From NCBI RefSeq assembly GCF_000734015.1, contig NZ_CP008796.1:1560001-1592000 (forward strand): a stretch of 32,000 bases of DNA, given 5' to 3'. Numbering within the stretch: position 1 is the first letter of the stretch; every line of letters begins with the position of its first letter. Both the position numbers and the translations under genes were made by a program. This DNA comes from Thermodesulfobacterium commune DSM 2178 (lineage in GTDB: Bacteria > Desulfobacterota > Thermodesulfobacteria > Thermodesulfobacteriales > Thermodesulfobacteriaceae). Positions 1 to 32,000 of this stretch are shown one piece after another. Under the pieces are notes generated by a model. It saw only the letters and a program-made list of their open reading frames with translations, was not told the origin of the DNA and did not search any database.

Positions 1-1
1 A

Positions 2-691
2 ATATTTGAAATTTTAAAGAGAAAGATCGAAGGTGGAGAGTGGAAACCTGGGTCTAAGATTCCTACTGAGGAACAACTTTGTAAAATGTTTAATGTAAGT
101 AGGGTAACGGTAAGAAATGCTGTCTTAGAGCTTGTAAGGCATGGGTATTTGATAAGGAAACAAGGTAAGGGTACATTCGTAAGAAAAAATCTGGTTTTAG
201 AAGGCTTGACCATGTCGACGTTTCTCAAAACTCTTTGGGTTGAAGATGAAAGCATCTTAAGTAAAAAAGTTATTGCCAAAACTGTTGTTATGCCAATTGA
301 TGGCTTGCACGAAGAACTTGAGATTCCTGAGAATAAGCATGTGATATATGTTAAAGTTCTCTGGGAAAGCGAACAAGGACCTTCTATTCTTCAAGAATCT
401 TTTGTACCTTTTAGCATATGTCCACAACTTCTTGAGGAGGATATCGAAAATCAATCGATTATCGACCTTTTTGAAAAAAAATATAGTATAAAAATTACAA
501 AAGTATATACTTTTTTTGAGGTTTTTTATTTAAATAAAGAGCTGGCTGATCTGCTTCAAACTGCTGAAGGTAGTCCTGTAGTTTTGATGAAGCAAAAGGT
601 TTTTTCCGGAGATACAGTGGTGCTCTTAACCCATTTTTACAAAAAAAAGGATAGTACCAAATTGTTTTTGCTATTAAGAAGACAAACATAA
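2..691 (+). CDS. GntR-family (HutC/UTRA-type) transcriptional regulator, 5' end cut by window edge
   Basis: The frame is open from base 2. IFEILKRKIEGGEWKPGSKIPTEEQLCKMFNVSRVTVRNAVLELVRHGYLIRKQGKGTFV is a GntR winged-HTH. The ATG at 86 from the ORF track lies inside that HTH, so the real start is left of the window. The C-terminal ~140 aa look like an effector (UTRA-like) domain. Confidence 0.8.
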   Translation: MFEILKRKIEGGEWKPGSKIPTEEQLCKMFNVSRVTVRNAVLELVRHGYLIRKQGKGTFVRKNLVLEGLTMSTFLKTLWVEDESILSKKVIAKTVVMPIDGLHEELEIPENKHVIYVKVLWESEQGPSILQESFVPFSICPQLLEEDIENQSIIDLFEKKYSIKITKVYTFFEVFYLNKELADLLQTAEGSPVVLMKQKVFSGDTVVLLTHFYKKKDSTKLFLLLRRQT

Positions 692-709
692 AAAGTTAGG
701 GGGTGGGTT

Positions 710-1231
710 ATGTCATCAGGGAAATTAGTTAAAGATGTGATGTTGGGAATATTCGAGTATCCTCATATTCCCTACTGGTTTACCGTCGAACAGGCTATAA
801 AAGTTGTTAAAGCCTCTTTTATCCAAACCCAAAAACACACGGATCCGATTACAATTCTTGTTTTTGACGAAAAGTATAATCTTTTGGGAACGGTTACTAT
901 TAAAGACATCTTAAAAGGAATTGAACCTTCATTTCTTAAGCCTCCTCAAAAGGCGCAGGTTCCAGAAGAAGAACAAATCGGACTTGCTATAGTATGGGAT
1001 AGTTTGTTTACAAAAGAGTCTAAAAAATTGGCTCAAAGGCAGATAAGTGAGATTATGGTTCCTGCTAAATATTTTGTAGAACCATTAGACCCGGTTACTA
1101 AAGCTGCTTATTTGATGATCCATCATGATTTGCCAGTTTTGCCAGTTATTGAAGACAAAAAGAAGTTTGTTGGTATTGTAAGAATAGCTGAAGTTTTTGA
1201 CGCCATATGTGAAGAGATAATCAAAGGATAG
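710..1231 (+). CDS. CBS-domain pair protein
   Basis: An SD-like GGGGGTGG sits just upstream of the ATG. There are two CBS-type repeats (ITILVFDEKYNLLGTVTIKDIL and DLPVLPVIEDKKKFVGIVRIAEVF) and no other domain. The gene starts 18 nt after the GntR stop. Confidence 0.7.
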   Translation: MSSGKLVKDVMLGIFEYPHIPYWFTVEQAIKVVKASFIQTQKHTDPITILVFDEKYNLLGTVTIKDILKGIEPSFLKPPQKAQVPEEEQIGLAIVWDSLFTKESKKLAQRQISEIMVPAKYFVEPLDPVTKAAYLMIHHDLPVLPVIEDKKKFVGIVRIAEVFDAICEEIIKG

Positions 1232-1243
1232 GAGGGGAAGGAA

Positions 1244-2755
1244 ATGGCTAAGGAAAAAAGACCAGAGGGGTTGCCTGAACCACCAAAGGAGATTTATGTT
1301 GCCAAGGAAAAAAGAAAGATTAATTGGAAAAGAATTTTTTTTATTTTTCTTGGTTTAGCCTGTTTTTTTGCTGTTTATTTTTCACCTCCATGGCCAGATG
1401 CAGTGGATCCATTAGGAAAACATTTCCCCTTATCTCAACAAGCAAAGGGGGCTATAGGATTATTCCTTATGGCAGGTATTTGGTGGGTTTTTGAGGTTGT
1501 TCCTATAGGGGTTACAAGCATCGCAATAGGAGTTTTCCAGGCTCTATTTGCCATTCGTTCTGCCAAAGATGCTTTTCGTGATTTTATGGATCCTTCTGTT
1601 ATGTTTATCTTTGGTTCTGTGGTTGTCGGGATTGCCTTCACCAAAACAGGACTTACTAAAAGAATTGCTTACAAAATGCTAGAAATAGTAGGTGAAAGAA
1701 CAAGCATGATCCTTTTAGGAGCTCTTGTAGTCACAGCAGCGTTAACCCATTTTATGGCACACACCGCAGCTGCTGCAACAGTTTTTCCGATTTTACTGGC
1801 AATAAATTCTTTATATGGGGAATCTGAAAAACCAACGAAATTTGGAAAAGCCTTGTTCATAGGGATGGCTTATGCTGCTGGAGCGGGAAGTATTGTTACC
1901 TTTTTAGGAGCAGCAAGAGGACCTGCAGCTGCAGGTATGTTTAAAGAGTTTACAGGAAGAGATATAGGATTTTTTGAACTAACTAAGTATATGTTTTTGA
2001 TTGGTTGGCTGATGGTTTTCCTTATCTGGCTTTATTTTATTATCGTGCTTAAGCCAGAAAAATCCGTTATTAAGGGATTAAAAGAAAAGGTAAAACACAT
2101 GATGAAAGAACTTGGGCCTATGACTATCCAAGAGAAATTGGTTATTATTATAGTAATTGCAGTTGTTTTGGTTATGTCAGCTCAATCTTTTGTCCCTGCA
2201 TTACAACCCTTAGATCGTGCAGCTATTATGCTTTGCTCTACCTTGCTGTTTTTCCTCCTGGGAATTCTTACTGTGAAAGAACTTGAAGAAGTCCCATGGA
2301 ATATAATCCTTCTCTTCAGTGGAGCTATGAGTATTGGTTTTTGTTTGTGGAAAACAGGTGCAGCTCAGTGGATTGCTGTTAATTGGCTTGCACTTTTCAA
2401 AAGTGCACCTTGGATTATTTTTGTTTTGGGTGTATCTGTTTTTGTGTTGTTAATGACTAATTTTATCATGAACGTTGCTGCAATAGCTATATCTTTACCC
2501 GTATCTTTGGTTATCGCTCAGTATCTTGGTGTGGCTCCTGATGTTATACTTTATAGTTCTTTGGTAACAGCTGGTATGCCATTCTTGCTATTGATTGGAG
2601 CAGCTCCTAATGCGATTGCCTATCAGTCAGGACAGTTTACTCCAGGAGAATTTTTTAAACACGGTATTGTAATGAGCATAGTTCTTATTTTGGTCCTTGC
2701 ATTTTTTGTTGTTGTAATTTGGCCATTCTTGGGAATGCCAATATTACTAAAATAA
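1244..2755 (+). CDS. DASS/SLC13-type anion:cation symporter (substrate unknown)
   Basis: 503 aa and polytopic. Two hairpin-type segments, LTHFMAHTAAAATVFPI and LMTNFIMNVAAIAISLPV, align by eye with the paired SNT/SNV hairpin motifs of the DASS/ion-transporter superfamily. An SD GGAGGGG lies upstream. Confidence 0.7.
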   Translation: MAKEKRPEGLPEPPKEIYVAKEKRKINWKRIFFIFLGLACFFAVYFSPPWPDAVDPLGKHFPLSQQAKGAIGLFLMAGIWWVFEVVPIGVTSIAIGVFQALFAIRSAKDAFRDFMDPSVMFIFGSVVVGIAFTKTGLTKRIAYKMLEIVGERTSMILLGALVVTAALTHFMAHTAAAATVFPILLAINSLYGESEKPTKFGKALFIGMAYAAGAGSIVTFLGAARGPAAAGMFKEFTGRDIGFFELTKYMFLIGWLMVFLIWLYFIIVLKPEKSVIKGLKEKVKHMMKELGPMTIQEKLVIIIVIAVVLVMSAQSFVPALQPLDRAAIMLCSTLLFFLLGILTVKELEEVPWNIILLFSGAMSIGFCLWKTGAAQWIAVNWLALFKSAPWIIFVLGVSVFVLLMTNFIMNVAAIAISLPVSLVIAQYLGVAPDVILYSSLVTAGMPFLLLIGAAPNAIAYQSGQFTPGEFFKHGIVMSIVLILVLAFFVVVIWPFLGMPILLK

Positions 2756-2780
2756 AAAAATAAAATTAAGGAGGTAGGAT

Positions 2781-3491
2781 ATGGTTATTCAGCCAATTTT
2801 AGAGAAAATTTTTGGAAAGTTTTATAGAGAGTATGATTTCATAAAAAGATCATATGATATCTTAAAAGATTTTGGTTTTAACGATGGAAATTCCATAGCC
2901 TCTGTTTGTGTATGTAGAGACGAGATCTCCCAGACAGTAAGAAGTCACATAAAAAGAATGTGGGGGGAAGCCTTTAATTTTTCCAGTCTTGCTGGGCTTT
3001 TCACAGCCGGTAAGACTGGGATGAAAGCTTTTATAAGCCATGCTCCGCAGGTAGATGGTAAAGAACGATATGTTTTTTATGCCTTTTCTCACATCGCAAT
3101 TGATGAAAACGAAAACATGGGAGTATGCAAAAGGAAAGGGCTTGAAAAATCTCATGCTTGTGGGGCTTTGTGTCTTTTTCTTAATGAACTTAAGTCAGGA
3201 AAGATAAGTATAAGACTTGATGAAGAGGATATCGAAGAAAGTCTTTTAAAAAGAAGATTGCTTAGAGAATTGAAATACGGAGAGATCCCAGACCTTCTTA
3301 CTCTTACCAAAAAAACCCTTAAGGTAATCGTAGAAGATCTTGAGCATATAATAGAAAAGGTTGTGGATACTAAAAAGGCTGATTATGCCGTTATTTCAGG
3401 AATTCAGGTGCATGGACCAGAGGAAAACTACATCATTCCTGATGAATCTTACGTAGTGGTTAACGGTGAAAAGAAAGAAATAAAAATTTAG
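2781..3491 (+). CDS. conserved hypothetical soluble protein; possible LCIB-type beta-carbonic-anhydrase-like fold (tentative)
   Basis: 236 aa, with no TM helix or signal peptide, and a strong SD AAGGAGG. Candidate metal ligands are C43/C45 (VCVCRDE), H104 (FSHIAID) and C127 (SHACGAL). The spacing resembles the Cys-His-Cys zinc triad I recall for LCIB-family proteins. This rests on memory, not on a search. Confidence 0.35.
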   Translation: MVIQPILEKIFGKFYREYDFIKRSYDILKDFGFNDGNSIASVCVCRDEISQTVRSHIKRMWGEAFNFSSLAGLFTAGKTGMKAFISHAPQVDGKERYVFYAFSHIAIDENENMGVCKRKGLEKSHACGALCLFLNELKSGKISIRLDEEDIEESLLKRRLLRELKYGEIPDLLTLTKKTLKVIVEDLEHIIEKVVDTKKADYAVISGIQVHGPEENYIIPDESYVVVNGEKKEIKI

Positions 3492-3506
3492 ATTTAGGGG
3501 GTTTCC

Positions 3507-5237
3507 ATGAAGAAAACTTTCTTTTTGTTTGCCCTTTTTATTTTAATTTTACCTTTTTTGGTTTTTGCCGAGGATAATTCTCAGCAAAACATGGATAAGA
3601 TTCATATTTCAGGCATAATTTTTGATAATCATAAAGAGCCGGTTAAAGAGGCAGAGATAAAACTGTTAGTTGATGGAAAACCTTATAAGATACTAAAAGA
3701 ACATGGTAAGGTGGATAAAGTTATTAGTTCTTCTCATGGGACCTTTCAGCTTGACTTTCAACTGCCAAAGGGCTTAATTGAAACCGGAAAGATTCAACTT
3801 GAGATTGCCAAAACTTCGTTTAAAAAAACTGTAGTTGAGATTAAAAAGGAAGATTTTGCCGTAAAAGGCAATGAGTTTTATGTCAACAAAAATATCATAC
3901 TTGAGCGGTATATAGGGCCTGCTTTCTGGATTGCCACCATAGTTTTTGTCGTAACTTATGCGCTTATATCTTTTGAGTTGCTTCACAGAACGGTTGCAGC
4001 CATGCTTGGGGCTGCCACCATCCTTATCCTTACCTATACCCTGGGTACGATCAATTCTGATTTTCACATCATTTCTTTTGAAAGGGCCATAGAAGCCATA
4101 GACATGAACGTGATATTTCTTCTTATGGGTATGATGGTAATCATTGGAGTTCTTAAACATACAGGGGTTTTCCAGTGGTGCGCCTATATGTCATATAAAC
4201 TTGCCCGTGGCAATGTAATGGTTCTTAGCATAATTTCTTTCTTTTTCATAGCCATAACTTCTGCTTTTCTTGACAATGTGACGACTATGCTCCTTTATAC
4301 ACCGGTTTTAATCGAAATATCTATAGCACTAAAAATTAATCCTCTTTCTCTTTTAATACCAGGTATAATGGCCTCAAATGTAGGTGGAACAGCCACTCTC
4401 ATAGGTGACCCTCCAAACATCATGATCGGTTCATACACAGGGCTTACATTTATGCAGTTTGTCTATGCATTAACACCGGTGGTACTAATATGCATGATAG
4501 CGCTTATCATATACAACAAATTTTTCTATTCAAAGGAATACAAAAAAGGAAAAGTTGATGATGTCGATGCTTTCTTGAGCTATTTAAAGGAAGAATACAA
4601 GATTACAGACAAAACCCTTCTTACCTATGGACTTATCGTGATGTTAATAGTAGTTGGATTTTTTGCAACACATGGATACTGGCATATGGAGGTAAGTATT
4701 CCGGCTTTGTTTGGTGCAGGGATTCTTTTTACCTATGCAGTGCTTACTAAAAAAGTAAAAATGCTTGAGTTGATCGAAAAAGACATAGAATGGACAACTC
4801 TCTTATTTTTTATCTTTCTTTTTATAATAGTCGGGGCTGTAGAAGAGGTAGGATTACTTGCGATTATCGCAGACTGGGTGCATAATCTTTCAGCAGGAAA
4901 TCTTACAGTGGCCATATGTCTTATTTTGTGGGTCTCTGCTATAATGAGCGCTTTTGTGGATAACATACCTTTTACAGCGACGATGTTACCTATAGTTGCC
5001 TATCTTACAAAGGTGATACCTGGTGCTGAAAGTAACGTTCTCTGGTGGGCTTTAGCTTTAGGAGCCTGTTTAGGAGGAAATGGGACTATGATAGGTGCTT
5101 CTGCCAACGTAGTAACCATAGGAATTGCAGAATCTGCAGGTTATAAAATAAGCTTTTTTGGCTTTATGAAATATGCTTTTGTTTATATGTTAATAACCAT
5201 CATAATTAGTAATATCTGGTTGTTGCTTTTTTATTAA
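3507..5237 (+). CDS. ArsB/NhaD (CitMHS/SLC13-like) permease with signal peptide and N-terminal periplasmic beta-sandwich-like domain
   Basis: Signal peptide MKKTFFLFALFILILPFLVFA|ED, followed by ~110 hydrophilic aa (ISGIIFDNHKEPVKEAEIKLLVDGKPY is carboxypeptidase-regulatory-like). The polytopic body carries the paired motifs SAFLDNVTTMLLYTPV and SAFVDNIPFTATMLPI, typical of ArsB/NhaD-type permeases. Confidence 0.7.
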   Translation: MKKTFFLFALFILILPFLVFAEDNSQQNMDKIHISGIIFDNHKEPVKEAEIKLLVDGKPYKILKEHGKVDKVISSSHGTFQLDFQLPKGLIETGKIQLEIAKTSFKKTVVEIKKEDFAVKGNEFYVNKNIILERYIGPAFWIATIVFVVTYALISFELLHRTVAAMLGAATILILTYTLGTINSDFHIISFERAIEAIDMNVIFLLMGMMVIIGVLKHTGVFQWCAYMSYKLARGNVMVLSIISFFFIAITSAFLDNVTTMLLYTPVLIEISIALKINPLSLLIPGIMASNVGGTATLIGDPPNIMIGSYTGLTFMQFVYALTPVVLICMIALIIYNKFFYSKEYKKGKVDDVDAFLSYLKEEYKITDKTLLTYGLIVMLIVVGFFATHGYWHMEVSIPALFGAGILFTYAVLTKKVKMLELIEKDIEWTTLLFFIFLFIIVGAVEEVGLLAIIADWVHNLSAGNLTVAICLILWVSAIMSAFVDNIPFTATMLPIVAYLTKVIPGAESNVLWWALALGACLGGNGTMIGASANVVTIGIAESAGYKISFFGFMKYAFVYMLITIIISNIWLLLFY

Positions 5238-5254
5238 AATGTAGGAGGAAAACT

Positions 5255-6178
5255 ATGGTAAATTGCAGTCTCAAGAAGGTTTTACTACCTGTTGATAAAA
5301 GTGAAAATTCTTTGAGAGCCGTTAAGTTTGCAGGAAACTTTCTTAGAAACTTTCAGTTTGAAAACATAACCCTTTTTTATGTGATGACAGGTGGATATTT
5401 AAGTGAGCACATGAAAAACCTTGATTTTAGGGCAGAACTTATAAAAAATTCAGAAATTATAACGAAAATTAAAAAGAGACACGTGGAAGAAAACATAATG
5501 CCCTTTTTATCTGAGTATGAAAACGTGCTTAAAAACGCTGGTATCACCGGGTTGATAGAAAAGAAGGTTGATGAAGGAGACCCGGGAAATAAGATAATTG
5601 AATTTGCAGAAAGGGAAAATTTTCAGACTGTAATCCTTGCAAGAAGAGGTATCTCGGAAATAAAAAGCTATTTTCTTGGAAGTGTATCCAACAAAGTTTT
5701 ACATGGGTTGACCAATCGAAACATTTATCTTGTGGGAGAAAAAGAAGGCCCTATTCTTGACATTTTAGTTCCTGTCGATGGTTCCGAGTATTCCATGAAG
5801 GCAGTAGAGCATGCAGTGTGTATCACCAAGTACATCAAGGATATAAGGAAGGTAACCCTGTTAAGGGTTATCAATCTTTCTCTTTACCTTGAAAGAATAC
5901 AATCAGGTATAGACCCAGAAGAGGAAGCCAAAGAAATTCTTGATAAAGCTAAAAAAAGATTCTTAGAACAAGGAATTAAGGAGGAGTTGGTCGAGACAAA
6001 AATCTCTGTTGGGTTCCCTAAAGACGAGGTGGTTAAAGAAATAAATCAAGTGGTTTATAACCTAATAATCATGGGAAGAAAAGGACGTTCAGCTCTTAAA
6101 GACCTTGTTTTAGGTGGGGTAAGCTCAGCAGTAATAAACAAATGTTTAGAACCTACGATTGCGATAATAAACCTATAG
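5255..6178 (+). CDS. tandem universal stress protein (two UspA domains)
   Basis: Two Usp repeats begin at LLPVDKSENS and ILVPVDGSEYS. The C-terminal ATP-type motif is GRKGRSALKDLVLGGVSSAVI. SD AGGAGG. This is the last gene of the + strand operon. Confidence 0.8.
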   Translation: MVNCSLKKVLLPVDKSENSLRAVKFAGNFLRNFQFENITLFYVMTGGYLSEHMKNLDFRAELIKNSEIITKIKKRHVEENIMPFLSEYENVLKNAGITGLIEKKVDEGDPGNKIIEFAERENFQTVILARRGISEIKSYFLGSVSNKVLHGLTNRNIYLVGEKEGPILDILVPVDGSEYSMKAVEHAVCITKYIKDIRKVTLLRVINLSLYLERIQSGIDPEEEAKEILDKAKKRFLEQGIKEELVETKISVGFPKDEVVKEINQVVYNLIIMGRKGRSALKDLVLGGVSSAVINKCLEPTIAIINL

Positions 6179-6179
6179 G

Positions 6180-7151
6180 CTAAGCCACTCTTAAGTGGAT
6201 ACAGTCTCCTGAATAGATTTTAACCGCCCTTTGGTTTTCAGCTTCTAACCAAAGGGCGCCATCTTCTGCTATATCAAGGGCTTTTCCGATTAATTCTCCT
6301 TGAGGTCTTATGATTTTAACCTTTTTCCCCAGGGTTAAGCAGAGTTGTTTCCATTCGTTTAATATTTCTTCTGGTTTAACCTGAAAATAGTGATAAAAAT
6401 TTTTCATGATTTCTATGATTATATCTGTTCTGTTCCAAAGCCTGTTGGTAAGTTCTTTTAAAGAAATTCCCGTAGGTTCAAAAGAGTTTATCTGATTGTT
6501 TACGTTTATTCCTATGCCTATGATAGCGTAATCAATCTTATCTACTTCTGCTTTTAGTTCAAGCAAAATACCTGCTACCTTTTTTATTTCGTCGTTTGTT
6601 AAAAAGACTATATCATTTGGCCACTTTAGATAGAAAGAAAGGCTGGTTATCTGTCTAAGGGCTTTGCATACGCAGAGACTTGCAAGATAGGTAAGAATAA
6701 AACTTTCTCTTAAAGAAATGGAGGGGCGAATCAGTAGGCTCATCCATATCCCACCTTCGTTTGAAATCCAAGGCCTTCCCAGTCTTCCTCGTCCTGCGGT
6801 TTGTTTTTCAGCTATGACTAAAAAATTTTTTTCTTGTTCGGCAAGTTTTTTAGCTACTTCCATCGTCGAAGACACAGACCTAAAATAGTAAACCTTGTTT
6901 ATAAGATTTATCTTATGTGTTTCTAAGGCTTTTTCGATGTTTTCAGGCAAGATTAAGTCTGAGGTAGTAGAGAGGCTATACCCTTTTTTGGTGGTAACGA
7001 TAGGGTATCCTTCGTCTTTCAAAGCTTGAATGTATTTCCAGACTGCAGTCCTTGAAATTCCAATTCTTTGTGCCAAAACCTCCCCTGAGATACAGGAAGT
7101 TTGAGCTAACAGTTCTAAAATTTTAAGTTTTTTAACATTATAGTTACGCAT
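6180..7151 (-). CDS. birA: bifunctional biotin-[acetyl-CoA-carboxylase] ligase / biotin operon repressor
   Basis: N-terminal wHTH (KILELLAQTSCISGEVLAQRIGISRTAVWKYIQALKDEGYPI), the ligase motif QTAGRGRLGRPW, and a C-terminal SH3-like tail. I place the start at MRNYNVKK (7151). The longer ORF-track start (7250) reads through a tRNA gene. Confidence 0.85.
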   Translation of the reverse strand: MRNYNVKKLKILELLAQTSCISGEVLAQRIGISRTAVWKYIQALKDEGYPIVTTKKGYSLSTTSDLILPENIEKALETHKINLINKVYYFRSVSSTMEVAKKLAEQEKNFLVIAEKQTAGRGRLGRPWISNEGGIWMSLLIRPSISLRESFILTYLASLCVCKALRQITSLSFYLKWPNDIVFLTNDEIKKVAGILLELKAEVDKIDYAIIGIGINVNNQINSFEPTGISLKELTNRLWNRTDIIIEIMKNFYHYFQVKPEEILNEWKQLCLTLGKKVKIIRPQGELIGKALDIAEDGALWLEAENQRAVKIYSGDCIHLRVA

Positions 7152-7164
7152 AGCGGTTAAAAAA

Positions 7165-7256
7165 CGGAGGAGGAGGGATTCGAACCCCCGGAAGAGGTTT
7201 AATACCCCTTCAGCCGATTTCGAGTCGGCCCCCTTCGTCCACTCGGGCACTCCTCC
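7165..7256 (-). tRNA. tRNA-Ser (anticodon CGA), class II with long variable arm, no encoded CCA
   Basis: The reverse complement folds by hand: acceptor GGAGGAG/CUCCUCC, anticodon stem GCCGA/UCGGC with loop CUCGAAA, long variable arm, T arm GGGGG-UUCGAAU-CCCUC, discriminator G. Confidence 0.9.
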
Positions 7257-7313
7257 TTTTTATAAATAAACTTTAAACGTTTTTTATTTTTAGTCAACCT
7301 TGAACGAAGCTTG

Positions 7314-7347
7314 AAATAATAAAAGGGCAACCTTGAATAGGTTGCCC
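7314..7347 (-). terminator. Rho-independent terminator after the TauE-USP operon
   Basis: The - strand RNA reads GGGCAACCU-AUUCA-AGGUUGCCC followed by UUUUAUUAUUU. It lies 30 nt after the USP stop. Confidence 0.8.
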
Positions 7348-7377
7348 TAAAGTTTGACCTTAGAAGGATTTACGGAG

Positions 7378-8169
7378 TTATTTTATTAACACTACAGGAG
7401 CTTTAGAGTTTTCTACCACCCTTTCTGCTACGCTTCCTACTAAGATTTTTTCTAAACCGGTTTTCCCTTTATATCCCATTATAATAAGGTCTGTCTCTTT
7501 TTGAAAAGAAAATTCTAAAATCTTCTCAAAGGGCTCACCTTTGACTAAAGAGATTTCAACCTTGATTCCCTGATTTTTAGCCTTTTCTTCTGCCGCATTT
7601 ATACATTCTTCAGCAAAAGCAACATCGTTGTCTGTTTTAGCTACTGATATAACAAACAAAGTGCTTCCTACTTTTTTACAAAAATCGATCGCCCAAGAGG
7701 TAGCCTTTTGGCTATAAACAGACCCATCTGTAGCTAAAAGTATCTTTTCTGAGGTAGTAGAAGCCTCTGCCGGAACCACCGTAACCGGTGACGGAGACTT
7801 ACCGATAAGACTTCTACTTACTCTTCCTAAGGTATGCTTTCTTCCCATCATTAACATAGAAATTCCCAATCTTTGTACTTTATCCAAAATTATTTCTAAA
7901 GGGTCTGAACTGCTTAAAACAAAGGTTTCACAAGTTAATCCCTCTTGACTTGCCTCTTTTTTGATAAAGTCTACTGCCTCATAGGCCTTTTTCTCTAAAA
8001 TTTCTATCAGTTTAGGGTAAACTTCCATCAATTCAGGACCAAGAGGAATCACCTCTGCTACACTTAAGCCATACAGTTTACTGTTAAAGATTTTAGCCCA
8101 CTTTACCCCTAATTTTGCAGCCTTTTCAGCTGCTTGAGAGCCGTCGGTGGCGATGAGTATTTTTTCCAT
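7378..8169 (-). CDS. tandem universal stress protein (two UspA domains)
   Basis: The protein starts MEKILIATDGS, with a GGAGGTG SD 5 nt upstream that is embedded in the end of the preceding gene. The second repeat begins KILLATDGSVYS. The ORF-track start at 8211 adds 14 aa overlapping the upstream gene and lacks an SD. Confidence 0.8.
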   Translation of the reverse strand: MEKILIATDGSQAAEKAAKLGVKWAKIFNSKLYGLSVAEVIPLGPELMEVYPKLIEILEKKAYEAVDFIKKEASQEGLTCETFVLSSSDPLEIILDKVQRLGISMLMMGRKHTLGRVSRSLIGKSPSPVTVVPAEASTTSEKILLATDGSVYSQKATSWAIDFCKKVGSTLFVISVAKTDNDVAFAEECINAAEEKAKNQGIKVEISLVKGEPFEKILEFSFQKETDLIIMGYKGKTGLEKILVGSVAERVVENSKAPVVLIK

Positions 8170-8170
8170 T

Positions 8171-8911
8171 TTACACCTCCTTCTTTTTACCTTTTTTGGT
8201 AGAAAGTCCAAGCCCTTCCATTAGATACATTATAGCAAAACCCCACCATACCGTGTAAAGTACATAAAAAACCAGTAGACCTGTAAGCAATCCAGGTTTA
8301 CTCTTAACACTTTCAGGAGTAATTCCATAAAAGTTATAGCTAGGCTCGATTGCTTTTGTGACAACCTCATTTACTATTTGAGCCATTTCTGCCTTTTTTT
8401 CCAAAGTAAGCTTTTTATTAATAGCACTCAAACTGTTATGCCATTGTCTGAACATCTTTTTTTCGTCTTGATATCCATACTTTTCTTTGATAAAATCTCC
8501 CTTATTCCAATACATAGCATCTGCATCTTCTAGGGCAGAGCTTAGTATCTGACCTAAATCTCCTACTATTTTGATTTTACCATTTCCTTTATCTTCTACT
8601 TGTGCTCCTGCCAAGGTATAAAGCTTGGTGTTTAAGGCTATTCTTGTTTGAAGGTCTTGAGGGGTATCGGTGGGTTTCTTAAGATTGATTTCGATATCTA
8701 AAATTTTCCCTTTAAACTTTTCTACTTTAGTTTTTGTTTTGGGTATAAAATATGCAGAACCTTTAGCCAAGCTATTGAAAAGTTCGTCAGCATAAGCTAA
8801 AAAGTTTTGACCTCTACCAAACCAAGGTTGAAACATTACAAACAAAATACCTATAAACACCAGTGTAAAAATTACACCAAGGGTTAATTCTTTTTTCCTC
8901 ATAGCTGCCAT
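8171..8911 (-). CDS. hypothetical bitopic membrane protein (N- and C-terminal TM helices, ~170-aa soluble middle)
   Basis: 246 aa. TM1 is LTLGVIFTLVFIGILFVMF and the C-terminal TM is LLTGLLVFYVLYTVWWGFAIMYL. I recognise no family. The start lies 3 nt after the TauE stop with a GAGGAGGGA SD inside the TauE 3' end, and the stop lies 1 nt before the USP ATG. Confidence 0.6.
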   Translation of the reverse strand: MAAMRKKELTLGVIFTLVFIGILFVMFQPWFGRGQNFLAYADELFNSLAKGSAYFIPKTKTKVEKFKGKILDIEINLKKPTDTPQDLQTRIALNTKLYTLAGAQVEDKGNGKIKIVGDLGQILSSALEDADAMYWNKGDFIKEKYGYQDEKKMFRQWHNSLSAINKKLTLEKKAEMAQIVNEVVTKAIEPSYNFYGITPESVKSKPGLLTGLLVFYVLYTVWWGFAIMYLMEGLGLSTKKGKKKEV

Positions 8912-8914
8912 GGC

Positions 8915-10174
8915 CTATCCCTCCTCTCTTAAAGTTCTTATGTTTTTAAAGAAACTAAGTAACACCCAAACTCCAAACAAACCTACAGCTCCCCAGAATA
9001 AAATGTTGCCTATAAAAATGAAGGTTTCACAAACCTCTTTAGAAATAGAAACAAGGTTTAAAGACCTAAATTTATCAGGTAATACAGATACTCTGTTAAA
9101 AAATCCTGCTAAGATGGTTAAGGCATAAAAGGCTCTGATCGTAATTCCAGGAACAACTTTGGTGGTAAGTGCACCTATTTGAATACCTATCAAAGACCCT
9201 ATTAGAAGTCCCATAGCTAAGGTATAAAAAACATAACCATATATAGCATACTGGGTAAGGGAGGAGTAGCCTGCTGTAAAGATGATTTGGAAGATGTCAG
9301 TACCAACAGTAGTAGGAGTAGATACCCCAAAAACATAAACAAACATCGGGAAGGTAATAAAACCACCTCCCACTCCCATGATTGCAGCCAAGAAACCAAC
9401 CACAAAACCACCTGCGATGATAAACCAAGCTGAAATCTGTCTGCCTCCGAAGTCTTCGTCAAACTTAATTATAGGGGGAACATTAATCTTTTGAATTCGT
9501 ATGGCTAAATTAGTGGTTCCAATCACTCCACCGTGAGCACCTTCTGAAGAGGAAGCTTGTCCCATTTTCACTTTTCTTCTTGTACTAAAATAGTCGTACA
9601 TGGCATAAAAACCTAAAAATCCCAAAATTACTGCATAAACTGTACTTATAAAAGCATCGCTAAGAACAGGGTCTTTACTATAAAGCAACCTGTTTATGTA
9701 ACCCCCGGTAGTAGCACCAACAATAGAACCTATTATAAAAAATATAGCCAAAGCTACACTTACGTTTCCTAATTTTTTGTGCAACACCGTTCCCATGATA
9801 GCTTTAGCAAAAATATGAAACTGGTCTGTTCCCACAGCCATGATACCCTTTACCCCAACAGACATCAGGGCTGGAGCAATGATAAAACCACCTCCTGCAC
9901 CGATACATCCAGTAATCAACCCAGCGGCAAAGCCCACCACAGTAGAAGCCCAAAAAACTATAGGTGTATAGTGAACGGGAGCATATGCACTTTTACCTCC
10001 AAGTATGTCAGCAGCCCCTAAGAGAGAGGTTACCAAAATTGGAGATAAAAGCACCAATAAAAGTAACAACCGTTTTTTGTTCCGAAAAATGTTGTCTGCC
10101 ATCTCTTTTTCCCAACGTGCATGAGCCAAAGAAGCACTCACCATGAATTCATAAAGTAACCTTAATTTGCTCAT
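8915..10174 (-). CDS. TauE/SafE-family anion (sulfite/sulfonate-type) permease, long form
   Basis: 419 aa with two 4-TM repeats, each carrying the family glycine motif (GCIGAGGGFIIAPAL and MGVGGGFITFPMF). The repeats are separated by a ~55-aa hydrophilic loop. SD AGGAGG lies 6 nt upstream. Confidence 0.75.
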   Translation of the reverse strand: MSKLRLLYEFMVSASLAHARWEKEMADNIFRNKKRLLLLLVLLSPILVTSLLGAADILGGKSAYAPVHYTPIVFWASTVVGFAAGLITGCIGAGGGFIIAPALMSVGVKGIMAVGTDQFHIFAKAIMGTVLHKKLGNVSVALAIFFIIGSIVGATTGGYINRLLYSKDPVLSDAFISTVYAVILGFLGFYAMYDYFSTRRKVKMGQASSSEGAHGGVIGTTNLAIRIQKINVPPIIKFDEDFGGRQISAWFIIAGGFVVGFLAAIMGVGGGFITFPMFVYVFGVSTPTTVGTDIFQIIFTAGYSSLTQYAIYGYVFYTLAMGLLIGSLIGIQIGALTTKVVPGITIRAFYALTILAGFFNRVSVLPDKFRSLNLVSISKEVCETFIFIGNILFWGAVGLFGVWVLLSFFKNIRTLREEG

Positions 10175-10220
10175 CGTCTACCTCCTACAATTTTTATGTT
10201 TGTTTTACTAATTTTCTTTT

Positions 10221-10292
10221 TCATATTTTCCTCTTACCTTTTCTGGTAACGATAAAAACGAAAAGCCCTAAAATAACCCCTAAAGGCTTCAC
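10221..10292 (-). CDS. candidate 23-aa small membrane peptide (middle member of a chain of overlapping mini-ORFs)
   Basis: A GTG start gives MKPLGVILGLFVFIVTRKGKRKI, one hydrophobic helix plus a basic tail. Its GTG overlaps the TGA of an SD-led MLMEKR mini-ORF, and its TGA overlaps the ATG of a 17-aa ORF that in turn overlaps the TauE ATG. It is too short for coding statistics. Confidence 0.2.
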   Translation of the reverse strand: MKPLGVILGLFVFIVTRKGKRKI

Positions 10293-10345
10293 CTTTTCTC
10301 CATAAGCATCACCTCCTTGTTTATATTTTTATTTTGTTTAAATTT

Positions 10346-10768
10346 TTAAACAAAGTCAATCTTCTCCATCTTTAACATACTCTGGTGTTCTCTTTTTTCT
10401 TTTTGAGATACCTCTAATAAAATCTTAATTTTATTTTTTAAAGTTTTTACATCTATAGGAAAGAAAACTTCTTCGGTAACCCCAACCTTCATAGCTAAGA
10501 GAGAAGACTTAATGTTATCTTTACAGGTTAACCACATAATTTTTATTTTATGGTTTAACTTTCTTATTTCCCCAATAAACTCAAACATGCTTTCATATTC
10601 CATCTCACGGGTATCTATGATTAGTAGATCTATCTTTTTTAACTCATCCTTAGAAAGATTTTCGGTTTCAACCACCCTCGCCCCTATTTTACTTACCATT
10701 TCTTTTAATCGCTCCTCTAAGTCTTTATCTTCAGTCTTTATAAGCACTTGTACGTTTCTTACCTTCAT
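10346..10768 (-). CDS. stand-alone receiver-like (CheY-fold) protein, atypical
   Basis: The 140-aa layout matches a receiver domain: VQVLIKTEDKD (beta1), DLLIIDTRE (candidate phospho-Asp), MWLTCKD (Thr). The conserved Lys-Pro reads FFPI, and no SD precedes the ATG. Confidence 0.5.
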   Translation of the reverse strand: MKVRNVQVLIKTEDKDLEERLKEMVSKIGARVVETENLSKDELKKIDLLIIDTREMEYESMFEFIGEIRKLNHKIKIMWLTCKDNIKSSLLAMKVGVTEEVFFPIDVKTLKNKIKILLEVSQKEKREHQSMLKMEKIDFV

Positions 10769-10908
10769 ACTTGTTTTATTAGTTTTTAGCCTCTAATACC
10801 TCTTTTTAAAAGGTCTGTTTAATCATAAACAAATAAAGCAACTATTATGCCAAATCTTGCTTTATTGAAAACTCAGACTTTTTGACCGCATTTAAAAACA
10901 AAAGTCTG

Positions 10909-10948
10909 TTAATGTTTTAAAATGTTTTGAAACATTTTAAAACATTAA
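10909..10948. repeat. 40-bp palindrome: 19-bp perfect arms TTAATGTTTTAAAATGTTT / AAACATTTTAAAACATTAA with a 2-nt spacer
   Basis: Read directly from the sequence. Each arm itself holds two AATGTTTT units. It lies in the 340-bp AT-rich spacer between the surE stop and the receiver-gene start. Confidence 0.85.
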
Positions 10949-11107
10949 ACAATACAATACAATAAAATATATATAATTTTTAAGTTTATAAGAAAAAAGT
11001 TTATTATTTTTTCTAATTTTATCATAAATGTTATATTATATTTATCTACAGGCTTAAATGTTATGTCATTTAATTTTTCTTAAAGGTGAGACTGCTTGAA
11101 CGTTGAT

Positions 11108-11872
11108 TTAGAAGTCTAAATTAAAGTTTAAGTTATGCTTTTTAAGAATTTTTAGGGAGTTGTGGTTGGTTAGGTCAAAATGGATGGGAGTAATGGTGAT
11201 GTAACCCTGTTTTAAAGCAAGGACGTCTGTGTCTTCGTCTGTTTCTGTGTGTTCTTCTGCACCCTGCCAGTAATAGGCCTTCCCATGGAGGTCAAATCTC
11301 TTTTCAAAGACCTCTTTAAGCCTTGCTTTAGACTGTTTTACAAACTTTATTCCTTTTATTTTGGAGGGATTACCGTTAGGGATGTTTATGTTTAGGCAGA
11401 ATGGTTTGTTTAAAGGCAAATCTTTTAGAACGTCCAAGAACTTGGCTATAAAGTTGGCAGCAAAACAATAGTCTACATCTTCATAAGCATCTATGGAAAC
11501 CGCTAAAGAGGGATAACCTAAAATTTTGGCTTCTGTTGCGGCAGAAACTGTTCCTGAATAGACCAAATTAATCCCTACGTTTGCCCCTCGGTTAATCCCT
11601 GAGATCACTAAATCTACCGGGCCTATCAGTTCATATAACGCTAATTTGACACAATCAGCAGGGGTTCCACTTACTGCATATCCCCAGAATTTCTTGCCTC
11701 TTTTAACTTTGGTTACCCTAAGAGGATAGTGTATGGTAATAGCATGCCCTACAGCGCTTCTCTCTGCCTCAGGTGCTACGATGTAGACCTCATGTTCAAG
11801 AGAAAGGGCGTTATAGAGCGCGCAAAGACCTTCTGCATAGATCCCGTCGTCGTTGGTTAAGAGAAGTTTCAT
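11108..11872 (-). CDS. surE: 5'/3'-nucleotidase SurE
   Basis: The N-terminus MKLLLTNDDGIYAEGL and GINRGANVG are hallmark SurE motifs. 254 aa. Confidence 0.9.
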   Translation of the reverse strand: MKLLLTNDDGIYAEGLCALYNALSLEHEVYIVAPEAERSAVGHAITIHYPLRVTKVKRGKKFWGYAVSGTPADCVKLALYELIGPVDLVISGINRGANVGINLVYSGTVSAATEAKILGYPSLAVSIDAYEDVDYCFAANFIAKFLDVLKDLPLNKPFCLNINIPNGNPSKIKGIKFVKQSKARLKEVFEKRFDLHGKAYYWQGAEEHTETDEDTDVLALKQGYITITPIHFDLTNHNSLKILKKHNLNFNLDF

Positions 11873-11879
11873 CCCTAAG

Positions 11880-13028
11880 CTATGTGCGATAATGGGCGTT
11901 TATTTTGATGTATTCTTCGGTAAGGTCGCTTGCCCAAACCTCAAAACCTTTTTTACCCTCTTTTAACTTGATCTGTATTTCAACTACCTCTTTTTGGAGT
12001 TCTTTTCTTAGAATTTCTTCGTCAGTGATTACCTGCAGGTTTTTTACCCAAGGGATTCCATTAAGATAGATTTCAACCTTTTCGAAATCAAAAGGAATGG
12101 TCGTTTTCCCAAGGGCAGCAAAAATCCTCCCCCAGTTTGCGTCTTCTCCGTAAATTGCAGTTTTTACTAAAGGAGAGTTGGCTACAGAAAAGGCAAAAGT
12201 CTTGGCATCTTCTTTGGTTTTAGCTCCTTTTACCATAATTTTTATAACTTTACTTGCACCTTCACCGTCTTTTACGATAAGATAGGCCAGTTCTTGTGCT
12301 ACCTCTAAACAAGCTTTTTCAAAGTCTTCCCAGTTTTTGAGGTCTTTCTGGTTACTACAAAGCATGTAAACCGTATCGTTGGTGCTAGTATCTCCATCAA
12401 CGGTTATCTGGTTAAAGCTATGGTCTACTATCTTGGGAAGGACCTTTTTCAACGTATCTTTAGAAACCTTTGCATCTGTAAGGATAAAACCAAGCATAGT
12501 TGCCATGTTTGGGGCTATCATCCCTGCCCCTTTAGCTATCCCAAGGATAGAAATCCCGTTTTTTAAACTTCGATAAGCTATCTTGGGGAAGGTATCGGTG
12601 GTCATGATAGCCTTCGTAAAGTCTAAATAACGCTCTGGAGAAAGGTTGGATACAAGTTCTGAGACTTTGGGAAGCATTTTTTCGAGAGGCAATTGTTCTC
12701 CTATCACACCGGTTGAAGCTGGCAATAAACTTCGGAGACTTACTCCTAATCCTTTGGCAACCTCTTCTAAAAGTTTGGTAGCTCTTTGAATCCCTTCTTC
12801 TCCGGTGCAGGCGTTGGCTACTCCACTGTTTACTACCACGCCGTGTAACGTTTCTTCTTTTATAAGTTTTTTACCTAAGACTACAGGGGCTGCTTGAACG
12901 GTGTTTTGGGTGAAAACCCCCCAGGCAGTAAGTCTATTTGGTGAATAAATCAACCCAAGGTCAAACCTGTCTGGTTTTTTGATGCCACACTTTACCGCAG
13001 AAAAGAGAAAACCTTCTGGTGTCTTCAT
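11880..13028 (-). CDS. argJ: bifunctional ornithine acetyltransferase / N-acetylglutamate synthase ArgJ
   Basis: 382 aa with the self-cleavage site region GMIAPNMATMLGFILTDA, and C-terminal EYIKINAHYRT, typical of ArgJ. Confidence 0.9.
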   Translation of the reverse strand: MKTPEGFLFSAVKCGIKKPDRFDLGLIYSPNRLTAWGVFTQNTVQAAPVVLGKKLIKEETLHGVVVNSGVANACTGEEGIQRATKLLEEVAKGLGVSLRSLLPASTGVIGEQLPLEKMLPKVSELVSNLSPERYLDFTKAIMTTDTFPKIAYRSLKNGISILGIAKGAGMIAPNMATMLGFILTDAKVSKDTLKKVLPKIVDHSFNQITVDGDTSTNDTVYMLCSNQKDLKNWEDFEKACLEVAQELAYLIVKDGEGASKVIKIMVKGAKTKEDAKTFAFSVANSPLVKTAIYGEDANWGRIFAALGKTTIPFDFEKVEIYLNGIPWVKNLQVITDEEILRKELQKEVVEIQIKLKEGKKGFEVWASDLTEEYIKINAHYRT

Positions 13029-13033
13029 GGCTT

Positions 13034-13795
13034 TTACCCGAACCTTCCTGTAATATAGTCTTCTGTAAGTTTCTTGTCAGGGTTGGTAAAGATTTTTTCT
13101 GTAGGACCAACTTCTATAAGTTCGCCCAGATACATAAAAGCTGTATAATCTGAGGTTCTTGCCGCCTGTTGCATGTTATGTGTAACGATAACAATAGTGA
13201 TTTTATTTTTTAGCTGAACGATTAAGTCTTCTATCTTGGCAGTAGAAATGGGGTCTAAAGCTGAGGTCGGTTCATCAAAAAGTAAAACTTTGGGTTCAAC
13301 AGCAATAGCCCTTGCAATACAAAGTCTCTGTTGTTGTCCTCCTGAAAGAGAAAAGGCACTTTCTTTAAGTCTATCCTTAACCTCATCCCAGAGGGCAGCA
13401 TCTTTAAGGGCAGCTTCAACCCTATCTTTAAGTTCAGTTCCTTTTATTCCTTTTAACCTTAAACCATAGGCTACGTTATCAAAAATACTCATAGGGAAGG
13501 GGGTAGGTTTTTGAAAAACCATCCCTATTTTAGCCCTAAGCTCAATCAGGTCTATCTTTTTATCTAAAATGTTTTTTCCTTCAAAAATTATCTCTCCTTC
13601 ATAACGGTTACCCACATAAAGGTCATGCATCCTATTTAAACATCTAAGAAAAGTAGTTTTTCCACATCCTGAGGGGCCTATCAGAGCAGTAACCTTTTTC
13701 CGATAAATCTTCATGGTTATGTTTTTAAGCGCAAGTTCTTTCCCATAATAAAAATTAAGGTTTTTAACCTCTATTTCTACTTTTTTGTCGTCCAT
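13034..13795 (-). CDS. pstB: phosphate ABC transporter ATP-binding protein PstB
   Basis: Walker [10 protein letters not shown], signature LSGGQQQR, Walker [12 protein letters not shown], and a PstB-type C-terminus YITGRFG. Confidence 0.95.
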
Positions 13796-13812
13796 ATCTT
13801 AAAGCCTCTGTT

Positions 13813-14685
13813 TTATTTTTTTCTTTTAAAAAGTTTTAGCCAGCCAAAGTTTGAATGAACTAAAGTTTTAGCAAAAATAGAAAGAATTAGTACAAAAAGA
13901 GCTAAACAGAAAGAAGCTGCCCATGCCTGATTGTGCCAAAACTCATAGGGGCTCATGGCATAGTCAAAAATGGTGACTGTGAGAGAAGCCATAGGTTTAA
14001 ATATGTCAAAAGAAACATAGTGGTTGTTAAAAGCAGTGAACAATAAAGGTGCAGTTTCTCCAGAGATCCTTGCCATACCAAGTAACACTCCGGTTAATAT
14101 GCCAAATTTAGCCGACCTCAAAACCACATCTTTTATCAACTGCCATTTAAAAGCTCCTAAGGCATAAGCCGCCTCTCTTAAGGTAAATGGAACTAATTTA
14201 AGCATCTCTTCTGTAGTTTTACTGATCACAGGAACCATAAGCATCCCTAAGGCTAAACATCCTGCAAGAGCGTTGAAGTGTTTAAAAGGAACCACAAACA
14301 AGGCATACATAACTGCACCCATGATGATAGAAGGGGTACTTACCATAATGTCTGTAATGTTTCTTAAAACCTTGAAAAATTTTGAGTCTCTTCCATATTC
14401 AGAATAGTATATTCCAGAAAAAATACCTATAGGGACACCGATGACACTGGCTATAAAAGTAATGATAGCATGTCCTATAAAGGCATGTCTTAACCCTCCT
14501 TCTTCTATGCCAGGGGGACCGGGGTCTTCTATAAAAAGAGAAAAGGTTAGGTGTTTAAAACCGTTAAAAAAAAGAGTCCCCAGAATCCAAAATAGCCAAA
14601 AAAGTCCATAGATGGCTGCTATAAAGGATAAGAAAAGCATCACTTTGCTTATAAGTTTTCTTCTGTAAAGGACTACTTTTTCCAT
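13813..14685 (-). CDS. pstA: phosphate ABC transporter permease PstA
   Basis: 290-aa polytopic permease carrying the EAA-like loop REAAYALGA. It is third in the pstS-C-A-B order and overlaps pstC by 13 nt. Confidence 0.9.
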   Translation of the reverse strand: MEKVVLYRRKLISKVMLFLSFIAAIYGLFWLFWILGTLFFNGFKHLTFSLFIEDPGPPGIEEGGLRHAFIGHAIITFIASVIGVPIGIFSGIYYSEYGRDSKFFKVLRNITDIMVSTPSIIMGAVMYALFVVPFKHFNALAGCLALGMLMVPVISKTTEEMLKLVPFTLREAAYALGAFKWQLIKDVVLRSAKFGILTGVLLGMARISGETAPLLFTAFNNHYVSFDIFKPMASLTVTIFDYAMSPYEFWHNQAWAASFCLALFVLILSIFAKTLVHSNFGWLKLFKRKK

Positions 14686-15614
14686 TTCTTTTCAATCCTC
14701 AAAATCATAAGTTTAGCTAAGATCAAGACCCCAAAGGATATCAAAAACAAAAACAAAGAAAGATAAAAAAGTGAAGAAAGATATAAGGGGGTGTCAGCCT
14801 CGGTAAACTGATTGGCTAAGGCTACGGTAATCGTAGTAAAGGGTTCAAGTAAGGACTTAGGGATTTGGGGGACATTGCCTGCCAAGAAGGTAACAGCCAT
14901 GGTTTCTCCTAAGGCTCTTCCTGTAGAAAGAATAAGTCCTCCTGCGATTCCTGACGCAGTATAAGGAATAACTACATCTTTTACTACCTCCCATTTGGTA
15001 GCCCCAAGCCCATAGGCTGATTCTTTCATCACCGAAGGTACAAGGTTAAAGGCATCTTTCACTACTGAAGACATAAAGGGAATTATCATTATAGAAAGAA
15101 CTATAGAGGTGGTAAGCACATCAATCCCTGTGGGGTTTCCTGAAAAGAGTTGCGACAATATAGGGACAGGAGAGAAGATTTTTTGTAATAATGGTTCTAT
15201 GTCTTCTCGCATATACTTGGCAAACACTAAGAAGCCCCAAATCCCATATATTATACTTGGGATGGCAGCCAGAAGCTCTATAGTTGTGGTAAAAATTCCT
15301 TTAAGCCATGAAGGGGCAAGTTCGGTAATAAAGATAGCGATACCTATAGAGATTGGGGCAGCAAGAAGGATGGCTATCAAGGTGCTGATCAAAGTACCTA
15401 CTATCATCGGAAGGGCACCAAAACTTTCTCTAACAGGGTCCCATTCTGTAGAGGTTAAAAAGTTTATGATCCCAAAATTCTGAATGGCAAGTTTAGATTC
15501 GTAAAGCAGTATTAAAAAGACAACAAAAGGGAAAAGAAGACCTGTAAAAACCGCCCAAAAACCTAAAAAATATTTGGTAAAAATTTCTATTAAATAAGAG
15601 AAGCCTTTTCCCAT
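14673..15614 (-). CDS. pstC: phosphate ABC transporter permease PstC
   Basis: 313-aa polytopic permease with the loop KESAYGLGATKWE. It is second in the operon. Confidence 0.9.
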   Translation of the reverse strand: MGKGFSYLIEIFTKYFLGFWAVFTGLLFPFVVFLILLYESKLAIQNFGIINFLTSTEWDPVRESFGALPMIVGTLISTLIAILLAAPISIGIAIFITELAPSWLKGIFTTTIELLAAIPSIIYGIWGFLVFAKYMREDIEPLLQKIFSPVPILSQLFSGNPTGIDVLTTSIVLSIMIIPFMSSVVKDAFNLVPSVMKESAYGLGATKWEVVKDVVIPYTASGIAGGLILSTGRALGETMAVTFLAGNVPQIPKSLLEPFTTITVALANQFTEADTPLYLSSLFYLSLFLFLISFGVLILAKLMILRIEKKWKK

Positions 15615-15670
15615 ATACCGTCCTTATTAGTTTAAGTAATTTTAACATAAAAATTATAGATAAAAAGGGT

Positions 15671-15715
15671 AAAAAAAGTAAAGAGGACCTCCTCTGAAAA
15701 GAGGAAGTCCTCTTT
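15671..15715 (-). terminator. intra-operon hairpin/attenuator between pstS and pstC
   Basis: The - strand RNA reads AAAGAGGACUUCCUC-UUUUCA-GAGGAGGUCCUCUUU (15-bp stem with one G.U pair) followed by ACUUUUUUU. It begins 22 nt after the pstS stop. Confidence 0.75.
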
Positions 15716-15736
15716 AAGAGAGGTTATAAGAAGGGT

Positions 15737-16756
15737 TTAATTGACCTTATGTTTTTGCCAGTACTTATAAATCATAGTTTTTAGATTTTTAGGAAGAGGT
15801 ATATAGTAAAGTTTTTGGGCAATAGTGTCTCCATTTTCGAAGGCCCATTTAAAAAATTTGGTTACTTCGTTAGCACGGGGGCTATCTTTTACTAAAAGAA
15901 CAAAAGAAACCCCTACGATAGGATAAGACATTTTACCAGGTTGATAAGTTAGGTCTTCATAAAAGTCCTTTTCCATCGACCATTTAGCGTTAGAAGCTGC
16001 TGCTTGGATAGTTTCTATACTTGGTAATAAGTAATAATTTTTATCTCTATTAAGTAATCGTGCTACCGGGAGAAGGTTCTCTTTAGCATAAGTATATTCT
16101 ACGTAGCCTATAGAACCGGTGTTTTGCTTTACATAGTTGGTGACCCCTGGATTACCTTTAGCACCTATTCCAACCGGCCAGTCTACAGAAGTACCTGCTC
16201 CAACTTTTTCTTTCCATTCAGGGCAAGCCTTAGAAAGATAGGTGGTAAAAAGCCAGGTGGTTCCTGAACCATCTGACCTTCTAACTACTGTAATAGAAAC
16301 GTCTGGTAGTTTGACCCCTGGATTAAGTTTTTGTAGATATGGGTCATTCCACCGGGTGATTTTGCCAAGATATATACCACAAACTGCCTTTTCGTCAAGA
16401 TTTAAAGATATATTTTTAAATCCAGGTAAATTATAAGTCAAGGCTACCGCACCTATGATAGCAGGGAACTGAGCCAGGTTGTATTGTTTAAGTTCGTTAG
16501 AGGTCAAAGGCTTATCGCTTGCTCCGAAATCAACGGTTTTAGACTGAGCTTGTTTGATACCACCTCCAGAACCTATCCCTTGGTAGTTTACTTTGACCCC
16601 TGTAGCTTTATGGTATTCGTGGGCCCATGCTTGAAATACCGGTTGAGGAAAAGTTGCTCCAGCCCCAGTAATCTCAGTAGCTTTAGCTCCAGAGGCAGTG
16701 AAAAATCCAATACCAAGGAATAACGCAATCACCTTTTTAAACCATTTCTTTTTCAT
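15737..16756 (-). CDS. pstS: periplasmic phosphate-binding protein PstS
   Basis: Signal peptide ending ASGAKA|TE, then ITGAGATFPQPV and GSGGGI motifs typical of PstS. SD GGGGAGG lies 7 nt upstream. Confidence 0.95.
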   Translation of the reverse strand: MKKKWFKKVIALFLGIGFFTASGAKATEITGAGATFPQPVFQAWAHEYHKATGVKVNYQGIGSGGGIKQAQSKTVDFGASDKPLTSNELKQYNLAQFPAIIGAVALTYNLPGFKNISLNLDEKAVCGIYLGKITRWNDPYLQKLNPGVKLPDVSITVVRRSDGSGTTWLFTTYLSKACPEWKEKVGAGTSVDWPVGIGAKGNPGVTNYVKQNTGSIGYVEYTYAKENLLPVARLLNRDKNYYLLPSIETIQAAASNAKWSMEKDFYEDLTYQPGKMSYPIVGVSFVLLVKDSPRANEVTKFFKWAFENGDTIAQKLYYIPLPKNLKTMIYKYWQKHKVN

Positions 16757-16803
16757 CTCAAAACCTCCCCTTTAATTTTTTTATAAATAACTTAAATCTC
16801 TTT

Positions 16804-16831
16804 TGTTAAAATTTTGTTAAATTTTTGTTAA
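16804..16831 (-). promoter_or_regulatory. three Pho-box-like direct repeats (TTAACA on the pstS coding strand) at exact 11-bp phasing, overlapping the pstS promoter
   Basis: The + strand has TGTTAA at 16804, 16815 and 16826. On the pstS strand the proximal TTAACA is followed by 18 nt and then TATAAA (16780-16785), and by the SD. TT(A/T/C)ACA repeats with ~11-bp periodicity are the Bacillus PhoP-type box. Confidence 0.5.
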
Positions 16832-17000
16832 TCTTTGGTTTAAACCTAAAAATTAGAAAATTTTTATGATTTAGACATCGACAAAAGGGTTTGAATGCTT
16901 TTTCTTGGTTCAATATATAAGTCAACATTCGAAATCTTCAACATAAACCTTTGACAGATGGGTTGACATATTTGTAAAAAATTTTATTGTTTATAACAAC

Positions 17001-17675
17001 ATGAAGAAGATCCTTATAGTAGAGGATGACAAAGACATAGCAAATCTTATTTCAGAGGCTCTGACTTCTCAAGGGTTTAAAACTTATTTGGTTAACTCTC
17101 TTGCCCAGGCTTATTCATTTTTAATTCAGTCTTCGGTAGATTTGGTTGTGCTTGACCTGATACTTCCAGATGGAGACGGTATAGAACTTCTGAAATATCT
17201 TAGGTTTTCCTCCAAATATTCTAACATTCCTGTGGTGATCGTATCAGCCAGGGGTGCAGAATTAGACCGGGTATTAGGGCTTGAGTTAGGGGCTGATGAT
17301 TATGTGGTTAAACCTTTTAGTTTGAGAGAGCTGGTTATTAGGATTAAAAAAATTTTAAAAACCAAAGATTCCCCTATTTCTCAGGTTAGGGTAGGTCCTT
17401 TACTTCTTGATAAAGAAAGAAAGACCATCTTTTTAGAAGATAATCCCTTAAACCTGACCCCAACAGAATACAAAATTTTAGAAGTTTTTATAGAAAACCC
17501 TGAAAAAGTATTTTCTAGAGAGGAGCTCTCTAATCATATCTGGGCTTTAGAAAGAGAATATTATTCGAGAGTACTGGATGCTTACATCTGCCGTCTAAGG
17601 GATAAACTTGGGGAATATGGAGAGTTAATAGAAACCGTAAGAGGGTTTGGATATAGACTAAAAAAACCTGCATAA
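17001..17675 (+). CDS. phoB: OmpR/PhoB-family response regulator
   Basis: The receiver domain has IVEDDKD, DLVVLDLILPDGDG and VKPF. The C-terminal wHTH has LTPTEYKILEVF and VRGFGYRL. The gene is divergent from pstS. Confidence 0.8.
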   Translation: MKKILIVEDDKDIANLISEALTSQGFKTYLVNSLAQAYSFLIQSSVDLVVLDLILPDGDGIELLKYLRFSSKYSNIPVVIVSARGAELDRVLGLELGADDYVVKPFSLRELVIRIKKILKTKDSPISQVRVGPLLLDKERKTIFLEDNPLNLTPTEYKILEVFIENPEKVFSREELSNHIWALEREYYSRVLDAYICRLRDKLGEYGELIETVRGFGYRLKKPA

Positions 17676-17677
17676 AT

Positions 17678-18709
17678 ATGGCGTTTGTTGTCGCATTTTC
17701 TATTTTGTTTAATATCTTCTTAGGTTTAATCCTATTCTGGTTGCTAAAAAAACTAAAAGAGACCAAACAAAAAGCAGAAGAGATTAGACAAAAGCAAGTT
17801 TTTTGGGAAGAAACTCTTTATCAGTTAGAAATCCCGGTTTTTATCGTAGACCAAACAGAAGAAATTTTTTGGCAAAACAAAATCTCTTTAAGCCTTTTTG
17901 GGGACTTGAGAGGAAAAAGATTTGCCACAGTCTTAGAAGAGATAAGAACAAAAAACTGGGAGGTGAAAACTTATTTATCAAGACAAGGAAAAAAGGTGTA
18001 TGTTTTTATAGATAACTCAGAAAAAGAAATGTTTAAAAAAAGTTATACCTTGGCCCTTTCCTATCTTTCTCATGAAATCAAGACGCCTTTTACCATTCTA
18101 CGGGGTTATGCAGAAAAACTGGAGGGTGAAATCCTTAGCTTAAATCAATATACTCAAATCCACGACTATTTTGTGACTTTTAAAAATGCCTTAGAACGTA
18201 TTGAGCGGTTGGTGTCTAAACTTTTTACCTCTCTTGAATATCTTGTGAAGGAACTTCCTTTAAAAAAAGAAAGGTTTGACTTAAGTTTAGCCTTAGAGGA
18301 TGTAATTTTCTGGATAAGGCCTCTTTGTGAAGATAAAAACATAAGTTTAGAGGTAGACCTTCCTGAAAGTGTTTGGATAGAGGGAGACAAAGACTGGCTT
18401 ATGCAAGCCTTTTTGAATCCCTTAGAAAATGCCGTAAAGTTTACCCCTAAGAACGGCAAAATAACAGTTAAGGCCTATACAAGAGAAAATCAAATGATAA
18501 ACATCCTCATAAAAGATGAAGGCCCTGGAGTGAACCCCAAGGACCTTCCTTTTTTAGGAATGCCTTTTTTTAAGTCAAGCGCTGACAAAGGGTTGGGGTT
18601 TGGACTTTTTATCACCAAAAAAGTAGTAGAGGCTCATAATGGTAAAGTCAAGTTTAGTTTGCCTCTGCAAGGAGGACTTGAAGTTTTGATAGAGCTTCCG
18701 ATGTCTTAA
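17678..18709 (+). CDS. phoR: PhoR-like sensor histidine kinase
   Basis: One N-terminal TM helix, H-box LSHEIKTPFT, N-box NPLENAVKFTP, G1 DEGPGV and G2 GLGFGL. The start lies 2 nt after the regulator stop. Confidence 0.75.
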   Translation: MAFVVAFSILFNIFLGLILFWLLKKLKETKQKAEEIRQKQVFWEETLYQLEIPVFIVDQTEEIFWQNKISLSLFGDLRGKRFATVLEEIRTKNWEVKTYLSRQGKKVYVFIDNSEKEMFKKSYTLALSYLSHEIKTPFTILRGYAEKLEGEILSLNQYTQIHDYFVTFKNALERIERLVSKLFTSLEYLVKELPLKKERFDLSLALEDVIFWIRPLCEDKNISLEVDLPESVWIEGDKDWLMQAFLNPLENAVKFTPKNGKITVKAYTRENQMINILIKDEGPGVNPKDLPFLGMPFFKSSADKGLGFGLFITKKVVEAHNGKVKFSLPLQGGLEVLIELPMS

Positions 18710-18787
18710 GGATTTGATGGCTTAAAGATTAAATTAAAAAACTAAAACTGGTTGCATTTTAGATCTGACTGTTTAAAATAGACTATC

Positions 18788-19040
18788 GGGTTGAGGTTGT
18801 GGAAGAGGGGTGAAAATCCCCCGCTGCCCCGCAGCCGTGACCGGGGACGAAAGCCGCTTGGAGGTCTACCTGACCTCTGGGGAAGGAGGTCCCAAGTAGG
18901 GATTTCCCGAAAAGAGGCTTCCTTCCTTGGGCTAAAGGCTTGATATAAACAGCCTTTAGCCGACAGACCACTGGTGCCGAAAGACACTGGGAAGGTGCGG
19001 CAAGTAGGTTGATCCGGAAGCCGGAAGACCACCTCAACCC
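18788..19040 (+). promoter_or_regulatory. cobalamin (B12) riboswitch
   Basis: Conserved core GGAAGAGGGGTGAAAATCCCCCGCTGCCCCGCAGCCGTGA, and a B12-box-like AAGCCGGAAGACCACC at 19018-19033. A closing helix pairs GGGTTGAGGT (18788-18797) with ACCTCAACCC (19031-19040). The element is a GC-rich island in AT-rich DNA, directly upstream of a TonB-dependent receptor. Confidence 0.85.
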
Positions 19041-19093
19041 TAAAAAACCCGAGGGGGTGAGGTCATGGGAAAAAGTTTCTTTGTAACCTTAGC

Positions 19094-20914
19094 TTGTCTT
19101 TAATCTTAGGACTTGCAGCCTCTACTGGTTTTTGTGCAGAAAACAGTCAAGCAGTCCCAGAGGTAGTGGTATCAGCAGACAGGATCGAGGAGCCACTAAA
19201 AGAAACTACAGCCAAAGTGACGGTTATCACTAAAGAAGAATTAGAAAAGAAAAACTTTATGTTTGTTGGTGATGTCTTACGAAGTCTTCCTCAAATATAC
19301 CTAACAGCATACGGAGGACCTGGACAGACAGCAGGGGCTCTTCTTTCAAGAGGAACAAAATCAGCCCATACCTTAGTTTTGATAGATGGCTTTAAGGTAA
19401 ACGACCCATCTTCAGGGATGTTTGATTTTGGTAGTTTATCTGTTGATGACATAGAAAGGATCGAAATCATAGAAGGCCCTCAAAGCACTCTTTATGGGTC
19501 TGAAGCTGTAGGTGGGGTGATAAACATCATAACCAAGAAGGGAAAGGGAAAACCTAAGGCAGGACTCTTAGTTGCAGGAGGGTCTTATGGAACCTCTAAA
19601 ACCTCTTTTGAACTCTCAGGAGAAGCTAAAATTATCGATTTCAGAATAAATGCCTTACATTATTATACCGAAGGTTTTTCTGCTAAGAATGAAAAAGAAA
19701 ATGAAAAGGACAGCTTTAAGAACACTTCCTTTTCTTCTAAAATAGGATTTAATCTTCATCCCAAAGTAAGACTTGAATTTTTAGGAAGTTATAACTACGG
19801 AAGAGTGGAATACGATGATTATAATGATAAAGAAGCTGTTAAAAAATCTCACAGCTATTTGGTAGGAGCAAAGCTTGATCTGTCTTTCTTGGATAACTAT
19901 AAGCAAACCTTTTCGTTTTATAAAAATAACTATCAGAGAAAAGACTATACACCTAAGGGCTGGTTTACTTATACTCGGTATAATCCTTCTACAGAGGGTT
20001 TTTCCTGGGAAAATCTTTTGAACTTAAACAAAGCTTATTCTATTGTCTTTGGTTTAGACTTTAAGAGAGAAAAAGTAGAAAGTTATTATGAGAGTAGTTT
20101 TTCTAATGATTTTTACGATAAAAAAAGAGAACATTTAGGGGTATTTTTAAATAACAAAGTTTCTCTCTTAAATGATACGCTGATTTTAAACGCAGGATTA
20201 AGGCATGATGATTACAAAAACTTTGGTGAGAAAACTACCTACAGGATAGGTTTTAGGTACTTAATCCCAAAGGTAAACTTGGTTTTAAAGGGAAATTACG
20301 GTACTGCCTTTAGAGTGCCGACTTTTGATGATCTTTTTTATCCTGGTTATAATAATTCTAATCTTAAACCAGAGGAGTCTAAGGGATGGGACCTTTACCT
20401 GGAAAAAGATCTTTTACAAGAAAGGTTGGTTTTGGGAGCAGGTATGTTTTATCAAAAGTATAAAGACCTAATACAGTTTAATTTGGAAACTTGGAAACCT
20501 CAAAATGTTGGTAAGGCTGTGATTAAAGGGGCTGAGGCTAATCTGAGTTTTAAACTTACTCAAAACCTGAGGTTAAAGGCTAATTATACTTACTTAGACT
20601 CAGAAGATAGAGACAAAGACAAGTATCTTACTTATAAACCTTTCCACAAGGTAAGAGCTACCTTAGAATATTCCCTGAAAAAACTTGCTTTTTTAGCTGA
20701 CTACACATATACAGGCAAAAGATTTGCTAACGTTGATAACTCCAAAAGGCTAAAACCCTACTCTTTGGTAAACCTTTCTGCCAACTACTATGTATCCTCA
20801 AATTTAAAAGTTTATCTTAAAATAGATAACCTGTTAAACGCTAACTACGAAGAGACAAAAGGTTATAACACCCCTGACAGGTCTTTTTATGCAGGAATAA
20901 GTTTTAGCTATTAA
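19094..20914 (+). CDS. btuB: TonB-dependent outer-membrane receptor, probable cobalamin receptor; 5' end problematic
   Basis: TonB box PEVVVSADR, plug motifs (RIEIIEGPQSTLYGSEAVGGVINIITK), a beta-barrel ending AGISFSY, and the B12 riboswitch upstream. The TTG at 19094 has no SD. The SD-led ATG at 19065 is in another frame (see findings). Confidence 0.8.
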   Translation: MSLILGLAASTGFCAENSQAVPEVVVSADRIEEPLKETTAKVTVITKEELEKKNFMFVGDVLRSLPQIYLTAYGGPGQTAGALLSRGTKSAHTLVLIDGFKVNDPSSGMFDFGSLSVDDIERIEIIEGPQSTLYGSEAVGGVINIITKKGKGKPKAGLLVAGGSYGTSKTSFELSGEAKIIDFRINALHYYTEGFSAKNEKENEKDSFKNTSFSSKIGFNLHPKVRLEFLGSYNYGRVEYDDYNDKEAVKKSHSYLVGAKLDLSFLDNYKQTFSFYKNNYQRKDYTPKGWFTYTRYNPSTEGFSWENLLNLNKAYSIVFGLDFKREKVESYYESSFSNDFYDKKREHLGVFLNNKVSLLNDTLILNAGLRHDDYKNFGEKTTYRIGFRYLIPKVNLVLKGNYGTAFRVPTFDDLFYPGYNNSNLKPEESKGWDLYLEKDLLQERLVLGAGMFYQKYKDLIQFNLETWKPQNVGKAVIKGAEANLSFKLTQNLRLKANYTYLDSEDRDKDKYLTYKPFHKVRATLEYSLKKLAFLADYTYTGKRFANVDNSKRLKPYSLVNLSANYYVSSNLKVYLKIDNLLNANYEETKGYNTPDRSFYAGISFSY

Positions 20915-20928
20915 GTTATAAGTTTTAA

Positions 20929-20956
20929 GGGCAACCAACTGGTTGGTTGCCCTTTC
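20929..20956 (+). terminator. Rho-independent terminator after btuB
   Basis: GGGCAACCAA-CTGG-TTGGTTGCCC followed by TTTCTGTGG. It begins 15 nt after the stop. Confidence 0.7.
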
Positions 20957-21020
20957 TGTGGTTTGTGATAAAAATTAAAATTAATTGGCTTTTAAAACAA
21001 GTTTTAAAAAACTTGGATAA

Positions 21021-21863
21021 ATGATGGAAAAACCTAAGGGAATACTTTATGTAGTTGGAGTGCCGATAGGGAACCTTGGAGACATTACCCTTAGGGCTTT
21101 AGAGGTATTAAAAAATACAGAAATCATCGTTTCTGAAGATACAAGGTCTATAAGAAAACTTCTTACCCATTATGGATGTGGACCTAAAAAACTCATAAGT
21201 CTTTATAAGGACGTAGAGGTTGAAAGAACCCATAAGGTGTTAAAGCTTTTAGAAGAAGGGAAAGAAGTTGTCCTTACCAGTGAAGCAGGTTGTCCTTTGA
21301 TTTCAGACCCAGGGGCTTATTTGGTTAGAGAAGCCCATAGAAGGGGGATTAAGATAGTTCCTGTGCCTGGTGTTTCTGCCCTTACCTGTGCCCTTAGTGC
21401 CTCAGGGGTTGACCTGAGTTCTGGTTTCATCTTTTTAGGATTTTTACCCAGAAAAAAGACAGAGCAAAAAAAAGTTTTGGAAAACTTGCCAGAAAATTTT
21501 CCTCTCATCATCTTTGAAAGCCCGCACAGGATGGAGAAAACCGCTAAAAATCTACTTGAAATCCTTGGAAATCGTGAATGTTTTTTAGCAAGAGAACTAA
21601 CCAAATTTCATGAAGAGCTTACCTGGACAGATCTGCAAACCTTAGCTAACAGAGAGAAGTTTTTAGGTGAAATCACCCTTATAATTCTACCTCAACCTAA
21701 AACAGAAGAAAAACCGTTAGTTAAGAAAAAGCTTGCTGGTATAAAAAAAAGGATAAAGGAACTTAAAAAAGAAGGGCTAAAACCTAAGGAAATGGCTAAA
21801 ATAATCGCTGAAGAATATAACATACCTGTAAAAGAGGTTTATCAGCTTATTGCCGAGGGTTGA
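21021..21863 (+). CDS. rsmI: 16S rRNA (cytidine1402-2'-O)-methyltransferase RsmI
   Basis: The N-terminus GILYVVGVPIGNLGDITLRALEVLK, with EDTR and SDPG motifs, indicates the tetrapyrrole-methylase fold typical of RsmI. Confidence 0.85.
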   Translation: MMEKPKGILYVVGVPIGNLGDITLRALEVLKNTEIIVSEDTRSIRKLLTHYGCGPKKLISLYKDVEVERTHKVLKLLEEGKEVVLTSEAGCPLISDPGAYLVREAHRRGIKIVPVPGVSALTCALSASGVDLSSGFIFLGFLPRKKTEQKKVLENLPENFPLIIFESPHRMEKTAKNLLEILGNRECFLARELTKFHEELTWTDLQTLANREKFLGEITLIILPQPKTEEKPLVKKKLAGIKKRIKELKKEGLKPKEMAKIIAEEYNIPVKEVYQLIAEG

Positions 21864-22950
21864 TTACCCTTTCAGGATGGGCTTGTAAAAAGGCTTCCAC
21901 CTCTTTAAAAAACTCATCAAGTAAGGTTTTTTCAGGCACTTTTTTAACGATTTTACCTTCTCTAAAAATCACCCCTACCCCTTTACCTCCGGCAATACCT
22001 ACATCAGCCATCTTAGCCTCACCTGGACCGTTAACCACACAACCCATCACAGCAAGCTTTATATCTGCCTTAACCTTTTTAGCCCAAGTTTCTACCTTTT
22101 GGTAAAGCGAAGAGAGGTCTATCTCACACCTTCCACAGGTAGGACAGGCGATTATTTCAGGATGAAGGGCCCTAAGCCCTAAGTTTCTAAGTATTTCGTA
22201 AGCCACGTAAACCTCTTCCGTAGGGTCGCCTGTTAAGGAAACCCTCAAGGTATCTCCGATACCTCTTAGCAAAAGGTAAGAGATGGCCATCGTGTTTTTT
22301 ATGGTCCCTGGAATAAGGCCCCCTGCCTCTGTAACCCCTACATGCAAAGGAAAATCAGATTTTTTTGAAAAAGCAAGGTAAGCTTTGACTGTTTCCCACC
22401 AGTTAGAGGACTTAAGCGACACCTTAAGGTTGTAATAGTCTATTTTTTCTACCACGTATTCTACCCATCTTAAGGCACTTTCTACCATCGCACGATAAGA
22501 AGGTGTTTTGTATTTTTTTAAAATCTCTGGCTCAAGAGAACCGGCGTTGATCCCTATCCTTACACAACAGTTATAATCTTTACAAACCTTAAGTAACCTT
22601 TCTAAGTTAGCCTTGTTTTTAAAAGTCCCTGGGTTTATCCTTATACCTGCACATCCTGCCTTGACAGCCTTTTCCCCTAAAGAGGTAGCAAAATGAAGGT
22701 CAGCGATCACAGGAATAGGACTTTCTTTCACCACATCTTTTAAGGCATTAACGGCTTTTTCATCAGGGATAGCTACCCTTACGATTTCGCAACCTGCTTC
22801 AACGAGTTTCTGGATTTGAGAAAGTGTGGCAGAAAGGTCTGTGGTAGAGGTATTGGTCATACTTTGAACCCTTATAGGGCTATCTCCACCTACAGAAACG
22901 TTCCCTACCCAGACTTTACGTGTGGGTCTTCTTTTGATCTTGGGATACAT
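21847..22950 (-). CDS. ispG: 4-hydroxy-3-methylbut-2-en-1-yl diphosphate synthase IspG (GcpE)
   Basis: The N-terminal TIM-barrel region has VGGDSPIRVQSMTNT. The C-terminal cluster ligands are CPTCGRC and GCVVNGPGE. Its 3' end overlaps rsmI by 17 nt in a convergent arrangement. Confidence 0.95.
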   Translation of the reverse strand: MYPKIKRRPTRKVWVGNVSVGGDSPIRVQSMTNTSTTDLSATLSQIQKLVEAGCEIVRVAIPDEKAVNALKDVVKESPIPVIADLHFATSLGEKAVKAGCAGIRINPGTFKNKANLERLLKVCKDYNCCVRIGINAGSLEPEILKKYKTPSYRAMVESALRWVEYVVEKIDYYNLKVSLKSSNWWETVKAYLAFSKKSDFPLHVGVTEAGGLIPGTIKNTMAISYLLLRGIGDTLRVSLTGDPTEEVYVAYEILRNLGLRALHPEIIACPTCGRCEIDLSSLYQKVETWAKKVKADIKLAVMGCVVNGPGEAKMADVGIAGGKGVGVIFREGKIVKKVPEKTLLDEFFKEVEAFLQAHPERVINPRQ

Positions 22951-22951
22951 G

Positions 22952-23764
22952 TTAAAAGGGTTTGACCTTTTTAACTGCTGGGCTTTCCTTCCTTCTTTTT
23001 ATCAGGTTTTCTCCAAAAAGAACTGTCTTAAGCCACTTAAACCCAAATTGAAGGAGTTTTAGGTCATCTTCCTTGATTTCTTCTAAGGTTTTCTCATCCA
23101 CCTCAAACATATCTAAAAACTTACTTTCAAAAACAAAACTTCTAAACCGCTCTGGGTTGGTGCTTACCATAAAAAATAACTGAATACTTTTTTCTGGGAC
23201 AGAAATAGGCCCAAGAGATTCTTTTTTCATGATGATTTCTGCCCATTCTACGATAGGTTTTTCAAGCTCAGGAATGCCCTGAGATTCTCTGTATTCATCC
23301 ACAGTCATCTCTTCCCCAGAGTCAAGGCCTTGACAAAAACCTTCTTTCACCAGGTAATAGATTTCTTCGTTTCTTCTTTCGTCTTTGTTGCGGAAAAGCC
23401 CAAAACCTAAGGGATAATAGCGACAAGCAAGAGGCCTTACCTCATAGATGTTGCATCCCCCGTCTCCTAAAAAAGGACAGGTTTTTTCTTCGTTTTCACT
23501 CATCTTTAGCCTTGCGATAGGAAGCCCAGATTTAGGAAGGATAAAGGGCTCTGTATATTGAAGTAAAAATTCATCTGTGGTAAGCCCAAGTTTATCTCTA
23601 ATCCTTATAATATCATAGGGGGTAAGTGGTAAAAAAAGGTCAGAACAACAGAGTTTAAAACAAGGAACTCCAGGGTTACATTGAAAGACGAATTTGGATT
23701 TCCCTGTAAGTCTAACAGGAACAAGGATTTTATCTAACCCTCTTAAGTTTTGTAAGGCCTCCAT
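22952..23764 (-). CDS. YkgJ-family (CxxCxxCC-type) zinc/iron-sulfur cluster protein
   Basis: The first cysteine block is CNPGVPCFKLCC. The second is CPFLGDGGCNIYEVRPLACRYYP, which is the YkgJ hallmark. SD AGAGGAG. The stop abuts the ispG start. Confidence 0.7.
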   Translation of the reverse strand: MEALQNLRGLDKILVPVRLTGKSKFVFQCNPGVPCFKLCCSDLFLPLTPYDIIRIRDKLGLTTDEFLLQYTEPFILPKSGLPIARLKMSENEEKTCPFLGDGGCNIYEVRPLACRYYPLGFGLFRNKDERRNEEIYYLVKEGFCQGLDSGEEMTVDEYRESQGIPELEKPIVEWAEIIMKKESLGPISVPEKSIQLFFMVSTNPERFRSFVFESKFLDMFEVDEKTLEEIKEDDLKLLQFGFKWLKTVLFGENLIKRRKESPAVKKVKPF

Positions 23765-23820
23765 CGGTAAACTCCTCTCTATTGAAATTTGTTAGACACC
23801 TAAGGTAATTTTAAAAAAAG

Positions 23821-23892
23821 AGCCGGCGGAGGGTTTCGAACCCTCGACCTGTGGATTACGAATCCACTGCTCTACCGCTGAGCTACGCCGGC
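23821..23892 (-). tRNA. tRNA-Thr (anticodon CGU), no encoded CCA
   Basis: The reverse complement reads GCCGGCG-UA-GCUC-AGCGGUA-GAGC-A-GUGGA-UUCGUAA-UCCAC-AGGUC-GAGGG-UUCGAAA-CCCUC-CGCCGGC-U, a clean cloverleaf. Confidence 0.9.
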
Positions 23893-24034
23893 ATTTTAAA
23901 AATTAGGGTTAAGTATAATTCTACTACCTTTTTATATTTTTCAAAGATTTTTTAGTTTGAGTTTAGTTGATTTTCTTAGTAAACAATTTATATTTAAAAA
24001 GTCGAAGCAACATGAAAATTCTAGGAGGGTAGGG

Positions 24035-25009
24035 ATGAAGCTTACACGAAGACAGTTTTTTGAATTGGGAGGTTGTTTACTTGGGGCAGCAATCATACCT
24101 CGTGAGTCCTATGCCAACACTAAAAAATATGCTACCTTTATCGACATAACCAGATGTGATGGCTGCCAGGGAGAAGAAATCCCTCTTTGTGTCAAAGCCT
24201 GTAGAGAAGAAAATAAAGAAAGGTTTCCTAATCCCAAAAAACCAATTTTACCTTACTGGCCTCGTAAAAATTACGAAGACTGGTCGGATAAAAAAGAGCT
24301 AATAACCACCCTTACCCCTTACAACTGGATTTTTGTACAAAAAGTAGAGGTAGAAGGCAAAACTCTTTACCTTCCAAGACGATGTATGCACTGCGATTCT
24401 CCTCCATGTGTAAAAGGATGCCCTTTTGGAGCATTAACCAGACAGCCTGAAGGTAACAGCGTAATCGACCACAACCTTTGCTTTGGTGGAGCAAAATGTA
24501 GAGATGTATGTCCTTGGCATATCCCTCAACGTCAGGCAGGGGTTGGGCTTTATCTTAAACTTCTTCCCAAGTATGCTGGGGGAGGTGTGATGTATAAATG
24601 TGATCTTTGTGATAGCAGGATTAAAAAAGGGGAAATCCCAGCTTGTGTCATAGCCTGTAAAAATCAGGTCTTTTATTTTGGAGAAAGAAAAGAAGTATAT
24701 CAGATGGCCTACGAAAGAGCTAAAAAAGAAGGGTTATATATCTATGGTGATAAACAAAACGGAGGCACTTCAACGTTATATCTTTCTCCTGTCCCTTTTG
24801 AAAGGATAGACCAATATCTTGTTCAAACCAAAGCAAGGTTCCGGATGCCTGTAAACATACCTAACAGATATCATCAAGAAATTAATCCTATAGGCAAAGG
24901 GATGGTAGCTACTGCCGTGCTTTCCTCTTTAGCTGGCATAGCTGGGGCTTTGATAAATAGATCACAGGATGATTCTAAGCAAAAGGAGGTAGATAGAGAT
25001 GAAGAATAG
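24035..25009 (+). CDS. Tat-exported 4x[4Fe-4S] ferredoxin-type subunit (HybA/DmsB/FdnH-like) with C-terminal membrane anchor
   Basis: Twin-arginine signal MKLTRRQFFELGGCLLGAAIIPRESYA with SD GGAGGG. Four Cys clusters: CDGCQG..C..AC, CMHCDSPPCVKGCP, CFGGAKCRDVCP and CDLCDSRIKKGEIPACVIAC. The C-terminal TM is MVATAVLSSLAGIAGALI. The ORF-track TTG start at 23957 is rejected. Confidence 0.75.
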   Translation: MKLTRRQFFELGGCLLGAAIIPRESYANTKKYATFIDITRCDGCQGEEIPLCVKACREENKERFPNPKKPILPYWPRKNYEDWSDKKELITTLTPYNWIFVQKVEVEGKTLYLPRRCMHCDSPPCVKGCPFGALTRQPEGNSVIDHNLCFGGAKCRDVCPWHIPQRQAGVGLYLKLLPKYAGGGVMYKCDLCDSRIKKGEIPACVIACKNQVFYFGERKEVYQMAYERAKKEGLYIYGDKQNGGTSTLYLSPVPFERIDQYLVQTKARFRMPVNIPNRYHQEINPIGKGMVATAVLSSLAGIAGALINRSQDDSKQKEVDRDEE

Positions 25010-25670
25010 AATCCAAAGATATGGTATTTTGGTTAGGCTTGAACACTGGACAGTGGCTTTATCAGGCATAGCTCTTATCTTTACAGGCCTTGGGTGTCTT
25101 CCCCTTTTTAAGCGGTATTATATCACGGAACTACCAGGATTTGGCTGGACGGCTGATTTTTATACGGTAACTAAGATCCATTATATAGCTGCCATCTTTT
25201 TTGTGATGGGAGTCCTTTTTCATCTCTTTTATCATGGCTTGAGAAAAGACTTTGGCCTTATTCCGAGACCAAGGGATTTTATAGATTCCTTTAAGGTAAT
25301 ACTTGCTTCTTTTGGTATAGGTAAGGAGCCTCCTTGTGATAAATGGCTTCCAGAACAAAGGGTAGCTTATTTGTTTATTGGGTTAAACATCTTGGTGGTA
25401 GGAGGAACAGGCTTTTTAAAGGTACTTAAAAATTTAGAATGGGTGATCTTTTCCCCGAAAACAGAAACTCTTCTTAACCTTACTCATACCATAAGTGGGG
25501 GGATTTTTATCCTGATGTTTATAATTCATGTATTTTTTGTTTTAGCGGTAAAATCTAACTGGCCTTTACTTAAAGCCATGATCACCGGATATGTGGACGA
25601 AGAATATGTAAAAAAGAGACATCATCTTTGGTATGAAAAGATAAAGGGAGAGGTTAATCTGGAAGAATAG
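24999..25670 (+). CDS. membrane b-type cytochrome (FdnI / hydrogenase cytochrome b-like)
   Basis: 223 aa with 4-5 TM helices. The N-terminus has RLEHWTVALSGIALIFTGL with conserved His positions, and further His residues sit in helices (KIHYIAAIFFVMGVLFHLFYH, THTISGG..IIHVF). It overlaps the FeS gene by 11 nt. Confidence 0.6.
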   Translation: MKNRIQRYGILVRLEHWTVALSGIALIFTGLGCLPLFKRYYITELPGFGWTADFYTVTKIHYIAAIFFVMGVLFHLFYHGLRKDFGLIPRPRDFIDSFKVILASFGIGKEPPCDKWLPEQRVAYLFIGLNILVVGGTGFLKVLKNLEWVIFSPKTETLLNLTHTISGGIFILMFIIHVFFVLAVKSNWPLLKAMITGYVDEEYVKKRHHLWYEKIKGEVNLEE

Positions 25671-26706
25671 CGTCTACGAAACTCTCTTTGTTAAAGGGGA
25701 CGAGGTCTTCGGCCTTCTCCCCTAATCCTATAAATCTAATAGGTAGGTTAAATTGATAAGAAAGGGCTATGGCAATACCTCCTTTAGCGGTTCCATCCAT
25801 CTTAGTAATGATTACGCTGTGTACTGGCACAGCCTCAGTAAAATGTTTGGCCTGACTTAGGGCATTCTGCCCTGTGGTTGCGTCAAGCACCAAAATGTTC
25901 TCACAGGCCTCAGGTGGGACTAATTTGTGCATCACCCTTACCATTTTCTTAAGCTCTTCTATAAGGTTGTATTTAGTATGAAGCCTTCCAGCCGTATCCA
26001 CTAAAACTACATCGATGTTGTTTTTTTTAGCATACTCTATACCTTGATAGATAACAGCTGCCGGGTCAGAGCCTTCCTGAAGGGCTATAACAGGTGCACT
26101 TATCCGTTCCCCCCAGGTTTTTAACTGGTCTATGGCTGCAGCTCTAAAGGTGTCAGCAGCAACCAGCACCACAGAAAATCCATTTTCTTTGAGTTTTTTA
26201 CCTATTTTGGCGATGGTAGTGGTTTTACCTACCCCGTTAACCCCAAGAAAAAAAAGCACAGAGGGATGTCCTTGAGGAGGAAAAGGGGTTTCTGCTTCTT
26301 TTAAAAAAGACAACATTTGAGATTTAAGAAACTTTTTAAGCTCTTTGGTGGTTAGGGTTTCTCCGTTTATTACTCGATCTTTAAAAGGTTCGATAAGAGC
26401 CAAAGTAGTCTCGACTCCGAGGTCTGAAAGGATAAGGTTTTCTTCGATTTCTTCTAAGGTTTTAAGGTCTACTACCCTTTCAACCTCAAAAAGATCCGAG
26501 AGAGCCTCAGAAAGCTTTTCTTTAGTTTTAGAAAGACCTTTTTTGAATTTTTCTATCAGGTTTTCCTTTTTAAAAAAACCTAAAAACCCAGATTTTTCTT
26601 CTTCAGGTTCTGGTTGGGGAGCTTCTTGAGAAGAGGTAATAAGATTTTGAGTTTGTTCTTGGGCTTCTCTTTTTTCTTCTTTTTTCCTTTTGAAGAAATT
26701 AAACAT
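25654..26706 (-). CDS. ftsY: signal recognition particle receptor FtsY
   Basis: An acidic/basic N-terminal region is followed by the NG domain, with GVNGVGKTTT, DTAGR and TKMDGTAKGG. Confidence 0.95.
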   Translation of the reverse strand: MFNFFKRKKEEKREAQEQTQNLITSSQEAPQPEPEEEKSGFLGFFKKENLIEKFKKGLSKTKEKLSEALSDLFEVERVVDLKTLEEIEENLILSDLGVETTLALIEPFKDRVINGETLTTKELKKFLKSQMLSFLKEAETPFPPQGHPSVLFFLGVNGVGKTTTIAKIGKKLKENGFSVVLVAADTFRAAAIDQLKTWGERISAPVIALQEGSDPAAVIYQGIEYAKKNNIDVVLVDTAGRLHTKYNLIEELKKMVRVMHKLVPPEACENILVLDATTGQNALSQAKHFTEAVPVHSVIITKMDGTAKGGIAIALSYQFNLPIRFIGLGEKAEDLVPFNKESFVDAILPD

Positions 26707-26734
26707 TAGGCAAGGTTTAAAAGGATTTTATAAG

Positions 26735-26824
26735 CGGAGGAGGAGGGATTCGAACCCCCGGAGGGAGGTGAACTCCCTCAACGGCTTTCAAGGCCGCCCC
26801 CTTCGTCCACTCGGGCACTCCTCC
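26735..26824 (-). tRNA. tRNA-Ser (anticodon UGA), class II, no encoded CCA
   Basis: The acceptor, D and T arms are identical to the tRNA at 7165-7256. The anticodon stem is GCGGC/GCCGU with loop CUUGAAA, and there is a long variable arm. Confidence 0.9.
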
Positions 26825-26880
26825 AATCACTAAATATAATACAAAACCCAAATAAGTAAAGCTATAGATGAGGTCTGATT

Positions 26881-28047
26881 TTAGTTTAAAAGGTCTTTTA
26901 AGGTGAATTTTGAGGTTTGGTCCATCATGAAGGAGAGTTTTTTGATAAAATCTTCAGGAAAAACCTTGCTTAGGTCTTTTAAATCAGGTCTATTTTCTAA
27001 GGTTAGAATTTCTAAAAGGCTTATTTTTTCAGGGGCTTTAGCTAAGTAAATTTTACCCTCTTTTAATACCACCAGGCCCTGGTTTTCAAGCTGTTGTAAA
27101 AGGGTCTCAAATTCAATGGGACAAATTTTTAATCTTTGACAAAGAGTATAAACTTCTATAGGACCTTCAGAATAGAATTTTTCCCCTAAAAGATACATCA
27201 CAAAAAGTGCAAAAAGGTTTCTGGGAATGTTTGGGGTTTCTGACTCCCAGGCCCTTTTTTCTAAAAAAACGATAAGTTCTGCCCCTATCAAAAACACCAC
27301 CCAGTTTAAAAAGATCCAAAGTAAAAAAAGCGGAAAAGCCGCTAATGAACCATAGATTTTAGAGTAACTTACGGCATATTTTACATAAACCGAATATAGA
27401 TAAGAGCTGGTAAACCAAAGACAGGTAGAAAAAACCGCACCAACCAGAGCCTCTTTCTTAGAAACATCTTTGGCAGGAAAAAAAAGATAGATCAACAAAA
27501 AGAAAAGGACCATAAACAAAAAATTTAAAAAAATAAAAAATTTTCCTACGTAGGAAGAAAAAATAAAGGGTACAAGAAAGATAAAAGGGGTAAGGGTGAT
27601 ACAAAGCCAGAAGAAAAGCAACCTTTGATAGAAACTTCTTCTTTTGGTACTTTCAAATATTTTGTTTAAAACATCTTCTATTTGAAACAAAAGTCCCACA
27701 CTCATTATGAAATAAAACAAAACGCTAAACTTCCCCAAGGGAAAGGTCTCAAGCTTTTTGATAAGTTTGATCAGCACCTGAGTGACCTTTTGGGTGGCTT
27801 CAGGGGTAAGATATTGGGTAACCTGTAGGAGAAATTCGTCTATTATCTTTTCCTGAGGAATAAAAACTTTAGCTATAGATAAAATTAGCCCCAAAAGGGG
27901 AATGAGGGTAAGTATGGTGTTAAAAGAAAGTCCTTGGGCATATACTAAAATCTCGTCTTTTAATATTTTTTGCAAAAATGTTTTAAAGAAAAACAGAGGT
28001 CTTTTAGGCATGCTTTCTATTATAAACCTTTTTATAGAAAACCACAA
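26881..28047 (-). CDS. YihY/BrkB-family (ribonuclease BN-like) membrane protein with C-terminal winged-helix-like extension
   Basis: The N-terminus has YAQGLSFNTILTLIPLL, and the polytopic core is typical of YihY. An extra ~110 aa soluble tail (PIEVYTLCQRLKICPIEFETLLQQLENQGLVVLKEGKIYLA) follows. The start is ambiguous: TTG at 28047 or ATG at 28011. Confidence 0.65.
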   Translation of the reverse strand: MWFSIKRFIIESMPKRPLFFFKTFLQKILKDEILVYAQGLSFNTILTLIPLLGLILSIAKVFIPQEKIIDEFLLQVTQYLTPEATQKVTQVLIKLIKKLETFPLGKFSVLFYFIMSVGLLFQIEDVLNKIFESTKRRSFYQRLLFFWLCITLTPFIFLVPFIFSSYVGKFFIFLNFLFMVLFFLLIYLFFPAKDVSKKEALVGAVFSTCLWFTSSYLYSVYVKYAVSYSKIYGSLAAFPLFLLWIFLNWVVFLIGAELIVFLEKRAWESETPNIPRNLFALFVMYLLGEKFYSEGPIEVYTLCQRLKICPIEFETLLQQLENQGLVVLKEGKIYLAKAPEKISLLEILTLENRPDLKDLSKVFPEDFIKKLSFMMDQTSKFTLKDLLN

Positions 28048-28257
28048 AGACCTTAGTTCGTAACAGTTATTTTCAGACTTTTTGATTCATCCATCAACCG
28101 TTAAACACTTTTTAGAAGTCTAAAAAACTAAACTTTTTTAAAGGTTTAGCTATGATGCTTTTTGTTATCAATTTTAAAAAAGTGTAAAAAAATAAAAAAT
28201 TTTTTAAAAACATGAGAAAAATTAAAAATTTTTGGGAAAAACTTTGAATAAAAATAT

Positions 28258-28284
28258 TTGACTTTTAAAATTTAATGACATAAT
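28258..28284 (+). promoter_or_regulatory. candidate sigma70-type promoter of the hydrogenase operon (TTGACT ... TGaCATAAT extended -10)
   Basis: TTGACT at 28258-28263 and TG-n-CATAAT at 28276-28284, about 58 nt upstream of the ATG. The background is AT-rich, so a chance match is quite possible. Confidence 0.3.
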
Positions 28285-28341
28285 TTTAAAATTAGTATTA
28301 CTAAAACAGTAAAACATAAATGCCTGGTTAAGGAGGAGGAA

Positions 28342-29166
28342 ATGTGTCAAGGTTTTGAACCCAAGATAATTGTTTTTGCTTGTAATTGGTGTACTTATGC
28401 TGGGGCTGATTTGGCTGGGTCTTTAAGGTATGCTTATCCGTCTAACGTTTATCTTATCAGGGTTCCTTGTAGCGGAAGAGTAGAGCCAGAATTTATTTTT
28501 TACGCTTTTTTTAGTGGGGCAGACGGAGTGCTTATAGGGGGATGTCATCCTGGAGATTGTCATTATCGCTATGGTAACTATTATGCTCATCGCAGGTATA
28601 ACCTTTTGCAGAGGTTTTTAGAGGTTATAGGGATCGAAAAAGATAGGCTTAGGCTTGAATGGATCTCTGGGGCAGAGGGATTAAAGTTTGCTCAGGTAGC
28701 TACGGAATTTACCGAAAAAATTAAGTCCTTAGGTCCTGTCAAGATAGAGCTTAAGGATAAGCTGGATTGGAAGGAACTTAGTAGGGTGGTTGCTGGGGTT
28801 GGTTCTGCAGGTAAGGTCTTCTGGGATGAATCAAAATGTATGACCGATGTTATTCTTTCTTTTCTTGAGTTTGTTCAAAAAAATTCTTGTGCCCAATGTA
28901 TTCCTTGCAGGATAGGAACTAAAAGAATGCAAGAGGTTTTATCAGAGATTTTAGCAGGTAGTATCGATGGAGATGGCGAAAGATTGTTAAAACTTTTGGC
29001 AGAAGACATAGGATATTCAAGCAAATGTGACCTTGGGAGGCTTGCTGGCAAATCGGTTAAGTATGCCCTTGAATGTTGTTATGAAGATCTCCTTTCGCAT
29101 AAGCAAGGTATATGTAAAAAAACCATCCCGGGACATCCTGGGTGGGATAAAGTAGTGCCTTTATAA
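28342..29166 (+). CDS. fusion protein: MvhD/FlpD-type hydrogenase delta-subunit domain + NuoF-type C-terminal [4Fe-4S] domain
   Basis: The N-terminus KIIVFACNWCTYAGADLAG...VPCSGRV...GADGVLIGGCHPGDCHY is the MvhD/FlpD signature. The C-terminus CAQCIPCRIGT-(about 39 aa)-CDLG matches the Cx2Cx2C...C cluster motif of NuoF/HydB. No FMN or NAD-binding region is present. SD AAGGAGGAGG. Confidence 0.7.
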   Translation: MCQGFEPKIIVFACNWCTYAGADLAGSLRYAYPSNVYLIRVPCSGRVEPEFIFYAFFSGADGVLIGGCHPGDCHYRYGNYYAHRRYNLLQRFLEVIGIEKDRLRLEWISGAEGLKFAQVATEFTEKIKSLGPVKIELKDKLDWKELSRVVAGVGSAGKVFWDESKCMTDVILSFLEFVQKNSCAQCIPCRIGTKRMQEVLSEILAGSIDGDGERLLKLLAEDIGYSSKCDLGRLAGKSVKYALECCYEDLLSHKQGICKKTIPGHPGWDKVVPL

Positions 29167-29193
29167 AAATAAGAATCTGTCGGAGGTGAAAAG

Positions 29194-29452
29194 ATGAAAG
29201 AGGTTCAGTTAACCATCGATGGTATAAGCGTTAAAGTTCCTGAGGGAACTACTATATTGGAGGCTGCTAAAAAAGTGGGGATAAAAATTCCTACATTGTG
29301 TTATTTAAATGGAGTAGGGTTAAAACATATCAAACATGATGTGGGGGCTTGTAGGGTTTGTGTGGTAGAGGTTCAAGGTAAAAACGATTTGTTGTCTTCT
29401 TGCAATACTTTGGTAGAAGAAGGTATGGTGGTTTACACACATACTCCAAGGG
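29194..29452 (+). pseudogene. hydA: [FeFe]-hydrogenase catalytic subunit, 5' fragment (2Fe-2S ferredoxin-like domain), interrupted by IS
   Basis: MKEVQLTIDGISVKVPEGTTILEAAKKVGIKIPTLCYL...CRVCVVEV...SCNT is the N-terminal Fer2 domain of NuoG/HydA-type proteins. After ...VYTHTPR the reading frame enters IS sequence and stops at 29520. Confidence 0.85.
29444..29452. repeat. target-site duplication, left copy (CTCCAAGG[G])
   Basis: Identical 9-mer at 30791-30799. The true TSD is 8 or 9 bp because the junction G is ambiguous. Confidence 0.85.
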
Positions 29453-30790
29453 GACACTTGTCAAGAGAATTGTGTCTCCTTATAAAATCTCTTTACAAAC
29501 ATTTGCCTCAATTCGTATAAAGCAGACTTAATTAAAGGAAGTGGTTTTTGCCATCTCGTTTTCTGAATCCGACTTACTGTTATGTATATCGCAACCTCTG
29601 CTGTCTTGATTGATTGAAAATATCCCCCTGTATTTACCCTTATCAGCTCTATCCTGCTATTTATATTCTCAACCACATTCGTCGTGTATATATACCTCCT
29701 CACCCCCTCAGGATATTTCTTATAAACAAAATAATGCTCCTTCTTTTTCAAAAGTCCCTTTATATAAGCTGGATACTTCTTCTCATAACTCTTACATAAT
29801 TCCTCAAATCTATTTAAGGCCCTCTCATACTCCTCTATCCTCTTTATAATGCTTAACTCCTCATAAAATTTTTTAGCATCCTGCTTAGACATGTTCCTGT
29901 TGATGTTCCTTTGCATGTGTACAAAACAAAGCTGATGATCTGTCTCAGGAAAGAGGGCTTTTATGGCTTGAGTAAGGCCAGGAAAATCATCACTCACTAT
30001 TACCATAACCCTCTTAACTCCCCTCTTTATCAAATCATTAAGTATCTGGAGCCAGTCCTCCTTCGTCTCTGAACCAAAATAAATGTAATAAGAAAGTAAA
30101 TTTTTTCTTCCCTCCATATCTATCCCGATGATATTATAAATAACTGCTTTTCTGATTCTGTTGGCTTCGGTATCTTTTATCTGAGTATGATAAGCGTCTA
30201 TAAACATAGCAAACAAATTTTCTGGCAATTCTTTGGTTTTTAATTCTTTGGCTTGGTTATACAATTCTTCTTTAATTTCTTCTATTTGTTCTGGGGAGTA
30301 GGGGAGTTTCATAGATTGCAAGAGGGCTTTGATTTTATTGGGGGAGTAGCTTTGGAGAACGAGGTTAAGGATAAAGTCCTGGAAGGATTCATCAGCTTTT
30401 TGCCATTCAGGAGGAAGAATAGCAGGTCTGAATTCAGATTTTCTATCTCTTGGGACAGAGATACCAAGGTTACCTAAGAAACAGGCAAGTTGTCTTTCAT
30501 AGTAACCATTAGCTTTATTATCAATACTATCTCTAAGGAATATTTCTCTTTCTTTTTTCATGAGAGCGTTTAAGAGGAGTGCAGCAGCCATTTTGATACC
30601 CTCTTTTGATTCAATTTTTGAGATTTCACTTAAAACTTTTTCTAAATCTAAGTCTAAGTTTTCCATTTTACAGACCTCCTGGTTAGTTTAGTCTTTTAGG
30701 TTTTATGTTATCATTAATTTAAAAAATATTAAAAATTTTTATTATGCCTCTAAAATATTTTATTAAAAGACACAATTTATATTCTACTCC
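29453..30790 (-). mobile_element. IS256-family insertion sequence (~1.34 kb), intact
   Basis: It carries a single 401-aa mutator-type transposase and is flanked by an 8-9-bp direct repeat. Both ends carry a subterminal inverted AATTGTGTCT..T.ATAAAAT block: left at 29468 onward, right as the reverse complement ending about 30777. The termini are GGA...TCC if the TSD is 8 bp. Confidence 0.85.
29461..30666 (-). CDS. IS256/mutator-family DDE transposase
   Basis: Family-typical blocks are FMFIDAYH (Asp), IVSDDFPGLTQAI (Asp), CFVHMQRN and TTNVVENINSRI (Glu). 401 aa. The stop lies 8 nt from the IS end. Confidence 0.9.
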   Translation of the reverse strand: MENLDLDLEKVLSEISKIESKEGIKMAAALLLNALMKKEREIFLRDSIDNKANGYYERQLACFLGNLGISVPRDRKSEFRPAILPPEWQKADESFQDFILNLVLQSYSPNKIKALLQSMKLPYSPEQIEEIKEELYNQAKELKTKELPENLFAMFIDAYHTQIKDTEANRIRKAVIYNIIGIDMEGRKNLLSYYIYFGSETKEDWLQILNDLIKRGVKRVMVIVSDDFPGLTQAIKALFPETDHQLCFVHMQRNINRNMSKQDAKKFYEELSIIKRIEEYERALNRFEELCKSYEKKYPAYIKGLLKKKEHYFVYKKYPEGVRRYIYTTNVVENINSRIELIRVNTGGYFQSIKTAEVAIYITVSRIQKTRWQKPLPLIKSALYELRQMFVKRFYKETQFS

Positions 30791-30799
30791 CTCCAAGGG
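30791..30799. repeat. target-site duplication, right copy (CTCCAAGG[G])
   Basis: Identical to 29444-29452. Removing 29453-30799 restores ...THTPRVLSTRKLNLELMLSDHHLDC... in frame. Confidence 0.85.
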
Positions 30800-32000
30800 T
30801 TCTTTCTACCAGAAAATTAAACCTTGAGCTTATGCTAAGCGACCATCATTTGGACTGTCCTACCTGTCCTAAAAATGGGGTATGTGAGCTACAAAGTTTA
30901 TGTGCTGAACTTACCATAAGAAGTATAAGACCCAAAGGGGAGAGAAAGACTTATGAGATAGACTGTTCTTCTCCTTCGATCGTTAGAAATCCTAACAAGT
31001 GTATTGTCTGTCAGAGATGTATCACCGCTTGTAAGGTTTTACAGACGGTTGATGTGTTAGAGCTTTATGGGAATGGGTTTGAGGCCATAGTAAGGCCGGT
31101 GGGTGGCAAGTCTCTCATAGAGACTAAGTGTGTTGCCTGTGGACAGTGTGCTTTGGTGTGTCCTACCGCGGCTATCGTAGAAAAAGACGACACGTCTCTT
31201 GTTTGGGAGGCTTTAAGTGATCCTAAAAAGCATGTGGTTGTTCAGACAGCACCTGCTACCCATGTAACCATAGGTGAGGCCTTTGGGTTACCTCGAGGTA
31301 CAGATATTACTGGAAAAATGGTTACAGCCTTGAAAATGCTTGGGTTTGATGCGGTTTTTGATACTAACTGGTCGGCAGATCTTACCATCATGGAAGAGGC
31401 GTATGAGTTGATCCACAGGATTAAAAACAACGGGGTCCTTCCTCAGTTTACCTCCTGTTCTCCTGCATGGATTAAGTTTGTTGAGGAGTTTTACCCAGAC
31501 CTAATACCTCATCTTTCAACCTGCAAGTCTCCTCAACAGATGTTTGGAGCTGTAGCCAAAACCTATTATGCAGAAAAGAAGGGTATCAATCCTGAAGACA
31601 TTTTTGTGGTTTCAATCATGCCTTGTACTGCAAAGAAATATGAAGCTGCTCGTCCTGAAATGGTTTCTGCCCAAAAGTACTGGAATAACCCTAATATCAC
31701 AAGAGATGTAGATGTGGTGTTAACCTCAAGAGAACTTATCAGGATGATCAGAGAGTCTGGGATAGACTTTGCCAATCTACCAGATAGTCCTTATGACCCT
31801 ATTATGGGTGAGGGTACAGGAGCCGCTCAGATTTTTGGGGCAACCGGGGGAGTTATGGAGGCAGCCTTAAGAACTGCTTATGAGGTGGTCACAGGAAAGA
31901 CTTTACCAAGACTTGATTTTGAAGAAGTAAGAGGGATGAAGGATATTAAAGAAGCGGCTGTAGAGATGAACGGGGTAACCATAAAGGTATTGGTAGCCCA
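30800..32000 (+). pseudogene. hydA: [FeFe]-hydrogenase catalytic subunit, 3' fragment (His-ligated 4Fe-4S, 2x[4Fe-4S], H-cluster domain), continues past window end
   Basis: Hand translation in frame 1 is stop-free from 30781 to 32000. It gives DHHLDCPTCPKNGVCELQ, CIVCQRCITAC, CVACGQCALVCP, FDTNWSADLTIMEE, TSCSPAW (L1), CKSPQQM and MPCTAKKYE (L2). It is absent from the ORF track because no stop codon lies inside the window. Confidence 0.85.

Follow-up and report, generated by a model that had tools for sequence, protein, structure and literature searches.

Hydrogenases are known to use two unrelated machines for electron bifurcation: the FMN/Fe-S Bfu core of the HydABC enzymes, and the FAD of HdrA, to which the [NiFe]-hydrogenase Mvh is connected via MvhD. 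In HydABC as in complex I, the B2/N3 [4Fe-4S] cluster passes electrons to, or takes them from, the A1/N1b [2Fe-2S] cluster of the NuoG-like N-terminus. In all solved complexes, it is the [2Fe-2S] cluster of MvhD that supplies the bifurcating FAD of an HdrA-type flavoprotein with electrons, one at a time. The BfuBC core comprises FMN, six Fe-S clusters and a NuoE-like C subunit (PMC9304861). Electrons in HydABC follow the order H-cluster-A3-A2-A1-B2-FMN, with HydB tightly bound to one HydA; a Zn site is present in HydB and absent from complex I (PMC9499530). MvhD is the connector of the Mvh-Hdr, Fdh-Hdr and Elp-Hdr complexes (PMC12350162). In sulfate reducers, Hdr-like proteins hold a central place in energy metabolism, and Ramos et al. 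(2012) asked from which cytoplasmic donor the HdrA-like proteins of these bacteria receive electrons (PMC3333476).

The locus described here lies in a 32,000-nucleotide stretch of the Thermodesulfobacterium commune DSM 2178 chromosome (hereafter, the window) and unites parts of both machines, pairing an [FeFe] catalytic subunit of the HydABC type with the one HydB module that touches this subunit and with the MvhD plug. The arrangement suggests a mode of wiring not yet described for [FeFe]-hydrogenases. The initial annotation had not recognized the combination as a described class, and no description was found in the searchable literature, though an earlier account may exist.

The MvhD-HydB fusion gene and its product

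The fusion gene and the spacer ahead of it comprise the following features:

28048..28341, no strand: AT-rich spacer between a divergent BrkB-like gene and the fusion gene (294 bp, 22.1% G+C against 37.4% in the window)
28342..29166, plus strand: MvhD-HydB(C-terminal) fusion gene, 274 aa, ATG start (open reading frame and Pfam; 100% identical to protein P0001 of T. commune DSM 2178)
28366..28734, plus strand: MvhD/FlpD domain, aa 9-131 (PF02662, E 2.6e-52; five invariant Cys)
28753..29118, plus strand: HydB/NuoF-derived module, aa 138-259 (PF10589, E 2.1e-17; the core NADH_4Fe-4S match is 28846-29100)

The FlpD profile (PF02662) is covered over positions 1-123 of 123 with 176.5 bits against a cut-off of 22.3, which, together with the quoted motifs, bears out the complete N-terminal MvhD/FlpD domain proposed initially. 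NADH_4Fe-4S (PF10589) matches aa 169-253 over profile positions 1-85 of 85 (63.2 bits, cut-off 23.5); the cluster-binding tail announced as NuoF/HydB-like is thus present and can be refined to the HydB/Bfu type. A Pfam search of the 274 residues gave no Complex1_51K (PF01512) or SLBB match, and TIGR01959 (NuoF/HydB) reached 49.5 bits against a cut-off of 558.65, with only profile positions 293-401 matching. The FMN- and NAD(H)-binding part is therefore missing, as had been claimed.

Nine cysteines, Cys14/17/43/68/73 in the MvhD half and Cys183/186/189/229 in the C-terminal half, are invariant in all 30 homologues, which diverge down to 44% identity and belong to three phyla. Among the first five would be the ligands of a [2Fe-2S] cluster and an additional, redox-active Cys. 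The other four are the predicted ligands of an N3/B2-type [4Fe-4S] cluster, the only one of the HydB clusters retained. The MvhD half shares 57% identity with its counterpart in the Mvh-Hdr structure (5odc_D, E 3.7e-48). The AF2 model of the fusion, built on 30 sequences, has a pLDDT of 87 and a pTM of 0.85, and superposes on 5odc_D and 8rvu_F with target-normalised TM-scores of 0.88 and 0.93. In each solved structure that matches the fusion (5odc, 7bkb, 8rvu, 9sw2), MvhD is the connector to HdrA.

The C-terminal half consists of the last strand before the four-helix bundle and of the bundle itself. Its closest solved relative is HydB of A. woodii (7q4v_B 414-522, E about 7e-19 to 9e-19), followed by NfnB and the HydABCSL B subunit; Foldseek aligned about 96-102 residues of the AF2 model with HydB/NfnB structures at an rmsd of 2.2-2.8 A. 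The residues C166/H253/C258, perhaps with Cys246, are probably the remnant of the Zn site, and the triad co-varies, being jointly missing from the same 2 of 30 sequences. Judged from these comparisons, this half is a descendant of HydB of bifurcating (Bfu-type) enzymes and not of NuoF of complex I.

A Shine-Dalgarno sequence, GGAGGAGG, precedes the fusion gene at about 28330-28338. Upstream of it the initial annotation had placed a 290-bp AT-rich promoter region. Length and composition of the spacer agree with this, but promoter-like hexamers are no commoner in 28048-28341 than in shuffled sequences (4 sites against 4.7 expected), and the operon promoter, which presumably lies there, is for this reason placed by position only. 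Window positions 1-24000 hold transporter, regulator and housekeeping genes, with nothing Hdr-like among them. The genes of a Tat-signal Fer4_11 protein and a cytochrome b (23957-25670) were considered as counterparts of the membrane partners found in Thermodesulfitimonas/Desulforudis-like hydrogenase loci; as the identity is just 26-29%, no link is claimed.

hydA1 and its interruption by an IS256-family element

Downstream of the fusion gene the window contains:

29194..29452, plus strand: hydA1 5' segment, codons 1-86, [2Fe-2S] Fer2_4 domain (colinear with 2459-2717 of the intact allele L003, 99.9% identity)
29453..30790, minus strand: IS256-family element, 1338 bp (bounds and duplication from comparison with the uninterrupted allele)
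29461-30666, minus strand: transposase gene of this element, 401 aa (Transposase_mut, PF00872, E 1.2e-63)
30791..32000, plus strand: hydA1 3' segment with the His-ligated [4Fe-4S], the 2x[4Fe-4S] and most of the H-cluster domain (NADH-G_4Fe-4S_3, Fer4 and Fe_hyd_lg_C matches)

A hydA gene starting 27 nt past the fusion gene with its own ribosome-binding site had been noted before, and the start at 29194, preceded by GGAGGTG, agrees with this. The architecture attributed to it (2Fe-2S + His-4Fe-4S + 2x[4Fe-4S] + H-domain) is not contiguous in the window and becomes visible only when the IS is removed in silico. The interruption was not mentioned in the initial annotation. The 5' reading frame continues for 22 codons within the IS, as far as a stop at 29520, while the 3' segment leaves the window at residue 486 of 587. 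The transposase scores 275.7 bits with NF033543 (transpos_IS256; cut-off 150), and the element is flanked by a perfect 9-bp target-site duplication, CTCCAAGGG, at 29444-29452 and 30791-30799; its terminal repeats are imperfect or offset in an ungapped comparison. When the IS is deleted in silico along with one of the two 9-bp repeats, the frame is restored and 477 of 486 residues agree with the intact allele L003. A draft of the strain that was assembled independently has the junction as well (L001, 581/581 nt), and IS-free hydA1 alleles exist in relatives and other samples. The insertion is a recent, strain-level event, with a perfect duplication and a restorable frame. Since the hydrogenase gene is split, the system is probably inactive in DSM 2178, and a polar effect of the insertion on hydA2/hydB/hydGFE would be expected.

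The nearest solved proteins to HydA1 are the bifurcating HydA1 of T. kivui (8a6t_A, E 3e-195) and that of A. woodii (E 3e-189). An intact orthologue passes NF040763, the NCBIfam model for 'NADH-dependent [FeFe] hydrogenase, group A6', with 878.9 bits against 765, and all 10 of 10 fusion-linked HydA1 proteins retain the three H-cluster motifs P1, P2 and P3. On the basis of sequence, HydA1 is classed as a HydABC-clade (M3-type) catalytic subunit. The model name is an annotation trap: the curated model calls the catalytic subunit 'NADH-dependent', yet no NADH-binding subunit is linked to it.

Gene neighbourhoods and the proposed electron path

The fusion is rare (out of 1.84 billion, about 30 clusters at 90% identity and a single representative at 50%). 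All its carriers are thermophiles that reduce sulfate or sulfur, and they belong to three phyla (Thermodesulfobacterium, Desulfonauticus, Thermodesulfovibrio, Desulforudis, Ammonifex and Thermodesulfitimonas). The fusion gene has hydA1 behind it in each lineage inspected, after a gap of 20-146 nt or one extra N3-only gene, and the two proteins co-diverge (r = 0.93 for pairwise identities, 36 pairs). Genes for NuoE/NuoF-type flavoproteins (hydB/hydC) are absent within 10 kb from all linked loci of 9-10 lineages. The statement that none precede the fusion gene can thus be extended to the genes beyond hydA, where the intact relatives likewise have no canonical hydB or hydC. Nor do any of the 9-10 lineages, which span three phyla, carry an hdrA-like gene in the roughly 10 kb around the fusion. 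Downstream of fusion-hydA1, the operon otherwise encodes only another hydrogenase, a Tat-exported periplasmic [FeFe]-enzyme, and the maturases hydGFE. N3-only proteins pair with M3 HydA genes in Desulforudis-like loci, which shows that a unit of HydA and an N3 module can do without MvhD.

A contig scan with MvhD peptide patterns of the family alignment gave 79 loci with close stand-alone MvhD genes, which serve as a control. In 60 of the 79, hdrA is the nearest large neighbour. The same scan recovered one full-length fusion (T. thermophilum, L019), the rest being generic MvhD. A word-indexed search with the C-terminal half gave 5 matches only, all short gene calls, one of which led to a variant with an in-frame TGA (L101). 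The hairpin past this TGA is not clearly stronger than the same region of Cys-encoding homologues, and the reading of the codon as selenocysteine is therefore kept tentative.

A separate, uncharacterised family of at least 34 clusters (the P0247, P0317, P0326 family) combines FlpD directly with Fe_hyd_lg_C, its MvhD domain being 61% identical to that of the T. commune fusion. The gene stands immediately after hdrA-hdrC-hdrB in the L105 locus and overlaps the end of hdrA in L102. By analogy, these direct fusions lend indirect support to the idea of an Hdr-style partner.

The fusion is proposed to be the electron-transfer partner, or small subunit, of the cytoplasmic HydABC-clade HydA1. Because the C-terminal half is of the HydB/Bfu type and HydA1 belongs to the HydABC clade, the system looks like a HydABC derivative in which the flavin module was replaced by MvhD. 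The C-terminal half would be what is left of HydB, namely the four-helix bundle with the B2/N3 [4Fe-4S] cluster and the Zn-site remnant, and the MvhD domain would take the place of the FMN/NAD(H) domain, the other HydB clusters and HydC. As the homologous B2/N3 cluster exchanges electrons with the A1/N1b [2Fe-2S] cluster of HydA, this half is proposed to dock on HydA1, presumably in a corresponding geometry; the docking is the well-supported part of the reading. The domain make-up, the linkage to hydA1, the lack of hydB and hydC nearby and the direct fusions beside hdrA(CB) together suggest an adaptor that docks on HydA1 by its HydB remnant and offers the MvhD plug to an HdrA-type flavoprotein encoded elsewhere; we regard the chances of this reading as evenly balanced. 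Against it speak the HydA + N3-module units without MvhD and the lack of a nearby hdrA, in contrast to the stand-alone MvhD genes and the direct MvhD::HydA fusions. Electrons would then travel from the H-cluster through A3, A2 and A1 of HydA1 to the [4Fe-4S] cluster of the HydB remnant, the [2Fe-2S] cluster of MvhD and an HdrA-like flavoprotein. The existence and identity of this partner are suggested by analogy, the candidate acceptors encoded elsewhere in the genome being HdrABC or a Qmo/Flx-associated HdrA homologue. Flavin-based bifurcation that depends on H2, or the reverse process, would result, which would make the system the [FeFe] equivalent of Mvh-Hdr.

The same gene order would also suit a self-contained heterodimer, in which the fusion adds a [4Fe-4S] and a [2Fe-2S] cluster to the HydA1 relay as an entry or exit for ferredoxin or flavodoxin, with neither an HdrA partner nor bifurcation. 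It would account for hdrA, hydB and hydC occurring in none of the 9-10 neighbourhoods and for an operon otherwise occupied by another hydrogenase and maturases; the N3-only proteins beside M3 HydA genes suggest that minimal relay subunits are viable. Such an enzyme is nevertheless unlikely in our judgement. MvhD is the HdrA connector in all matched solved structures and in the Bam complex, the fusion is 57% identical to an archaeal MvhD and keeps five conserved Cys, more than four cluster ligands need, and the direct MvhD::HydA fusions adjoin hdrA. Use of ferredoxin alone is, besides, not known for a HydABC-clade HydA.

The passing of the group A6 model and the close resemblance to solved bifurcating HydA1 proteins would be expected if HydA1 still worked in a canonical NADH/ferredoxin HydABC enzyme whose hydB and hydC genes lie elsewhere, the fusion being an accessory or alternative subunit. 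This is very improbable, since the fusion has the same HydB module that contacts HydA and would compete with a full HydB for one HydA site (as follows from PMC9499530); moreover, the linked loci all lack hydB and hydC, while the fusion is always there and co-diverges with hydA1.

That the fusion is a decaying HydB remnant without present function, part of a dead operon in DSM 2178, is hardly credible: the IS256-family element splits hydA1 in two independent assemblies of the strain and the family is very small, but the nine cluster Cys are invariant in 30 sequences down to 44% identity from three phyla, the metal triad co-varies, the AF2 model is confident, gene order is conserved, a tentative Sec-containing variant occurs, and the insertion is recent and strain-level, with IS-free alleles in other samples.

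If the adaptor reading holds and MvhD acts here as it does in every solved complex, HdrA-type bifurcation could be fed by [FeFe]-hydrogenases too, and there would be a concrete candidate for the cytoplasmic donor to the HdrA-like proteins of sulfate reducers. A wider form of the proposal, somewhat less probable than an even chance, is that [FeFe]-hydrogenase:HdrA complexes exist in thermophilic sulfate/sulfur reducers and, as a separate case, in some Clostridia-like bacteria that have direct fusions, H2-derived electrons reaching the bifurcating FAD by way of an MvhD plug. On this view, the T. commune protein would be a purpose-built adaptor by which a HydABC-type hydrogenase was switched from FMN (Bfu) to FAD (HdrA) bifurcation. 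In sulfate reducers H2 would be coupled directly to the reduction of ferredoxin and of a thiol/disulfide or Qmo/Dsr-linked acceptor. The fusion is, in addition, a natural minimal construct for studies of HydB docking on HydA.

Comparison with known systems

The Bfu-type HydABC enzymes of T. maritima (7P5H), A. woodii (8A5E/7Q4V) and T. kivui (8A6T) have a HydA of the same clade as HydA1. The four-helix bundle of their HydB, with its B2 [4Fe-4S] cluster, is homologous to the C-terminal half of the fusion, and the Zn-site triad is matched. The fusion locus differs in having MvhD instead of the FMN/NAD(H) domain, the N-terminal [2Fe-2S] of HydB, its C-terminal 2x[4Fe-4S] bridge domain and HydC. 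As all of these are absent, the fusion system is without the BfuBC core that defines the family. The non-bifurcating, NADH-dependent HydAB of Syntrophus aciditrophicus likewise derives from the HydABC type, with two subunits and a reduced beta subunit (PMC7311640); the beta subunit still binds FMN and NADH, which the fusion, having no Complex1_51K domain, cannot do.

In MvhAGD-HdrABC and its Fdh-Hdr and Elp-Hdr variants, MvhD shares the fold and all conserved Cys with the N-terminal half of the fusion. The fusion system is distinguished by an [FeFe]- instead of a [NiFe]-hydrogenase, by the lack of MvhG and MvhA, by the covalent tie of MvhD to a HydB remnant and by hdr being unlinked. The direct MvhD::HydA fusions resemble the T. 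commune protein in that an MvhD domain was recruited to an [FeFe]-hydrogenase, and the hyd island of L105 shares its accessory genes (TM1266-like, aspartase-like, hydGEF and a HydA2-like + small-subunit pair). In them, MvhD is joined straight to a HydA of the M2 type, a HydB remnant is absent and hdrA adjoins, whereas in T. commune a HydB remnant makes the link to an M3-type HydA and hdrA is unlinked.

The class II benzoyl-CoA reductase BamBCDEFGHI contains an MvhD homologue, BamF, that links the HydABC-like NuoEFG-type BamGHI to the HdrA-like bifurcating BamE (bioRxiv 10.64898/2026.04.10.717634). Unlike in the fusion system, the flavin of BamH is kept, BamF is separate and longer, with a winged-helix domain contacting BamI, there is no hydrogenase and the genes are all clustered. 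The wiring logic of the Bam complex is the one proposed here for the fusion.

The fusion protein and its two halves

28342-29166, + strand: fusion ORF of 274 aa, with a strong Shine-Dalgarno sequence upstream
28837-28839, 29098-29100 and 29113-29115, + strand: codons of Cys166, His253 and Cys258, the triad residues taken from a 30-sequence alignment

The fusion is 100% identical to a T. commune DSM 2178 database protein named "methyl-viologen-reducing hydrogenase subunit delta". Pfam places two full-length domains in it, FlpD/MvhD at aa 9-131 (E 2.6e-52) and NADH_4Fe-4S at aa 169-253 (E 2.1e-17), both far beyond chance. Pfam detects neither the FMN/NAD(H)-binding region of NuoF nor its SLBB region, and the NCBIfam NuoF model is matched over its last 110 positions alone (49.5 bits vs a cut-off of 558). 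The initial annotation, which described an MvhD/FlpD domain joined to a NuoF-type [4Fe-4S] module without its FMN/NAD(H)-binding part, is therefore correct. Identity as a NuoF/HydB flavoprotein was rejected because a test for the FMN domain was negative.

Among solved structures, the N-terminal half shares 57% identity with the MvhD subunit of Methanothermococcus Mvh-Hdr (5odc_D, E 3.7e-48); the MvhD-type subunits of Fdh-Hdr-Fmd and Elp-Hdr are matched as well. The nearest solved relatives of the C-terminal half (aa 138-259) are HydB/NfnB/HoxF-type "B" subunits of the FMN-based bifurcating (Bfu) family, namely A. woodii HydB (E 7e-19), Caldicellulosiruptor and Thermococcus NfnB, HydABCSL and T. 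maritima HydB, whereas complex I NuoF is matched much more weakly (~1e-9). An AlphaFold2 model built from 30 family members is confident (pLDDT 87, pTM 0.85); its N-terminal part superposes on MvhD (target-normalised TM-score 0.88-0.93) and its C-terminal part on the HydB/NfnB four-helix bundle (96-102 residues, rmsd 2.2-2.8 A). Cys14/17/43/68/73 and Cys183/186/189/229 are invariant in the 30-sequence alignment, in which identity falls to 44%. Sequence, fold and ligands all place the fusion in the MvhD family.

The triad Cys166, His253 and Cys258 co-occurs in 28 of 30 homologues, all three residues being replaced in the same two sequences, and aligns with a conserved C/H/C of NfnB/HydB. According to Furlan et al., the four-helix bundle of HydB ends in a Cys3His Zn site, and complex I has no such site (PMC9499530). 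We infer that the triad is a remnant of this site; its joint loss suggests that a metal site homologous to the HydB Zn "hinge" has been kept, and Cys246 (25/30 homologues) may be the fourth ligand of that site. These features mark the C-terminal half as a piece of bifurcating-type HydB and not of respiratory NuoF.

The interrupted hydA1 gene and the type of its product

29453-30790: IS256-family element of 1338 bp, transposase on the - strand (NF033543, 275.7 bits vs a cut-off of 150)
29444-29452 and 30791-30799: perfect 9-bp target duplication, CTCCAAGGG, flanking the element

A HydA had been annotated 27 nt downstream of the fusion. The adjacency and the opening Fer2_4 [2Fe-2S] domain are borne out, but the ORF has just 108 codons, being split after codon 86 by the IS256-family element, which that annotation omitted. 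Window positions 28000-29452 and 30791-32000 are colinear with an uninterrupted metagenomic allele (L003), the two segments overlapping by 9 bp. In-silico excision of the element restores the frame, with 477 of 486 residues identical to the intact protein. An independent draft assembly of DSM 2178 has the same junction (581/581 nt), and IS-free hydA1 occurs in three other samples (metagenomic alleles). From the L003 comparison, the target duplication, the restorable frame, both assemblies and the IS-free alleles, hydA1 is thus read as knocked out in DSM 2178 by an insertion that is recent and confined to strain level. Polar effects of the insertion on the downstream periplasmic hydrogenase and hydGFE genes are probable.

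Among solved structures, the intact orthologue (587 aa) is closest to HydA1 of the electron-bifurcating enzymes of T. kivui (E 3e-195) and A. woodii (E 3e-189), and less similar to ferredoxin-dependent CpI (1e-149). It passes the curated NCBIfam model "NADH-dependent [FeFe] hydrogenase, group A6" (878.9 bits vs a cut-off of 765). This name would be given to both window hydA1 and its T. thermophilum counterpart (L019 10853-12616), although no linked gene encodes an NADH-binding subunit; the label is likely misleading. All three H-cluster motifs are kept in 10/10 fusion-linked HydA1 proteins examined. Motif P1 (window position ~31426-31446) reads TSCSP[AG]W in eight of the ten (L003, L019 and other loci) and not the canonical TSCCPxW; in CpI, the second Cys is a [4Fe-4S]H ligand. 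A. woodii HydA1 (7q4v_A) has the same P1 type, and every HydA2 copy, the periplasmic-type subunit, is canonical.

Neighbourhood and distribution of the fusion

L019 12643-14379: second [FeFe]-hydrogenase of T. thermophilum (458 + 108 aa); the T. commune counterpart lies just past the window end
L013 12704-13057, L015 10834-11382 and L101 1183-1539: stand-alone N3-only proteins (NuoF/HydB [4Fe-4S] four-helix module alone)
Window 23957-25670: Tat-signal (RRQFF) four-cluster Fer4_11 protein and Ni_hydr_CYTB-type cytochrome b, 2.7 kb upstream
Window 26881-28047, - strand: BrkB/YihY-family membrane protein, divergent from the fusion gene

In T. thermophilum, whose fusion is 97% identical to that of T. 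commune, fusion and hydA1 open the operon. Next come the large (458 aa) and small (108 aa) subunits of a second [FeFe]-hydrogenase, the small one bearing a twin-arginine signal (MQKVNRRDFIKF...), and after them an aspartate-ammonia-lyase-like gene, hydG, an 88-aa ORF, hydF and hydE. Desulfonauticus, Thermodesulfovibrio and one MAG share this order; in Thermodesulfitimonas the genes run hydA2, small subunit, cytochrome b, fusion, hydA1, and Desulforudis-like loci carry extra stand-alone N3-only proteins and more hydA copies. RR motifs occur in 6/6 separate small subunits, marking the second enzyme as a Desulfovibrio-type periplasmic hydrogenase and not the fusion's partner. One operon with cytoplasmic and periplasmic [FeFe]-hydrogenases is reminiscent of hydrogen-cycling models. 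As initially annotated, NuoE/NuoF flavoprotein genes do not precede the fusion: no NuoE/NuoF-type gene or hdrA lies within ~10 kb in any fusion locus examined, and hydB/hydC-type flavoprotein genes, looked for downstream of hydA1 in T. thermophilum and the other loci, are likewise absent over ~10 kb.

The N3-only proteins (117-182 aa) adjoin M3-type hydA, sometimes alongside the MvhD fusion, and by sequence look like minimal HydB remnants. The upstream Fer4_11 protein and cytochrome b were rejected as hydrogenase-locus partners because identity to their counterparts in other loci is just 26-29%. At its C-terminus, the BrkB/YihY-family protein weakly matches an Rrf2-like winged helix (28.8 bits, just under cut-off). 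Elsewhere in the window, an LCIB_C_CA gene (2781-3491; beta-carbonic-anhydrase-like, algal CO2-concentrating type) lies between two DASS/CitMHS-type anion transporters.

In every lineage examined hydA1 lies 3' of the fusion, either 20-146 nt away or after one N3-only gene, and pairwise identities of the two proteins correlate (r = 0.93, 36 lineage pairs). HydA1 is 83% identical between Thermodesulfobacterium and Thermodesulfovibrio, two different phyla, which suggests transfer of the fusion-hydA1 unit between thermophilic sulfate reducers. At 90% identity the family falls into ~30 of 5.8 billion clusters; when 1.84 billion representatives at 50% identity were searched with a profile, one had both domains, the remaining matches being to the MvhD part alone. 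Named carriers are Thermodesulfobacterium, Desulfonauticus, Thermodesulfovibrio, Desulforudis, Ammonifex, Thermodesulfitimonas and Peptococcaceae.

A metagenomic homologue (L101, 319-1146) has an in-frame TGA (517-519) exactly at invariant Cys68, GG-C-HPGDCHY becoming GG-TGA-YPGDCHY, followed by a 7-bp hairpin not clearly stronger than the corresponding region of Cys versions. Read tentatively as selenocysteine, the TGA would yield a full-length protein. This variant may account for the short gene calls (104-136 aa) that are named "NADH_4Fe-4S domain-containing protein" in records of Thermodesulfovibrio and Thermodesulfobacterium.

MvhD-linked [FeFe]-hydrogenases and the proposed adaptor

L105 6292-12307 and L102 3650-13074; also L103 and L104: loci of direct MvhD::[FeFe]-hydrogenase fusions

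Large MvhD-containing proteins include direct fusions of FlpD, 2x[4Fe-4S] and H-domain (P0247; at least 34 clusters at 90% identity; 640-770 aa), whose MvhD domain is 61% identical to that of the T. commune fusion. In both lineages sampled hdrA adjoins the direct fusion. In L105, hdrA-hdrC-hdrB lies immediately upstream, and the hyd island shares accessory genes with the T. commune-type locus; in L102 the hdrA end overlaps the fusion start, within the order GlcD-like FAD oxidase, HdrD-like, GcvH, HdrD-like, HdrA, fusion, LplA. From direct fusions with adjoining hdrA, [FeFe]-hydrogenases wired to HdrA via MvhD therefore seem to exist. As a base rate, an HdrA homologue is the nearest large ORF within 3 kb for 60 of the 79 stand-alone MvhD genes most similar to the domain of the T. 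commune fusion. Profile searches also matched MvhD domains fused to response-regulator receiver, winged-helix (BamF-like), CCG/HdrD-like, DUF4062 and GltD-like NAD(P)H modules (P0155, P0184, P0194, P0277, P0280, P0274, P0193, P0276, P0290). As a plug, MvhD seems to have been reused widely.

The HydABC relay runs from the H-cluster to FMN via A3, A2, A1 and HydB cluster B2, and HydB is bound tightly to one HydA (PMC9499530). Given the retained B2 module, the fusion would dock on the NuoG-like N-terminus of HydA1 in HydB fashion, the MvhD domain taking the place of the flavin domain. It would then act as an adaptor through which a HydABC-type [FeFe]-hydrogenase feeds, or is fed by, an HdrA-type flavoprotein, and this is the most economical reading. 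That the fusion is a HydA1 partner subunit docking via its HydB remnant is held with high confidence; for the full statement, which adds the HdrA-type partner, the chances are about even. The main weakness of the HdrA part is that hdrA is never linked to a T. commune-type fusion over ~10 kb in the loci examined. The main rival, in which fusion and HydA1 form a self-contained, ferredoxin-linked heterodimer, is a doubtful but real alternative. For the adaptor reading, an HdrA partner could be shared in trans: a single Methanothermococcus MvhD serves both Mvh and Elp (PMC12350162), a precedent and not proof for the T. commune type.

The initial annotation did not recognise the combination as a described class. 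Neither the fusion nor MvhD-linked [FeFe]-hydrogenases, direct fusions included, are described in the literature searched, which included reviews on multimeric [FeFe]-hydrogenases, the Bfu family and flavin-based bifurcation; prior mention is possible because some key reviews fall outside it. Class II benzoyl-CoA reductase uses an MvhD-homologous adaptor to join a HydABC-like to an HdrA-like module (bioRxiv 10.64898/2026.04.10.717634). Unlike Bfu enzymes, which are defined by a BfuBC core (PMC9304861), the T. commune-type enzyme falls outside that definition, while its catalytic subunit HydA1 lies within the HydABC clade and its fusion keeps, of HydB, exactly the B2 module.
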